Assembly: GCA_963674945.2 (NCBI GenBank)
Contig: CAXXWQ010000004.1
Location: 1,280,001-1,344,000, forward strand
DNA length: 64,000 nucleotides
Reading direction: 5' to 3'
Origin: an uncultured Desulfosarcina sp.
GTDB lineage: Bacteria; Desulfobacterota; Desulfobacteria; Desulfobacterales; Desulfosarcinaceae
In this document: positions 1 through 64,000 of the stretch, in pieces
Numbering within the stretch: the stretch's first letter is position 1
How the letters are laid out: every line of letters begins with the position of its first letter
Notes under the pieces: generated by a model
What the model saw: the letters and a program-made list of their open reading frames with translations, nothing else
What the model was told of the DNA's origin: nothing
The model's database searches: none
Program-made: the position numbers and the translations under genes

Positions 1-463
1 CGTAGCACGGGCAGTATCCAAAGTCAAAACCGTTGAAAATTTTGGTCGCACTGAACCCCGCAAAGATCACTGGATCATCACTCCGGTGAATTGTCATAAT
101 AGGCCAAATAAATGCCAATATATTTTTGAAGGTCACCATTGTTCTCAGCAAAACAAGCGTTGCTTTTTTCAAGAGAGAAGCCAAAAAATAATCCGGCGAC
201 TTCTTGATGAATACACGCCGCACACCAATAGCAGCGAATAATGGAAATCGCCTGTCTTCATCGTTAGTGATGTTACATAGAAAGTACTTCCACAAAGCCA
301 AACACAATCCACGAATATCTTCATGATGCCACCCGAGTTGATAGCGGTAGTTTATGCTTGACCTGTGAAGTAATATTGAGTACTTTCTGAGCAATAACTA
401 CTTTCTTACTGCACGCATTTTTCAATAATGGTCAGGCAAAGATAGCTGCTTTACGTAAAGAGC

Positions 464-676
464 ATGAATACAACACCAAAAAAGGCTGGTGAGAAACGGA
501 TTATGTTTGTTCCGGATCACACCAGAACGCTAAGGATATTCAAAGATATAAATGGAATCGGCGTTGATTTGTATACGAACCATACAATGCATGATGGCGT
601 GATCGTCGAGCCAACCACGAATATAAAAGTCTATATGGAACCGGACAAACTGGAACGAATCGGGGCAAAGCTTTAA
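464..676 (+). CDS. small hypothetical protein
   Basis: 70-aa ORF with ATG start; no recognisable motif. Confidence 0.35.
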   Translation: MNTTPKKAGEKRIMFVPDHTRTLRIFKDINGIGVDLYTNHTMHDGVIVEPTTNIKVYMEPDKLERIGAKL

Positions 677-1293
677 CATCCGCAAAATAAATAGCGCAAT
701 CTTGACTAACCAGCTTATATCCCCCGCCCTACATCCATATTCTCGAGAAAAGCACGATTTTCGGTATTTTGGTTGTTTAATTGCCGTTTGACAGCGGGCT
801 GGGACTGGAATAGTAGATAATCAGGGCAACCCTATATCGGCAGCGATTGCTATCCCGTCAGGATTGGTGTTGGCACCAATTGTTGCCTTTTTGCAAAGCG
901 TTATAATTTCTGTCCTTTGTTACTTTGGTATTTTTCTTTACAGAAAGATGGTAAGGCTTTACCCACTGCTTACACACTCGACCGGGCGGGTTCTGGCATT
1001 TTTGGAAAGCATAACACTTTGCTGGTAAGGGCGCGCAGAAAAACCACACGCCTCACAACAAAACTGTATGTTGCTTAAGAAATCGATATAAACAGGTCAA
1101 GGTAATGCCGAAGAAAAAAATAGTGATTTTGAATGGATCGAGAAACGGTGATGACGATTTAACATCTTTTTTCCCACCTTGAATGATGTCGTGGACGTGA
1201 TGCTGAAGTGAAAGGACTGATCAAGATCATGAAAGCGGGAAAAGTGTTACCCCATTTTCCTCGGAAATTGTGCCATAATTAGCAATGCCGCAC

Positions 1294-1418
1294 ATTGCCT
1301 GGATTCAGAACTTCAGGCGCTTGGTTGTGAGGTATGAATACCATGTTGAGAATTTTCTCGCTCTCGTCCAGCTTGGATGCTCTATGATTTTGTTTCGTTT
1401 ATTTTGAGATGACTTGTA
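1294..1418 (+). mobile_element. IS5-family transposase C-terminal remnant with probable right end
   Basis: Frame from 1285 reads [37 protein letters not shown] (stop at 1407), resembling the IS5 (IS427/IS1031-like) C-terminal W..xFRRLxxRYE motif; followed by TTTTGAGATGACTTGTAG, an IS5-like end. Confidence 0.65.
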
Positions 1419-1696
1419 GTATTATTCTGAAAAAATCAGATTTATAAAATCAATTTGGTTGATGAAAGAAAAAAAGAATTATGACAAATGGGGTATGCAA
1501 AGTCCAGAGCATACGCGACTGGCTCATGTAAAAAACTATTTTGTGGGGAACACCTGGAATGTAATGTACTGTCAGGTGAAAGTGAATGCAGAAATCCTGA
1601 TATTGCAAGATAATTCATGTTAGGTTTCGGAATTTGCGTAAAAAAATTGATGGAACTTGCAGGATAGAAATTTAAAAAAGTGATTCGAGGTGGTAG

Positions 1697-2050
1697 ATGA
1701 ACCCAGCACCAATAAAAAACGAAATCTCTTTCGAGGATTTTGAAAAACTCGATATTCGAGTCGGTACAATCACATTTGTAACCGAGGTTAAAAAGTCCAA
1801 TAAACTGATGAAGTTAACGGTTGACTTTGGTGATCACACACGGTCAATCCTTGCAGGAATAAAAAAAGAACGTGAAAACCCAAAAGAAATCGAAAACAAA
1901 CAAGCTCTTTTTGTGGTAAATCTTCCTGAAAGAAAAATGGCTGGAGAGGTGTCTCAAGGAATGCTCTTTGATATCGGATATGCAGATGATGTTAAACCAT
2001 GTCTCGCCATACCCGAAAATCCAATTCCCAATGGAACCAGAGCAGGATAA
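1697..2050 (+). CDS. tRNA-binding OB-fold protein (Trbp111/CsaA family)
   Basis: ISFEDFEKLDIRVGTI...KLTVDFG...VVNLPERKMAGEVSQGM; RBS GAGGTGG. Confidence 0.9.
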   Translation: MNPAPIKNEISFEDFEKLDIRVGTITFVTEVKKSNKLMKLTVDFGDHTRSILAGIKKERENPKEIENKQALFVVNLPERKMAGEVSQGMLFDIGYADDVKPCLAIPENPIPNGTRAG

Positions 2051-2250
2051 GGATAGCATGCAGGAAAAAATGGACACACCAAGTTAACTGCTTGAATAAA
2101 TATTATATGTTTTTTAAAATCGCCTATTTTTTGTTGGAATATCGCCTTTTGATCAGCCGGAACCGTAATTAAACGGTGCTGCCCACCGTTTAACGGGTGC
2201 GAGATGCAAGCCATCTCTCGCGCCCATTATGCCGTGGATAGAGATGAATA

Positions 2251-2688
2251 ATGAAAATTTCAAGAGTGACAATAATAACGCTTGGCGTAGCCGACTTAGG
2301 CAAAGCGACAGAATTCTATGAAGCCGTACTTGGCACTCCTCCCAATATATCGGAAGGGATTACCTTTATAGAACTTCCCGGAACGTGGATCGCTCTTTAT
2401 CCTTTTGAGAAACTTGCAGAAGACATCTCGCCTGATGTTCCTATTACGCGTAACTGGTTTAGTGGCATCACACTTGCTCACAACGCACGCAGCAAGGATG
2501 AAGTCGTTGAAATCATAAAACGTGCAAAATCGGCGGGTGCCAGGATCGTTAAAGAACCGCAAGATACTTTTTGGGGAGGCTTCAGCGGATACTTCTCCGA
2601 TCTTGATGGTTATTACTGGGAAGTAGCCTGGGGGCCGATGTTTGCGTTTACAGAAAATGGTGAAATGAAATACAAAGAAGACGCGTAA
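2251..2688 (+). CDS. VOC/glyoxalase family protein
   Basis: ITLGVADL...FYE...ITLAHN...PQDTFWGGFSGYFSDLDGYYWEVAW. Confidence 0.9.
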   Translation: MKISRVTIITLGVADLGKATEFYEAVLGTPPNISEGITFIELPGTWIALYPFEKLAEDISPDVPITRNWFSGITLAHNARSKDEVVEIIKRAKSAGARIVKEPQDTFWGGFSGYFSDLDGYYWEVAWGPMFAFTENGEMKYKEDA

Positions 2689-2740
2689 TGAGGCAAAGTC
2701 AATCTACGAAAAAACGCGCCTCTGATTTGCGGCGCTATGC
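2683..2740 (+). other. degenerate attC-like site after the VOC gene
   Basis: GCGTAAT-GAGGC-AAAGTCAA...CTGATTT-GCGGC-GCTATGC has R''-5-L''(8)...L'(7)-5-R' geometry with mutated AAC/GTT cores. Confidence 0.5.
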
Positions 2741-2762
2741 ATTTCAATATAAAGGAGACGAC

Positions 2763-3209
2763 GTGAAAAAAACAAACAAGATTGGGATAATTATTTGTGA
2801 CCGTTATCGGAGATGTGCCGGGGGAAAATGTTTCAGGTCACTCAAAAACCGTGAGGGAGCATTCAGCAGATACAAGGATATGGAAGTCGAGGTCGTTGGA
2901 TACACCAGTTGCGACGGGTGCCCCGGGGGAAACATCGAATATGCCGTGGACGAAATGAGAGCAAACGGAGCGGAGATAATCCATTTGGCCACCGGCCTGA
3001 TTGTCGGGTATCCGCCATGCCCTCATGTCGTCTATTTTCATGATTATATCGAAACGAAGTATGGCCTTGAAGTCGTATACGGCACCCATCCCATCCCGGA
3101 AAAGTATCTGAAGATGCATGAAGAACTGGCAACATGGGACAGCAATGAATGGCAGACGATCATTATACCGACGATGAATGATAAAAAGACCCGCCTGGCT
3201 TACAACTAA
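2763..3209 (+). CDS. CGGC domain protein
   Basis: GTG start after AAGGAG; IGIIICDRYRRCAGGKCF, SCDGCPG, HLATG, PPCP, GTHP motifs. Confidence 0.85.
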   Translation: MKKTNKIGIIICDRYRRCAGGKCFRSLKNREGAFSRYKDMEVEVVGYTSCDGCPGGNIEYAVDEMRANGAEIIHLATGLIVGYPPCPHVVYFHDYIETKYGLEVVYGTHPIPEKYLKMHEELATWDSNEWQTIIIPTMNDKKTRLAYN

Positions 3210-3353
3210 TAATCGTTGAAGCGCTAAGGTACCCGCAACGGTTTTTTTGCTCATGCAATTGCGTAAGCCGGTATCCTGTCCTTGCAAATTGAGTAAGAAA
3301 TGAATACAATAAAACATGGGGGCACCCGGTAAAGGGCGTCCCCATTTGAGCAT

Positions 3354-5576
3354 TTGCAACCCAAACGTAAAGGAAGGCTGAAATTGATTGAGAAGCTGAT
3401 TGATGCGGAAAGTTCCAGCGATGAAATTCTCTTTGCGCCACCTGATTATGCAATAGAACACGATTCTACGCAGGAAAGCCTGAACGCCGATCCAGTCGCA
3501 AACCTTGCGCAAAAGGAAGAAAACGACATTTCAATGGAGGACGCCGATCCTTCGGAAAACGAATCCGGCGCGTACATAAAAATCGGCCTGGGCATCGATG
3601 CAGGCGGAACCTATACGGATGCCGTTATCTATGATCTTGAACTGAATAAAACGCTATGCAAGGCAAAAGCCCTGACCACCAAATGGGATTTTACCGTCGG
3701 TATCAAAAGGGCAATGGAAAAGCTGGATCAAAAACTTTTTTCTGAAATTGAACTGATCTCGGTGTCCACGACGCTTGCCACCAACGCCATCGTGGAAAAT
3801 GAAGGTCAAACGGTCGGATTGCTTCTTATGTCGCCTTTTGGCCTTGAGGACTGTAAAAGTAACATCTACCGGCCCAATGCCCTCATCCAGGGAAAGCTGA
3901 AAATTACGGGAAAAGAGATCGAACCGGTAAATCCGGATGAGGTAAAGTCGGTCGTCAAGCAAATGATGGAGAATGATCATGTGACGGCATTTGCCGTATC
4001 CGGTTATGCAGGTTCCATCAACCCTCAGCATGAATTGAAGGTGAAAAAAATTATTCAGGAGGAGACAGGCGTTTTCGTGTCCTGCGGTCATGAATTGTCC
4101 GACACCCTCAACTTCGAGACCAGGGCGGCCACGACCACGCTCAATGCGCGGATTATCCCCAGGCTCAAAAGTTTAATCCTCGATCTAGAAAATACCATGG
4201 CCGGCTATGGTGTTACGGCGCCGATTGTTGTCGTCAAAGGGGATGGGACCCTTATGAGAAAGGAAATGGCAAATAATCGTCCTATCGAGACGATCCTTTC
4301 CGGACCTGCCGCCAGCGTCGCGGGAGCAAGACATCTGACAGGTCTTGCCGATGCCCTGGTAGTGGATATGGGCGGGACAACGACTGATACGGCTTCCCTG
4401 GCCTCCGGACTGGTCAACCTGAACGAACAGGGGGCCAGCGTCGGAGAACACCGAACCCATGTCTATGCCCTTGACATCCGGACCACCGGACTGGGAGGCG
4501 ATAGTCTGATCCTTCATGAAAACGGTAACTTTTTAATCGGTCCCAAACGGGTTGCGCCCATTTCCTGGCTAGGCCAAAATTATCCTGGCACATATACCGC
4601 CCTTGAATTTTTAGGCGACCGTCTCAAACATTTTATTCGCTCTACCGAAAGCATGCAGATTCTGACAAAGACTGGAGAAGTCAAATCCCTGCGACTCACG
4701 TCTCTGGAAGAACAAATTCTCTCCAAGCTTGAACAAAGGCCCTATTCCATAGATGAGCTGCTTCAGAATCCGGATGTCGAGGCGAGACTGTCATTGCCGT
4801 TACAGCGTCTTGAGGAAAATTTTATCATTCAACGATACGGACTGACACTTACAGACATTTTTCACATAAAGGGATTATTCGAAAAATGGAATACCAAATC
4901 AGCCAAAATATACGCTGGTTTCTATTCTTTCATAGCCGGAATACCTCTTTATGAGATGATCGATCACCTCTTGGAACTGGGAACAAAAAAACTCTCCCTC
5001 GAATTGCTGAAGCACTGTCTGGACAATATAAATACAACGGAACTGGATAACAACCCGGCATGGAAAACCCTGATTCACCTTCTTTTAAATGAACAGCACC
5101 CCAACTATGAGGTGGCGATTAACTTCAAACATCCGGTGGTCGGCATCGGGGCGCCCATTGGTTTTTTCCTGCCGGAAGCTGTCAGGCCCTTTAAAACGGA
5201 GGCGATAATTCCCGATGACGCCGATGTCGCCAATGCCATCGGCGCAATTACAAGCCACGTGTCGATCCGCAAACATCTTTGGATTATACCTGATTATAAA
5301 GGCGGTTTTATTGTGGAAGGTGTTTCCGGCATCCATCGGTTTAAAAGTCTTGGTGAAGCGGACGGCTATGCCAGAAGTGCGCTTACACATTTGCTTCGAG
5401 AACAGGCAGAAGAAGCCGGAACCAGTTGCAGAACCGTCAATTTTAAAACAGTCGATAAAAAATCGGAATTCGTTGGCAACAGACAAATTATATTGAAAAG
5501 ACACATTTATGCGAGCCTGAAAGGACGGCCGGATTTAGTGCTGAACAGAGGGAGAGGCAACATCCAACCCGGATAA
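3354..5576 (+). CDS. hydantoinase/oxoprolinase family protein (start uncertain, possibly a 5'-truncated fusion)
   Basis: GIDAGGTYTDAV, STTLATNA, TILSGPAAS, VVDMGGTTTD, GLGGDS, VANAIGA motifs. Confidence 0.85.
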   Translation: MQPKRKGRLKLIEKLIDAESSSDEILFAPPDYAIEHDSTQESLNADPVANLAQKEENDISMEDADPSENESGAYIKIGLGIDAGGTYTDAVIYDLELNKTLCKAKALTTKWDFTVGIKRAMEKLDQKLFSEIELISVSTTLATNAIVENEGQTVGLLLMSPFGLEDCKSNIYRPNALIQGKLKITGKEIEPVNPDEVKSVVKQMMENDHVTAFAVSGYAGSINPQHELKVKKIIQEETGVFVSCGHELSDTLNFETRAATTTLNARIIPRLKSLILDLENTMAGYGVTAPIVVVKGDGTLMRKEMANNRPIETILSGPAASVAGARHLTGLADALVVDMGGTTTDTASLASGLVNLNEQGASVGEHRTHVYALDIRTTGLGGDSLILHENGNFLIGPKRVAPISWLGQNYPGTYTALEFLGDRLKHFIRSTESMQILTKTGEVKSLRLTSLEEQILSKLEQRPYSIDELLQNPDVEARLSLPLQRLEENFIIQRYGLTLTDIFHIKGLFEKWNTKSAKIYAGFYSFIAGIPLYEMIDHLLELGTKKLSLELLKHCLDNINTTELDNNPAWKTLIHLLLNEQHPNYEVAINFKHPVVGIGAPIGFFLPEAVRPFKTEAIIPDDADVANAIGAITSHVSIRKHLWIIPDYKGGFIVEGVSGIHRFKSLGEADGYARSALTHLLREQAEEAGTSCRTVNFKTVDKKSEFVGNRQIILKRHIYASLKGRPDLVLNRGRGNIQPG

Positions 5577-5908
5577 GATTTTTCTCATACCGCAGGCATC
5601 GGGTAAAATGGCCATGTCTGAAAGGTTCGTGACCAGGGGAATATTGCGGGTGTCGCGCCATCCATCCGTCCACAGGCTCGAAATTTGTTTTTTAATCCTC
5701 ATTACGTTCATCACCAAAAATGCTTTTGGGTAATGAGTTGCTTTAACCCTGTCACAATCAAAGACCGTGCCGTCTTTTATTGAATACGTATCTTTCTGAA
5801 TTAATGCAAAATCCATCGATTACTGGACAGTCGTTCTGCTCAATATCCTGATGATATCAATTGATGTCACGCCTCAATGGTTTCACCAGTGACAGGCAAT
5901 GGTATGCG

Positions 5909-7324
5909 TTACGGCAGCCTCAGTACGGCTGCCTGCACCCAGTCCAGCAAGGGTGTCGGATAGAAGCCCACGCCGATGATCAGCGCAATCATGGCCGTGG
6001 CAACCAGGCGGCTGGAAAGAGAAAGATCAATGGCCGACACCGGACCGGCCGGCTCGTCGAGGTAGGCGGCCTTGAGTACCAGAAGGTAGTAGTAGAGAGA
6101 AATTACAACGTTGATCATGGCGATGATCACCAGGACGAGATAACCTTTTTGCATGGCGGCAACAAAGATAAAGAGTTTGCCGGAAAAGCCGATGGTTGGT
6201 GGAATGCCGCCAAGGCCGAAAAGGGAGAGCAGCAGGGCCAGGGCCAGCAGCGGTGAACGCCGATGCAGGCCTGCCAGTTCGCAGATCTGAAGGTTGCGGC
6301 CATCCGGGGCCACCCGAATCATGACCATGAAGCAGGTGAATTTCATGACCAATACTGCCGCGCCGTAGAACATGGCCGCTGCATACCCGGCCGGTGTCAT
6401 GCACAGCATGGCCAGCAGCAGATAACCGGCGTGGGCCACACTGGAAAATGCCATCAGGCGTTTGAAATCCTTTTGGGAAATGGCAGCCAGATTGCCAACG
6501 GTCATGGAAGCCACTGCCATTGCCATCATCCCCCTGGCCAGCATGTCGCCGCCGTCCTGGGCCAACGAGACGAGACGGATCAAAATGGCCACGGCCGCCA
6601 CCTTGGATACGGCGGCAATGAACGCAGCCACGGGATTGGGCGCACCCTCGTAAGCGTCCGGAGCCCAGAAATGGAAGGGAAAGACCGCCAGTTTGAAGAA
6701 GAATCCCGCCAGGGTGAGCAGCAGGCCGCCGGCTACCATGGGCTGATTCAACACGCCTGGCAGCACCCCGGTCAGACGGTCGACGTGCATGGTACCCGTG
6801 GCAGCGTAGACCAGTGACAATCCGAACAGCATAACCGCCGAAACGCTGGCCCCTACCAGGAAATAGCGCAATCCCGCCACCATGCCCCAGCGCCGCTCCC
6901 GCCGCATGAATACCAGCAAGTACAGGGAATAGCTGGACAGTTCGAGGGCCAGTACGATGGCCAACAGATGTACGGCGGAGGCCAGCATCATCATCGATAA
7001 TGTGCTTACACTGAATAGAAAATACCCTTCGGCGTGCTGCACCCACTGTATTCCATCCAAATCGTCACACAGGAACACCACAAGAAAAAAGCCCATGGCC
7101 AGAATGACCTTGAAGGTCTGTGAGAAGAGATCCACGCGATAGACGCCGCCAAACAAATCGCCGTTCATGGTGGCACAGGCGATGCTGGCCGCCAACGTTG
7201 CGGCCGCCATGGTCAGCGCCAGCACGTAAACGCGCGCCGGATCGGGTTTCAGGCAGGCCATGGTCAGAAATACGGCCGCGGCAGCCAAAAGTGTCAGTTC
7301 AGGGGTAAACAGAATCCAATCCAT
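5909..7324 (-). CDS. nuoN: NADH-quinone oxidoreductase subunit N
   Basis: hydrophobic; FKLAVFPFHFWAPDAYEGAP, KRLMAFSSVAHAGY, GIPPTIGFSGK; last gene of the nuo operon. Confidence 0.95.
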   Translation of the reverse strand: MDWILFTPELTLLAAAAVFLTMACLKPDPARVYVLALTMAAATLAASIACATMNGDLFGGVYRVDLFSQTFKVILAMGFFLVVFLCDDLDGIQWVQHAEGYFLFSVSTLSMMMLASAVHLLAIVLALELSSYSLYLLVFMRRERRWGMVAGLRYFLVGASVSAVMLFGLSLVYAATGTMHVDRLTGVLPGVLNQPMVAGGLLLTLAGFFFKLAVFPFHFWAPDAYEGAPNPVAAFIAAVSKVAAVAILIRLVSLAQDGGDMLARGMMAMAVASMTVGNLAAISQKDFKRLMAFSSVAHAGYLLLAMLCMTPAGYAAAMFYGAAVLVMKFTCFMVMIRVAPDGRNLQICELAGLHRRSPLLALALLLSLFGLGGIPPTIGFSGKLFIFVAAMQKGYLVLVIIAMINVVISLYYYLLVLKAAYLDEPAGPVSAIDLSLSSRLVATAMIALIIGVGFYPTPLLDWVQAAVLRLP

Positions 7325-7337
7325 GGATATTTACATC

Positions 7338-8816
7338 CTATCCGGACAGTATTTGAATGGTTGCCGTGCGAATCATATCAAACAGCAGCCCGGGAAAGAG
7401 TCCGAAAAGTACGATGACCGACACCAGGATCACCCGCGGCGTGGCCATGGCAATGGAGACGTCGGGCAAATGGACGAACCTTTCCACCGGTGGCCCGTAA
7501 CAGGTTTTCTGCACCACCCGCAGCATGAAAAGCGCACCCACGGCCAGGGCGGCGATGGCCAGCGCACCGGCAAGGGGGTAAACCCGGACACACGAAATAA
7601 AAACCACCACCTCTCCCCAGAAGCTGGCCAGACAGGGGACGCCGATACCGGCCAGGGCGGCGATGATGAAAAAACTGGCCGCCCGCGGCATGATCCGCGC
7701 GAGCCCCCCCAGGTCGGCGATGGCCTTGGTGTGCGTACGATCATAGACGTAGCCGACCGATGAGAAGAACAGCGCCGTCATGACGCCGTGGGCGAACATC
7801 TGAAACACCGCACCGTTGAGGCCGTCGACAGTAACGGTGGAAAGACCCAGTCCCACGATCCCCATGTGAGAGACACTGGAGTAGCCGATCACATATTTCA
7901 AGTCGGTCTGGCTCAATCCGACGAATACACCGTAGACGATCCCGCAGGTGGCCAGGGTGGCCATGAGCGGTGCCCAGTACTGCCAGCCCTCCGGGCAGAG
8001 AAAAATGCCCACCCGCAAGATGCCGAAGGCCCCGATCTTCATCAGGACACCGGCGTGAATCATGGAGACCGCCGTCGGTGCCGCCACGTGGCCCACCGGC
8101 GACCAGGTGTGAAAAGGGAACACGCCGGCCAGGATACCGAAGCCAATGTAAAGAAGGAGAAAGGCCAGTCGCTGTTCTCCCGGTGTAAACCGGTGACCCT
8201 GCATCAGGGCGATCAGATCAAAGCCCATGTTTCCGGAACTGATCACAAGGTAGACGATCGCCGGCAGAATCAGGGCGCTGCCCGCCAGCAGATACAGGGT
8301 CAGTTTCATGGCCCCGTACTCTTTGCGTGTGCTGCCCCAGATGGCGATGAGAAGATACATGGGAAACAGGGATACATCGAACCAGACGAAGATGAAAAAC
8401 AGATCCAGGGCCATGAACATGCCGAAGACACCGGTCACCAGCAGAAAAATCAGGGCGAAGAATTCCTTGACCCGCAGTTCCAGCTCCCACATCGTCAGGA
8501 CGGCGGTGAAAAAAACGATGCCGGTCAACAGCAGCATGGGCAGGGCGAATCCGTCCACGCCGTTATGATATGCGATGCCCAGCGAAGGAATCCAGTCCAC
8601 GCGTTCCACAAACTGAAACCCGCCGGCCTGTTTGTCGTACGCAACATACAGGTAAATGGAAATCAGCAGGGTCAGCCCGCTGAACACGGCGCTGACCGTC
8701 TTGATGACCCGCGTCTTGTGGGCGGGAGTAAACAGAATCGTCACCAGGCCGATGCCGCAGCACAGCAATAACATCGTCAATACAGGAAAGTATGCCATTT
8801 CATATGCCATGGTCAT
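7338..8816 (-). CDS. nuoM: NADH-quinone oxidoreductase subunit M
   Basis: FPFHTWSPVGHVAAPTAVS, GVLMKIGAFG, YSSVSHMG, QMFAHG. Confidence 0.93.
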   Translation of the reverse strand: MTMAYEMAYFPVLTMLLLCCGIGLVTILFTPAHKTRVIKTVSAVFSGLTLLISIYLYVAYDKQAGGFQFVERVDWIPSLGIAYHNGVDGFALPMLLLTGIVFFTAVLTMWELELRVKEFFALIFLLVTGVFGMFMALDLFFIFVWFDVSLFPMYLLIAIWGSTRKEYGAMKLTLYLLAGSALILPAIVYLVISSGNMGFDLIALMQGHRFTPGEQRLAFLLLYIGFGILAGVFPFHTWSPVGHVAAPTAVSMIHAGVLMKIGAFGILRVGIFLCPEGWQYWAPLMATLATCGIVYGVFVGLSQTDLKYVIGYSSVSHMGIVGLGLSTVTVDGLNGAVFQMFAHGVMTALFFSSVGYVYDRTHTKAIADLGGLARIMPRAASFFIIAALAGIGVPCLASFWGEVVVFISCVRVYPLAGALAIAALAVGALFMLRVVQKTCYGPPVERFVHLPDVSIAMATPRVILVSVIVLFGLFPGLLFDMIRTATIQILSG

Positions 8817-10708
8817 CCGCCCCATCCGATAAACAGTACCAGCCCGATCACCATGGCCACCATCACCATCAGCCGGTACTGGATCATAGTCTGATGCAGC
8901 CGCTCCATCATCTTTCCCAATCCGATGGTCGACAACCCCAGTCCATCCAGGGCACCGTCGATGACCCGCCGGTCATTTGCCGTAAAGAGCCGCGACACGG
9001 TTCCATAGATAAACCGGTCGAGAAATTGCCGGTAAAACCGGTCCAGGTACCAGCGCTCACCAAACAGCCGTGCCAGCGCCGGAATCCGTTCCACCCAGCC
9101 GATCTGGCTCGTTCCTTTGCGGCCGAATTCAAACCAGGCCTGGGCGATAGCCAGCACTGCCAGGGTTCCGGCCAAGATGGGCAACCATCCATGGTGCCCT
9201 TCGACAGTCTCCTTCAGGCCCTGGCCGATTACCAGAAAATCGTGCAGCGCCGTGTGGAAAAATCCCAGCAGAATCGTTGCGCCGGCTAGGAAAAAGAGGA
9301 CACCGACCATGGACCGCTCGCCCCCGACGTTATGGCGGGTGGCGTGTCCGCCGGCCTCTTGCGGTGCTTCCGTCTCCCGGGGAAAGAGAATAATGAAGAT
9401 CAGCCGGAAAGCGTAATAGGTCGTCAAAAATGCTCCGGTCAAGCCAGCCGCAAAGGCCAGCGGGTGGCCGCTGTCCAACAATCCGCCCAGGATCAGCTCT
9501 TTGCTGAAAAAACCCGAAAACGGCGGCAGGCCGGAAAGTGCGCCGGCACCCACGACCAGACAGACCAAGGTGGCGGCAAGCCCGCGTCCCCCTAGTCTGC
9601 CAATGGCGAAGACATCATTTGTATTAAAATGATGAATCAGCACGCCGGCGCAAAGGAAAAGCAGGGCCTTGAATCCGGCATGGGTGACCAGATGAAACAC
9701 GCCGGCAAAAAAGCTGCCGGCGCCTAAGGCCATGAGCATGAAACCCAGCTGGCTGATGGTCGAATAGGCCCAGACCTGTTTGATGTCGCGGGCCACCATG
9801 GCCATGGTCGACGCCAGCAGCATGCTGATCGTGCCGGTTGCCAGGCAGACACCCATCACCGTCGGCGAAAGTGAGAAAAAATCGAACAGCCGGGCAAACA
9901 GGTAGACACCGGCAGCCACCATGGTGGCCGAATGAAGCAGCGCGCTCACCGGCGTAGGGCCCTCCATGGCATCGGGAAGCCATGTAAGCAGCGGGAACTG
10001 GGCGCTTTTTCCTACGATGCCCCCGAAGATCAAGAGCCCGCTCAGGGTGGTCATGCCCGGCGACAGCCGATTGCCTGCCACCGCCGGCTCTATCAGAAAA
10101 GGAATGTCCAGTGTGCCCAACTGGAGCCAGAGCAATACCATCCCCATGAGAAATGCCACGTCACCCGTACGCGTCATGACAAAGGCCTTCTTGCCTGCCG
10201 CGCTGGCACTGAATTTCTCGAACCAGAATCCGATTAAGAAATAAGAAGAGAGTCCCACCAGTTCCCAGAAAATATAAAGCTGCACCAAAGAGCTGGAGAC
10301 GGTAAGGGTCAGCATCGCCCAGGCAAAAAGAGACATAAAGCCGTAATACCGTCCGAAGCCGGGATCTCCGGCCATGTACCCCAAGGAGTAGACCTGCACC
10401 AGAAAACTGATGGCAGCCACCACGGTGAACATCACGAGGCTCAGGGGATCGAGAAGAATACCGATGGGCACGGCGAATCGGCCGGCACTCATCCAGACCG
10501 TCTGATAGACCATCGGCTGTGTCATATGCCAGTGCCCGGCCAGCAGGTAAATAGCCGTTAGCAGCGAGAACCCGACAGAAGCAATGGAGATAGCCGCCGA
10601 AAGGCGATGCCGGCTGCGCGTGCCGATCATGATCACACCAAAGGAAATCAGCGGCAACGCCAATGCGAAAACAGTGATGATCAGACTGGTGGAAGAAGAT
10701 ATACTCAT
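8813..10708 (-). CDS. nuoL: NADH-quinone oxidoreductase subunit L
   Basis: GKSAQFPLLTWLPDAMEGPTPVSALLHSATMVAAG, AYSTISQLG, HAGFKALLF. Confidence 0.96.
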   Translation of the reverse strand: MSISSSTSLIITVFALALPLISFGVIMIGTRSRHRLSAAISIASVGFSLLTAIYLLAGHWHMTQPMVYQTVWMSAGRFAVPIGILLDPLSLVMFTVVAAISFLVQVYSLGYMAGDPGFGRYYGFMSLFAWAMLTLTVSSSLVQLYIFWELVGLSSYFLIGFWFEKFSASAAGKKAFVMTRTGDVAFLMGMVLLWLQLGTLDIPFLIEPAVAGNRLSPGMTTLSGLLIFGGIVGKSAQFPLLTWLPDAMEGPTPVSALLHSATMVAAGVYLFARLFDFFSLSPTVMGVCLATGTISMLLASTMAMVARDIKQVWAYSTISQLGFMLMALGAGSFFAGVFHLVTHAGFKALLFLCAGVLIHHFNTNDVFAIGRLGGRGLAATLVCLVVGAGALSGLPPFSGFFSKELILGGLLDSGHPLAFAAGLTGAFLTTYYAFRLIFIILFPRETEAPQEAGGHATRHNVGGERSMVGVLFFLAGATILLGFFHTALHDFLVIGQGLKETVEGHHGWLPILAGTLAVLAIAQAWFEFGRKGTSQIGWVERIPALARLFGERWYLDRFYRQFLDRFIYGTVSRLFTANDRRVIDGALDGLGLSTIGLGKMMERLHQTMIQYRLMVMVAMVIGLVLFIGWGG

Positions 10709-10710
10709 TC

Positions 10711-11028
10711 TCAGCCAGCGCCTCCTTCTCCAATGGCGTCGTCCATGGCCGGATCGACGGATCCGGTGTGCCGGTAATATCCGATGATGGCGGCAAGACC
10801 CACGGCGACTTCAGTGGCGGCAATGGTCAGGATGAAAATCACCACAGCCTGCCCTTCCATCTGCCCCCAGCGCAACGCCGCACCGACAAACACCATGGCG
10901 CCGGCATTGAGCATGATCTCGATGCCTAGCAGCATCATGACCAGGTTACGCCGGGCAAGGGCGGCAAAAAGCCCCAACGCGAACAAAATGGTCGATAACA
11001 CGAGTAGATGACTGAACGGAACGATCAT
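10711..11028 (-). CDS. nuoK: NADH-quinone oxidoreductase subunit K
   Basis: RRNLVMMLLGIEIMLNA, AATEVAVGLA; ATG overlaps the nuoJ stop. Confidence 0.93.
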   Translation of the reverse strand: MIVPFSHLLVLSTILFALGLFAALARRNLVMMLLGIEIMLNAGAMVFVGAALRWGQMEGQAVVIFILTIAATEVAVGLAAIIGYYRHTGSVDPAMDDAIGEGGAG

Positions 11029-11552
11029 GTCGTCTCCTCCTTTACCACATCTTTCGACCGACGAGTTCTCAGGCCGAGCAGGTAGGCGCACACCAATGCC
11101 ACCAGCAGCAGCAGGGAAGCGATCTCCACGGCCAGCCAGTGGTTTTGAAAAAGGTAGTTGCCGAAATCCATTGGATCGGCCTGGGCGGCAACCATGGGCC
11201 GCCATGCGGCGGCATCTTTGTCCAGCAGTTGCGTGCTGACGATCACAAATCCGAGGCTGATGAATATCGCCGGCACCAGTTGATTGACCGGAAAGAACAT
11301 TCCCGGCGCCTTTTTCAAGCGGATCATCATGATCAGGAACAAAAACAGGACCATGATCGCGCCGGCGTATATGATAATCTCCAGAGCGGCCAGGAACGGT
11401 GCGCCCAAAAGGTAAAACAGCATGGCCGTTCCGAAAAAGGAGAGCACCAAGTAGAGCACCGCGTGCACCATGTTGCGCCGTGTCACGGCTATGGACGTGG
11501 CAGAGACGATCAACAGGGCAATGGCATAAAATAGAAAAGTAAGTATCGACAT
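11025..11552 (-). CDS. nuoJ: NADH-quinone oxidoreductase subunit J
   Basis: RRNMVHAVLYL, APFLAALEIIIYAGAIMVLFLFLIMM. Confidence 0.93.
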   Translation of the reverse strand: MSILTFLFYAIALLIVSATSIAVTRRNMVHAVLYLVLSFFGTAMLFYLLGAPFLAALEIIIYAGAIMVLFLFLIMMIRLKKAPGMFFPVNQLVPAIFISLGFVIVSTQLLDKDAAAWRPMVAAQADPMDFGNYLFQNHWLAVEIASLLLLVALVCAYLLGLRTRRSKDVVKEETT

Positions 11553-11641
11553 GATTCCTTTTCTCTATCGATTATCGATCTACTCATCTCATGAAACCAA
11601 AAAATCTAGTGCATGGGGCCAAAGGCCGCATCCACGAAATT

Positions 11642-12226
11642 TTAAGGAAGATTACTCTTAACATCAACCGGTGGCGCCTCATTCAAATGTTCGCCTTTAT
11701 CTTTCTGGCCGGTTGTCACGCCGGCAACCTCATAAAAATTGTAGGATGGATCTTTCCCACAGCCCTCCACCAGCAGATCCTCTTTTTCGAACACCAGGGT
11801 GAGGATGTCTCGCTGTACGTTTTCGAAATCAGGGGTGAGTTGAATCGCAGATGTTGGGCAGGCCTCCTCGCACAACCCGCAGTAGATACAGCGGCCGAAG
11901 TTGATGCGGAACCAGCGGGCGTATCGTCGTCCATCGGGCTTCTCCGCGCTCTGCATGGAGATGCAGCTCACCGGACAGACCGCCGAGCAGAGATAGCAGG
12001 CCACGCACCGTTCCCGGCCGTCGGGATCACGGGTCAGCACGATGCGTGCACGCGAGCGGGCGGGAAGCTCTCGCTTTTCCTCGGGATAGGACTCGGTAAT
12101 CGGTTTGCGCACCAGGTGCTTGGCTGTGGTGGCAAAGCCCTCCACCATGGCTTTTGTGGCCGACCAACCCGAATTCTCTTCCGGTCGTAATGGTTTGGCA
12201 TTCGTTTTTGTTTTGCCTTTCGCCAT
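11642..12226 (-). CDS. nuoI: NADH-quinone oxidoreductase subunit I
   Basis: two CxxCxxCxxxCP motifs ([24 protein letters not shown]). Confidence 0.95.
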
Positions 12227-12245
12227 CTTAGCTCACCTGCATCCA

Positions 12246-13238
12246 TTATGGTTGGACAAATTGTATAAACATCCCCGTCAGCACGATATTGATCAGCGAC
12301 ACCGGGATCAATACCTTCCAGCCCAGTGCCATGAGCTGGTCGTACCGGAGGCGCGGAAGGGTTCCACGCGTCCAGATCATCACCAGAGCCACGATGAAAA
12401 TCTTGATCAGCAGCCAGACGATGGGTGGCAGCAACGGCCCGTGCCAGCCACCGAGAAAGAAGACCGCCATCAATGCGCCCAGCACCTGGATATTCACATA
12501 CTCGCCCAGAAAAAAGAGACCGAATCGCATGCCCGAGTACTCCATGTGAAACCCTGCTCCCAACTCGTTTTCCGCTTCGGGCAAATCAAAGGGAATACGC
12601 TTGCTCTCCGCCATGGCACTGATCAGGAAGATGACAAAGGAGATCGGCTGAAGTACGATAAACGGTACCTTGGCCTGGGCATCCACGATGGCGGTCAGGC
12701 TGAAGGATCCTGCCAGCATCACCACCGGAACCAGGGAAAGCCCCAACGAGAGTTCATAGCTGATCATCTGCGCCGCACCGCGGATACCGCCCAGCAACGC
12801 AAACTTCGAATTGGATGCCCAGCCGCCCAGGGCCACCCCGTAAACGCCCAACGACGAGAGGGCAAAAACGTAAAGCAGGCCCACGTTCAGATCGCTGACC
12901 ACCATGGGAACGGTGCGGCCGAATATTTGGATGTCGGGTCCCAGCGGAACCACGGCGAACATCAGTATGGCCGTGACCGCCACCACTGCCGGAGCGAGGC
13001 GGAAAATCAATCCATCGGCCGCATCCGGCACGATGTCTTCCTTAAAAAGCAGCTTGACCGCATCGGCGATGGGCTGCATCAGGCCGAAGATGCCGGCACG
13101 GTTGGGGCCCAACCGCACCTGGAGCCGGGCCAACAGCTTTCGCTCCAGCCACACCAGATAACTGGCCGCCAGCAGCAGGCCGATCAGCATCACGCCGATT
13201 TTGAGCAGTAAAATGATGAGGCCCAGTAAGAATTCCAT
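12246..13238 (-). CDS. nuoH: NADH-quinone oxidoreductase subunit H
   Basis: ERKLLARLQVRLGPNR, GWASNSK, RIPFDLPEAE, LPRLRYDQLM. Confidence 0.96.
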   Translation of the reverse strand: MEFLLGLIILLLKIGVMLIGLLLAASYLVWLERKLLARLQVRLGPNRAGIFGLMQPIADAVKLLFKEDIVPDAADGLIFRLAPAVVAVTAILMFAVVPLGPDIQIFGRTVPMVVSDLNVGLLYVFALSSLGVYGVALGGWASNSKFALLGGIRGAAQMISYELSLGLSLVPVVMLAGSFSLTAIVDAQAKVPFIVLQPISFVIFLISAMAESKRIPFDLPEAENELGAGFHMEYSGMRFGLFFLGEYVNIQVLGALMAVFFLGGWHGPLLPPIVWLLIKIFIVALVMIWTRGTLPRLRYDQLMALGWKVLIPVSLINIVLTGMFIQFVQP

Positions 13239-13291
13239 TTCTTTTCCCGCCAAGATAGAATTGTCGTATCCTCGAACATGGAGCGCCACGC

Positions 13292-15739
13292 TCAGGGCTT
13301 TTCGCTTTCGACGGTAAGCGCTGAACACTTTACAACAAGGCGTGTCTCCCCCGCCACCTGCCACGCAAGCCCATGATGCCGGGGAACCACCAGCACGTTC
13401 GGCGCCATGTTCGGCTCAGCCAGAATCTGCGCGGTGAATCGTCCGCCATCGAAGGAGACGGTAAGCGTGGCATCTGTCTTCATTCCCAATTTTTCGATAG
13501 TCTCCGGATGCATGGCGGCCTCGGGCGGTGATGCGATGTCCTGCAACGCCGGTGATGCGGCGACCAGACGATCCGTACCGAAAGTCTTTTCCACCAAAAG
13601 AAGGGTGATGGATTCATCTGCCACGGATTCGTTCGCATGGTTCGTCGATGCTATCTGCTGTCGCGCTTGAGAGACGTTTCCTAGATCGATGCGTCCTTCG
13701 GCCGAATCGGTCAGGGGCGGTTTCAGCGAACGGTGGAATTCCTTCACGGCGGCATCCAATAGGTCGACGCCCTCATCCGCTGATGAGACATTCCCGGTCA
13801 TTGCAGCCAGGGCCTGCCAGGCGACAACGGGTTCTCCGCCGGCAATCCGTCCGCCGAACTCCCGTGGCGGATGGTCGCCTTTCCCGGTGATGGCGATCGG
13901 TTCACCACCGGCCATGACGGGGAGAGCCCTTTGCAGCCGCCCTTCCTGGTTGATCCAGTGACCGCCGGCTTCGTAAATGGATTGTGTGGGAATGAAGGTT
14001 TCCGCGTCTCGATTCAGCGGACTGTCCACATAATCGAGTACCACCAGATGGTCCAGCTGCTTCAGTGCCTTCCGTAGACGGGGCTGGTCAGGAAACGTGT
14101 GCCACAGGTCTGTCTCCACCCCCACCAGCACCCGCACTTCCCCTGCTTCCACATGGTCGAGAAGCGCATCCATGGAGACGGGTTCTCCGTCCTCACCCGC
14201 CAGAACGGCAGCGAATGTATTGGCGCTTTCCAGCACGTAGAAGAGGCCGACGGTCTTATGGACGGGACGCAGTGCATCGGCAAGGTCGGCAGCCAGAGAA
14301 ATATCCTCCGGCACAGTCGTGTGCGTACCACAAACGACCATGGGCCGCGGACTGCTGTTCAAACGCGCGACCAAATCACCGACCGGAAAACCATTCGGAT
14401 CGGCCAGAGATTGCACCGGACTGTCGGCAACCCCTTCAATCAAATTTCTCAACAAGGAGGCCATATCCGAAGGATGTACGGCCCAGTGGTCGAATTGCAG
14501 AGGCAGCCGGATCGCTCGCGGATCGATAATCGTCACCCGGCCGCCGCGACGCTTCATCTGGCGCAGGGAAAGGGCCAGCATGGGCGCTTCGTTCAATGGG
14601 TCCGCGCCGATCACGACCATTTCGTCTGCCGTGGCGATGTCGACCAGGGAAACAGCAAAATCCGGTGCCAGCCGTTCAACGGCAATTTTCGCGTTCAACG
14701 CCTGCCGCCGCGTCTGTGCCAAGACCGGTCCAGTCCACTGACTGTGACGACAGATTCGTTTCACCATGGCCAGGGTTTCCAGACTGCAGCGAGATGACGC
14801 CACCACTGCCACACTCTTCGAACCGGTTCTGGATACGCTGTCTTCGATGGCCTTCCTTGCCCTGTCCAGCCCTTTGTCGATTTCTGTCGTCGTCCCCTCG
14901 GCCATGGCCTGGCGCGGGCGATGGGCAACGCCGGCATAGGTGTACGCATAGCGTCCCCGGTCACAGATAAAATAACCGTTTACCGATGGATTGAGCCGTG
15001 CCTCGTGCCGCACCACCTGGCGATAGCGGGCAGACACGGTCAGATTACACCCTAAAGAGCAGTGCAGACAGATGGATGGCTGACGTTCGAAATCCCATCG
15101 CCGCCCGATGAAACGGGATGGCCTGTCTGTGTAGACACCTGTGGGACAGATATCGATCAGGTTTCCGGAAAAAGGACTTTCAAGGATACCGGAAGACGCA
15201 CGGCCAAAATAGACACGGCTGCCAATGCTCATCACGCCGAGATCCCGATAACCGGCAAACTCCTGGTAGTAGCGGACGCAGCGATAACATTGGATGCAGC
15301 GGTTCATTTCGTGCTGCACCAGCGGTCCCAGTTCCTGGTTTCGGTGGGTCCGCTTTCGTCCTAAATAGCGGCGAAGGCCGTGCCCTCCGGCAACGGTTAG
15401 ATCCTGCAACAGACAGTGCCCCCCCTCGTCACACACCGGACAATCATGGGGATGGTTGAGCATAAGAAATTCGATGATATGCCGCCGGAAATCCACGGCA
15501 TCGGCATCGGTGGTCGAGACCACCATGCCGTCTTGGGCATCGACCATGCAACTCATCTGGATGCCTTTGATCGGCCCCTCTTTGAAGGCCACAGCACAGA
15601 CACGGCAAGCGCCGACCGATCCCAGGGCCGGATGATAACAAAACCGGGGAATCACGATGCCCAGCCATTCGGCTGCCTCGATCACCTTGGTGCCTAAGGG
15701 AACGGTGACTTCCCGGTCATCTATTGTGAGGGTTGGCAT
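13292..15739 (-). CDS. nuoG: NADH-quinone oxidoreductase subunit G (long form)
   Basis: CYHPALGSVGACRVC, HPHDCPVCDEGGHC, CIQCYRC, and an additional CLHCSLGC...C (N7-type) motif. Confidence 0.95.
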   Translation of the reverse strand: MPTLTIDDREVTVPLGTKVIEAAEWLGIVIPRFCYHPALGSVGACRVCAVAFKEGPIKGIQMSCMVDAQDGMVVSTTDADAVDFRRHIIEFLMLNHPHDCPVCDEGGHCLLQDLTVAGGHGLRRYLGRKRTHRNQELGPLVQHEMNRCIQCYRCVRYYQEFAGYRDLGVMSIGSRVYFGRASSGILESPFSGNLIDICPTGVYTDRPSRFIGRRWDFERQPSICLHCSLGCNLTVSARYRQVVRHEARLNPSVNGYFICDRGRYAYTYAGVAHRPRQAMAEGTTTEIDKGLDRARKAIEDSVSRTGSKSVAVVASSRCSLETLAMVKRICRHSQWTGPVLAQTRRQALNAKIAVERLAPDFAVSLVDIATADEMVVIGADPLNEAPMLALSLRQMKRRGGRVTIIDPRAIRLPLQFDHWAVHPSDMASLLRNLIEGVADSPVQSLADPNGFPVGDLVARLNSSPRPMVVCGTHTTVPEDISLAADLADALRPVHKTVGLFYVLESANTFAAVLAGEDGEPVSMDALLDHVEAGEVRVLVGVETDLWHTFPDQPRLRKALKQLDHLVVLDYVDSPLNRDAETFIPTQSIYEAGGHWINQEGRLQRALPVMAGGEPIAITGKGDHPPREFGGRIAGGEPVVAWQALAAMTGNVSSADEGVDLLDAAVKEFHRSLKPPLTDSAEGRIDLGNVSQARQQIASTNHANESVADESITLLLVEKTFGTDRLVAASPALQDIASPPEAAMHPETIEKLGMKTDATLTVSFDGGRFTAQILAEPNMAPNVLVVPRHHGLAWQVAGETRLVVKCSALTVESEKP

Positions 15740-15796
15740 AATTCTCAGTATTCAGCTTTATTGAAAGGTTCAAGGCCTGTCCCTGCGAAAGAATGT

Positions 15797-17074
15797 TCAA
15801 TGTGCAAACGGGCATCCCTTGCCATCGATATGAGCAGTTATCTCATCTTCAAAATTGGCCAGCAGACTCTCGATGGGACCTACGCCGCCCGGGGCAAAGG
15901 CACAATAGGCTTTCCACAGGTGCTTGCAGATGGTTCGTATCCTGGGAATAAAGTCCGGTTCGCCCATTCCGTTTTCGATGCGTTGCAGCAAATCCCGCAG
16001 ATAGGGAAAGCCCTCCCGGCAGGGCGTGCACCATCCGCAGGATTCACGGGCGAAAAAGGTCGTCAGGTTCAAGGTGGCGGCCACCATGCAGGTATGCTCG
16101 TCGAATACCATGACCGCGCCGGTACCCAGGCGGTTGCCGACTTTTTTCAGTGAACCGAAGTCCATGGCGATGTCGTAGTGGTCCATGGTTAAAAACCCGG
16201 TGGAAGCGCCGCCCGGCAGGCAGGCCTTGAATCTGGCCCCATCTTTCATGCCGCCACAAACATCTTCGATAATCGTGGAGAGCCGGATGCCCAGTGGCAA
16301 TTCGTAACAACCGGGCCGGTTGACCTTTCCCGAAATACAAAACAGTTTGGTGCCGGCGGCATCGGAGGTGATCGCAAGATCCTTGAACCACTGGGCACCG
16401 TTTTGAACGATGTGCGGGATACAAGCCAGGGTTTCCACATTGTTGATCAGAGTGGGCTGATCCCACAGTCCCTTGTCGGTGGCATAGGGCGGCGGTTGTT
16501 TGGGATTGGGCCGCCGTCCCATCAGCGCGTTCAACTGGGCGGTAACTTCACCGCAAATATAGCGACCGCCGCTTCGATGCACGACGATATCGAAATGGTA
16601 GTCGCTTCCGAGGATTCTCTCACCCAGAAATCCCGCTTCCTTGGCCGATTCGATTTCCCGCTCCAGAATGCGGGCGGCACTTTCATACTCGGGGCGGATG
16701 AAAATGATACCGTGCGAGGCCCGGATGGAGTGGGCCGCAAGCGTCATTCCCTCGATGAGCATGTGCGGTTCGGCATGCAGGAAAACACGGTCCTTGAATG
16801 TACCGGGCTCCATCTCATCGGCGTTGCACACGACATAGCGTGGATGCGGCGCATCGTCCGCCACGGTGTTCAGCTTGATCCCTGCCGGAAAACCGGCACC
16901 ACCACGGCCGAGCAGGGCGGCATCGTTCAACACGGTTTTGACCGGCGCCGGATCACCGCTCTCAATCACCTGGCGCAGGGTCTCGTACCCACCGACCTGT
17001 CTGTATTCCGCCAACGTGGTGATGCGGTCCGGCTTGCGATGCTTGAACAGCACCTGAGGATAATCCGCACTCAT
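15797..17074 (-). CDS. nuoF: NADH-quinone oxidoreductase subunit F
   Basis: GRGGAGFP, NADEMEPGTFKD, YICGE, ESCGWCTPCREG. Confidence 0.95.
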   Translation of the reverse strand: MSADYPQVLFKHRKPDRITTLAEYRQVGGYETLRQVIESGDPAPVKTVLNDAALLGRGGAGFPAGIKLNTVADDAPHPRYVVCNADEMEPGTFKDRVFLHAEPHMLIEGMTLAAHSIRASHGIIFIRPEYESAARILEREIESAKEAGFLGERILGSDYHFDIVVHRSGGRYICGEVTAQLNALMGRRPNPKQPPPYATDKGLWDQPTLINNVETLACIPHIVQNGAQWFKDLAITSDAAGTKLFCISGKVNRPGCYELPLGIRLSTIIEDVCGGMKDGARFKACLPGGASTGFLTMDHYDIAMDFGSLKKVGNRLGTGAVMVFDEHTCMVAATLNLTTFFARESCGWCTPCREGFPYLRDLLQRIENGMGEPDFIPRIRTICKHLWKAYCAFAPGGVGPIESLLANFEDEITAHIDGKGCPFAH

Positions 17075-17547
17075 GATACGCGCTCTTTCAGGGTGGTGAT
17101 CAAACGATCGAGGGATTCGATGGTCAGCGGACCGTGAACCTTTCGATTCACCAGAATCGCCGGTGCCCGGTCGCAGTAGCCGATACAGCACACCGGCAGC
17201 ACGGTGAAAAGGCCGTCTGCCGTGGTTTCGCCCAGTTTTATGCCAAGCCGCTCACAGAGATGATCCACGAGATTCTCTTCTCCCTCCATCCAGCAGATCA
17301 CGCTGTCACATACATGAATGATATACCGACCCACCGGTTCCCGGTAAATGAAGGTATAGAAGGTTGCCAATTCCTCGAGTTCCAGTGGTGACATCCCCAG
17401 CAGATCGGCCGCACGGTCCAGGGCCTCGTCCGTCAGGTAGCCGAAATGATCCTGCAGACGGTTGACCAGGTCGATGGCCATCTCCCGCGGGTGGTCCACC
17501 GTTGCGATCATCGATTTCAACTCATTTTCAAGTGTTTCCGGAAGCAT
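17071..17547 (-). CDS. nuoE: NADH-quinone oxidoreductase subunit E
   Basis: ATFY, VCDSVIC...CCIGYCDRAP [2Fe-2S] motif. Confidence 0.94.
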   Translation of the reverse strand: MLPETLENELKSMIATVDHPREMAIDLVNRLQDHFGYLTDEALDRAADLLGMSPLELEELATFYTFIYREPVGRYIIHVCDSVICWMEGEENLVDHLCERLGIKLGETTADGLFTVLPVCCIGYCDRAPAILVNRKVHGPLTIESLDRLITTLKERVS

Positions 17548-17584
17548 AATTCTCACATGCGAAATCTTTACAACGAAGGTTCAT

Positions 17585-17694
17585 GCGGCTTTGTGAGAAG
17601 CCCGAGATCAGGACTTTTGGATCCATGAGGAGTGAGGCCGCTGCAGCGACGATGGATCCGCATAACGCCGACATCGGGTTTCTCACGAAGCCGC
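17585..17694. repeat. REP/MITE-like palindromic intergenic element
   Basis: terminal inverted repeats GCGGCTTTGTGAGAAGCCCGA / TCGGGTTTCTCACGAAGCCGC and an inner GGATCCAT/ATGGATCC pair, between nuoBCD and nuoE. Confidence 0.7.
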
Positions 17695-17699
17695 CATAC

Positions 17700-20057
17700 T
17701 TACCTGTCGATATCGGGCATGATGTAGTCCACCGACCCCATGATGGTGACCAGATCGGAAAGCGACCATCCTTTGGCCATCAACGGAAGTGCCTGCACAT
17801 TGGCGAATCCCGGCGAGCGGATGCGCATGCGGTATGCATACCCCACCCCATCGCTGACCACAAAATACCCCTGTTCGCCCCGGGGGATTTCACATGCCGA
17901 ATAGGCCTGCCCCCTGGGGATCTTGGGACCGCGTGTGACATTGATAAAATGGTGGATCAGGGTTTCGATGTCTTGTAACATATCCTCTCGCATTGGTACC
18001 ACATACCGGTAGTCGTCTGTGATGGTGCGACCCGTTGGCATGTTTCCGACGGCCTGACGGATGATGCCGAGACTCTGGCGCATCTCTTCGATGCGAACCA
18101 GATAGCGTGCATAGCAGTCCCCGCCCTCGGCCGTTGGGATCTGGAATTCGAACTGCTCGTATCCGCTGTAAGGAAATGCTTTGCGCAAATCCCAGGCCAG
18201 TCCGCAAGCCCGCAGGTTGGGACCGCTGACCCCCCAATCCATGGCGTCGGACAGGGAAATGGCTCCCACCCCCATGGTCCGTGCACGAAAGATCGGATTC
18301 CTGGTAATCAGCGCTTCGTACTCATCCATGCGGGCCGAAAAAATACGGGTGAAGCCGTCCACCTTTTTCTTCCATCCCTCGGGCAAATCGGCGGCCACCC
18401 CGCCGATGCGAAGCCATGCCGGATGCAGGCGCCCGCCTGTGATCAGTTCGACAATATCCAGGATCATCTCACGTTCACGAAACGTATAAAAGGTCGGCGT
18501 CATGGCGCCCACGTCATGGGCATAGGTCCCCAGCCAGACCAGGTGATTGCTCAGACGAAACAATTCGCTGAGCAGAACGCGGATGCACTGGGCACGAGGC
18601 GGAACGGAAATTCCGGCCAGGGCCTCAACCGCCATTACGTAAGGCAGGTTGTTGGCCGCGCCGGCCAGATAATCCACCCGATCGGTGTAGGGAATGAACT
18701 GGTGCCAGGTCTGACGCTCGCCGATTTTCTCCGCGGCCCGGTGATGATAGCCGATCTCGATATGCATGTCGCTGATCGTTTCCCCGTCTAAAGCAAGAAC
18801 ATAACGGATCAGCCCGTGTGTACTCACATGGTGTGGGCCAACGTTGAGAATCAGATCATTTTTCCCTTGTACGAAAAAACCGGCGTCGCGGGGCTGCAGC
18901 CGTCGGGCGTCGGCCAGCGTATACGGGGGAAGATCCGTGGCTCTGCCGGGGTGGGATTTGCGCAATGGATGGCCATGCCAATGATCAGGCATCAACAGAC
19001 GCCGCAGACTCGGATGACCGTCGAATCTGATGCCGAACATGTCGAAAACTTCACGTTCGTACCAGGCCGCCGAGGGCCAGATTCGGATAATGCTGCGTAC
19101 GCTGGGTGAAATGCCGGCAAGGGGGACGGTCAGACGCAGCCGGGTAGCCGGTTCAAAGGCAAGCAGATGGTACACCAGGGTGTAATCGATGCCGGCGACG
19201 CGTTGGCGGCGGGCCGACTCATCAATGGCTGTCAGGTCGTCCAGTCTCTGGAAGCGGGGTTCGGCCTGATTTTTGAGAAAGAAGAGAACGTCAAACGCGT
19301 CAGACGGCAAAACGGTAAAGGAGACCATATCACTGGTGGGCGTCTCAACGGTAATCCGATCGCCAAAGCGCCGCTTGAGTACCTCGGTGAGTCTCCGATC
19401 CGTTTCACTGGGTGGACGCTCGGACGGCGGCGGGGTCCACATCCCGTCAGTGCGGCTGTCGGGGAAGAAAGGCGGCGTGACCGATGTCCCCCGAATGGCT
19501 GTGCCGTTCATGCCAGGACCACGCGGATCACGGCTCTTGGTCGTACCATCGACCAGTATCGGACGCTCCGTCCCCTGGCTGCCGCCGGCCAGATGAAACA
19601 CCCGCCGAGCCGGTTTTTCTTCGCTGATTTTCTCCTGCAGCTTCACCAGACCTGCCAGGACGGCCTCGGGGCGGGGCGGACAACCGGGAATATAGGCATC
19701 TACGGGAAGAATCTGGTTAATCCCCTGAACCACACTGTAGGCATCATACATCCCGCCGGTGTTGGCGCACGATCCCATGGACACCACCCATTTGGGTTCG
19801 GCCATCTGCTCATAGAGCCGCAACACCACCGGAGCGACCTTTTTGAAAACTGTACCCGAAATGATCAGCAAATCGGCCTGACGCGGTGATGGCCGAAGGA
19901 CCTCGGCGCCGAAACGGGCGATATCGTAACGGCCCGTAAAAACCGCGGCCTCTTCCACAAAACAGCAGGAAAGGCCGAAAAACATGGGCCACAGGCTGTT
20001 CTTGCGGGCCCAGTTAATCACGACATCGGCACCGGCCAGGACGGTATCCGTCTTCAT
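17700..20057 (-). CDS. nuoBCD: fused NADH-quinone oxidoreductase subunits B/C/D
   Basis: one ORF containing NuoB ([23 protein letters not shown]), NuoC ([18 protein letters not shown]) and NuoD ([27 protein letters not shown]); ATGA overlap with nuoA. Confidence 0.95.
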
Positions 20058-20458
20058 TTGCGTCTCGGCCCCCACGCGAGACCTCCCTTTGCCCAGATGT
20101 AGGCCAGCCCGGCGAGGAGAACTGCAATAAAAAACTGAATCTGGAACCAGCCCCCCCAGCCCAATGGTCGGGCTGCGATTGCCCATGAAAAAATATAGGC
20201 ACCTTCCACATCAAATAGCAGGAAAAAAATCGCTACCATGAAAAAGGGAACCGGGTAGCGCAGCCGCGCCTGGCCTGTAGGGATGATACCGCTTTCGTAA
20301 ACCCGCAGCTTCTCTACGGTTGGCTGTCGCTTCCCCAGCCAACGGGAGAGAAAGAGAAGGAGCAGCGTCAACCCGATGACAATCCCGATGAAAACGGTCA
20401 GACTGAAAATACCGGGTTGCCAGGGAGATAATGTACCTTGCAGAGTAAAGGATTGCAT
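20054..20458 (-). CDS. nuoA: NADH-quinone oxidoreductase subunit A
   Basis: [29 protein letters not shown]. Confidence 0.95.
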
Positions 20459-20660
20459 TGTTACGGATTTCCATAAAGGTCTTGCAGTTGTCGATTAGAT
20501 CAACGATCATGCTCGTTTCGGTATCTTATCGATGAAAACTGATATTTTCGTACTCTAATCTGTCGGCTGTTATTTTGGCAATGGGGTGCAAACAGTATTT
20601 TGATACGGATGGAAGTAGTGAAAGGTCAACACCCGGTTTTCCTGTGACACGGAAGGTGCA

Positions 20661-21125
20661 ATGCCGGAAATCAAGATTCTGGTAACCACCATCCATCAAT
20701 CGGACGAACGGGTAAAGGAGGTATTTTCTGCCGGCGCGGACGGCTATTGCAGCAAATACGACAGCAAACAGGAGTTGCTTACGGCCATCGATAGAGTACT
20801 GGCAGGAAATGTTTACCTCAGCCCCACCATTTCCAGGAACGTTCTGGCGGGTTATCTTTCCAATCCCGCAAGTGAGACATCCAAGAAAGACATATGGGAT
20901 ACCCTCTCCCAAAGGGAGAAAGAGATTCTGAAATTGCTCGCCGAAGGCTATACCAATAAGCAAATTGGAAAGATGCTTTTCATCAGCGCCAAAACCGTCG
21001 AAAAACATCGCTCAAACATCATGTCCAAACTCAACCTGCACGACGTTGCCAGTCTCACCAGGCTGGCCATTGAGAAAGGACTGGTCGAAAGGCGAGAGCC
21101 CTCATCTCGCAAATGGACACAATGA
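20661..21125 (+). pseudogene. 5'-truncated NarL/LuxR response regulator
   Basis: starts mid-receiver domain (KILVTT...AGADGY) with no phosphoacceptor Asp segment; LuxR HTH intact (LSQREKEILKLLAEGYTNKQIG...TVEKHRSNIMSKL). Confidence 0.7.
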
Positions 21126-21402
21126 CGATCGGCTTTCGTTCACGGATTGTTGTGAACAAACCGTCGCCTGCCATCCGATCGGTATGAAGCGTTTAAACGA
21201 ATGCGGATCTGCCCGCCTTTTTCCATACATCGAAATCCCTGTTTTACCTCTCAACAACATAACCTTTACCCATCAATGCAGAAAATTGAATGCCACTCGA
21301 TCGAACCGGATGGTGGCTATGCCGGTCGGTTCGATCGAGTGTAGCATGGTGAGGAAGGGATTTGGAGGAGAGAGATTGGGAGTGAAGTGGTAATTTCACC
21401 GG

Positions 21403-24156
21403 TTAGTTTTCGGAATCGGTCAGAAGCTTTCTCAGGTCTTCCATGGCTTTGCCGTATTCAGCCCAGTTGCCTTGTTGCAGATCCTGCTGTGCCTTGCGGA
21501 ATACTTCCCGGACACGATCGAGAGTCTGGCTTTGAACGGGAATGGGAGTGGCCGCCTCCGGCTGTGGCGTGGTCGCCGCCCCGAAAAGGCTCTTGATGGC
21601 CTCGTCGAGTGTCGGGGCCATCACCACCTTGTCGCCGTAAATTGTAATCACCCGTTTAAGCTGAGGAATATTGATTCCCTCGGCGGTCAGATAGACCGGC
21701 TCGACGTAAAGGAAGGCATTTTCCATGGGAATAACGATCAGATTTCCCCGAAGGACGCGGGAGCCACGCTGGTCCCACAGGGATAGCTGCTCGGAGATGC
21801 GCGTATTCTGATCGATCATGGCTTCTACCTGGATGGGACCGTAAATCAGGCGCTCTTTGGGCAGTTGATAGACCAACAACTGGCCGTATTCGGGGAAATC
21901 ACATCGGGCAGCCATCCAGGAGATCATGTTGTCTCTGTTTTGCGGGGTGAATGGTGTCATGAGCAGGTATTGAAGCTCTTTTTCACCCGGAAGACGCATC
22001 AGGATATAGTAAGGTTCTACGGGAACCGCCTGGCCGGCGTATTTCTCCTGGGGAAAATTCCAAAGATCCTCCTGGTTGTAAAAAACCTGTGGATCGGTCA
22101 TATGGTAGGTCCGGTAGAGATCGGCCTGGATGGCGAAAAGATCCTCGGGATATCTCAGGTGGGTTTTGAGGTCTGCCGGCATTGTGTCCAGCACCTTGAA
22201 AACACCTGGAAATGCCTTGCGATATGCGCCCAGCAAAGGATCCTGGGAATCCGCAACATAGAAGGTAACGCTGCCATTGTAAACATCCACCACCGCCTTG
22301 GCCGAATTGCGGATGTAGTTGATCCGGTCAAACGCCTTTTCATAGGGCTGGGCATAGGGAAATCGATCGGAGACCGTGTACAGATCCTGGATCCAGTAAA
22401 ACCTGCCGCCGCTGAGCACCAGATACGGATCGCCGTCCACCTTCAAAAAGGGTGCAATGTGCCCCACCCGCTCCTTTACGCTGCGCCAGATCTGGATGCG
22501 GCTGCGGGGCTCGAGGTAGGAACTGAGCAATATATTGATGTCGGCCTGGGTCCATGAGAACAACAGGCGCTTCCACCAGGCGTCCAGCAGGATGCCGCCG
22601 CTGCCGTCGTAACTGGTGTAGGCGTTATTGTCACCCCTGGGAAAGTCGAATTCCTTGACGCTGGTGGCGACGATGCGGTAACCGGGGCTGTTCTCACCGT
22701 AATAGATGGCAGGCTGAACGATATTGACGCCGTAACCGGACTGGGGTGGAATATTTTCGACGATGTATTCGGGGAGCCCTTCGGCCGTTTTCTTGGAGAC
22801 AAAGTTCATCGCCATCCCGTATCCATGCGTAAACTGCAGGTTGCTGTTTACCCAGGTCCTGGCTTTGGGCGGCAGTTGGTCGGCCAGTTCCCGGGCGGAC
22901 AGCATGACCTGGTGATATCCGTTTTCCAGCCGATAACGTCCCACGTCCACGTCATAGAATTGATAATAAAGCCGAATCTCCTGTGTCTGCCGGTAGGTTT
23001 CGAGGATGGGGCGCCAATCCCATAGCCGGATATTATCGATGGTATCCTGATTGTCGCCGATGTCCTCGAGCGTCAGGTCCTGGAGTGCCGGATAGGTCTT
23101 TTCCTGAATGCGGTCCAGTTGGAAGGCTTTGCGCGTGAATGCGATGTTGTGCTCGAGGAAAGGTGTTTCCACCTGCAGTTCACTGGGGGCAACCTTGAAT
23201 TTTTGGATCACGCCGGGCAGGACGATCACCGTTACGGCATACAGAACCACGAAACTGCCTGCACTCACAACCAGTAAACCCCGGGATCGTTTTACCGGAA
23301 GGGAAACGGCGACCAGTCCAACGAGCACGACGGACGCGGCCAGCATGATCCAGAAGCTGATTCGGGTGATGTGATACGCCGTGTACCCCACGCCGTAAAC
23401 GATACCGGTCTGTTCGTAAAGAAGCTCGTAGCGGTCTAAAAAATAGCCCCAGGCCCACGATGCCAGCACCACGATCAGCAGCACGGCAAGATGATTGAAT
23501 GCCGTGTGGTCCTGGCGGAACCATCGACGCCATCCGGCCTGAAAGACGCCGAAATAACCATAGACAATGGAAGCCGCCACCAGATTGATCAGCGCCAGTC
23601 CGGTAAGGCTGCTCTGGATCAACTGGTAGAACGGCAGGCGAAAGAGGTAAAAACCGATATCCTTGTCGTAAATGGGGTCGACCTCCCCCGTGATTCCACC
23701 CCAGTGAAACCGCAAGACGGTATCCCACTCGGAATGGAGGGAAACCGCGAAAACGATCGCCAGCAGTAAGGCCCCCAGAAAACCGAGGGTCTTCAAAGCC
23801 TCCGGTGAGACCGACTCGCCCCGTACCGTGGGAAAGACCAGCTGAATTTCGGCGCCTTGGGAAGCAAAATGGTTTTTCGCGATGTTTTGTGCGGCGACGC
23901 GCAGGCTGAACCATGTCGGGACCATGACGCCTGCAAACGCCACGCCGGACAGGATCCACCGTACCGTGAGCAACCGCCAGAAAATCATGGTGTATCCCAC
24001 CTGCTTCATCCACAACCATTGTTGGACTGTTTTGCCCGACGCCGCCAAGGCGATCAGGAGCAGTATACCAGCCGATACCATCGATATGATAATCTTTATC
24101 TTGCGTTGCTGCATAATCCGTTTCCCGTCAGCTATGTTGAAAAACCGGTGTCTCAT
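21403..24156 (-). CDS. UPF0182 family membrane protein
   Basis: DPIYDKDIGFYLFRLP, NIRLWDWRP, THGYG, NYIRNSAK, GSRVLRGNL, YVEPVYL motifs. Confidence 0.9.
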   Translation of the reverse strand: MRHRFFNIADGKRIMQQRKIKIIISMVSAGILLLIALAASGKTVQQWLWMKQVGYTMIFWRLLTVRWILSGVAFAGVMVPTWFSLRVAAQNIAKNHFASQGAEIQLVFPTVRGESVSPEALKTLGFLGALLLAIVFAVSLHSEWDTVLRFHWGGITGEVDPIYDKDIGFYLFRLPFYQLIQSSLTGLALINLVAASIVYGYFGVFQAGWRRWFRQDHTAFNHLAVLLIVVLASWAWGYFLDRYELLYEQTGIVYGVGYTAYHITRISFWIMLAASVVLVGLVAVSLPVKRSRGLLVVSAGSFVVLYAVTVIVLPGVIQKFKVAPSELQVETPFLEHNIAFTRKAFQLDRIQEKTYPALQDLTLEDIGDNQDTIDNIRLWDWRPILETYRQTQEIRLYYQFYDVDVGRYRLENGYHQVMLSARELADQLPPKARTWVNSNLQFTHGYGMAMNFVSKKTAEGLPEYIVENIPPQSGYGVNIVQPAIYYGENSPGYRIVATSVKEFDFPRGDNNAYTSYDGSGGILLDAWWKRLLFSWTQADINILLSSYLEPRSRIQIWRSVKERVGHIAPFLKVDGDPYLVLSGGRFYWIQDLYTVSDRFPYAQPYEKAFDRINYIRNSAKAVVDVYNGSVTFYVADSQDPLLGAYRKAFPGVFKVLDTMPADLKTHLRYPEDLFAIQADLYRTYHMTDPQVFYNQEDLWNFPQEKYAGQAVPVEPYYILMRLPGEKELQYLLMTPFTPQNRDNMISWMAARCDFPEYGQLLVYQLPKERLIYGPIQVEAMIDQNTRISEQLSLWDQRGSRVLRGNLIVIPMENAFLYVEPVYLTAEGINIPQLKRVITIYGDKVVMAPTLDEAIKSLFGAATTPQPEAATPIPVQSQTLDRVREVFRKAQQDLQQGNWAEYGKAMEDLRKLLTDSEN

Positions 24157-24509
24157 CTCTTTTCTTGTGAGATGTAGTTACAACAATAAATCGATCACAC
24201 GGCAAGAAAATGGGCTGCGTCCCCTATTCAGAAGAAAAATGAAAGGTATATATGCTATTGTATCCGGCCCCAGGGTCGCGCCCGCCCCCTTCTCCATCAT
24301 CAGAAGGGATTTTATCGTTACAGAAAACTTGCATCCAATCATCGCCACGATGGCAGCCGACTCAAATATCAGACCGGGCGTCCCGTCGTTTTCCATCATA
24401 AATTCGATGAAATAAAGCCTTCACCCCATGTCCGGCGACCATCGAACGGTTTATGATGATAGAGATATCATGGCAATCTTCAGACAATCAAACTTGATCG
24501 AGGCTCGAT

Positions 24510-24917
24510 TTGACAATACGAATCGTCATCGCAGAGGACAATAAGCAATTCAGAGAAGTACTGCGCCAAATGATCACCTCTGTAGGCGGTCGGTACACAA
24601 TTGTGGACGAAGCAACCAATGGCGTCGAAGCCATCGCTTGTGTGGAAAACTGTCAACCCGACCTTCTCATTCTCGATTTAAAAATGCCCAATGTAGATGG
24701 GATCGAAGTGATCCAGGTTGTGAGGAAGCGATGGAAGCATATTCACATACTGGTCTTGACCATGAGCCAGTCCAGATTCATGCTCGAAAAAGCCATGGAA
24801 TCCGGTGCCAATGGGTACTGCACCAAGACCAGCAAAAGAGCTGAAATATTGAAAGCAGTGGAACTGGCGGCACGAGGCGATCTCTATATCAGCCCTGACA
24901 TGGATGATGCTTATTGA
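24510..24917 (+). CDS. stand-alone receiver domain protein (NarL-type REC, no HTH)
   Basis: IVIAEDN, PDLLILDLKMP, GANGYCTK; TTG start. Confidence 0.8.
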   Translation: MTIRIVIAEDNKQFREVLRQMITSVGGRYTIVDEATNGVEAIACVENCQPDLLILDLKMPNVDGIEVIQVVRKRWKHIHILVLTMSQSRFMLEKAMESGANGYCTKTSKRAEILKAVELAARGDLYISPDMDDAY

Positions 24918-25009
24918 AACCCGGTTCATCCCCACGGGATGGAAAGATGCTACACCCGAATTTCTCCACAAATACAGTGCAGACCCCACATTGAAAAATT
25001 GGATCCACG

Positions 25010-26410
25010 TCAGGCAGCGGATGACCAGGCGATGTCAAGTAAACCGACATGAACGGTTTTGGCGTGAACAAAGTCCTTCATTCCGAAATCATGCAACGGA
25101 TCGTTTCCATTTTTTCGTTCTCCGATCCCGAACAGTGGCATATGGGTGCCGGGTGGCGTAAATGCATTGATGAAACATTGCCCTGCCGCGAGCTGCTCTG
25201 CCGCGATCTGTCTGCCCCGGGAAATGTTCCGGGTAAATACGGTAGCACCGTTTCCGAAATTCGCGTCGTTGGCCACGCGAACGGCCTCTTTTTCATCGCT
25301 GACCGGAACCACGATCGCAACGGGTCCGAATGTCTCTTCTTCATACACACGCATTCCGCGACCAACATCGGTCAGTACGGTGGGTGGATAAAAAAACCCC
25401 TTCCCCTTGTCCACCTTTCCTCCCAGCAGACATCGGGCGCCCCTGTCGATGCTGCTTCTTACCTGTTGATCGACGGTATCTCTAAGATCTTTTCGGGCAA
25501 TGGGCCCGATGTTGGTGTTCCTGTGCAAAGGATCCCCCATCCTTACGTTTCTCATTCGTTTGACCAATCGCTGTTCGAACGCCTCGCGTATGCCCTTAGA
25601 AACGATGAATCGCTTTACCGCCACACAACTCTGGCCGGAATTGGAAAGGCAGCCGGAAACGCAGGTTTCCACCGTCCTATCGAGTTCCGCATCATCCAAT
25701 ATGATGTTGGGATCGGATCCTCCCAGCTCAAACACATCTTTTTTGATAACGCCGCCGACTTGTTTTATTATGGCTTGCCCGGCCGTCTTGCTTCCCGATA
25801 GGATGACGGCCTTGATTCGAGAATCGTCAACGACGAATTTCACCTGTTGCCCGGGGATTCGCAAGACTTGAAAAAGCCCCTGTGGAAAACCCGCGCGGAT
25901 CATTATATTCTCTATGGCCAGACTACAACCGGGAACCGAAGAGGAATGTTTCAACAGCACGGCATTGCCGGCCATTATCGCCGGTGCGGCGTATCGAAAC
26001 ACCTGCCAGAAGGGATAGTTCCAGGACATGACGACGACTATCGTGCCAAATGGAAGAACCGCCGTCAGTTGACCTTTTGTGCCGTTTTCACCCATCTTCA
26101 AAGAGAGGGTGCGCGCAGCCGTTTCCGTCAAGTTCCGGCACAACCAGATGCACTTTTCGATTTCGTCCATACCTTGACGGACCGGCTTGCCCATCTCCAG
26201 GGCCATCAATTCGGCATTGTGTGTTTTTTCATCCGTAAGCAAGGCTGCCATTTTGGACATACAATCGGATCGATGACCGACATCCGTATTCCGCCAGGTC
26301 TGCCATGCTTCGTCTGCCGTCTCCAGTCGATCATACACCTGCTTGTCGTTCATGGCATTATATTCATTCACCACCCCTCCTGTTGCCGGATTCGTGACGG
26401 TGATTTTCAT
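25010..26410 (-). CDS. NAD(P)-dependent aldehyde dehydrogenase (succinate-semialdehyde dehydrogenase-like)
   Basis: SWNYPFWQ, LLKH, FELGGSDP, NSGQSC, EETFGP; RBS GGGGAGG. Confidence 0.88.
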   Translation of the reverse strand: MKITVTNPATGGVVNEYNAMNDKQVYDRLETADEAWQTWRNTDVGHRSDCMSKMAALLTDEKTHNAELMALEMGKPVRQGMDEIEKCIWLCRNLTETAARTLSLKMGENGTKGQLTAVLPFGTIVVVMSWNYPFWQVFRYAAPAIMAGNAVLLKHSSSVPGCSLAIENIMIRAGFPQGLFQVLRIPGQQVKFVVDDSRIKAVILSGSKTAGQAIIKQVGGVIKKDVFELGGSDPNIILDDAELDRTVETCVSGCLSNSGQSCVAVKRFIVSKGIREAFEQRLVKRMRNVRMGDPLHRNTNIGPIARKDLRDTVDQQVRSSIDRGARCLLGGKVDKGKGFFYPPTVLTDVGRGMRVYEEETFGPVAIVVPVSDEKEAVRVANDANFGNGATVFTRNISRGRQIAAEQLAAGQCFINAFTPPGTHMPLFGIGERKNGNDPLHDFGMKDFVHAKTVHVGLLDIAWSSAA

Positions 26411-26611
26411 TGATCCCTCCCCTATTGATGGTTTGCACCGTTTCATCTGTTTTCACGCATTGCTCGTTTTTTACGCTCTCACCGTACTATAGATGCAACG
26501 GTTGAATAATGGGGTCTTGCCCTGATTTTGAACGATCAGGAACCACTATATGTTGTCATCGACAAAGAAAGGGGTGGTGTGCGTGAATTGGTAAGCCGAA
26601 CACGAATGGCT

Positions 26612-29209
26612 TTACGTTGCGCAATCCATACGATGGGAAGACAGGCAACTGTTACGAATGGCTTCGATCAACGCGGCGCCGTGACAATCTTTGTTCTTGT
26701 AGGAAATCGCACCGGCATCGAGCATGGACTGGGCCTGGTCTTCGTCTTCATGCATGGAAAGGGCGATGATTCGGATATGGGGTGATTCGTTGTGGATGCG
26801 TTTCGTGGCCTCGATGCCATTGAGACCCGGCATGCTGATATCCATCAGAATAACATCTGGGGCAAGTCTCTTCGATAGAACAATCGCCTCGTTGCCATCG
26901 CAGGCCTGGCCGACGACACTCATATCGGCTTCCTTGTCGACGACCCGGGTAATTCCATCCCGGAAGAGGGAATGATCATCGACGATGAGCACGCGAATCA
27001 TTTTTTTCTCGGCCGTTTTTTGCTCTCCGGTGGCGGTTGTTCCGTTGGAGGCGGCTACTTCCGTATCGGATTCTTCCATGATGATATCATGGGGAATGAC
27101 AATGGTGAAACGACTGCCCGTTTTGGGAGAGCTGTCGATTTCAAATTTTCCTCCGATTAAATGGATTCGCTCACGAATGCTCAACAAACCAAAGCCTCTG
27201 TTGCACCCGTCTGCTCGGTCAACGCTGTCGGGGTCAAAGCCGATTCCCCTGTCGCTCACCACAATCCGATTATCATGTTCACGATTTTCGGTTATCGATA
27301 TGTAGGCGTTATCGACATTGGCGTGTTTAACAATGTTGAACAGCAATTCACGAATGGACTCGAAGACCAAAATTTTCACATCTTCGGGCAATTGAGGCGT
27401 AAACTCACTTTCGATGATGATCTTCAATCCATGTTTGTCCCGCATCCACCGCTTCAACCACTCCAGTCCGGCCAGCAGACCACCTTCGTATAGAACAGGC
27501 GGACTCAACTGGGCACTCAGGGAACGAGATATCTCTATGCTTTCAAAGATGACCTTTTCAGTTTCCGTCATCGACTCTTTTACATCTTTGTCTTCGACCC
27601 GGTCGATGAGGCCGTTCAACTGCAGTTTGGCGACGGCCAGGCATTGTTGCAGACCATCGTGCAGCACTTGAGAGAGCCGTTTTCTCTCTCGCTGTTCTGC
27701 CATTGTCAACTCACCCGCCAGAAATCTGAGCTGGGCAGCCCGCACGGTCAGCGTTTGATTTGCAATGGACAGATTTCTCTCCGCCGCTTTGCGCAATTCG
27801 ATCTCCGCTTCCAGACTATCGACCAGTTCTGCCAGGGTGGCTGTACGTGATTTAACCTTTTCTTCGAGTTCAATGTTGACATTGCGCAACGCCTCCTGAA
27901 CCTTGACCCGTTGAATGGCAAGTGCAACCTGGTCGGTGACAATTCGCATTACTTCGAGCTCGTCTTCTTTGAAATACTTTCGGGTACGAGTTCCAAAGGA
28001 AAGCGTGCCAATCAATTTGTCTTCGACGATCAGAGGATGGCAGCAATATGCTTGCACACCATAGGAGGCCACCAACTCGGTTCTGGCACCAGGAGTATTG
28101 AGTATGTCTTCTTCGACAATGGGCTGACGACTTTGAGCAACGGCGTGGCAAATGGCAGTTCCATTTTCGTATCGTTCAAACTTTTCGGTCTCATTCGACG
28201 ACACGCCGATCCAAGTATTAAGACGCAGTCGCCCCGTCTCATCGTCTATCAAAAAGTTGAAACATACATGGCAATCCAGATGTCTCATCACCAACCGGCA
28301 AAGATCATTGACGATGGTCCGGGGTTTTTTCGCAGCAAGCAGTCGCCCCGCCGTATCGGACAGCAGCTTGAAGCGAGCCTCACTGTCCTGGAGCACCTTT
28401 TTGCTTTGCATCAGGTCTCTGAACATCAGATCATAAGGTTTTGACAGCCCGGTTACGATCACTGATTTGTAAATACAGAAGAAAGATGCAATTTTGAGCA
28501 GGTGGCCTGCCATGTTGGAAAGGTCGTACACGCCGACATAGGTGGTGAAAGTCAATTCCGACGTGATTGTCAAGATAAAGGAAGCCAACAACCAACGCAG
28601 GACGGCGGAATCGAAAAGGGAACGCAAACGATAGACCCGGATCCCACCGATCACCAGGATCAGGCTGATGATGTATTCGCTGTAAATCTTAAACGGGGTT
28701 AAACCGATGGAATCTTCCAGAAAACAAACAGGAAATACGTGCCAATACAAGATGAACAGCAGCAGCAGCGCGGTTATTCCGCCATAGACGAATGCCACCA
28801 GACCTGGCCGAATATGCCGGTGAACCATGAAAGTTCCGACGAAAAGGGTTGCACTCTCCAGGTAACGTGCCGCGATCCATAGCTGAGTCGGCGTGTTGGC
28901 GTCCAAACCGAGAAGGACATTCATCCCCTCGTAGGTTAATGTATGCGTCAGATCCACACCACCAACGAACAGGTAGGCGATGCCGACGAACAACAGATAG
29001 TGATTTTCGATAAAACGCCTTGAATTCCAGGCCACCATGAAAATGCCGCATGCGATAATGATGGCAAAGAGTTCGGCCAGGATGTGAAACAACAGGTAGT
29101 TGTAACGGTATGCGGCGTACAACCCCAGTATCGCAATCAACGTCACGGCGGTGAGAACAAACCCGCTGTGCTTTCTATTTTCGTTGGCCGTGGTTCTTTC
29201 CAAAGTCAA
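26612..29209 (-). CDS. hybrid sensor kinase: MASE3-like membrane domain, GAF, HisKA_3, HATPase and REC
   Basis: about 8 TM N-terminus (YLLFHILAELF), ERKRLSQVLHDGLQQ, ELLFNIVKH, DRGIGF, GFGLLSIRER, C-terminal DVILMDISMP. Confidence 0.9.
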   Translation of the reverse strand: MTLERTTANENRKHSGFVLTAVTLIAILGLYAAYRYNYLLFHILAELFAIIIACGIFMVAWNSRRFIENHYLLFVGIAYLFVGGVDLTHTLTYEGMNVLLGLDANTPTQLWIAARYLESATLFVGTFMVHRHIRPGLVAFVYGGITALLLLFILYWHVFPVCFLEDSIGLTPFKIYSEYIISLILVIGGIRVYRLRSLFDSAVLRWLLASFILTITSELTFTTYVGVYDLSNMAGHLLKIASFFCIYKSVIVTGLSKPYDLMFRDLMQSKKVLQDSEARFKLLSDTAGRLLAAKKPRTIVNDLCRLVMRHLDCHVCFNFLIDDETGRLRLNTWIGVSSNETEKFERYENGTAICHAVAQSRQPIVEEDILNTPGARTELVASYGVQAYCCHPLIVEDKLIGTLSFGTRTRKYFKEDELEVMRIVTDQVALAIQRVKVQEALRNVNIELEEKVKSRTATLAELVDSLEAEIELRKAAERNLSIANQTLTVRAAQLRFLAGELTMAEQRERKRLSQVLHDGLQQCLAVAKLQLNGLIDRVEDKDVKESMTETEKVIFESIEISRSLSAQLSPPVLYEGGLLAGLEWLKRWMRDKHGLKIIIESEFTPQLPEDVKILVFESIRELLFNIVKHANVDNAYISITENREHDNRIVVSDRGIGFDPDSVDRADGCNRGFGLLSIRERIHLIGGKFEIDSSPKTGSRFTIVIPHDIIMEESDTEVAASNGTTATGEQKTAEKKMIRVLIVDDHSLFRDGITRVVDKEADMSVVGQACDGNEAIVLSKRLAPDVILMDISMPGLNGIEATKRIHNESPHIRIIALSMHEDEDQAQSMLDAGAISYKNKDCHGAALIEAIRNSCLSSHRMDCAT

Positions 29210-29626
29210 TCTTACCTGATTCGTGGTGCGGCGGAGTGTTTTTCATTTCAATCCACTATGACGAGCCCTGAAATGCCCCAATTTCTGAATTTGTTTATGC
29301 ATCAATCGTATATTCTGTTTATAAGGAGAGATATATCCAATCCAATGTATAGGTGGTCTCGATCAATGGTGCAAGGTCTAATTTTACCTTCTCAACCGAC
29401 TTCGCCGTCTTGTGTTGACACCTGAGATCATATTCTCCCCGCCGAATCGATCGCCTCACACCATCCTCCCGGCATCTGGACATCAGCGTAGGACACTGCC
29501 TGACACAAAATGCCAAGCCGGTCCTACATCATAATCGGAAACCGGCTTATACCCTGCCGTATTCAATTGACTTACATTTCAAACAAGAAAAACCGTATTC
29601 TCAACCAACTGAGAAAGGAGAAGGCC

Positions 29627-31108
29627 ATGAATAAGTACAAGAACAACCCATTTTTTTATCTATTGGCAATAATGATCGTTGCACTGACCATTGGATTGAT
29701 ACATGGGAAATCACCTTCAAGCCACATCGCCGTGGCCTCTGCAAGCAAGGATGAACATTTCACACCGGCAGCGACCGAGATATCGGCGTCCGGCTGGAAG
29801 ACCGCCATTACCCGTGTGGCACATGAAAATATCCCGGCAGTGGTTCACATCGACGTAACCCAGCGGCGGGAGGTTGCCAATCCAATGATGCCTTTCGGCA
29901 ACGACCCGTTTTTTCATTTCTTTTTCAACGGTCCCCAGCCACCCCAAAAATTCAAACAGGAATTGAGAGGCCTGGGAACCGGCATGCTCATCGACGACAC
30001 GGGAAATATTCTGACCAATAACCACGTGGTCGCCGGTGCCACCGAAATCAATGTCTTGCTGGCAGACGGCACCACTTTCCCGGCCACGTTGGTGGGCACG
30101 GACCCCAAGACCGATCTGGCGATAATCCGTATAAAGGCGGACAAGAAACTGCAGTGGGTGACCTTCGGTGATTCGGACCAGATGGAGGTCGGCGATTGGG
30201 TGGTGGCCATCGGTCATCCCCGCGGGCTGGACCAGACAGTCACCCAGGGAATCATCAGTGCCAAGCATCGGCGCGGCGTCCTCGACCCGACCTCATACCA
30301 GGACTATCTGCAAACCGATGCGGCAATCAACCCGGGCAACAGCGGTGGACCGCTGCTCAACCTGGACGGGCAGGTCGTGGGCGTCAACGCTGCCATCGCG
30401 ACCGACTCGGGCGGTTTCGAGGGAATCGGTTTTGCCATTCCAAGCAATATGGCCGTTCATGTGGCAAAGGCCCTGATCGACCACGGCAAGGTCATCCGCG
30501 GCTGGCTGGGTGTCAGCATTCGGGATCTTGCACCGGATCAGGTCAAAGCCCTGAAGCTTGAAAATAATAAAGGCGCATGGATCGCCGACGTGATTCCGGA
30601 AAGTCCGGCGGCGAAGGCGGGTTTGAAGAAAGGCGACCTAATTGTGGATTTTAAAGGCAAACCGGTTACGGATGCCGGCGCGTTGCAACGCATGGTGGGT
30701 GATACACCGGTCGGTCATACGGCGAACCTGAAAGTAATCAGGGACGGAAAAACCGTGGATTTGATGGTTGCGATCGGTAATATGGATGATGCCGTTCGCC
30801 GCATCGCCGCCTCCCTGGAGGATCGGATCGGCGCAGTGGTACGCCCCTTGAAGGCAGATGAGCGCGGCAAATATGGGCTCGAACCGGGCCAGGGTGTGGC
30901 CATTTCATCCCTGGACAAAAACGGTCCCCTGGAAACCGTCGGATTCGAGAAAAACGACGTGATTCTGAATGTCAACAACCTTCCCGTTAAAGGTGTCGAA
31001 GGATTCGTGGCGTTGATCAAGTCCCTGCCGCCCCATCAACAGGTCCTGTTCAAGGCCCTGGATCATCGGACCGGTCAGAGTGGATTTGTGCAGGTCACCA
31101 TCGGATAA
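29627..31108 (+). CDS. degP: HtrA/DegP-family serine protease with two PDZ domains
   Basis: LTNNHV, DLAII, TDAAINPGNSGGPL; RBS AAGGAG. Confidence 0.92.
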   Translation: MNKYKNNPFFYLLAIMIVALTIGLIHGKSPSSHIAVASASKDEHFTPAATEISASGWKTAITRVAHENIPAVVHIDVTQRREVANPMMPFGNDPFFHFFFNGPQPPQKFKQELRGLGTGMLIDDTGNILTNNHVVAGATEINVLLADGTTFPATLVGTDPKTDLAIIRIKADKKLQWVTFGDSDQMEVGDWVVAIGHPRGLDQTVTQGIISAKHRRGVLDPTSYQDYLQTDAAINPGNSGGPLLNLDGQVVGVNAAIATDSGGFEGIGFAIPSNMAVHVAKALIDHGKVIRGWLGVSIRDLAPDQVKALKLENNKGAWIADVIPESPAAKAGLKKGDLIVDFKGKPVTDAGALQRMVGDTPVGHTANLKVIRDGKTVDLMVAIGNMDDAVRRIAASLEDRIGAVVRPLKADERGKYGLEPGQGVAISSLDKNGPLETVGFEKNDVILNVNNLPVKGVEGFVALIKSLPPHQQVLFKALDHRTGQSGFVQVTIG

Positions 31109-31182
31109 CGGCTCTCGCCTGCCGTGTTACTCTCTATCGTGAAAGTTATCGCCAATCCGTTCCGGCACCGGAGGAGGTCGGC

Positions 31183-33144
31183 ATGAAACAACAGCACAAG
31201 TTCTCCCTTGGTTATTCTCTGTTTGTCTTCTTCACGATCATTCTTATGGAATCGATCTTTTTCAGCGGCACGGCGGTCAAGGAAATTTCGTACAGTCGTT
31301 TTCGCAATCTGCTGGCCGACAACCGGATTCAAAGCGTCATCGTCGAATCGGACCGCATTTATGGTCTGGAAAAGGCTCCGGCATCGGCAAAGAGTAAGAC
31401 AGAGAAGGAATCCCCGGCATTTCAGCCACACCGTAAAAGAGCGCCATGGCACTTGAATTTCAGTCTGTCCAGGGATAAGACCGAACAGCGGGCCGAGCGC
31501 CAGTTCACGGCCATGCGCCTTGAGGACCCGACGCTGATTGCCGATCTTCAGGCGCATGGCGTGGACTATCGCGGAAAGATCGAATCCCACTGGTTGTCCA
31601 ATTTCATTTCCAACTGGATCCTGCCGATGGCGCTTCTCGTTTTTTTGGGTAGTTTTTTGGCCCGGCGCATGGGTAAGGGTGCCGCCGGCTTTTTGGACGT
31701 GGGAAAAAACAGGGCACGAATTTATGCCGTAGATCCTTCGCAAAAGGTCACGTTCGACGATGTCGCCGGCGTGGACGAAGCCGCCGAAGAGGTCAAAGAG
31801 GTGGTTTCATTTCTCGAAAATCCGGACCATTTTACCCGATTGGGGGCCAAACTGCCCAAGGGGATCTTATTGGTCGGCCCACCGGGAACGGGAAAAACGC
31901 TGTTGGCAAGAGCCGTTGCCGGAGAGGCCGGTGTGCCCTTCTTCAGCCTGAGTGGTTCGGATTTTGTGGAGATGTTTGTGGGCGTGGGTGCAGCGCGGGT
32001 TCGCGATCTGTTCAAGGATGCCAAGGCCAAGGCACCGTGCATTATCTTTATCGACGAGTTGGATGCAGTGGGCAAAAACCGCTCCCAGGGCGCCATCATT
32101 GGGGGAAACGACGAACGGGAAAACACCCTCAACCAGTTGCTGACGGAAATGGACGGTTTCGATCCACGGTCGGGAATCATCATCATGGGCGCCACCAATC
32201 GTCCCGAGGTCCTCGATCCCGCCCTTTTGCGCCCGGGGCGGTTCGATCGTCAGATTCTGGTGGATCGACCCGACCTTGGCGGCCGTATGGAGATTTTCAA
32301 AGTGCATACACGGGGCTTCACGATCGACCCGAATGTGGACTTTCGGAAGCTGGCTGCCGAAACACCCGGATTTGCCGGAGCCGAAATCGCCAATGTTTGT
32401 AACGAAGCGGCTCTTCTGGCTTCGCGTAGGGACCACCAGACCATTTCACATGCCGATTTTCAGGATGCCATCGAACGTGTCATCGCAGGGCTTGAAAAGA
32501 AGAACAAACTGATCAATCCTCACGAGCGTAAAGTGGTGGCGTACCACGAATCGGGCCACGCCATCGTCGGACACCTCACAACGGGGGCCGATCCGGTACA
32601 GAAGGTCTCGATTGTTCCCAGAGGGATCGGTGCGTTGGGCTATACCCTGCAAACGCCGTTGGAAGATCGTTTCCTCATGTCGCGAACCGAACTAGTGGGT
32701 AAAATCAAGGGACTGTTGGGCGGTCGTGCAGCGGAAGAGCTTGTCTTCGGCGATATCTCCACCGGGGCTGCCAATGATTTGGAAAAAGTCGCAGACATCG
32801 TCCGTAACATGTTGACCGTGTATGGGATGAGTGAACAGATGCCCAACCGGTCGCTGGTGGAAAATGCTTCCAATCCCTTTCTTGGGCAGGGGCCGTCCAC
32901 GCAGCGCCGCTCGGAAACGCTCGAAACGCTGATCGATCAAGAGACACAAAAAATCATCGATGATGCGTACCAGAAGGCCCGTCAAATCCTCATCGAGCAC
33001 CGTGGAGAACTGGAGTCCATGGCAGGACTGCTGCTGGAAAAAGAGAACATCGACGGACAGGACATTCAGCGAATTCTGGGACAGAATCTGAGGGATGAGG
33101 ATAACACTGCCAGAACGACTCTACCATTGGCTGCATCACGATAG
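31183..33144 (+). CDS. ftsH: ATP-dependent zinc metalloprotease FtsH
   Basis: two TM segments, [32 protein letters not shown]. Confidence 0.95.
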
Positions 33145-33178
33145 CAATACCGCCCCGGAAGAAAAGGATGTGGATAGG

Positions 33179-34459
33179 ATGAATCAAGGTGAAAAGAAAA
33201 TCGGATACTGGTCGGTCGTCGCCATCGGTATTGGGGGCATGGTCGGTGGCGGTATTTTCGCGGTACTGGGACTGTCTGTACAGATGACCAAAGGAGCCGC
33301 GCCGCTGGCGTTCACGGCGGCAGGAATCGTGGCGATCGCCACCGCCTATTCATACACGCGGCTGTCGGTGACATTTCCGAATCAAGGTGGTACGGTTACG
33401 TTCCTGGACCGGGCCTTCGGCCCAGGGATGTTCACCGGCACGGTCAACATCCTGCTATGGATCAGCTATATCGTCATGCTTTCATTGTATGCCTTTGCTT
33501 TCGGCAGCTACGCCGCGGCCTTGTTTCCCGATGGTTCCCGACTGGTGTGGAAACATATTTTGATCTGTGCTGCCGTGCTCGGTGTCACCGGTCTCAATTT
33601 TCTCAATGTCGCGATCATTGGCGCGGCCGAGGAATGGATCGTGGCCGTCAAGATCGGCATCCTGCTCTTCTTCATCGGCATCGGCATCTGGTCCATCGAT
33701 GCCTCCCGTTTGGCGGTGGATAGCTGGTCGCAACCCACCGCGACCATCGCCGGTGCAATGATCATTTTTCTGGCTTACGAAGGGTTCGAGCTGATCGCCA
33801 ATACGGCGGGAGATGTCCGCAATCCGGATCGCACGCTCCCGTTGGCCTACTTTTCCGCCGTCGGTTTCGTGATTCTGCTGTACATACTGGTAGCCGCGGT
33901 CACGGTGGGCAACCTTTCCGTTCAGCAGATTGTGGATGCCAAAGATTACGCGCTGGCCGAGGCGGCCCGCCCCTTTCTGGGCTCTATCGGATATCTTTTG
34001 ATTACCGTGGCGGCCCTGCTCTCCACCTTGTCAGCCATCAACGCCACGCTTTACGGAGCCGCCCGGCTCAGTTACGCCATCGCCAAGGATGGCGAACTGC
34101 CCGCGGTATTAGAAAGAAAACTTTGGAATCGTCCGGCGGAGGGGCTTTTGATCACTTCCGGAGCAACGCTTCTGGTCGCCAACGTTTTCGATTTATCAAG
34201 CATTTCCACCATGGGAAGCGCCGGATTTCTGCTGATCTTTGCCGTTGTGAATGCTGCCAATCTGGGGCTGGCACAAAAAACCAACAGCCGTGGCTGGATA
34301 TCGATGCTGGGTGTAATACTTTGCCTGGGAGCCCTGGCCAGCCTGATCGGTTACACGATAAAGCAGTCACCGGGTCACGTCTGGATACTGATCGCCATGG
34401 TCCTGCTGTCTTTCACCGTCGAAGGTGCCTATCGTCTCTGGCGACAAAGAAATCTTTAA
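33179..34459 (+). CDS. APC family amino acid permease
   Basis: IGGMVGGGIF, FLAYEGFE, about 12 TM segments. Confidence 0.88.
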   Translation: MNQGEKKIGYWSVVAIGIGGMVGGGIFAVLGLSVQMTKGAAPLAFTAAGIVAIATAYSYTRLSVTFPNQGGTVTFLDRAFGPGMFTGTVNILLWISYIVMLSLYAFAFGSYAAALFPDGSRLVWKHILICAAVLGVTGLNFLNVAIIGAAEEWIVAVKIGILLFFIGIGIWSIDASRLAVDSWSQPTATIAGAMIIFLAYEGFELIANTAGDVRNPDRTLPLAYFSAVGFVILLYILVAAVTVGNLSVQQIVDAKDYALAEAARPFLGSIGYLLITVAALLSTLSAINATLYGAARLSYAIAKDGELPAVLERKLWNRPAEGLLITSGATLLVANVFDLSSISTMGSAGFLLIFAVVNAANLGLAQKTNSRGWISMLGVILCLGALASLIGYTIKQSPGHVWILIAMVLLSFTVEGAYRLWRQRNL

Positions 34460-34502
34460 CTTGGTCGCTACGATACCATAACATATTGAAAGGCGACAAC
34501 AC

Positions 34503-35435
34503 ATGATAACAATGTTGCGATGGTCAGAGAACAGATTTATTCAAACTGATAAAATTGAGAGGCACTGCCTGATCAACGTAGTCAATCCTGAAGAACATGA
34601 ACTAAAAACACTGACGGATGAAATGCTCATCCCGCCCGATTTCCTGACAGATCCCCTGGATATTGACGAGAGATCAAGAATCGAGACCGAGAACGGATTT
34701 CTACTTGTTGTTCTTAGATTGCCGAAATATAATAAGGAGTCGGACATTCCATTCACGACATTTCCTGCGGGCATTATTCTCACTAACAATGATACGATCG
34801 CGCTCATAAGTTCTTCGGATATAATGGAAGCTTTGAATCTGTCAGACAGCAGGCTGAAAGGGGTTGCTGACGGAAAGAGGAGCAGTGTCATCCTTCACAT
34901 ATTTCTGAAAACAGCGCTGCTTTTTCTCAAACATCTGAAAGAAATAAACCGGCAAACCGGAGAAATTGAAAATGAATTGCAGAAGTCACTGAAAAACAAA
35001 GAACTGATCAAGCTTCTGAATATAGAAAAGGGCCTTGTTTTCTTCATAACATCCTTGAAATCCAATGAGCTGATGATGGAACGGCTGATGAAGACGGAAC
35101 TTTTGAGCCTGACAACCGATGACAAAGACAGGCTGGAAGATGTACTGATTGACAACAGACAGGCAATCGAGATGGCGAATATATACAGCAATATCCTGAG
35201 CGGAATGATGGATGCATTCGCGTCGGTGATTTCCAACAACCTTAATGTCGTCATGAAAATTCTGACATCGATAACAATCATACTGATGATTCCGACACTC
35301 GCCGCAAGTATTTACGGGATGAACATAGAACTTCCGTTTCAGCATTTGCCCCAGGCGTTCTCTATCATATCGGGAATTTCATTTTTACTGCTATCGCTAT
35401 GCATCTTAATTTTCAAAATAAACAAATGGTTCTGA
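34503..35435 (+). CDS. corA: CorA family Mg2+ transporter
   Basis: LDIDERSR, SNNLNVVMK, IYGMN signature, two C-terminal TM segments. Confidence 0.9.
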   Translation: MITMLRWSENRFIQTDKIERHCLINVVNPEEHELKTLTDEMLIPPDFLTDPLDIDERSRIETENGFLLVVLRLPKYNKESDIPFTTFPAGIILTNNDTIALISSSDIMEALNLSDSRLKGVADGKRSSVILHIFLKTALLFLKHLKEINRQTGEIENELQKSLKNKELIKLLNIEKGLVFFITSLKSNELMMERLMKTELLSLTTDDKDRLEDVLIDNRQAIEMANIYSNILSGMMDAFASVISNNLNVVMKILTSITIILMIPTLAASIYGMNIELPFQHLPQAFSIISGISFLLLSLCILIFKINKWF

Positions 35436-35689
35436 AGTATCGCAACCAGGAACTGGAGTGGAATTGAAGGATCTTGTGCCACCATCCCTTTCAGAATATT
35501 GCCGTAAAAGCGGTCAATTCAGGTGGAAAACCCGGGCAATGGCCCCACTGTGCCTAATTGTGCTTATCGGCACCCTTGCGCTGACGCTGCCTCTTTTTGG
35601 AATATCCGAACATTCTCAGCCATCGGAAAAGATCAAATCCACACACCGGCCATTCTCGTCCCTTGTCTTCGGCGGCCGGCGATAGTTAC

Positions 35690-36116
35690 CGCCAATCAGA
35701 ATGTTACGGTCGACCTGGACCTTGCCGTTGATATCTGCCCGGCAACCATTGATCCGGACCGTTTTACCCAGTGTCTGCTCAACCTTTATCTCAATGCGAT
35801 CCAATCCATGACTGACGGCGGCACCCTGCTGGTGGCCTGTGACATGGAGGACAACCGCTACGCAAGGATTCGCGTCAGCGACACGGGACCGGGCATTGCC
35901 GCAGACCATCTGGGTCGGATTTTTGATCCCTATTTTACCACAAAGAACAAAGGAACCGGACTGGGGCTGGCGGTTGTGCATAAAATTATCGATGCACACC
36001 AAGCTCACCTTGCCGTTGAAAGTGTCCCCGGTAAAGGCACGACCATGACGATCCGGCTTGCATGCACCACAGCTTTCACGAAAAAGGCAGCGACTCATGG
36101 ACACAAACCGGTCTAA
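35690..36116 (+). pseudogene. C-terminal HATPase fragment of a ZraS-like sensor kinase
   Basis: QCLLNLYLNAIQ, DTGPGI, FDPYFTTK, GTGLGL present; no H-box or sensor domain upstream. Confidence 0.8.
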
Positions 36117-36705
36117 CCGCATTCTAATCGTTGACGACGACCCTGGTCATCTGGCGACCCTGAAGACGATCACCCGTAGCTGGGGGTATGCCGTCCAAAC
36201 CACCGATGACGGCGACCATGCGGTTGAACGGGCAACAACCGACCCTTTCGATCTGATCCTCATGGATATCCGCATGGCCAGGATAAGCGGAATCGAAGCG
36301 CTGGCCAAGATAAAAGCGTATAATCCTTCCATCCCCGTATTAATTATGACCGCCTATTCTTCCGTGGCATCGGCGATCGACGCCTTGAAGGCGGGTGCCT
36401 ATGATTATTTGATAAAACCCCTTGATTTCGAAGTCCTGAAACTGACACTGGAGAGGACACGCGAGCATGCCGGGCTCAAGGTGGAGAACGAACTGCTCAA
36501 AAGACAATTGCATGCCGATCTCGATGGTTCTCCGGCCTCGGTTCCAACGCCATCGGATGGCACCCGGTCGTTGGAAGAGATCGAAAAGGAGGCTATTGTG
36601 GCAACCTTGAAAGCCACCAACGGCAACAAGAGTGAATGTGCCCGCCGCTTAGGCATCACACGCAAAACATTGCACAACAAACTCAAGAACTTCGGCATTG
36701 GATAA
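36097..36705 (+). CDS. ZraR/NtrC-like response regulator lacking the AAA+ domain (REC plus Fis HTH)
   Basis: REC (ILIVDDD, DLILMDIRM, MTAY, GAYDYLIKP) joined directly to SLEEIEKEAI...GNKSECARRLGITRKTL; no Walker A or GAFTGA. Confidence 0.8.
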   Translation: MDTNRSNRILIVDDDPGHLATLKTITRSWGYAVQTTDDGDHAVERATTDPFDLILMDIRMARISGIEALAKIKAYNPSIPVLIMTAYSSVASAIDALKAGAYDYLIKPLDFEVLKLTLERTREHAGLKVENELLKRQLHADLDGSPASVPTPSDGTRSLEEIEKEAIVATLKATNGNKSECARRLGITRKTLHNKLKNFGIG

Positions 36706-36898
36706 CCGCCGCACGCGCCCTTCACAAGCAGTATAATTTTTACCCACATCGCTCTGCCCTCTGATGCAAACTGTTTATTTTTTACACAGCAATAAATCTC
36801 CCGATGTCTGCCAATCCGTTAACCAACAATTCTCATTCAGATAGTTAATCCTGTCATTTCAAATCATTAAAACGCCTCTTGAGAACCTCTGAAAAAAC

Positions 36899-36913
36899 TG
36901 GCACGTGCTTTGC
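36899..36913 (+). promoter_or_regulatory. sigma54 (-24/-12) promoter
   Basis: TGGCAC-GTGCT-TTGC matches the consensus, upstream of the ZraP-like gene. Confidence 0.8.
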
Positions 36914-36991
36914 CGTTGAATCAAAGTGCACATGGACGATACCGCATTTTGCGGCAACCGATGATCACTCAACATGGAAAGGAGAATTCCA

Positions 36992-37489
36992 ATGAAGATC
37001 AATACGAAATCGATTCTTGGCTTGGCGGCTGTTCTGTCCCTGGCGATTGCAACCGTCGCCTTTGCCAATGGTGGGTGGGGGTATGATTCACACATGGACG
37101 GCTACGACGGCCACATGATGGAACCTGGTCATGGTGGTGGCCACATGATGAATTACGATTGTAATTACGGCCGGTACGGTCACGGGCACGATGCCTGGAA
37201 TAACCTGTCCGATGCGGATGCTGCCGAGCTGGATGCCTCTCAGGAGAAATTCTACGCTGATACCTTTGAATTACACAGCCAGATCAATGAGAAGGAACTC
37301 GCTCTGCGTAATGAAATGAATCAATCGAATCCGGATCAGAACAGAGCCATAACGCTGCAAAAAGAACTCTCCTCTCCGCAGAGTGATTTTGACCAGAAAG
37401 CATTGGCTCACCAGTTGGAGGTTCGAAAACTGCTGCCAAAAGACTATCGCGGAAGCGGTTATGGCTATGGGCCCGCCTATTGCCGGTAG
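36992..37489 (+). CDS. periplasmic ZraP/Spy/CpxP-family protein
   Basis: signal peptide ending AFA, G/H/M/Y-rich segment, helical core (QEKFYADT...KELALRNEMNQSNPD...LQKELS). Confidence 0.75.
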   Translation: MKINTKSILGLAAVLSLAIATVAFANGGWGYDSHMDGYDGHMMEPGHGGGHMMNYDCNYGRYGHGHDAWNNLSDADAAELDASQEKFYADTFELHSQINEKELALRNEMNQSNPDQNRAITLQKELSSPQSDFDQKALAHQLEVRKLLPKDYRGSGYGYGPAYCR

Positions 37490-37566
37490 GTCCCCAAAAA
37501 TGTTCCGGGACGAACCTTTACCATTCGTCCCGGACGGATGACGCGTAGGACTCAAAGGAGGTTACG

Positions 37567-37932
37567 ATGAACAGAAAAACCAGCACACTTTTGAGTCTGG
37601 GAATCTCAATCGCATTGATCGCAGGCACCATATGGTTTCTGCTCAATCATCAATACGGTTACGGTAATGGTCGCTGGATGATGCCGCATTACATGACGAT
37701 GGGAGCTGGTGGTATGGGATTTATCATGATTTTTCTCTGGGTGGCCGTGATCGCCGCCATTGCGATGGTCATTTCCGGCATCTCTTCGGGCAGGCAGTCA
37801 ACGGGCGGACCGGACAACAAGAGCCAGCCCGATGCTTTGGAAATATTGAAAACCCCTTATGCCCGAGGTGAGATCGACAAAGACCAGTATCAGTCCATGA
37901 AAGATGAACTGCTCTTGGTGTTTCCGCCGTAA
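37567..37932 (+). CDS. SHOCT-domain membrane protein
   Basis: two TM segments, then DALEILKTPYARGEIDKDQY (SHOCT-like). Confidence 0.75.
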   Translation: MNRKTSTLLSLGISIALIAGTIWFLLNHQYGYGNGRWMMPHYMTMGAGGMGFIMIFLWVAVIAAIAMVISGISSGRQSTGGPDNKSQPDALEILKTPYARGEIDKDQYQSMKDELLLVFPP

Positions 37933-38206
37933 TCGTTTTGGACCGCACTGCTGGTATCCGACGACGGATCATGCCGACGATTACGACGGTTCTCACGCAC
38001 AATAATTTTATACCGGCTAACATAGAAGAACACTGCTGTGGATAAGAGAAATGGTTTCATATGCAATTAAACCGGCAGTATCCATATGGCGGGATTGGAA
38101 CAATAAAGGCGGCGCTGATGGGAAATACGTTTTGCACCTGATTGCCCGCCAATCGTGAAGGACATACAGTGGTGGACAGAAGCCTACATCACTTCGGGAG
38201 GTCACC

Positions 38207-39826
38207 ATGCAACACATGAATGTAGCCCAAATAACGGACGATGCAGTCGTTGATCCGGTCTGCGGGATGAGTACCGAATCTCCGGAATCTTATATCGCCT
38301 ACGATTACGAGGAAACGACGTTCTATTTCTGCAGCAATCATTGCCTGGAGAAATTCAAGAGGTCACCGGATCGATTCCTGTCCGATGAAATCGACAGGTC
38401 AGACGGTGAGGTGCCGGAAACGGACACCAAAAAACATACGAGTTACACCTGTCCGATGCATCCGGAGGTCCACCGGGAAGGTCCGGGTGACTGCCCCAAG
38501 TGCGGGATGGCCCTGGAACCGAAGACCGTTGCAGAAGAGTCGGATGACAACCATGAATACCTTTTCATGCGTAAGCGCTTTTGGATTTCGGTGATCCTAT
38601 CGCTGCCGGTGATGGTCATCGCCATGCGGGATCTTTTCGGCCTGGGTTTTCTGGAGCGAACCTTTGGAAGCGTTACCCTGCATTGGGCGGAGTTCGTTTT
38701 GGCCACGCCGGTCGTCCTTTGGGGTGGCCGGGTCTTCTACGTTCGGGCATGGAAATCCATCGCCTCCTGGAATCTGAACATGTTCACACTCATCGGCCTG
38801 GGCACGGCCGTGGCTTATTTATACAGCGTCGCGGCATTGATATTTCCGGACCTATTCCCTGCATCATTCAGGGCAAGCGACGGAACGGTAGCCGTCTATT
38901 TCGAGGCTTCGGCGATGATTATCACCCTTGTATTGCTCGGTCAGCTGCTTGAACAGAAAGCACGCAGCCGCACCGGTTCCGCCATTAAGGCCCTTCTTGG
39001 CTTGGCGCCGAAGACCGCGCGGCGAATCGAGGAAGACGGTTCGGAACACGACGTGCCATTGGACGAAATCCGGATGGATGACCGTTTGCGGGTTCGCCCC
39101 GGTGAGAAAGTGCCGGTGGACGGTACGGTAATCGATGGGAACAGCAGTGTGCAGGAAGCCGACATCTCGACAGACGAACTGTAAGACGACGCCGTAAAGC
39201 TGCGCGCTAAAGGGAAAACCGCCATGTTCGTAGCCGTAGATGGTGCTGCTGCAGGGATTGTCAGCGTGTCGGATCCCATCAAGACAACCACGCAGGAGGC
39301 CATGAAGAATCTACACGAGGAAGGCATCGAGATTGTTATGCTGACAGGCGACAACAAAGCTACGGCTTCGGCAGTGGCCGAAAAACTGGGCATCGACGAT
39401 GTCGTTGCAGAAGTGATGCCGGAGGATAAGGCCGAAGCGGTCAAACGGTTTCAGGATCAGGGTAAAATCGTTGCCATGGCCGGGGACGGTATCAACGACG
39501 CCCCGGCATTGGCCTATACACAGGTCGGCATTGCCATGGGTACAGGAACCGATGTGGCCATGGAGAGTGCGAGTGTAACATTGGTAAAGGGAGATCTTCG
39601 CGGAATCGTCAGGGCCGTGATGCTATCCAAGGCCACCATGCGCAACATCAAACAGAACCTGTTTTTTGCCTTTTTTTACAATGCGCTGGGCATCCCCGTC
39701 GCCGCCGGCGTGCTCTACCCGGTTTTTGGCCTGTTGCTTTCACCGATGATCGCTGCCGCCGCCATGAGCTTCAGTTCGGTTTCCGTGGTTGGCAACGCCT
39801 TGAGACTGCGCAAGGTGCAGATCTAA
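38207..39826 (+). pseudogene. copA: Cu+ P1B-type ATPase with in-frame internal deletion and nonsense codon
   Basis: YHS (DPVCGM), CPMHP/CPKCGM, NMFTLI, RPGEKVPVDG and [10 protein letters not shown] present in the same frame; TGE, CPC and DKTGT absent; TAA at 39182-39184. Confidence 0.88.
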
Positions 39827-39869
39827 AGGATTTGCTCAAATCCTTTTGTTGAAATAGGTACCATCGATG

Positions 39870-40562
39870 CTATAGGTTATCGGTTATGCGGAATTGCACT
39901 GTGAAGTAAAGGTTCCTGATTCCCAGACGATCCAGCGGAATGATCACCGAATGGTCTTTTGATAAACCTGGAGGAAACGATACAGAAATGGGCACCTCGC
40001 CTGTAATCACCCCCTCACCAGCGCACCGATGGCAATCATAAAATCCCATGCGTCCATAACCACCACAAGTGGGACAAAGCGCTCGCGCAGGAACCATAAT
40101 CCTCGCGGTTCCGCCCCGGCGGGTCTGCTCACCGGTCAGCGGCACTTCCATGGTCAGATTTTGCATCCGGCCGGATCTGGATGGTTCGACACTTGAAAAA
40201 TTTCTCCATAGCCAGTCGAATAACTCGTCGAAGGAGGGAGAATATTTTTCAAAGGAACGAACGGGTGATATTTCTCCCATATTGGCGGGACCACTGTCCG
40301 GGATCAGAGGTTCCGGTTTGATTTTTGGCCTGATATCCAGAGCCCTTCTTACCCGGACATTTGCAAGTGTCTTCTCATAAGCTTTTCGCTTGACCGGGTC
40401 TCCTAATACTGAATAGGCTTCTTGAATTTGTTTAAAGGATTCGCTGTTACCACTGTAAAGATCCGGATGGAACTCCTTTGCCAATCGGCGATAGGCCGAA
40501 TGGACTTCATCGGAAGTTGCATTTGATGAAATTTCCAAAATCGTGAAATAGCTTTTGGCCAT
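39870..40562 (-). CDS. DnaJ-domain protein with a partial zinc finger
   Basis: YRRLAKEFHPD J-domain; CPTCGGYG and CHRCAGEG; RBS AGGAGG. Confidence 0.85.
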   Translation of the reverse strand: MAKSYFTILEISSNATSDEVHSAYRRLAKEFHPDLYSGNSESFKQIQEAYSVLGDPVKRKAYEKTLANVRVRRALDIRPKIKPEPLIPDSGPANMGEISPVRSFEKYSPSFDELFDWLWRNFSSVEPSRSGRMQNLTMEVPLTGEQTRRGGTARIMVPARALCPTCGGYGRMGFYDCHRCAGEGVITGEVPISVSFPPGLSKDHSVIIPLDRLGIRNLYFTVQFRITDNL

Positions 40563-40748
40563 CAGAAACCTCCTTTCCTGACATTCCATATCCATTGAAT
40601 TTTTGTCCCGGAGCACTAAACCCAATATGACATCCTGGGGGATGGATGAAGTTGGCGATCTTACAATAATCGCGCACCGTGGCTTTTGGACTCTCCGAAC
40701 GAATGCCATTTCAGTATATACCTTGATTGCGGCTTGGCACTTTTTTAT

Positions 40749-41387
40749 TCAGCGCTCATGTCGTTCCCCCTTAACCGAATCGACGGGAAATTTGGATATT
40801 CGCTTGCCTTTCTTAACCAACTTCTGAATGTCGGCAAGGGTCTTCCCGTATGTTTCTATGACGCTCACGAGCGACTGGTATAGCGTATCGTCTTCTCCCA
40901 GCGTTTTCTTGACGTCAGCCAAGAGTTCTTTTCCCTGTTTACAATGTTTGCTGATCCTGACCAACGCTTCTTCTCGTCTTAGCTGCCGGAAGCGTTCTTT
41001 TTCGAGTACCGGCAGCAGCCGTTGAATCGACCGCTCAATCAAGTCGTCCCGCGATGCTGGTGAGTACTTGGAAGCGGAATTGAGTGCGGCTAATGATCTT
41101 TGGCTAATAACGAATGTTTTTTGAATGCGTTGCTCCTTTGTATCCGTATCAAGGGACAGCGACGCCGCTATGGCCTGCAACGCATCCTCATCCTCCATGA
41201 GGTAATCGAACAGGGATTTTTGCTTGATCCCCAGCTGGGCGGCCAGAGAACTCAGAAGCTCAATTGTTGTCGGATGCAGCTTGAACGTTGCCCGCACCGA
41301 TTTCTTTCCCAACAGATCACCGATCGTGGTCAACTTTATCGTTGCGTCTTTCCCTTTTTCAGTGGTCGATTCGTTCATAGCACCCAT
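40749..41387 (-). CDS. hypothetical protein divergent from the hsp20 cluster
   Basis: 212-aa ORF with two RHH-like segments (KSVRATFKL..., RIQKTFVISQRS...). Confidence 0.65.
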   Translation of the reverse strand: MGAMNESTTEKGKDATIKLTTIGDLLGKKSVRATFKLHPTTIELLSSLAAQLGIKQKSLFDYLMEDEDALQAIAASLSLDTDTKEQRIQKTFVISQRSLAALNSASKYSPASRDDLIERSIQRLLPVLEKERFRQLRREEALVRISKHCKQGKELLADVKKTLGEDDTLYQSLVSVIETYGKTLADIQKLVKKGKRISKFPVDSVKGERHER

Positions 41388-41727
41388 TGCATTACTTATT
41401 CTTCATTCAAATATTTAGTAATTATTACAATAATTCAATGGAAAATATTTTCAAGGCTGCCAGTAAACAGGTTCTACATTGCAATGGGGAATGAATCGCT
41501 TACCCAATAAGGAATGTAGATGGTTTTCGTCCAAGTTGGGATTAAGTTGATTTTTCTATCAAAGGTCACTTCAGGATCGATGGAACTTTTTATTCAATAA
41601 ATTTATCTTGATTCATCAGCATGTTGAAAATTTGACAAAATTTGACTCGCGCCACTTGACAGCCGACATATTTACATTACTTTTTAATTAAAAATAATTA
41701 AATAATTTCTTCTGAACGGGGTGCGCC

Positions 41728-41955
41728 ATGAGCATCAAAAAATGGATCCCATGAAACTGGTCCAAGAAGGAAGATAAGGACTTTTATCGCAGGGAACGCA
41801 GCTACGGATCGTTTCAGCGGGTTCTTTCACTTCCGGAAGATGCCGACCAGGAAGCTGTCTCGGCCACTTTTAAAAATGGCGTCCTGACGGTCACCATGCC
41901 CAGGAAAGAGGCTCCGCAAGCCCACGTGAGGCAGATCGAAGTTCAAAGCGCCTGA
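41728..41955 (+). pseudogene. Hsp20 pseudogene
   Basis: MSIKKWIP*NWSKKEDKDFYRRERSYGSFQRVLSLPEDAD...FKNGVLTV: TGA at a probable Trp codon and the central part deleted. Confidence 0.85.
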
Positions 41956-42017
41956 TTCTCGAAAATGACCTGTGTAACGGGCATATTGCCCTCAACTGAA
42001 AAAAGGAGGAATGAACC

Positions 42018-42479
42018 ATGTTGGCAAGAAGATTGTTCAATTATCCGTCAATGGGTTGGCGGCATCCGTTCACCGATTTGGAACGTATGTCCCGTCAGAT
42101 GGACCAGTTAACCAATGCCGTGTTCGGCAGACCGGGGATGAACTGGATGTCTGCCAGGGTCTTTCCGGCCGTTAATCTTACCGAGGATGCGGAAAACTAC
42201 TATATCCGGGCCGAACTGCCGGGAATCAAGGCCGATGCCTTGGATATTCAGGCCGTTGGCAAGAACCTGACCATTTCGGGTGAACGCACGATCACCCCCG
42301 AGGGTGAAGAAGTCAGGTATCACAGACGTGAACGCGAATCCGGTAAGTTTTCCCGCGTCATCGGCCTGCCCGGCGATGTCGATACGGACAAGGTAGATGC
42401 CAGACTGGCCAATGGGATGCTCACCGTGACCATTGCCAAGGCCGCGGCAGCCAAACCGAAACAGATCACCGTCAGCTAG
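42018..42479 (+). CDS. Hsp20/alpha-crystallin protein
   Basis: FPAVN, AELPG, YHRRERESGKFSR, NGMLTV; RBS AAGGAGG. Confidence 0.93.
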   Translation: MLARRLFNYPSMGWRHPFTDLERMSRQMDQLTNAVFGRPGMNWMSARVFPAVNLTEDAENYYIRAELPGIKADALDIQAVGKNLTISGERTITPEGEEVRYHRRERESGKFSRVIGLPGDVDTDKVDARLANGMLTVTIAKAAAAKPKQITVS

Positions 42480-42508
42480 TCCGAATTGTGTGAAAGGAGG
42501 GATGAACA

Positions 42509-42913
42509 ATGAGTCATTCAAAAGAGCTTCAGGTAAAAGACAAACAAGAGGTGGCCGCTCCGGCCGAGCAGACTCGTCCCGGTGTGGTATTTACGCCGGA
42601 TGTGGATATCTTCGAAGACGATCGGCAGATCACGTTACTTGCCGACATGCCCGGCGTGGCTTCCGATGATATCACCATCGATCTGAATGAAAACGTATTG
42701 AGCCTTTCAGGAGAAGTCAAGCCGTTTGAAAACAAGAATGAATCGGATGTGTTCATCGAATTTGAAATCGGACGCTACCATCGTCAGTTCTCCCTTTCCG
42801 AGGTCATTGATCAAAGCAGGATCGAAGCCAAGCATGAAGACGGGGTACTGCGTCTGACCCTGCCCAAGGCAGAGAAGGCAATCCCTCGACAGATAACCGT
42901 GAATGCGGGATAA
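42509..42913 (+). CDS. Hsp20/alpha-crystallin protein
   Basis: FTPDVDIFE, ADMPGV, DGVLRLTLPK. Confidence 0.93.
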   Translation: MSHSKELQVKDKQEVAAPAEQTRPGVVFTPDVDIFEDDRQITLLADMPGVASDDITIDLNENVLSLSGEVKPFENKNESDVFIEFEIGRYHRQFSLSEVIDQSRIEAKHEDGVLRLTLPKAEKAIPRQITVNAG

Positions 42914-42926
42914 TGGGCAGCCCCAT

Positions 42927-42958
42927 GGAGACCCGAGAAAACCGGCATCGGGTCTCCA
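42927..42958 (+). terminator. hairpin after the hsp20 genes
   Basis: GGAGACCCGA...TCGGGTCTCC inverted repeat; weak U-tract. Confidence 0.45.
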
Positions 42959-43097
42959 ACGAATTATTCACTATATCCCAAGCGCCATCAGTGCCTATGC
43001 CGATGAAGATATCAACACATAATCGCAACTTGATGAAGAGTGCAGACAAGCTTTCAGTATCCATAATTTCAAAGTAGCCTACTTTTACATGATATTA

Positions 43098-43579
43098 TTA
43101 CCGAACCCGTACCCAGCCAGCAACGCCATTGTGCGGACAATGACAAAATCCATGATATTGTTCTATTGCCTCGGGTAGATATCGTATGAAATCAAACATC
43201 GCCGGCCCTCCCGGGAGTGTGGTGAGAACATTGAGAAAAGCGATGATCTTCCCGGAGCTGTCCCGCGCCACCGCCACGGGATTCCGCTGGAGATATCCCG
43301 ACGAAGAGTAGCAGGGGCTGAACTGCATTCCACGTCCCCCTTGGAGGCCAGCCAGGAATCGCCAACTTCATGCAACGGATCATTCGTTTCCTCCGAAAAC
43401 GGTGGCACCATATACGCATATGTGACTTCAGCCCGTTCCATCACGTTTATTGTTCGTCTCAATCCGGCATTCCTGCCACCTTTAGGCGTAAAGCCGCCAA
43501 GCGGCAGGACCGCTTCTTCCGCAACTTTCATGAAATGGTATCTGAGGTCATGCAGATGACTTTTATCAATCAAGTGCAC
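43098..43579 (-). pseudogene. frameshifted remnant of an MprF/LysX-type aminoacyl-phosphatidylglycerol synthase domain (DUF2156)
   Basis: two frames read HDLRYHFMKVAEEAV...GLRRTIN...EVGDSWL, then YLQRNPVAVARDSSGKIIAFLN...FDFIRY. Confidence 0.7.
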
Positions 43580-43688
43580 AATTATAGCCGTTGACGGGAT
43601 TCGTATCCATGCATGATTTCCAGAAACGATTTAGAGGAAACCATGTCATCGTTTGAAGGTGCTAAAGCGAAAAGAACGACCCACGATA

Positions 43689-46133
43689 TTACATCAGGTA
43701 GAAAAGATATGTCATCGAAACCAGTATGACGATGTAGATGACGGCCAGCCCGCCGCCGATTTTCACATAGTCACTGGTTCGGTATTCGCCGGGTCCCATG
43801 TAAAGCGCGTTCACCTGATGGGTCGGCAGGATGAATGAGTTAGACACCCCAAGACCGACGACAATGGCTGCCACCCGCGGGTCGACACCGATCTGACTGG
43901 CAATGGAAATTCCCAGGGGAATGAGAAGTGTGCAGGCACCCACATTGGAAATGACCATTGTGAACCCGCAACTTAAAGTGGCCAGAAGGATCAGAAGCAG
44001 CAGCGGGTTCATCAAGGGCCCGAAGGCGGCGACAATACCTCTGGCCATCCATCCTGCCGTACCGGTCTGATCCATCGCCATTCCCAACGGGATAAGCCCT
44101 CCAAGCAGAAAAACGGTACGCCAATCGACCGCACGGTAAGCCTCATTGATGGATATGACCCGCGTGAGAACCATACCAACGGCACCCAGCATGAGACAGA
44201 CCGAAAGGGGTATTGGATTGTATGGCCGGGTTTGAAAGTAGAAGCTCGACAGCATCATCAAGCCCAACGTCACCATGAAGCAGATCAATGCCCAAACGGA
44301 TTTTTCGGGTTTGTGAAATTCCTCTTCAAACGGTGTAATAATGATAAAGTTCCGGTGAAGCTCTTCCAGTGCGTGCAGTTGCTCCCATGTGCCGTGCAAC
44401 AGCACCGCATCACCGGCCTTTAGCGGCCGGTCGGCCAATTGCCTGTAGAATGCTTTCCCCGACTGATGAATGGCGAGGGCATTCAGGCCAAAGTTCTCCC
44501 GAAAACGAATTTCCTTGATGGTTTGCCCGATAAGGCTGGATCGGGGCGATACCACGCCTTCGACGATTCCCGCCAGGGAGGGATTGAACATGTTGTTTTT
44601 AAAATATACCGGTCCTTCCTTCAGTTCCAGTCCGTAGGTGACAGTGAACCTCTTGACAGCTTTCATGGGACCATAGACACACAGAAAGTGCCCTGGCTGG
44701 AGCACCGTCTCGGGAATCGGGGCAACTTCACACCTGCCTTCCGTTTCGGTATGCGCCACGATGTTCACCAGGTACTGCCTTCGTATTTGTGCAATCGTTA
44801 TAGGAAGTTTTCCCGGACGGAAGTCTTCGGGAACATGAATCTCGAAGGGTCCCTTGATCAGCGGGTATTCGTCAAGAATGCCGTTTCCCGTGCCATCGAT
44901 GGGTTTGCTTTGCGTACGGGACGACTCTTCTTCAAGTTTCGACAGAGTACCCAAACCCACCGTTGAAAGATAGGCAATCCCACCGATGACCAGTGCAAAA
45001 CCGATTGGCGTCAGCTCCAGAAAAGCGAATTTCGGCATCCCGGGAGGAAGAATGTCGTTAAGAAGAATCAGGGGGCTGGTGCCGATCATGGTCAGGGTGC
45101 CCCCGAGAATGGCCGACATGCCGATGGGCATAAGCACTCGTGAAATCGGGATTTTCAGGCGGTAAGAGGTGACCAGTCGAATGGCGGGCAGGAAAAGAAC
45201 GGCGGCGCCGGTATTTTGCATTACGCTGGAGATAACCGCGATGAGACCGGAAAACACGATCGTCAGCCGTCGTGAACTACTTCCTAAGTATTGCAGCAGC
45301 GGTTGAAGAATACGATTGACCAGGCCGGCGCGGTTCAATCCATAGCTGATGATCATCACACCGATAATCGCCACGACGGCGTTGCTGCTGAGGCCTTTAA
45401 ACGTGTCCTGGGCATTGAGCAGGCCCAGCTCGGGAAGCAGTACCATCATCACGATGGCGACAACATCCACACGCACCCACTCAACGATAAAGAGAAAAAC
45501 AGCCACTGCGATGATCGTCAGCATCAACACCTTGGTTTTCAGATGCGTGTCGACTTGAAAGGGCAGGCGGTAGACACCCATATCCTGATTCTTGCGACCA
45601 TCCGCGTCGATCAGCTCGCCATAGATGTCCATCCAGAAAGAGTGACTGCCCGCGTTGGTTCTTGAATTGACGATGTATTTCACATCCGCGCGCAATGGCT
45701 GTGCATCGGAGCCACCGGGAAGATCGAATTTTACCAGAATATGGTGGTAGGGCCTGTCCGGGTTATCACTGTCGATGAACGCAATTCCGCTCGATTCCGG
45801 AACGGCAATATAAATGACCAGTGGCACCGCTGCTTTCCGGTCCCAGCGCACCTGTCTGCCAGCGGCGTTCTCCGGTATCTTCAGCCGTGCTTCCAGTTCA
45901 AAACTGCCGGATTCACCGGCGATCAGGGTCTTAAGGGGACGCTTCATCTGCACATCAATATATTCAGGCATCCGGGAGGGAGCGATACGGCCAGCGGTGA
46001 TCATCGGTTGCGGTAATGGGAGCGTAGCGGTTGGTGTACCCCGGTTTCCTTGGGTAGAGAAAGAAATACCGGGGATAAGAACCACTGAAACGGTGAAACA
46101 TGCAATCCACAAAAGTCGTTTTGAGATCTGCAT
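43689..46133 (-). CDS. SLC13/DASS permease with TrkA-C domains and an extra N-terminal exported domain
   Basis: VRVDVVA, LGGTLTMIGTSPL, SSLIGQTIKEIRFR, VDWRTVFLLGGLIPLG, PTHQVNAL. Confidence 0.87.
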   Translation of the reverse strand: MQISKRLLWIACFTVSVVLIPGISFSTQGNRGTPTATLPLPQPMITAGRIAPSRMPEYIDVQMKRPLKTLIAGESGSFELEARLKIPENAAGRQVRWDRKAAVPLVIYIAVPESSGIAFIDSDNPDRPYHHILVKFDLPGGSDAQPLRADVKYIVNSRTNAGSHSFWMDIYGELIDADGRKNQDMGVYRLPFQVDTHLKTKVLMLTIIAVAVFLFIVEWVRVDVVAIVMMVLLPELGLLNAQDTFKGLSSNAVVAIIGVMIISYGLNRAGLVNRILQPLLQYLGSSSRRLTIVFSGLIAVISSVMQNTGAAVLFLPAIRLVTSYRLKIPISRVLMPIGMSAILGGTLTMIGTSPLILLNDILPPGMPKFAFLELTPIGFALVIGGIAYLSTVGLGTLSKLEEESSRTQSKPIDGTGNGILDEYPLIKGPFEIHVPEDFRPGKLPITIAQIRRQYLVNIVAHTETEGRCEVAPIPETVLQPGHFLCVYGPMKAVKRFTVTYGLELKEGPVYFKNNMFNPSLAGIVEGVVSPRSSLIGQTIKEIRFRENFGLNALAIHQSGKAFYRQLADRPLKAGDAVLLHGTWEQLHALEELHRNFIIITPFEEEFHKPEKSVWALICFMVTLGLMMLSSFYFQTRPYNPIPLSVCLMLGAVGMVLTRVISINEAYRAVDWRTVFLLGGLIPLGMAMDQTGTAGWMARGIVAAFGPLMNPLLLLILLATLSCGFTMVISNVGACTLLIPLGISIASQIGVDPRVAAIVVGLGVSNSFILPTHQVNALYMGPGEYRTSDYVKIGGGLAVIYIVILVSMTYLFYLM

Positions 46134-46210
46134 AATAAAAAATATATCACAGAAAGGCTGAAGTCAGAAAGGCCGGATACAACCTTTTTGAATCCAATCA
46201 TCATGGAAAA

Positions 46211-48133
46211 TCATTTCAACATAGGGGAATGGCTGCGTTGCGCCTTCTCCTGCCCATGACTGCGCACCACCATCACCGGGATATCGATGGCGTGGCGCAC
46301 GGTAGATACGGTCTGCCCGAAAACAATATCATCCATGCCGCGATGACCGTGGGATCCCATGATCAACATATCAATACCGGCGGCGTTTACTGCTTCGACG
46401 ATCTGTTCGGCCGGACGGCCATAGCGTAGCGAAAACTCCACGGAAAGGTCCGCATCTTCAATTTCCCGTGCCAGATGCATAAGATAGGACTCGTCTTCTG
46501 AACTGTGCAGACTCCGACTCTCCTCACCCAGCATGAGTGTGCCCGGGGTGTCGACCACATGTAGCAGGGTGATCCGAGCAAGATGTCCCCGCGCTTCGGC
46601 GATGGCGGCAGAAAGGATCGCCCCATCGCCGTCAGCATGCTGCAGACACACCCCGATATGCCGTATCCGAACCGGTCTGATCGAATTGGCGACATCGCCG
46701 GCATCGGTGGTGATATCACTCTCCCACTGCCGGCCGGCACGAAAGAAAAGAGGGATCGTAATGCCGACCAGTACCCACATGACAATCCCGATGGGAATCA
46801 GGACAACGGAACATATCCAGAAAGGACACGCGGCGAGCCATCCGGTCAGAGCGTCAAAAACCAGTTTCAGATTCAGGGCGAGGACAACGGCGGCGATCAC
46901 CGAGGCTGCGACGGTAACCCAAACGCGATTTGCAAAGACGCCCATCTTTCCCGGATCGGACGTAAAATGGATCAGTGGAATCATGGCAAATGGCAGTTGC
47001 AGACTGAGCACTACCTGGGAAAAAAGTAACAAACGGTAAAGACCGTTGTCGCCGGACAGTGCGATGACGATGGTTGCCGGTACCAAAGCCAGTCCGCGGG
47101 TCACCAGACGTCTCATCCAGGGCTGCATGCGCAGGTTGAGAAATCCTTCCATGACGATCTGTCCGGAAAGCGTTCCGGTGATGGTCGAACTCTGACCGGC
47201 GGCCAGCAACGCCACGGCAAAGGCGAGCGGTGCCAGTTTGGAGCCCAACACACCATCGAGCAACGTGTGCGCTTGCTGGATCTCGGTTACCAGAATTCCT
47301 CTGCTGTGAAAGTCCGCTGCTGCCATTACGAGAATGGCGGCGTTTACAAAAAATGCAGCATTGAGCGCCACCACTGAATCGATCAGGTTGAACCGGCAAG
47401 CTTCCCGCTTGGCGGTGACCGTGTCGGAGACGGCCCGCGACTGTACCAGCGAGGAGTGCAGGTAGAGATTGTGAGGCATTACCGTGGCACCGATCATTCC
47501 GATGGCCACGTAAAGGGCCTAAGAATTCAGATGGGGAACGAATCCCCCGGCGATTCCCCCCCAATCCGGCCTGGCGAGATAGACTTCAATGAAGAAACAG
47601 GAGCCGATGGTCGCCACCAGCATGACGATTAAGGCTTCCATCTTTCGCATGCCCAACCGCTGAAGAGCCAGAAGCAAAAACGTGTCCAGAGCGGTCACGG
47701 CGCATCCCCAAAGCAATGGCAGTCCAAACAGCAGGTTTAAACCGACGACGGTACCCAATATTTCAGCCAGATCGGTGGCCGCGATGGCGATTTCAGCCAA
47801 CACCCAAAGGAAGAAGTTGATCGAAGGACGATATTCTCGACGGCATCCCTGGGCCAAATCCAATCCGGTAACGATTCCCAGCCGGGCGCTTAAGGTCTGC
47901 AGAACCACTGCCATGACGTTGGACATCAGCAGCACCCAGATGAGCATGTAACCGAAACGGGCGCCGCCCTCGATGTCCGTGGCCCAGTTACCCGGATCCA
48001 TGTATCCTACACTGACCAGGTAGGCCGGCCCTACAAAAGCAATCAGTCGATGGAGGTTGTTCTTTTTCTTAACGTCGATCTTCGCTCTGATACTACCGTT
48101 CCCAATCTGACCAATCGCATTGGAAGTATACAT
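46211..48133 (-). pseudogene. mntH: Nramp (MntH)-Usp fusion interrupted by an in-frame TAG
   Basis: GYMDPGNW and MPHNLYLHS signatures, C-terminal Usp domain (MGSHGHRG); TAG at 47519-47521 in frame (PHLNS*ALYVAIG). Confidence 0.88.
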
Positions 48134-48168
48134 GAGCCCTGAATCTCCGTTTTAGAATGAAAACATGT

Positions 48169-48591
48169 CTACTGACGACAAGTCTGTCCACTTGCTGTTG
48201 AGAACAGCTCGGGGTACAGCTTCTCTTTGCACTCGGGGCAGATGGAGTGGGAAAACTGTACCTTGGAATGGCTGCTGAAATATGTCTCGATCTGCTCCCA
48301 CTGGTCTCGGATACGAATCTTCTTACAATTGGCACAAATGGGAAGAAATCCCTCCAATACCCGGATGTGTTGGATCATACGCCTGAAAAAAAACAATTCG
48401 ATCCCCATGACCAAACTAAACATGATCAACTCGATCCATATTTCACCGGTCCGTTGATGCCAGGTGGTTGCAGCGTCATGGAACAAAAAATGGGGCAGAT
48501 CAAAGACTTCATTGGTTATGGTCAGCAAAAAGAACAGAAATAGAACGATAAATTGCCAAATCAAAACCCATCGTATCTGTTGGCTTCTCAT
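48169..48591 (-). CDS. two-TM protein with a C-terminal CxxC...CxxC zinc-ribbon module
   Basis: LPICANCKKIR...WEQIETY...FSHSICPEC. Confidence 0.75.
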   Translation of the reverse strand: MRSQQIRWVLIWQFIVLFLFFLLTITNEVFDLPHFLFHDAATTWHQRTGEIWIELIMFSLVMGIELFFFRRMIQHIRVLEGFLPICANCKKIRIRDQWEQIETYFSSHSKVQFSHSICPECKEKLYPELFSTASGQTCRQ

Positions 48592-48634
48592 GTGGCTCCT
48601 CTTATTACGATTGCGACAAAGAACGAATAGCTGC

Positions 48635-49099
48635 TCACTGAACGAAGGCCGTCACGTTGACCCCCATATGATACACCAACTGCCCCCCCAGATAGGCGGT
48701 CGTCAGCAATCCGGCGATCCCCACCAGTCCAGGCAACTCGGCCAGCCAACCGCGCACACCGCGCAACGGATATTTCCGCCAGATGGCAAGCCACCGAATG
48801 AGAAGGTGCAACTTGAAAATGATAATAGTGGTCACGGCTGCGACTTCATGGGTTTCAATCGGGCCTATGGGGAAACCGGTGGCCACGGCTTTGTCCGAGG
48901 CGATATCACCGAACACTGCGGCCACAATCGCAATCACACTCCCTGCCAAAAGACTGTAAGAAGCGACCATGGGCCATCGCAGGCGGGCGCTCATATCACC
49001 ACCACGGATCAGGACGGCCACGGAAATGGTTCCGGCACAGATCCATAAAACGATTGGAAAGTGCACCAGCATTGGATGGATGTCAGTAATTGCAATCAT
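48635..49099 (-). CDS. DUF2231-like membrane protein
   Basis: HPMLVHFPI...H...AYLGGQLVY. Confidence 0.8.
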   Translation of the reverse strand: MIAITDIHPMLVHFPIVLWICAGTISVAVLIRGGDMSARLRWPMVASYSLLAGSVIAIVAAVFGDIASDKAVATGFPIGPIETHEVAAVTTIIIFKLHLLIRWLAIWRKYPLRGVRGWLAELPGLVGIAGLLTTAYLGGQLVYHMGVNVTAFVQ

Positions 49100-49865
49100 G
49101 GGTCACCTCCTTTTTCATCGTATCGGCCTGATGCACAGGAATAGAACAGCTGATGCGATGGATCATGTAACTTGTTTCAATCTGGTTTAAAATTGCCTTG
49201 AGTAGGATAGTTCGATCTTCTGTCATATCAATCTTCGGCAGGATAAAGACCGTTAGCAGGTCGGGATTTCGCCGGGGTGAACAAAAGGTTTGCAATCCAT
49301 TACCGTGCTGGCCGTCGAGGATGGCACGGTTGCCCAATGTTGCGGACGGAAGTCTTTGATCGGATCGTGTAACTGCGTGTTCATAAACGGTCTGTCTGTC
49401 GTGACGGTCGATCATTCGCACGACAAGCCAGGGGGCGACGGCTACGGTCATGGCTTTTGTCGCCAACTGATCGACCAGTTTTTTGAGTTCCCGTCGGCTC
49501 TGTGGATAGCATTGCACATCACAAACGACAGACTCGATTTCCTGAATTTCAACATTTACTGTGCCGATATAGTTGAAGGCTTCGGCCAATCGGGAAACCA
49601 GTCTGGACTTCTCCTTTCCGGCATGTTCTGCAATCTTCTTGTATGCTTTTAAGGTGTGCATGAAACTTCTTAGAATAATGAAAGAAATTACGAAAAGTGC
49701 CAGAATGAGGAGTGTCTCAAAGGTCTCCTCTTCGATGATATATCGATGGGTAAAGGGAATTCCGTTCCGAATCATCAGTGGCGTGGCGACGACGCAAAGG
49801 AAAAGTGAAATAAGAAGAAGTACATAAAAACCAATGAGAATATTTTGCTTTTGTATGGTTTTCAT
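49083..49865 (-). CDS. hypothetical membrane protein
   Basis: two TM segments then a soluble domain; RBS GGAGG; co-oriented within the operon. Confidence 0.7.
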   Translation of the reverse strand: MKTIQKQNILIGFYVLLLISLFLCVVATPLMIRNGIPFTHRYIIEEETFETLLILALFVISFIILRSFMHTLKAYKKIAEHAGKEKSRLVSRLAEAFNYIGTVNVEIQEIESVVCDVQCYPQSRRELKKLVDQLATKAMTVAVAPWLVVRMIDRHDRQTVYEHAVTRSDQRLPSATLGNRAILDGQHGNGLQTFCSPRRNPDLLTVFILPKIDMTEDRTILLKAILNQIETSYMIHRISCSIPVHQADTMKKEVTHDCNY

Positions 49866-49934
49866 ACGACCTCCGATAAAAGCTGCAAAGACGATTCAAT
49901 TCATGAAAATCCACATAACCAAATTGAGTCTTTG

Positions 49935-52454
49935 TCACACATGGGCATCCCGATGGGTATGATGGGGTGCCAAGGGAGCGTGCACCGTTTCCAGAAACTG
50001 CTCATGCCGGTGGCCTTGCATGTTGAAGTGGCTGTAAACCAACGTCTTGGCCCAGTCGGTAAAAAAGGCCCAAACGATCGAATACCCCCAGATCAGGCCG
50101 ATTTCCGTCCAGCGGATAGGGGTGATCAATCCGAACCCGTAGGCTGCCAGTAAGGTGCCGGCAATTTTTGTAGCCAGTGCAGACCATATCATCACCGGTG
50201 CAGGATAGGGTTTTTTGAGGAAAAAGCCCTTGCTGCGGGCCACAAACAGCGTGAGGTGACCGGAAACGGCCATTTTTAGAAAGATGTACGTTTGAACCTG
50301 AGAAATGCTCAGATGCAAAATATTCAGTGCGATGTAAAGCATGAAGAAGCTACCGACCACGCCTGTCAGTCCCATGACCGACGAAACGGCGATAATGCGG
50401 TGCATGTCCCAGCGTACCGGTTTCGGTTCCAGTCCGGTATGATCATAGGCAATGGTCATGATCGGAATGTCGTTGAGAAAAGCCAGAAGGATGATCATGA
50501 TGGCCGTAATGGGATAGAAATTGAACACAATCATCGCCAGTACAACGAAAATCATGATCCGGATCGTCTCCGTGATGCGATAGATGGCGTAGCTGTTCAT
50601 CCGTTCGAAAATCCGGCGAGCCTCCTCCACGGCGCGCACGAGCACCGACAGTCCCGGTGCGGTCAGCACCAGATCGGCTGCCGCCCTGGCCGCATCGGTG
50701 GCCCCGCTGACGGCAACGCCCACATCGGCCTGCTTGAGTGCCGGTGCATCGTTGACACCGTCACCGGTCATGCCGACGATGTGCCCTTTGTCCTGGAGGG
50801 CTTTGACGATGGAAAATTTGTGTTCGGGAAAGACCTGGGCAAAGCCGTCTGTCGCCTCGGTTTGTTCGGCCAAGTCATCATCTGCCGTACTTTTCGTTTC
50901 ACGGAAAAGCTGATCCGCTTTCCGGATATTCTTTCCAAGCCCGAGCGTACCAGCAATTTCCCGGGCAATTGCCAGGTTGTCACCGGTAACCATCTTGACT
51001 TGAATACCGTGGGATTTTGCCTGGGAAATGGTCTCGGCCGAATCCTCTCTCGGTGGATCAAATAGCGGCAGAATCCCCAGCAGCTGCCAGGGGCCGTCCT
51101 CTCCGATGGAACGCGCCACACCTAACGTTCGTTGGCCCTTCTCGGCCAGATCGTCGACTACGGCTTCGACTTTCTCACGCATTGGACGATCGATGTCGGC
51201 CAGATCCATGATTACCTGTGGTGCACCCTTGCTGACCCGTAACGTCCGGCCCGTTGCATCCCGGACCGTTGCCTGTGTCCGTTTTCCCACAGGATCGAAC
51301 GGTACGAAAGAGAGTTGTTCAAAATCATCTAGTTGGCGAGGATTCTTCACCGCTTCGATCATGGCCGAATCGATGCTATCATTGTTCTCAGCCTTGGATG
51401 CCAGGGCCGCAGTCAAAATCAGATCATCGATAGGAAACGACTCAAATGTTCTCGGCTTTCCCAGAGTCAGACGATTCTGGGTCAGCGTACCGGTTTTATC
51501 CAAGCAGAGGATATCCATCCCCGCCATTTCCTCTACCGATTCCAGACGAGAGACGATGGCTTTCATCTTGGATAGCGCCAACGCCCCTACCGCCATGGTC
51601 ACCGAGAGCACAGCCGGCATGGCCACAGGTATCGATGCGACGGTAAGAATCAACGCGAACTGGAGCAGTTCGGTGAGACTGGCCCCACGGAAAAGCTGCA
51701 CGACAACGAGGACCGCCACCAGCCCGAGACTCAGATAAATCAGGTAGTCTCCGATTTGCAGGACCGCTTTTTGAAAATGGGATGCCTTGCCGGCTCCGGC
51801 CACCAGTCTGGCTGTTCGGCCGAAGTAGGTCTCGGCGCCGGTGGTCGTGACGAGGGCGATCATCTCACCTTGTTTGGCAATGGAGCCTGAGTAGACGACA
51901 TCGTCTTTTTCCTTTCCGGCCGGCAGGGATTCACCGGTAAGGGCCGACTGGTCTACGCTCAGGTAATCGCCGTCGATCAATTTGGCATCGGCTGGAATGA
52001 TGTCGCCGGCCCGCAGGCGGATGATGTCACCGGGAACCAGCTCACGGGAATTCAGCATTTGCCAGCGCCCGTCACGCAGCACCCGGCTTTCAAGGGCCAA
52101 CTTTTTTTTGAGGGCGGCAACCGCATTCCCGGCCTGGTATTCCTGCCAGAACCCAACGGCGGCATTGAACAGAAGCAACGCGACAATGATGCCAAAATCG
52201 ACCCAATGATGAACCACCAAAGAAAGGATTGCCGCCGCTTCGATCATCCACGGAATCGGTCCCCACAAGTATCCCAGAAATTCCAGTATGGGATTGGTCG
52301 TTTTTTCCTTGATCTCGTTGGCACCGACCTGCGCCAGCCGCCTCTTGGCATCGTCCTGGGAGAGCCCCTGCCGGCTTGCATGCAGCGTTTCCATCAATTC
52401 ATCGGCAGAAATCTGCCGCGCAACCTTTGTCTCTATCTGCCTTGTTTCTACCAT
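49935..52454 (-). CDS. plasma-membrane-type H+-exporting P-type ATPase (type IIIA)
   Basis: WGPIPWMIEAAA, DQSALTGES, SIPVAMP, DKTGT, KGAPQ, DPPR, TGDGVNDAPALK, LNDIP. Confidence 0.92.
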   Translation of the reverse strand: MVETRQIETKVARQISADELMETLHASRQGLSQDDAKRRLAQVGANEIKEKTTNPILEFLGYLWGPIPWMIEAAAILSLVVHHWVDFGIIVALLLFNAAVGFWQEYQAGNAVAALKKKLALESRVLRDGRWQMLNSRELVPGDIIRLRAGDIIPADAKLIDGDYLSVDQSALTGESLPAGKEKDDVVYSGSIAKQGEMIALVTTTGAETYFGRTARLVAGAGKASHFQKAVLQIGDYLIYLSLGLVAVLVVVQLFRGASLTELLQFALILTVASIPVAMPAVLSVTMAVGALALSKMKAIVSRLESVEEMAGMDILCLDKTGTLTQNRLTLGKPRTFESFPIDDLILTAALASKAENNDSIDSAMIEAVKNPRQLDDFEQLSFVPFDPVGKRTQATVRDATGRTLRVSKGAPQVIMDLADIDRPMREKVEAVVDDLAEKGQRTLGVARSIGEDGPWQLLGILPLFDPPREDSAETISQAKSHGIQVKMVTGDNLAIAREIAGTLGLGKNIRKADQLFRETKSTADDDLAEQTEATDGFAQVFPEHKFSIVKALQDKGHIVGMTGDGVNDAPALKQADVGVAVSGATDAARAAADLVLTAPGLSVLVRAVEEARRIFERMNSYAIYRITETIRIMIFVVLAMIVFNFYPITAIMIILLAFLNDIPIMTIAYDHTGLEPKPVRWDMHRIIAVSSVMGLTGVVGSFFMLYIALNILHLSISQVQTYIFLKMAVSGHLTLFVARSKGFFLKKPYPAPVMIWSALATKIAGTLLAAYGFGLITPIRWTEIGLIWGYSIVWAFFTDWAKTLVYSHFNMQGHRHEQFLETVHAPLAPHHTHRDAHV

Positions 52455-52531
52455 TGTCCTACTCCTACTATCGCTTGCCATTTCTTCTAAATGGTTCGGC
52501 TCATGCCACAAACGCCGCTCAATCTTCTCAT

Positions 52532-52969
52532 CTATTTTACCAGCATGAGTGTTGCCGGGAGTTTCCGAATGATTTCATCGTTGGTCCTGCCGAACAAAAA
52601 GTGTTCCAGACGTCCTTCACGATGTGCCAGCATGAGTATCAGATCCACGTTTTTGTCTTCAACTGCCTGACGTATGGCATCGACGGGATTCCCGTCTTTC
52701 ACCCATTCGTTGACGACCATTCCTTCCGCCCTTTCGGCCCTGACCAGACGATGCAGTTCGTCCCGGGCCTTGGTGACCATGGTTTTGTATTCTTCGTCCA
52801 AAGACGGTACCGGAAGATTCCAACCGTTCACATTGAAGGGGTCGTGAATGATATGCATAACATGCAACCGGGCGTCGAATTTACGAGCCAGGGCGATTCC
52901 GGTACGCAGCACTTTGATGCAATGCTCAGTAGAACGACTGACAACGAGAATGTTATTAAATGATTCCAT
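52532..52969 (-). CDS. universal stress protein
   Basis: NILV...ARKFDARLHVMHI...GNPVDAI...DLILM...FGRT. Confidence 0.85.
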   Translation of the reverse strand: MESFNNILVVSRSTEHCIKVLRTGIALARKFDARLHVMHIIHDPFNVNGWNLPVPSLDEEYKTMVTKARDELHRLVRAERAEGMVVNEWVKDGNPVDAIRQAVEDKNVDLILMLAHREGRLEHFLFGRTNDEIIRKLPATLMLVK

Positions 52970-53369
52970 GGCGGTCTCCTTTCGTTGCTGTGCACCGGTA
53001 ATTTCGGTGCACTGGGTCGGCGAGGACGGTGGTAACGATTTCTTCGAACTCCTTGCTCTTGCTTAAAAAATAATCCGCTCCAAATTTTTGACACTGCTCG
53101 CGATGTTTGGCATCGTCGAGATTGGTAAGCATGATAACCACCATCTTCGGGTATTTGATTTTAAACGTTTTGAGCAGGTCGATGCCACTTTGGCCGGGTA
53201 AAAAGATGTCAAGAACGACGGTGTCCGGTCTTATCCGTTCGACAGCATCGAGGGCATCGGGGCCGCTGCCGGCCTCGCCGACGATCCGGATTTTATCGGA
53301 TTCTGTAAGGAACTCGGCGATCCGTTTGCGGATCTGAGAAGAATCGTCGATGATGAATACTTTTTTCAT
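52956..53369 (-). CDS. single-domain response regulator
   Basis: FIIDDS, PDTVVLDIFLP, MLT, GADYFLSK. Confidence 0.87.
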   Translation of the reverse strand: MKKVFIIDDSSQIRKRIAEFLTESDKIRIVGEAGSGPDALDAVERIRPDTVVLDIFLPGQSGIDLLKTFKIKYPKMVVIMLTNLDDAKHREQCQKFGADYFLSKSKEFEEIVTTVLADPVHRNYRCTATKGDRHGII

Positions 53370-53537
53370 TGGCCTGCTCCTTGTTCGTTAGGCCAATGAT
53401 AAGACGGGAAGGCTTGTGGAAAAATCGGCGAATCTCTGATCTTGGTGTCGGCGGGAATCGAAAGATCGTGTCGGTGTTTGTCCGACACAGAAAAGATTTC
53501 AATCGTGCGAATCGGCTATAATCCGGATGGATGCGAC

Positions 53538-54170
53538 CTAATCCACCAGACCATTTTGCACCGCATAGTGAATCAACTCGGCATTGTTGTGGAGATGCAT
53601 CTTCTCCAGAATGCGGGTTCGGTAGGTACTTACTGTCTTTACGCTCAAGGCAAGGCTGTCGGCGATCTGAGAAACAGTCTTACCGGCGCCGATCTGGCAG
53701 AGTACCTGGTATTCACGATCCGAAAGGGTTTCGTGAGGCAGTTTGCTTGTATCCTCGTCCAAAGCGAAAGCAATCTTTTCTGCCAGGGACTGACTGATGT
53801 ACTTGCCCCCGCGATGCACCTTGCGGATGGCCTCGACCAGTTCTTCGTCTGCGCTTGCCTTGGTCAGATAGCCGGAGGCCCCTGCCTTGAGTATTCTCAG
53901 TGCGTACTGGGATTCAGGATGGATGGTAAGGATGACCACCGGAATATGGGGCTTGTCTATCTTGAGCTGTTTGAGAACGTCCAGGCCATCCATACCCGGC
54001 ATGGTCAGATCGAGAAGGATCACATCAAAATCCCTCTCTCGCACCTGTTTCAACAATGCATTGCCATTGGCGGCCTCGCCGACAACGGTGATACCTGTTT
54101 CCTCACTGATGATCTGTTTCAAACCGGCACGTACGATGGGATGATCGTCGGCGATGATAACCTGGATCAT
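53538..54170 (-). CDS. NarL/UvrY-family response regulator
   Basis: IADDHPIVR, LLDLTMP, LSDREYQV, SVKTVSTYRTRILEK. Confidence 0.93.
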   Translation of the reverse strand: MIQVIIADDHPIVRAGLKQIISEETGITVVGEAANGNALLKQVRERDFDVILLDLTMPGMDGLDVLKQLKIDKPHIPVVILTIHPESQYALRILKAGASGYLTKASADEELVEAIRKVHRGGKYISQSLAEKIAFALDEDTSKLPHETLSDREYQVLCQIGAGKTVSQIADSLALSVKTVSTYRTRILEKMHLHNNAELIHYAVQNGLVD

Positions 54171-55999
54171 TGGTTTTCTCCTTTTACGAAGCCGTCCGGA
54201 ATCCGGCTTTTTACGGGCATATCTTCATTTGGCATGGGCAGATGAATGGTCACGCGGGTCCCCTGGCCGGGCTGTCCATCAAAGGTCACCCGCCCGCCGA
54301 AAGGATAGAGCCGTTCCCGAATCCCCAGCAGGCCGAATGCATCCGGAGCGTTGATCTCGTCCGGGGTTATGCCGCGTCCATTGTCGGCAGCCTGAAAAAA
54401 GAGTTCGCCGTCGTGTTTTTCCAGTCGAACCACAACCTCACTGGCTCGGGCGTGGCGCATGATATTGGTCAGGATCTCCTGAAAGATACGAAACAGGGCG
54501 GTTGCCTGCGCCCGGGGCAAATCAGGCTCGAAGCCATTGTTCTCCAACCGGCAACGAATGCCGCTGCGCCGGGCAAACGCCTCGGCCTGCCATTCGATGG
54601 CCGCCGCCAGGCCGAAATCATCCAACATCACCGGTCTCAACTCAGCGGTGACCGCGTGCAGATTGTCCATGGCTGTTTCGATCACCTTTGCCATGGCTTT
54701 CATTTTCGCTTCCATATCGGTATCCAACGCGCGGGTATGCCTCTTGATCCATGACAGATCCATCTTGAGAATGGTCAAGGACTGCCCCAGCTGGTCATGA
54801 ATCTCACGGGCAATGCGAATGCGCTCTCGTTCGCGGACATCGTTTTGATAAACACTCAACCGGCGCAGCTGCTCCCTGGAACGCTTCAGTGAGGCCTTCA
54901 CCTGCTCCTCGCGTTCGATGCGCATCTGAAGCGATGCGGCCATTTCGTCAAATACGCCTGCCAGATGGTTGAGCTCGTCCCGAGCACCGATGTGACCGAT
55001 ACGCGACCGCAAGTCACCGGCGGCCAGACGGCGGCTGGCACGGACCATTGCCCCGACGCGTCTGAGGATTACCACGCTGGTGGCCCACCAGATGGCGAGA
55101 ACGGCCATGAGTGCCGACACGCCGAGCAGGGCCAGGTTGCGTACAAAAATGCGTTTGGATGCTGCCATGGCCAGCGATCGGGGAATTTCGAGGACGACGG
55201 CAATCCGGCGTGGCCGAAACGAACTTTCCAGGTGGGCGAAGGCATAGATTCGCCGCATCCCCGTTTCATCGGCCGCAACAAAAACGCCCGATGGTTGGTT
55301 GCCGATCTTCTGCAGTAGTGACGGATCCAATGACTGTACGGTGGACCACCGTGCCGTGTCCACCGTGTAGCGCAGCAACACCTGATTTTCATCCACCAGG
55401 GTCAGCCTGGAGCCAAGGGGCAGTTCAGCCAGCCGTCGAAAAAGACTGCGGTTCATCCGGTTCAGATCCAAAGCGGTGAAAACAACGGCCATGACCTCTT
55501 GTTGACTGTCAAGGATGGGGTTGGCGAAATAGAGTACCGGTGTTCCCTCAATACGCTCGCCCGAATACGGTCCCATGGCCGGCCTTTTTTGCTTTACGCT
55601 GGTGGAAAACCATGGCCTGCTTTCGTAATCGTGCGATATTGCCGACAAGGGGCTTCCGGCAATCAGCCTGCCTTCGGGATCGAGAACGCCAAATACCGCG
55701 TATCCCTCGGTTTGGCCACTCAGGTTTTGTAGAAACGAAGACACCTGTTCCGGCTGACCTTCGGCCATTGCAAAGGCCCCGGTCAGGGCAGCCATCAACT
55801 CCCGTGTTGCCTCGATCTGAGAGTTTTCCGAATTGGCCGCCGCCTGTGCCATCAGTCTGGTTCTATGTAAAATGGCGTCTTTCTCGATTGCCTTCTGTTC
55901 TTCGGTAACATAGACGATAAGCACCGCCACAGGAATGAAGGCGACCAAAATTAGCAGATACAATCGCGTTTTCAGGCTGATACCGTCAAATTGTTCCAT
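54167..55999 (-). CDS. Cache/HAMP HisKA_3 sensor kinase
   Basis: two TM segments, HAMP, ERIRIAREIHDQLGQ, QEILTNIMRH, DNGRG, FGLLGIRER. Confidence 0.92.
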   Translation of the reverse strand: MEQFDGISLKTRLYLLILVAFIPVAVLIVYVTEEQKAIEKDAILHRTRLMAQAAANSENSQIEATRELMAALTGAFAMAEGQPEQVSSFLQNLSGQTEGYAVFGVLDPEGRLIAGSPLSAISHDYESRPWFSTSVKQKRPAMGPYSGERIEGTPVLYFANPILDSQQEVMAVVFTALDLNRMNRSLFRRLAELPLGSRLTLVDENQVLLRYTVDTARWSTVQSLDPSLLQKIGNQPSGVFVAADETGMRRIYAFAHLESSFRPRRIAVVLEIPRSLAMAASKRIFVRNLALLGVSALMAVLAIWWATSVVILRRVGAMVRASRRLAAGDLRSRIGHIGARDELNHLAGVFDEMAASLQMRIEREEQVKASLKRSREQLRRLSVYQNDVRERERIRIAREIHDQLGQSLTILKMDLSWIKRHTRALDTDMEAKMKAMAKVIETAMDNLHAVTAELRPVMLDDFGLAAAIEWQAEAFARRSGIRCRLENNGFEPDLPRAQATALFRIFQEILTNIMRHARASEVVVRLEKHDGELFFQAADNGRGITPDEINAPDAFGLLGIRERLYPFGGRVTFDGQPGQGTRVTIHLPMPNEDMPVKSRIPDGFVKGENQ

Positions 56000-56157
56000 G
56001 GGAAGCCCAATGCAGTGCTAAAGGTGGTGGATAAATTATCCATGATTCGACTCTTTCAACGTATACCGCCGAACCAGTATCCAATGCAACCAACACATCG
56101 GTTTCAGTGGGTCCTTACCTGTCGAATGGATCCACAATTTTCTATCACCGGAGTTTT

Positions 56158-57249
56158 TCAACGATGTTCTTTATCTTTTTTTGTCAATGAGTGCCCAAAT
56201 TGTATTGAAGGCTTTTCCAGGCAAACGTATATAGCGGAAGAGACAAGAACAGTGATGAGAAGTACGACTGTCATATAGACAGAAAGGTGGTAACCGTTTC
56301 TCATACTTGCGGACTGTGCCATTTTTATCACTGCTTCCATAACGATGGGGTGGAACAAATAGACCGAATAGCTGATTGCCCCCAGCCACAAGAAAAAAAC
56401 GGGGACTCTTTTAACACACAATCCGGACACAACGAACATGCACCAAGCCACGGTGTGTGCCACGCCGAACTGAAACGGACGATCTGACAAATTCACACCA
56501 AATTTTGAAAACAGGTAAACTCCGATCGGAAATCCGAAACAGACGCATGTCGCAATGACAACCTGTCTTCTCGATTTTACATTCAATTCTTTGTTCTCAT
56601 ACACATTTCGATACAAGGCGCCCAGAAACATGATACTCAGAATATAGGGAGAATACATGATCTCTTTGTCGACACCGGCGAAGAGATCGCTGGCTCTGTT
56701 CACCCCCTGGGACAAGACGAATAAGAGAAAACAGAAAAGGCTCCACGAAAAAAGTGATTCGTGTTTATCCAGATGACCATAATAAAAAATGACTGCGCAC
56801 AAAATATAGAAAACGAGTTCTACCTGGAGCGTCCAATACAATCCGATTAAATGAGGTTCTCCGAATAGCCGTTGCATCATTGTGGTATTGGCTGCCACTT
56901 CAATGACGCCGATATGATCTCCCCAGATGTAACCGATTCCAACAACCACAAGAATCGACAGCCAATATACCGGGTAGAGTCTAAAAAACCTTCGAATTGC
57001 AAAGCGTTTGATGGCACCATCCGTGTGACTTTGCAGACTGAATGGAATGACAAAGCCGCTAATCAGGAAAAAGCAAATGATGCCGACCCGGCCGAAATCG
57101 ATACGGTTTGCCAGATCGAATAACAACGTGCCTTTATCGGCGACACCGGGCAACTGGACAAATCGTTCCGATGTGTGCTGCCATGCGACAAGAAGTGCTG
57201 AGATTCCGCGCAATGCATCGATGTGAGCCATCCGCTGAGATCTGTGCAT
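56158..57249 (-). CDS. acyltransferase family 3 (OafA-like)
   Basis: IDALRG, FFLISGF, RRFFRLYP, WTLQVE, GAISYSVYLFH, EKP. Confidence 0.9.
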   Translation of the reverse strand: MHRSQRMAHIDALRGISALLVAWQHTSERFVQLPGVADKGTLLFDLANRIDFGRVGIICFFLISGFVIPFSLQSHTDGAIKRFAIRRFFRLYPVYWLSILVVVGIGYIWGDHIGVIEVAANTTMMQRLFGEPHLIGLYWTLQVELVFYILCAVIFYYGHLDKHESLFSWSLFCFLLFVLSQGVNRASDLFAGVDKEIMYSPYILSIMFLGALYRNVYENKELNVKSRRQVVIATCVCFGFPIGVYLFSKFGVNLSDRPFQFGVAHTVAWCMFVVSGLCVKRVPVFFLWLGAISYSVYLFHPIVMEAVIKMAQSASMRNGYHLSVYMTVVLLITVLVSSAIYVCLEKPSIQFGHSLTKKDKEHR

Positions 57250-57271
57250 ATGAAAACATTTCTATCATCGT

Positions 57272-57988
57272 TCAGAATAGCGGGGCGATAAAACACCCGC
57301 CACCACCCCCGGAGCTTTCTCCGGCTGCCTGGGTGGAGAAGGTTCCCGAGCCATCTCCGCTGCTCCAGACACCCGATATCTCCCCGGATGTGGTGACCTG
57401 GCCCTTGGCGCCGGTATCGCTGTGGCTGATGGCGATAATATTTCCCCGGCTGTCCACCATCCCCATGTAAATCGAGTCCGTTTCATCAACACCGTTGATT
57501 TTAAATTCCCCGCTGAACTGGCCGTCGGAAGTGATTTGAGCATCACACGTACCGGTGTAATCACCGTTGATGTAGAGACTGTAATGGCCGACATAAGGAT
57601 CTATGCTTCCGGTATCCTGTTCTCCGCGAACGGTTCCCTCATAGCCCAGGTAAGACCATGTGCCGCTGACAATACCCGCTTCCAAGATCGATCCTTCCAC
57701 CCACATTCCACAAGCGGAGGTAAAGGCAAAATTGCCGCTGTCATCCACCGTGGCCCATCCCGCCACATAATCGACAACCCGTTCCCGTTCGGACCAGATA
57801 AGGCCATAAAGACGGCCCCGTGAATCAACCTGCGTGATGGCGATACCACTGATGTCACCATTGAAAGTACAGGTATAGGCACCGGCAAAGTCCTCCGGTG
57901 CTGCGGCGGCATTTGTAAAAAGACCATTGAGAAGAATGAGTGACAGGATCATAATGGATGCAACTGCAACGGTACGTCGTCGACACAT
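57272..57988 (-). CDS. exported repeat protein with a C-terminal GGGGGCFI (CFI-box-CTERM-like) tail
   Basis: signal peptide, two similar beta-rich halves, ends SSGGGGGCFIAPLF. Confidence 0.75.
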   Translation of the reverse strand: MCRRRTVAVASIMILSLILLNGLFTNAAAAPEDFAGAYTCTFNGDISGIAITQVDSRGRLYGLIWSERERVVDYVAGWATVDDSGNFAFTSACGMWVEGSILEAGIVSGTWSYLGYEGTVRGEQDTGSIDPYVGHYSLYINGDYTGTCDAQITSDGQFSGEFKINGVDETDSIYMGMVDSRGNIIAISHSDTGAKGQVTTSGEISGVWSSGDGSGTFSTQAAGESSGGGGGCFIAPLF

Positions 57989-58222
57989 ATCGCCCTCCAA
58001 TCAAAAATGCTGACGGTCTGCAAAATGGAATCTGCCGGAACGGGACTTCAAGTCCATGACAGTCGGAAAGTGTACATTGGGCTAATACCACTTAATGGGA
58101 CCGGAGTCTATACGGTGTGTTGACTGGAAGCAAAAACGGCGTGGAGAAATAATTTTCTGCGGCATGCAGCGCCGATCGACGACAGCGATCGATGAAGATG
58201 TGTGATGATTTGAGGATTGAGG

Positions 58223-58271
58223 TGGAGGCGGCAACCAGATTCGAACTGGTGAATGGAGGTTTTGCAGACCT
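58223..58271 (-). tRNA. 3' half of tRNA-Cys(GCA), an att-site duplication and not a complete tRNA
   Basis: minus strand AGGTCT-GCA-AAACCTCCATTCACCAGTTCGAATCTGGTTGCCGCCTCCA gives anticodon arm, T arm and CCA; the 5' acceptor strand and D arm are absent. Confidence 0.88.
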
Positions 58272-58658
58272 TTATTGACAGCCTGTAAGGGGTTGTTTTT
58301 TCAAGCTGTTTTTATCTCCAGAATTTTGCCTGTTGTGGATTTTGATGGGACTTGGTCAAGAGCTTTCACGGCGTTCAATTTATGGTCCGGCGATGGGTGT
58401 TGATACCGCATGGCCATCATTGTTGTCTTGTGCCCCATTATTTCCATTATGGTCTTCAAGTCTGCCCCTGCCATACCAAGTCTGCTTCCGAATGTGTGGC
58501 GTAGGTCATGAAACCGGAAACGGACTGTTTTATTCCCTTCCTTTCTTGTCAATTTGGCCTCTTTTACGGCATACCAAAAGGCATTCGTCAACTGGGTAAG
58601 TTTCCTACCTTTCGAAGTGCAAAACACATAATCGGATTCACTGACATCTAAACGTCTT

Positions 58659-60314
58659 CCTGTTTCCGTGGCACAAAACCTGATTAAAACACTATAACCA
58701 ATTGATAAAACATATATATTATGGTAATATTAGGGCACTAAACGCTCACTTCGGAGGTGAAATCAATGCGGCGTCCGATCACCATAAAACACGAGATGGA
58801 AAAACTTGCCAGTCATAGCGGATTGATCAATATCGGCGCATTACTTGATGCGATAAATTTCAGGTTCCGTTTCGAAAAGATCAACGGCGTCCATTGTGTA
58901 GACCCGAAAATTTCTCATGGTGACATTTTAGCTTCGATGATTGCTCTCATGAGTATTGGTAAACCTGATTACGATGCGATCGAGATTTTTCGTGAGAAGC
59001 AAGAATTTTTCAACAAGGCCATTGGCAATCGTGCATGCCCGTCAAGCCCGACATTGCGTCAGCGAATCGATTTGATCGGCAACCAAGCCGATAAGCTGAT
59101 TAAGGATGCAGGCGTTGATTTGGTTCGATCCTGCGCTCCGGCGATTTCACCCATCCAAACCAGTGCGGGTGATTTCCTTCCTTTGGATATGGATGTGAGT
59201 CCGTTTGACAACTCAAAGACTCAAAAGGAAGGCGTTTCCAGAACCTACAAAGGCACGGATGGCTTCGCTCCGATCTTTGCCTACCTGGGCACCGAGGGGT
59301 ATCTGGTGAATCTTGAGTTCAGAGAAGGAAAACAACACTGCCAGAAAAACACCCCCGAATTTATCAACGCCACCTTGGATTATGCCAGGCAAATTACCGA
59401 TCAGCCTATTTTGATGAGGTTGGATTCAGGAAACGACAGTCAAGACAACTTTCCTGACGATTCACGAAAGAATGTCCACTTTATCATCAAACGCAATTTG
59501 CGTAGAGAATCTGTTCAAAAGTGGGTTGATCTGGCAAAAAAATCCGGCAAGCAACAGCATTGCCGCTCAGGAAAATGTGTATGGATCGGAAAGACGATTG
59601 AAGACATCAACGGCAATCCATTGCGCTACCCAATCATCTTTGAGGTTACCGAAAGGCATACCAAAAAGGGCCAAGTACTGCTGTTCCCCGAGTATCAGAT
59701 CGATACCTATTGGTGCAGCCTCGCACAGTTGCCACCGGATGAGGTGATTCGACTTTATCACGATCACGGTACCAGCGAGCAGTTTCACTCCGAACTCAAA
59801 TCCGACATGGGCCTGGAGCGCTTGCCGAGCGGTCATTTTTCCACCAATAGCTTGATTCTTCATTTGGCGATGCTGACGTACAACATGCTACGGATTATCG
59901 GACAAATCAGCATCGAAGAGAGTGATCCGACTGAATTGCCCGGTATACGCCGGAAGAAAGTTACCCGGCGTCGAATCCGGACAGTCATGCAGGACTTGAT
60001 GTATATGGCCGGTCGATTAGTAACCAGAAGTAGAAAATGGTACATATCCTTTGGCCAACTCAATCCATTTTCCAAACTGATGGATCGGATTTATCTTCGT
60101 CTGAATTTGCTTTCCGCTATGAAGTAGCTATAATTTTTAAAAGAACAATTTTACAGGCATTTGCTTGGTGATTTGCTATGGCTAAAGAATGAGAAACAGG
60201 AGCAAAATTCCTTCGAAATTTGAAAATAGTGAGAAAAATTATCAACAAATGATGGTGTGTGAGGCAATCGCCCCGCGCCAATCCTAACAGCAAAAATTAG
60301 GCCACTGATTCAGG
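58659..60314 (+). mobile_element. IS1380-family insertion sequence (1656 bp)
   Basis: imperfect IRs CCTGTTTCCGTGGC / GCCACTGATTCAGG (11 of 14 match); 5-bp target duplication GTCTT at 58654-58658 and 60315-60319. Confidence 0.9.
58757..60127 (+). CDS. IS1380-family DDE transposase
   Basis: LDMD, RLDSG, YHDHGTSEQFHSELK, LPSGHFSTN motifs. Confidence 0.9.
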   Translation: MKSMRRPITIKHEMEKLASHSGLINIGALLDAINFRFRFEKINGVHCVDPKISHGDILASMIALMSIGKPDYDAIEIFREKQEFFNKAIGNRACPSSPTLRQRIDLIGNQADKLIKDAGVDLVRSCAPAISPIQTSAGDFLPLDMDVSPFDNSKTQKEGVSRTYKGTDGFAPIFAYLGTEGYLVNLEFREGKQHCQKNTPEFINATLDYARQITDQPILMRLDSGNDSQDNFPDDSRKNVHFIIKRNLRRESVQKWVDLAKKSGKQQHCRSGKCVWIGKTIEDINGNPLRYPIIFEVTERHTKKGQVLLFPEYQIDTYWCSLAQLPPDEVIRLYHDHGTSEQFHSELKSDMGLERLPSGHFSTNSLILHLAMLTYNMLRIIGQISIEESDPTELPGIRRKKVTRRRIRTVMQDLMYMAGRLVTRSRKWYISFGQLNPFSKLMDRIYLRLNLLSAMK

Positions 60315-61150
60315 GTCTTTGTAAAACCTCCTTCAGCGTATCATTTAAAGGGACTTTTCTATTTTCGTGATTTTTGGTATCGGTGGCCAGCAAAAACCTA
60401 CCAGAGAGGTTTACATGGGCCTTCTTGAGATTGAATATTTCCGCTTGCCGTAGGCCGCTGTGAAGAGCCACCATTACCAAATCTCTCAAATATTTCTTTT
60501 TACCTCGTTGTGGGCTTTTTGCGCATTGATCAAGAAACCGTTTTTCCTGCCCCGGTGTCAATACCCACATCTTTTCATTATCTTCTTTCAGCAGCTTCAC
60601 ACCAGAAATAGGATTCGATCTTAAATATCCCCACTGAACGGCCATGTTCAGCATATTTCGAAGTGTGGCCACGTCCCTATTAATTGTTGCCGGAGCCTTC
60701 CCATCATCCCTTCTGAACTTCTTGTACCGCTCGACATCCAACGAGTAAATCGATGTCAAGAGCTTCCCCTTGAAATGAGGCGTCAACATGGTTATCGATT
60801 CCCCATTTCGCCTGGATGAGTTTGGCTTTTTATTCACCTTTGCATGTTCAAGGTATTTTTCGGCAAAGGTTTCAAATAAAATCCGTTTTGCCTTCTGTTG
60901 ATGCTTTCCTTCTTTAACTTCGGTCCTGAATTTACGATCCTCCTCTTTCGCAAAGGTTTTACTGACTTCCCCATGCGCTTTGGTGTACCTCCCTCCATTG
61001 TACCAAAAATCAGAATACCAGCTGTTACCACGTCTATACATGCTGCCTCCTTTTTTTCTAACGCCTGCCGCCCCAGGCGACCGCCTTGTAGGTTTGAACA
61101 CCCTGTAACTATGTATCAAAGAATTGTTTGGGAAGGACGGTGACTTATTT

Positions 61151-61218
61151 GATGAACGAACTTCTCACCGAGTTCTGGCCGCGGAGTGACCAGAAACCGG
61201 TGAAGAAGCAGGTTATCT
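61151..61218 (-). other. attC site of cassette 2 (68 bp)
   Basis: minus strand AGATAAC-CTGCT-TCTTCACC-GGTTTCTGG...CCAGAACTC-GGTGAGA-AGTTC-GTTCATC. Confidence 0.85.
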
Positions 61219-61947
61219 TTGGTTTTGTTTATTGTAAACTTTCATCATTGGAACGATAGTTTTTTCAATATATTTTTCTATTGCCGATGTCATTTCTGCA
61301 TCTGAGTATTTTTGTTTAATTTTGAAAATTTCATACCTACATGAGATGAAATTCAAAATATTGATACCCCATGAGAGGTCCTTGATGAATTTTACCAATC
61401 CTTTTTCCATATCATTGAAAATTTTCTTTTGACTTACTTTGACCCCAAATTGGAAGCTATCATTAAATTTTTGGCTTTGATCTTTAAAAAAATCTTGTTT
61501 TTGTAGGATTTCACCTGTTTTTTTACTTAGTGCTTCAGTATATGAAATTTTACTTAGCTTGTAGGCAACAATCGGTTTAACATTTGACAATTCAAGTATC
61601 GAATTACCAAAGTTTTGTTTAAAGGTTTCATCCACTTCGCGCGTAATTGGTTCAATTATAGAAGTTAAAAATTGAAGACAAAACTGATTCAAGGTGGATT
61701 CATCAACGCTCATTAATTCTTTCAATTTAGGATGTTCTTTCAAACGATTTGAGTATATAGCAATGAAGCTGTCAATATTTTTCAGGACAGAAGTTACGTG
61801 AAGAAGTTTTACAAGATAAAAAATTGATTGGTTAATAATTCTAATTTTTTGATACCGCTCTTTAAGAATAAAACCGGCCCCATTAAGTACCGAACCAACA
61901 AATAAGCCAAGCATACCAATTATTGCAGCTATGATTGTTGTATCCAT
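61213..61947 (-). CDS. hypothetical cassette protein with an N-terminal TM helix
   Basis: 244 aa, AT-rich; stop codon lies inside the attC R'' box. Confidence 0.8.
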   Translation of the reverse strand: MDTTIIAAIIGMLGLFVGSVLNGAGFILKERYQKIRIINQSIFYLVKLLHVTSVLKNIDSFIAIYSNRLKEHPKLKELMSVDESTLNQFCLQFLTSIIEPITREVDETFKQNFGNSILELSNVKPIVAYKLSKISYTEALSKKTGEILQKQDFFKDQSQKFNDSFQFGVKVSQKKIFNDMEKGLVKFIKDLSWGINILNFISCRYEIFKIKQKYSDAEMTSAIEKYIEKTIVPMMKVYNKQNQR

Positions 61948-61967
61948 TTTAATAATACCTGCTGAAG

Positions 61968-62098
61968 AGATAACGCTTCATTTCACCAGGGCGCAGGCAG
62001 GGAATATTAAGAGCTTTTGATAAAGATAAAGCTTTGATAAATCTATGCACTCCAAAAATGCCATGACCCCTGCGCTCTGGTGGAAATGGTGGTTGGGT
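61968..62098 (-). other. attC site of cassette 1 (131 bp)
   Basis: minus strand ACCCAAC-CACCA-TTTCCACC-AGAGCGCAGG...CCTGCGCCCT-GGTGAAA-TGAAGC-GTTATCT. Confidence 0.88.
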
Positions 62099-62113
62099 GA
62101 TGAATCATTATCA

Positions 62114-62797
62114 TTAAGACTCAAAGTTATTTCCTTTGCCGAGATTACATGCAGAACATTTTGTTTCAAGATTTTCCGGAACGGTTTCGCCACCTTTAGA
62201 CCATGGCACAATATGATCTACATGTAATTCAACTCCTGGTGAATTTAGTGGACTTGCCCCACACTTACGGCATGTGAAACCATCTCGCATAAGAATTCTA
62301 AAACGCAAGCGAAGTGAAATATTTCGTGACGTGCGCTTACGTGGTGGTGTTTTCTTTTCGAATTGTTGATCGACACTATTATCAGGGCTATCACCAGTTT
62401 CAATGTCTTGGTTGATATATTCTACAAAATTATTGAGTGCTTTTCGCCAGCTTCCGAATTTGCTCAGGTATGGCGTAATGGAGCAGTCTGAAATCGGAGG
62501 CTTCATATCTTTTGCTTTAGGTTGGCGACCAAGAGTTATCCAGACTTTCTCAAGGTTTTGAAAAAGATCTTTCTCAGACAGGTTAAAAACCATTCCTTTT
62601 TTTAGACCAGCCTTTTCTATGGTCTTGTTCCAAGAACCGAAACGCTTCATTAATGTATCTGGATGAAACTTACCGTGCTTTCCATACTCTGAGACAGATA
62701 CCGTATCCTTTCCCAGTTTTAAAGCGACCCTATTAAGGTCGGAAATCATTTCCTCAGAAGGGGTATCTCTATGATAAGTTTTCAATTCAAACTTCAT
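62114..62797 (-). CDS. HNH endonuclease with two N-terminal homing-endonuclease-associated-type repeats
   Basis: two (R/K)FGSW repeats; LMRDGFTCRKCG...LHVDHIVPWSKGG...NLETKCSACNLGK. Confidence 0.88.
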   Translation of the reverse strand: MKFELKTYHRDTPSEEMISDLNRVALKLGKDTVSVSEYGKHGKFHPDTLMKRFGSWNKTIEKAGLKKGMVFNLSEKDLFQNLEKVWITLGRQPKAKDMKPPISDCSITPYLSKFGSWRKALNNFVEYINQDIETGDSPDNSVDQQFEKKTPPRKRTSRNISLRLRFRILMRDGFTCRKCGASPLNSPGVELHVDHIVPWSKGGETVPENLETKCSACNLGKGNNFES

Positions 62798-62827
62798 TAT
62801 ATTACGATCATTCCATTTTTTCTGAAC

Positions 62828-62900
62828 ACCCAACATTAATATTCTATAGACGTCTATTTTACGTCCAATATGGGGATGATATCTTGACGTCTTGATAACA
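62828..62900 (-). other. attI-like first recombination site
   Basis: GTTGGGT at 62834-62828 with no attC arm upstream; preceded by three GACGT motifs (including the palindrome ATAGACGTCTAT) and a GTTATC. Confidence 0.55.
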
Positions 62901-62988
62901 CCCTGAATATGGGCAAAAAATAGAAGATTTCACTTTGCTACGTATTTGGAACCGGTTCTTTTTCAGGAAATGATGATTGGAGATTCAA

Positions 62989-63017
62989 AGAATATCCAAA
63001 GGTATTAAATCTGTCAA
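62989..63017 (-). promoter_or_regulatory. sigma70 promoter facing the cassettes (Pc-like)
   Basis: TTGACA-17 bp-TATTCT on the minus strand. Confidence 0.65.
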
Positions 63018-63097
63018 TCACCGGCTGGTCACAGTACGAACTCTCCAGGACTAAACACCTAAAAATGGCCCGTTATCAAAGGACCACCTCTTTGATG

Positions 63098-63122
63098 ATG
63101 GGGTGGTAAAACACCACCCCAT
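63098..63122 (-). terminator. hairpin downstream of the 63138-63494 ORF
   Basis: ATGGGGTGGT-AAAAC-ACCACCCCAT perfect 10-bp stem. Confidence 0.55.
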
Positions 63123-63137
63123 ACTACCGTTGTCGGA

Positions 63138-63494
63138 TCAACCAAGCAGATCTTTTAACCTACGGACAGAATTGAAGATTACCTCTTTTGGGTGTTCTTC
63201 GAGTCCACCCGCCAGGTTGGAAAGTTCGGAATAAGTTTTATAGATCTCCGAACCAATTGGACTTTTTAAAGGCACGGTTTCAGCATCCTCGATGGATTTC
63301 ACAGGCAACCTGTTTTCGTACTCATGTTTGTAAAACTCCCAAAGACCATCGCTTAAGGGTTTCAATAGGGGAGCCAAGCTTACGCTTTCGTCTAATCGTT
63401 CGTCAGCACAAAGGACGATTGAATATAGGCTATAGGCATAGCGTCTTATCTCATCCAAATTATCTTCAGGCGATAATAGCTTTTCAAACATCAC
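63138..63494 (-). CDS. hypothetical protein
   Basis: 118 aa; GTGA overlap with the upstream ORF, RBS GGGGGTGG. Confidence 0.6.
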   Translation of the reverse strand: MMFEKLLSPEDNLDEIRRYAYSLYSIVLCADERLDESVSLAPLLKPLSDGLWEFYKHEYENRLPVKSIEDAETVPLKSPIGSEIYKTYSELSNLAGGLEEHPKEVIFNSVRRLKDLLG

Positions 63495-63682
63495 GCCACC
63501 CCCTTTCCAACACGGATCATGAAGGCAACCGTAGAGCGATATTTCGGACTTTTCGGATCTTCGACGTTGAACAGGTATAGAATACAGCCGAGAGTCTCTG
63601 TTTCGTCCTGAGAACCGATGTATTCAAGGAAAAATGGTGCAATGTTGTGGAGCAGGGACAGGTTGAAAAGAATTTGCTGCAT
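63491..63682 (-). CDS. small protein at the icd/kil position downstream of the C4 RNA
   Basis: ATG at 63682 with a strong RBS AAGGAGG that overlaps a C4 target. Confidence 0.6.
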   Translation of the reverse strand: MQQILFNLSLLHNIAPFFLEYIGSQDETETLGCILYLFNVEDPKSPKYRSTVAFMIRVGKGVA

Positions 63683-63743
63683 GACGGAACCTCCTTGTGG
63701 TGTGTGGTGAAGGATTACCGCCATCTTTGTCTCCAAACAAAAA

Positions 63744-63820
63744 TGGCGGCGCACACACGGTTGGAGAACCGGCCCACAAGGATACCGGCGAGCCCGAAGG
63801 CTCCCGTATATGCACCGCCA
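63744..63820 (-). ncRNA. C4-type antisense RNA (P1 C4 / P4 CI-like)
   Basis: 77 nt; closing stem UGGCGGUGCAUAUACGG/CCGUGUGUGCGCCGCCA, GAGCC-UUCG-GGCUC hairpin, CCUUGUGG loop and UCUCCAA junction, each complementary to two flanking targets. Confidence 0.85.
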
Positions 63821-63935
63821 AAGTATAAACATAGTACAGAAACAGAAAAACGCCATACTATGAATTGGGCGCTTATGCACCTTGTGGAAAATCCGGTCTC
63901 CAAACCGGGCAACGGAATTTGCCGTTACAGATATA

Positions 63936-63964
63936 TTCATAGTCGATGATAGAAACCGCGTCAA
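63936..63964 (-). promoter_or_regulatory. putative sigma70 promoter of the C4 operon
   Basis: TTGACG-17 bp-TATGAA. Confidence 0.5.
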
Positions 63965-64000
63965 GGCTTTCGACATTTTTAAGGTGGGTGCTACTTCAGA

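Follow-up and report, generated by a model that had tools for sequence, protein, structure and literature searches.

The array described here lies in a window of 64,000 nucleotides from the genome of an uncultured Desulfosarcina species (genome G000; the window is G000:C4:1280001-1344000). The element that bears the array is 12,250 bp long and is flanked by 49-bp repeats of the tRNA-Cys 3' end (Table 1). It carries genes for a P4-family primase, an excisionase-like HTH protein, a weakly matching small-terminase-like protein and a phage-type integrase, as well as a C4 RNA, and no virion or structural genes were found in its 12,250 bp. Integration at a tRNA gene with att repeats, an integrase, a primase, regulators, a length within 7-20 kb and a lack of virion genes are features expected of phage satellites, and the element presumably resembles those of the P4/PICI type, a label that is our own rather than the output of a classifier. 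The satellite feature that the element does not show is an intact integrase, because an IS1380-family element splits the gene.

The two integrase pieces match adjacent stretches of a single homologue in genome G015. The insertion sequence, of which G000 holds 26 full copies, was absent from the earlier note on this DNA, and because it splits the integrase gene, the island is probably unable to excise by itself. The same note had described the integrase as phage-type and co-oriented with the array, and both descriptions stand, since the protein matches phrog_1 and scores only 24-26 bits against TIGR02249, for which the cut-off is 265. Among the joints listed for contigs from four sequencing runs of one study, a type of data that loses rare variants, none corresponds to excision of the island. 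Viral contigs yielded no real relative of the element integrase or primase, and a search for longer integrase relatives gave none at E 1e-40 with a length window (427 aa and up) that was ill-suited to the purpose. Just beyond the right att site lie an acyltransferase gene of lower GC content (window 56158-57249) and a gene for an unannotated, secreted-looking protein (window 57272-58000).

Table 1. Features of the integrase-free cassette array and of the island that carries it (window positions unless stated otherwise).
Feature	Position	Strand	Details
Right-hand 49-bp repeat of tRNA-Cys 3' end (att site)	58223..58271	-	100% over 49 bp; ARAGORN
Second 49-bp repeat, inside intact tRNA-Cys	G000:C4:1350424-1350472 (outside the window, 12.2 kb off)		100% over 49 bp; ARAGORN
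Phage-type tyrosine integrase, C-terminal piece	58301..58658	-	
IS1380-family element, 1656 bp	58659..60314	+	456-aa transposase; GTCTT target duplication; splits the integrase
Phage-type integrase, N-terminal piece	60315..61041	-	
attC2, 68 bp	61151..61218	-	own scan and folding
Cassette 2 gene, 244 aa	61213..61947	-	no known family; cassette 30% GC
attC1, 131 bp	61968..62098	-	own scan and folding
Cassette 1 gene, 227 aa	62114..62797	-	two HNH_repeat domains and an HNH nuclease domain
attI	62828..62976	-	crossover G|TT at 62834; GACGT repeats and, upstream, an imperfect palindrome; belongs to a family of dispersed orphan attI sites
Predicted cassette promoter, TTGACA-17-TATTCT	63017-62989	-	155 bp ahead of the crossover
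Hairpin, 10-bp stem, no T run	63098..63122	-	after the last upstream element gene
C4 antisense RNA of satellite-like element	63739..63825	-	RF01695, 70 bits

Two genes were said to be followed each by a canonical attC site, and the layouts of both sites bear this out. The attC1 site is composed of R'' ACCCAAC, a 5-bp spacer, an 8-bp L'', a 7-bp L', a 6-bp spacer and R' GTTATCT. It has no mismatch between L'' and L' and is among the 22 candidates listed, out of 111, from a genome-wide heuristic scan. Its bottom strand folds at -21.9 kcal/mol (z -3.27, with 1 of 200 shuffles equally good) and its top strand at -18.0. For attC2, which has R'' AGATAAC and R' GTTCATC, the bottom strand folds at -13.1 (z -3.11). 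These calls come from our own heuristic scan and folding rather than from the IntegronFinder covariance model. The R boxes match as expected of circular cassettes, in that GTTGGGT (62834) pairs with ACCCAAC and GTTATCT (61974) with AGATAAC, each at seven of seven positions.

The cassette 1 protein belongs to a widespread family (3681 of 3897 candidates pass E 1e-30). PADLOC gives weak HNH-domain matches only, and a defense role for this protein is thus a guess. Integron cassettes in general often encode small defense systems, according to one report (10.1101/2024.07.02.601686). The protein of cassette 2 has no family in Pfam, PHROG, PADLOC or NCBIfam, and its Atlas neighbors are unnamed. None of the joints listed for the same four sets of contigs, which lose rare variants, corresponds to excision of a cassette. 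Sequences like attC1 (window about 62000-62064; L009:4501-4565) occur in the sequencing-run contigs at roughly 10 times the depth of the locus, which suggests an abundant attC1-related family of attC sites in the sampled community.

Upstream of the first cassette, the earlier note recognized a site that is not an attC, is like an attI and contains GACGT repeats, which we locate at 62891, 62865 and 62854. The comparison with complete integrons is in agreement, because the same core precedes long-type intI genes at two loci. At L118 (genome G352), the long-type intI is divergent and frameshifted, and the 29-bp core is found 240 bp ahead of it, in register and with four mismatches in the last 30 bases. 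At L195 (G104), the core lies in register, with eight mismatches, about 235 bp before an intact intI whose 439-aa ORF scores 388 bits against TIGR02249. The alignment scores of 48 (L118) and 39 (L195) were each reached by none of 2000 shuffles. Both loci belong to a set of 29 long-type intI loci that were fetched, 27 of them with upstream DNA, and by eye three further loci have the end motif in common with the site. Proteins of the long type (about 410-440 aa) have an additional domain of about 100 aa at the N terminus and occur in 24 of 251 genomes of the order; they include those at L195:675-1991, L118, L067, L068, L092, L095 and L101. It is a guess that this extra domain binds the repeats of the orphan attI.

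The point at which cassettes join the site gives a second line of evidence. Across 47 copies with at most six mismatches to the core, a set in which the core was selected on and the bases after the G were not, conservation stops at the G. The following bases are T in 34 copies, T in 40, purines in 38, 35 and 35, and a pyrimidine in 30, and thus lean to GTTRRRY. Because the heuristic attC scan, which is strict as well as noisy, detects only 4 of the 56 first attC sites at orphan sites, R boxes were compared in its place. In 9 of 29 distinct GWT junctions, the window and L118 included, the exact complement of the R box stands where the first gene ends, whereas permutations gave 0.65 such junctions on average and never more than 4 in 2000 runs. 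The other 27 of the 56 sites were omitted because they have no GWT junction, first gene or sequence, or are duplicates.

A palindromic repeat or operator, with cassettes landing at chance GWT sites nearby, could also produce an imperfect palindrome whose model matches both strands and which is multi-copy in the manner of a MITE. However, two complete integrons have the site where their attI belongs, and the GTTRRRY bias and the 9 R-box matches among 29 junctions fall at one fixed base, so we give this explanation almost no credence. By these sequence comparisons, the upstream site is a genuine attI, and its cognate enzyme is likely the long-type IntI of Desulfobacterales. An attI family that is invisible to IntegronFinder is here newly defined, and a new attI sequence is paired with the long-type IntI. 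The earlier note had set a host-like attI and a passively captured CALIN fragment against each other. With at least two attC sites by our scan and folding and no intI nearby, the array is also a CALIN, and both descriptions apply, namely that of a CALIN fragment that retains a genuine attI.

The predicted promoter and the hairpin are less secure. The TTGACA-17-TATTCT box is the best of five promoter-like matches, but shuffles yield 6.1, and the scan alone is thus no evidence. Its position speaks more favorably, because in 10 of the 22 full-length copies of the site the top score goes to a TTGACA-17/18 box that lies between -184 and -195, matching the distance of the window's box. The hairpin proposed to insulate the array does have its 10-bp stem, whereas insulation finds no backing, as no intrinsic terminator was found.

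Copies of the orphan site come in two upstream forms. The window has a distinct block, 79% conserved across genera and containing an imperfect palindrome, and the conserved upstream sequence of this intI-less form extends over about 150-190 bp. The other form keeps a spacer like that of L118, and in L056 the DNA likeness runs into the start of intI; these copies are decayed integrons. No intI remnant was detected upstream of the window's form, either with DNA profiles or with protein profiles built from the N-terminal halves of 6 and of 30 long-type IntI sequences (best window E 2.5-2.8). A likeness to intI seen there by eye was rejected after a consensus-peptide test in which 334 of 1000 shuffles were as good. 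Since no remnant is detectable, the proposition that the window's form has lost its intI would rest on its relatives.

The attI mostly occurs without an intI, as an orphan that is dispersed across the family, in which it was likely a spare point of gene capture in the past and may be one even now. With a query of 213 bp, copies turned up in 10 of the 41 genomes. A site model built from 14 copies found them in 27 of 65 genomes of the family and in 10 of 150 genomes of the order, G000 counted, including 11 places in G000 itself. Among 55 sites that were found by the site first, only L118 has a long-type intI upstream. None of 11 further site loci has an intI within about 1.5 kb, although for several copies the contig ends too close by to tell whether an intI is missing. 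The 29-bp core is absent from all 21 intI loci of the genus, in which the best matches have 11-16 mismatches of 29, and an exact-pattern search of viral contigs found no site. No intI lies directly adjacent to the attI of the window.

The neighbors of orphan sites are mostly ordinary chromosomal genes, such as those for ligases, aminotransferases and regulators. The phage-like carriers are the satellite-like island of the window, a Mu-like prophage in G000 (C3:423416), a Mu-like prophage of G009, where the site is next to the repressor, and possibly a second island in G009. The G000 prophage (L013, G000:C3:414700-423430) has a shortened orphan attI and a matching cassette, followed by defense-like genes for a kinase, an HNH protein, PDC-M11A/B and a TPR protein. 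A further IS1380 copy lies just upstream. Inside a Mu-like prophage of G009 there is a lone attC cassette (L115:17047-17177) that is inserted against the gene direction.

The earlier note regarded the array as a swappable cargo hotspot carried by the element. That the element evolved it as its own hotspot is not supported by the related elements, which lack the site, nor by the broken integrase, nor by the contexts of the site, most of which are not phage-like. Neither the site nor an attC was found at any of eight loci with related primases (35-45% identity), three of which stop at a contig end. A weak match in one related element (L253) was dismissed as chance because it sits inside the integrase gene. 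No close relative of the window island was found among the genomes searched, and in G015 the element that occupies this tRNA has lost the part with the array. Because related elements are without the slot and that of G015 has lost this part, the slot is not established as a conserved feature of the satellite family. Exchange of cassettes between conserved flanks, another expectation, was not seen at orthologous solo sites, and the sole clear between-genome orthologous pair (L160/L162) has the same cargo.

A broader version of this idea holds that orphan attI and promoter form a maintained, integrase-free capture module that is served in trans by any resident IntI and that satellites and Mu-like phages use as a swappable slot. 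There are up to 11 sites per genome, the position of the promoter-like box is kept in 10 of 22 copies, and hardly any two copies have the same first cassette. The site is present in the window satellite and in both Mu-like prophages, of which that of G000 has its own cassette array, and the cargo includes defense-like genes (PDC-M11A/B, kinase, GmrSD domain). The host attI resembles the site in that both contain an identical run of 11 bases with similar flanks, and a different orphan copy lies beside an attC that has 98% identity to one of the host array. However, the spacing from motif to crossover in the host attI is off by 6-7 bp, L160 and L162 have identical cargo, most copies lie outside phage-like DNA, and no excision joint is among those listed for the contigs. 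Moreover, 20 of the 29 junctions have no exactly matching attC, and many orphan copies look decayed for this reason. We consider this module tentative and rather doubtful. The same holds for its fullest form, in which attI plus promoter would be a mobile lineage that seeds up to a dozen capture points per chromosome and gives phage-like elements a defense slot reloadable by any host IntI, a proposal to which we assign well under an even chance.

A different kind of movement is indicated by two pairs of loci (L083/L084 and L159/L167) whose first genes are 97-98% alike and whose upstream DNA is different, from which we infer that blocks of attI plus gene move. If such blocks were moved by IntI as a unit, like a delta-attI-type or composite cassette, into secondary GWT sites, the island would be only one target among others. 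Copies of the site inside attC arrays (L045, L017) would fit this, and the 65 bp beyond attC2 (window 61090-61153) have a 74% homologue at G000:C3:838528-838592, which lies before an unrelated gene and has no such platform in front. Precedents are attG insertion (10.1101/2022.09.11.507474) and delta-attI cassettes (PMC12901181). However, the alignment shows no common sharp left boundary at GWT, and transfer as a block appears improbable.

The earlier note was correct that no intI lies near the array, and the host does have one elsewhere. An intact 351-aa short-type intI (G000:C3:2206227-2207282) heads an integron with about 11 attC candidates, and it is the only match above the TIGR02249 cut-off in G000, on another contig than the window. 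No long-type IntI was found in G000, which consists of four contigs and is 98.7% complete. That the array borrows the host IntI in trans is a possibility with evidence on both sides. The host intI exists, and its attI aligns with the window site at a score of 51, which none of 2000 shuffles reached and which is the highest among the 21 intI loci compared. Against this, the cognate long type was not found, and the spacing of the host attI from the common motif to the crossover differs from that of the window site. Non-cognate pairs of attI and IntI are generally inefficient, according to two reports (PMC8946536; PMC2095811). Because the site aligns with the host attI and attC1 resembles an attC of the host array (77% identity over 124 bp to C3:2186496-2186618), the host IntI may have filled the window site.

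Several other observations concern the host integron. The attC pair with 98% identity, at an orphan array (G000:C1:364327-364389) and in the host integron (C3:2188590-2188652), has opposite apparent orientations and only about 90 bp in common. Within G000:C3:2206227-2208248 (L011), the host intI lies directly upstream of a lexA-like gene with a LexA DNA-binding domain and an S24 peptidase domain. A lexA-like gene also follows intI in G007, G023 and G009 (L063, L064 and L069 were likewise noted). The first cassette of the host integron (G000:C3:2204556-2205936) consists of two genes and gives a weak match to DarT, and the array is riddled with IS elements. A truncated piece of a short-type intI without an array is present at G000:C4:3239044-3239478.

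Our preferred explanation, which we hold with modest confidence, is an intI-less array of two cassettes, headed by a predicted promoter and a genuine attI, in a satellite-like island at tRNA-Cys. An intI-less form of the attI, with its conserved upstream DNA, has been dispersed to many places in genomes, and the R-box matches suggest that an IntI put cassettes in at G|TT. The satellite-like island likely acquired the array as cargo, and the IS1380 insertion in its integrase has since likely immobilized it. The predicted promoter would express the HNH gene first. The short-type IntI of the host is likely still able to remove cassette 2 through attC x attC recombination, or to insert cassettes at an attC, while efficient use of the non-cognate window attI by this enzyme is doubtful. 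Current use of the window attI in trans is possible. The 79% conservation of the upstream block counts against our explanation, because it looks more like selection than decay. So do the lack of a detectable intI remnant in that block, the likeness of the window site and of attC1 to sites of the host integron, and the closeness of several copies to contig ends.

Small CALINs are usually regarded as debris of integrons or as attG insertions that arose by chance, in part since standard tools miss attI sites outside class 1. In this bacterial family, many small arrays and apparent single genes sit at dedicated landing sites that are free of an integrase and have a predicted promoter, some of them in phage-like elements. 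With the orphan attI family, it becomes testable whether an IntI reloads intI-less arrays in trans and which IntI does so. Should the sites be no more than remnants, they would be a modest extension of known CALIN biology.

P4-like and PICI-like satellites carry cargo hotspots beside the integrase. The island resembles them in its tRNA att site, tyrosine integrase, P4-family primase, excisionase-like HTH protein and C4 RNA, in the lack of any structural gene found and in its low-GC cargo beside the integrase. It differs in that the cargo takes the form of integron cassettes, the integrase is broken, and no Psu/Sid or capsid homologue was found.

The literature that was covered, which included few subscription journals, yielded no account of this attI or of an orphan attI family dispersed in this way. 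A CALIN is a cluster of attC sites without an integron integrase (IntegronFinder 2, PMC9024848), and two reports already describe CALINs as mobilizable in trans (PMC11389934, PMC9668308). The window array has two attC sites and no intI nearby, as CALINs do. However, it retains an identifiable attI and a predicted promoter, and the attI lineage is conserved, multi-copy and family-wide. IntegronFinder detects no attI outside class 1 and therefore would miss that of the window. SALINs and attG insertions (10.1101/2022.09.11.507474) likewise place cassettes outside a complete integron, but attG is a GWT consensus only, whereas here a long conserved site has one base reused in many copies.

The closest phage-borne parallel is Shewanella prophage M16-3, which according to its report has a CALIN with its own attI (PMC9892861) and thus also an attI-headed array without an adjacent intI in phage DNA. 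The Shewanella prophage itself also contains a complete integron whose attI is of the same type. In our case, no IntI of the cognate type was found in the genome, the array is carried by a satellite-like element of 12 kb, and copies of the site turn up at many unrelated loci. The long-type IntI integrons of Desulfobacterales (L118, L195) have in common with the window the 29-bp attI core, the crossover register and a related upstream repeat. The window is without an intI and has instead a different conserved upstream block and an inverted copy of the repeat.

Follow-up and report, generated by a model that had tools for sequence, protein, structure and literature searches.

Near one end of a 64-kb stretch of an uncultured Desulfosarcina genome, a compact structured RNA lies on the minus strand just ahead of two small ORFs, and the locus raises the question of which RNA family it belongs to and which genes it would control. 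The whole 64,000-nt stretch is called the window here, and coordinates given without a contig or locus name refer to it. The original prediction read the locus as a complete antisense-RNA immunity switch of the type known from phages P1, P7 and P4. We found that it is a complete C4 cassette, a member of the known C4 antisense-RNA family, and we regard it as highly probable that this cassette, within a satellite-like island, represses ORF63 and ORF118 by pairing of the RNA with its own leader.

The C4 RNA and its target words

The RNA and the elements next to it are as follows (a′ and b′ are the loop words; a1, b1, a2 and b2 are the targets).

63744..63820 (minus strand): C4 antisense RNA, assigned from Rfam and its fold, with b′ CCTTGTGG at 63781-63774 and a′ TCTCCAA at 63767-63761.
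63718..63749 (minus strand): a2 hairpin, with a2 TTGGAGA at 63736-63730; it excludes the base of the C4 closing stem.
63880..63887 (minus strand): target b1 CCACAAGG, whose final GG is able to pair with GCGCC at 63872-63868 in a small hairpin.
63690..63700 (minus strand): target b2 CCACAAGG at 63700-63693, over the ORF63 Shine-Dalgarno sequence AAGGAGG, read from the sequence.

In a covariance-model scan, the Rfam C4 model RF01695 matched 63825-63739 on the minus strand over its full length (model positions 1-87), with 70.2 bits against a cut-off of 45 and an E-value of 7.8e-13. The 77-nt RNA folded at -50.8 kcal/mol (z -6.9), a stability that none of 200 shuffled sequences equalled, and it showed the C4 architecture of a long closing stem, two inner hairpins and a′ and b′ in unpaired regions, with the slight exception that the minimum-free-energy structure draws b′ in a weak 2-bp pairing. 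Hence the proposed 77-nt RNA at 63820-63744 with two exposed words is borne out by its fold and its Rfam score. The downstream hairpin at 63749-63718, which had been expected to compete with the closing stem, has a z-score of -7.0 and uses the same CCGCCA as that stem; it is also present in the consensus fold of eight cassettes, in which 19 of the 57 pairs across the full leader showed two-sided changes. The mechanism of C4-type RNAs has been known since 1990 and the family is in Rfam, so that the switch as such is ordinary. PMC2864571 records C4 in Proteobacteria and phages, and our literature search, whose coverage excludes most subscription journals, gave no paper on C4 cassettes in sulfate reducers.

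Each complement proposed upstream and downstream of the RNA was confirmed on the minus strand. TTGGAGA is found at a1 (63903-63897) and a2, CCACAAGG has just two minus-strand copies in the 64 kb, namely b1 and b2, and all four targets are perfect complements of the RNA loops. The spaced pair TTGGAGA-N5..40-CCACAAGG occurs four times in the 7.08-Mb genome: twice as the targets, once as the RNA's own loops read from the plus strand and once at an unrelated site. As had been predicted, the last target lies on the ribosome-binding site of the ORF at 63682: the start region of ORF63 reads CCACAAGGAGG, 7 nt and then the ATG at 63682, b2 overlaps its AAGGAGG, and this overlap recurs in related cassettes. 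With RF01695 above its cut-off and all target words in place, the a1/b1-C4-a2/b2 layout stands.

Moreover, loops and targets change together across related cassettes. From 36 fetched loci, two that the pattern did not parse and two duplicates were dropped, leaving 32 distinct cassettes (two further listed C4 matches came without a locus and lay outside this set), which carry 20 different a′ and 28 different b′ words. Mean complementary runs for cognate versus non-cognate pairs were 7.06 versus 4.37 nt for a1, 6.53 versus 4.86 nt for b1, 6.94 versus 4.29 nt for a2 and 7.72 versus 4.87 nt for b2. None of 20,000 permutations reached any cognate mean, a count that overstates independence and gives no clean probability because 15 of the 32 cassettes come from one genus. 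A few cassettes have lost a2 or b2 (L034, L038, L015 and L022, with runs of 3-5 nt). None of the four target words was found within 400 nt upstream of three ORF63 paralogues elsewhere in the genome, where trans-targets were sought.

Leader, putative promoter and predicted terminator

Upstream of the C4 RNA, the leader contains the following elements.

63936..63964 (minus strand): putative sigma70 promoter, TTGACG (63964-63959), 17 nt, TATGAA (63941-63936), read from the sequence.
63893..63928 (minus strand): two-hairpin leader, c4-a1b1/IsrK/seqA-like by sub-cut-off Rfam alignments; a1 (63903-63897) spans the loop of the second hairpin.
63846..63872 (minus strand): predicted terminator-like hairpin, GCGCC...GGCGT followed by five U.
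63830..63862 (minus strand): predicted competing hairpin CATAGTATGG/CTGTACTATG, which takes the 3′ strand of the terminator and loops out the U-run.

The putative promoter, TTGACG-17-TATGAA, was not listed by a consensus promoter scan; TTGAC is found at equal distance before the leader in seven of eight same-genus cassettes, and TTGAT in the eighth. The best Rfam match of the leader was isrK, full length with an E-value of 1.2e-7 and 44.9 bits, below the cut-off of 50. Of the Rfam C4 families that the original prediction had named for checking, C4 itself scored above its cut-off, and c4-a1b1 (RF03163) aligned both leader hairpins with 25.4 bits (E 0.002), below its cut-off of 46.7. Within the eight cassettes, two-sided changes were found in four of the seven pairs of the first leader hairpin, and the small hairpin between the GG of b1 and GCGCC was paired in 38 of 40 cells.

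The predicted pair of terminator and anti-terminator between b1 and C4 was, like the putative promoter, absent from the original prediction. The terminator-like stem was paired in 35 of 38 cells of the eight cassettes, with small variation, and the competing hairpin in 51 of 66 cells, versus 18-43 of 65-67 when it was slid by 1-3 columns. A simple terminator scan, limited to loops of 3-8 nt, did not call the 63846..63872 hairpin, and these figures do not rest on the automated terminator finder, which often chose the wrong U-run. Blocking a1 and b1 in silico raised the terminator pairing in the window from about 0.8 to about 0.98, and blocking b1 raised it in three of seven relatives (0.0 to 0.67, 0.18 to 1.0 and 0.48 to 1.0); the effect was small in the window and in the other four relatives, where pairing was already 0.8-0.98 without C4. 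The folding model thus predicts that b1 may couple C4 binding to termination. The Shine-Dalgarno sequence of ORF63 is predicted to be only 0.3-0.4 unpaired even without C4.

The host island and related cassettes

The cassette lies in an island of 12.25 kb (10.6 kb without its IS element) with 44% GC between flanks of 53-56%, delimited and interrupted by the following features.

58223..58271 (minus strand): att core, in which 49 bp of the 3′ part of tRNA-Cys are repeated perfectly; the second copy, at G000:C4:1350424-1350472, is 6.4 kb past the window end.
58301..61119 (minus strand): tyrosine integrase split by an IS1380-type element, with Pfam Phage_integrase on both halves.
about 58659-60314: the IS1380-type element, with DDE_Tnp_1_4 between the integrase halves; the genome holds 26 near-identical copies.

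On the minus strand the order is unknown ORFs, a weak small-terminase (TerS) match (E 3.5e-4), a P4-family primase (TIGR01613, 187 bits, cut-off 108.7), an excisionase, ORFs of 210, 96 and 231 aa, the C4 cassette, ORF63, ORF118, two integron cassettes and the split integrase. The island is a satellite-like element integrated in tRNA-Cys. It shares the P4-family primase, integrase and tRNA att site of P4-like satellites. Compared with PICI-like satellites (∼10 kb, with int, xis, primase and small terminase and no full virion set), it measures 10.6 kb without the IS and its TerS match is weak; a sister island carries an S49 protease. The genes of P4 include psu, sid and delta, and the island proteins gave no family match to psu, sid, delta or kil. 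Among phage genomes, none matched the DNA of the cassette. In DNA contigs, the depth of the island was about equal to that of its flanks, and one apparent skip inside the att repeat is uninformative.

The two integron cassettes (63017-61155, minus strand) encode an HNH protein with HNH_repeat domains (62836-62114) and a 244-aa unknown protein (61947-61213), and have matching core sites, attC hairpins at 62098-61968 and 61218-61155 and a promoter, TTGACA-17-TATTCT, ahead of them. The stretch 63030-62830 resembles several other sites of the genome, and a host integron integrase is encoded at G000:C3:2206329; the host integrase may have loaded this part of the island as a defence hotspot.

Because the cassette is downstream of the primase, it would work as a stand-alone operon like immI of P1, not like P4; gene order thus suggests an accessory operon below the replication genes. 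The a and b boxes and the processing of the c4 RNA are features of P1 immI, and in P1/P7 immI (c4, icd, ant1/2) b2 likewise overlaps the ribosome-binding site of the first ORF. The two cassettes also agree in the family and length of the RNA, in having a1/b1 before it and a2/b2 after it, in a small first ORF to which the second would be coupled, and in forming an operon apart from the replication genes. In contrast, immI has icd and ant, which are not found here, and P1/P7 is a phage-plasmid, whereas this cassette is in a 12-kb integrated island of Desulfobacteria. According to PMC4825925, the P4 CI RNA with seqA/seqC is processed from a leader and guards the replication operon; the present cassette is also in a satellite-like element with a P4-family primase, and its leader-derived RNA is predicted to cause premature termination, but it lies downstream of the primase, whereas CI RNA precedes the replication operon. 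Of the term ‘immunity switch’, therefore, the C4 reading with a1/b1 and a2/b2 is kept, and the analogy with P4 was overstated, since the cassette is below the primase and no replication gene is below the cassette.

Six of 65 genomes at the family level and 14 of 151 at the class level had C4 matches, the source genome included. The first ORF after the 33 other cassettes was a Bro-N antirepressor in 13 (12 from one genus) and an integrase in one, and had no Pfam match in 19; none of the seven same-genus first ORFs had any Pfam match. Four genomes of one genus (G099, G100, G106 and G181) have 2-8 C4 matches each, mostly before Bro-N genes and with varied loop words, and at L022:1632-2795 a tyrosine integrase is the first gene below the cassette. 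Another C4 cassette of the source genome (L004:1380-3084; G000:C3:2421.8-2423.6 kb) uses other words and precedes at least seven overlapping small ORFs, of which six were scanned and gave no Pfam match; one of these ORFs shares 57% identity with the ORF that comes first in sister cassettes L009/L011. In both cassettes of this genome, the loops complement their own targets over 7-9 nt and those of the other cassette over 4-6 nt, so that cross-reaction is unlikely.

Sister islands in genomes G044 and G031 have the 231-aa gene, then C4, then different small ORFs, and the sister island of G017 (L042/L065) retains the upstream genes without C4, which indicates that the cassette is dispensable for such elements. 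Three islands (L063:8500-18600, L064:5100-15300 and L065:4500-13500) form a tRNA-flanked family of ∼10 kb with the 231-aa gene common to all; one of them carries the S49 protease, and one has a 334-aa ORF that is capsid-like by eye and has no NCBIfam match.

ORF63, ORF118 and the proposed regulation

The cassette is followed by two overlapping ORFs.

63491..63682 (minus strand): ORF63, which belongs to a family of unannotated phage early proteins and is predicted to form one helix and three strands.
63138..63494 (minus strand): ORF118, 117 aa from its ATG, a near-orphan whose start overlaps the ORF63 stop.
63100..63120 (minus strand): GC-rich hairpin without a U-tail just past ORF118, read from the sequence and not called a terminator by the scan; a possible operon end.

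Neither ORF had been recognised as icd, ant or kil, and indeed no icd, ant, kil or Ash model matched either of them. The further suggestion that the effectors may be new is right in that they have no such identity, but ORF63 is not unique: a profile search placed it in a family of 56 clusters, whose named sources include Desulfosarcina, with proteins of 58-63 aa that are all named hypothetical protein save for one unrelated-looking label. ORF63 and its family had no Pfam (LPD models included), NCBIfam, PHROG or PDB family match, and single-sequence searches with ORF63 and ORF118 gave just the query proteins. The structure model of ORF63 (pLDDT 81.5, pTM 0.56) combines one helix with three strands; no Foldseek match reached E<=0.001 in the PDB or viral libraries, and the ESM Atlas gave no usable match for ORF63 or ORF118. 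ORF118, for which database searches returned itself alone, is weakly like the second ORF of sister cassettes (8 and 17 of 2000 shuffles, and 4 of 2000 with a profile, for a pair chosen by eye), which is a hint of homology.

Five of 65 genomes at the family level had homologues of ORF63, mostly within early regions of prophages, and the source genome has three paralogues at 48-53% identity. Two of these open the early operons of Mu-like prophages, with a repressor-like gene running divergently on one side and ner-like and transposase-like genes downstream (labels by inspection), and the third is divergent from a type I-F cas operon. Judged from this gene context, ORF63 homologues sit in temperate-phage early operons. 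The Mu-like prophages, one apparently complete (G000:C4:1770.6-1804 kb) and the other truncated (1814-1824 kb), have unrelated repressor N-termini. At G000:C3:809123-822700, a type I-F CRISPR array of 104 repeats and its cas genes are immediately beside the phage- or ICE-like region headed by the third paralogue. An anti-CRISPR reading of ORF63 is not supported, as 123 spacers gave no match to the island, to the Mu-like prophages or to the other loci fetched, with locus L049 excluded because it contains part of the array; a single spacer matched a two-copy chromosomal site with one mismatch and the PAM CA instead of CC.

C4 was nearby in none of 13 ORF63-family loci (one locus maybe redundant), and thus the pairing of C4 with ORF63 here would be a recruitment. 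In a search of the phylum, the ORF63 domain was detected in 4 of 301 genomes, and one match maps to about residues 660-710 of a protein of 3,946 aa that also has strawberry-notch helicase, PBECR1 and LPD38 domains. The domain order of this protein looks like polyvalent-protein architecture, and the link of ORF63 to such proteins is that single match of 35.9 bits. As described in PMC5512222, polyvalent-protein domains also occur in solo form; the ORF63 domain is likewise found alone in phage early regions, and differs in having no Pfam LPD match.

We propose, by analogy with P1 and P4 for promoter use, processing, termination, translational block and coupling, that the predicted sigma70 promoter at 63964 would give one transcript of a1, b1, the terminator, C4, a2, b2 with the ribosome-binding site, ORF63 and ORF118. 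On first entry, when mature C4 is absent, the end of b1 and the downstream hairpin would hold the terminator open, and the ORF63 and ORF118 proteins would be produced briefly. The 77-nt C4 would then be excised from the transcript. Its loops may bind a1/b1, freeing GCGCC and closing the terminator, and may bind a2/b2, covering the ribosome-binding site of ORF63 and silencing ORF118 by coupling. The expected outcome is a self-limiting early pulse, tied to the cassette's own words.

An improbable alternative is activation of the IsrK type, in which the short terminated leader (63930-63846) would open the C4 structure in trans and allow translation of the ORFs, C4 being part of an mRNA switch rather than a repressor. 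The isrK match of the leader speaks for it, as do a sister leader that scores 50, at the cut-off, and the ability of a1/b1 to pair in cis with a′/b′ in a long transcript. In PMC4825925, Gifsy-1 IsrK works by such activation, acting via translated orf45, with anrP; the present leader is similar in its two hairpins, its terminator and a score near the isrK cut-off (44.9 versus 50), but has no conserved ORF through the RNA, and an AnrP-like gene is absent. IsrK acts through translated orf45, whereas frames are open through C4 in 13, 13 and 10 of 34 cassettes with no preferred frame, and the second covarying target set, on the ribosome-binding site, fits repression by C4 rather than activation. 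A long ORF through C4 (161-177 aa, in frame with ORF63, Ash/orf45-like) was also rejected: its start lies ahead of the predicted promoter, the 34 cassettes show no frame preference and there is no Ash match.

That C4 provides immunity of the P4 type, silencing replication genes of the island or of an incoming sister element with the two ORFs incidental, would agree with the P4-family primase, the excisionase and the tRNA att sites, and the distinct words of different cassettes would permit exclusion groups; we nevertheless hold this to be extremely improbable, as the primase, xis and terS-like genes are upstream of the cassette and the spaced pair of a and b targets is nowhere else in the island. 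The broken integrase, split by the IS1380-type element, means that the island may be a relic, and ORF118 is without clear relatives, but a once-functional cassette now without consequence is very improbable too, since its four targets are perfect complements, ORF63 and ORF118 are both intact, ORF63 retains the family-invariant F18, E27, F38 and D42, and the IS copy shares 99.7-100% identity with the 25 others, a sign of recent insertion. Repression of ORF63 and ORF118 by C4 is the reading that we retain.

For the proteins, there is about an even chance that they are early phage-type factors modulating the host or a helper, in place of icd-ant of P1. We consider it rather unlikely, yet worth stating, that C4 serves the satellites of sulfate reducers as a plug-in timer for exchangeable cargo, here a captured phage early protein (a new small domain that is also built into polyvalent proteins), pulsed on entry to disarm host defence or to disturb temperate helpers with the same protein heading their early operon. 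The cassettes provide a natural collection of loop/target pairs that probably do not cross-react, with two such pairs in a single genome, and a predicted coupling between b1 and the terminator. In the position that an antirepressor takes in other cassettes, this one has a member of an unnamed, conserved family of phage early proteins, and the ORF63 family is a plausible candidate for a new function in host takeover or counter-defence.
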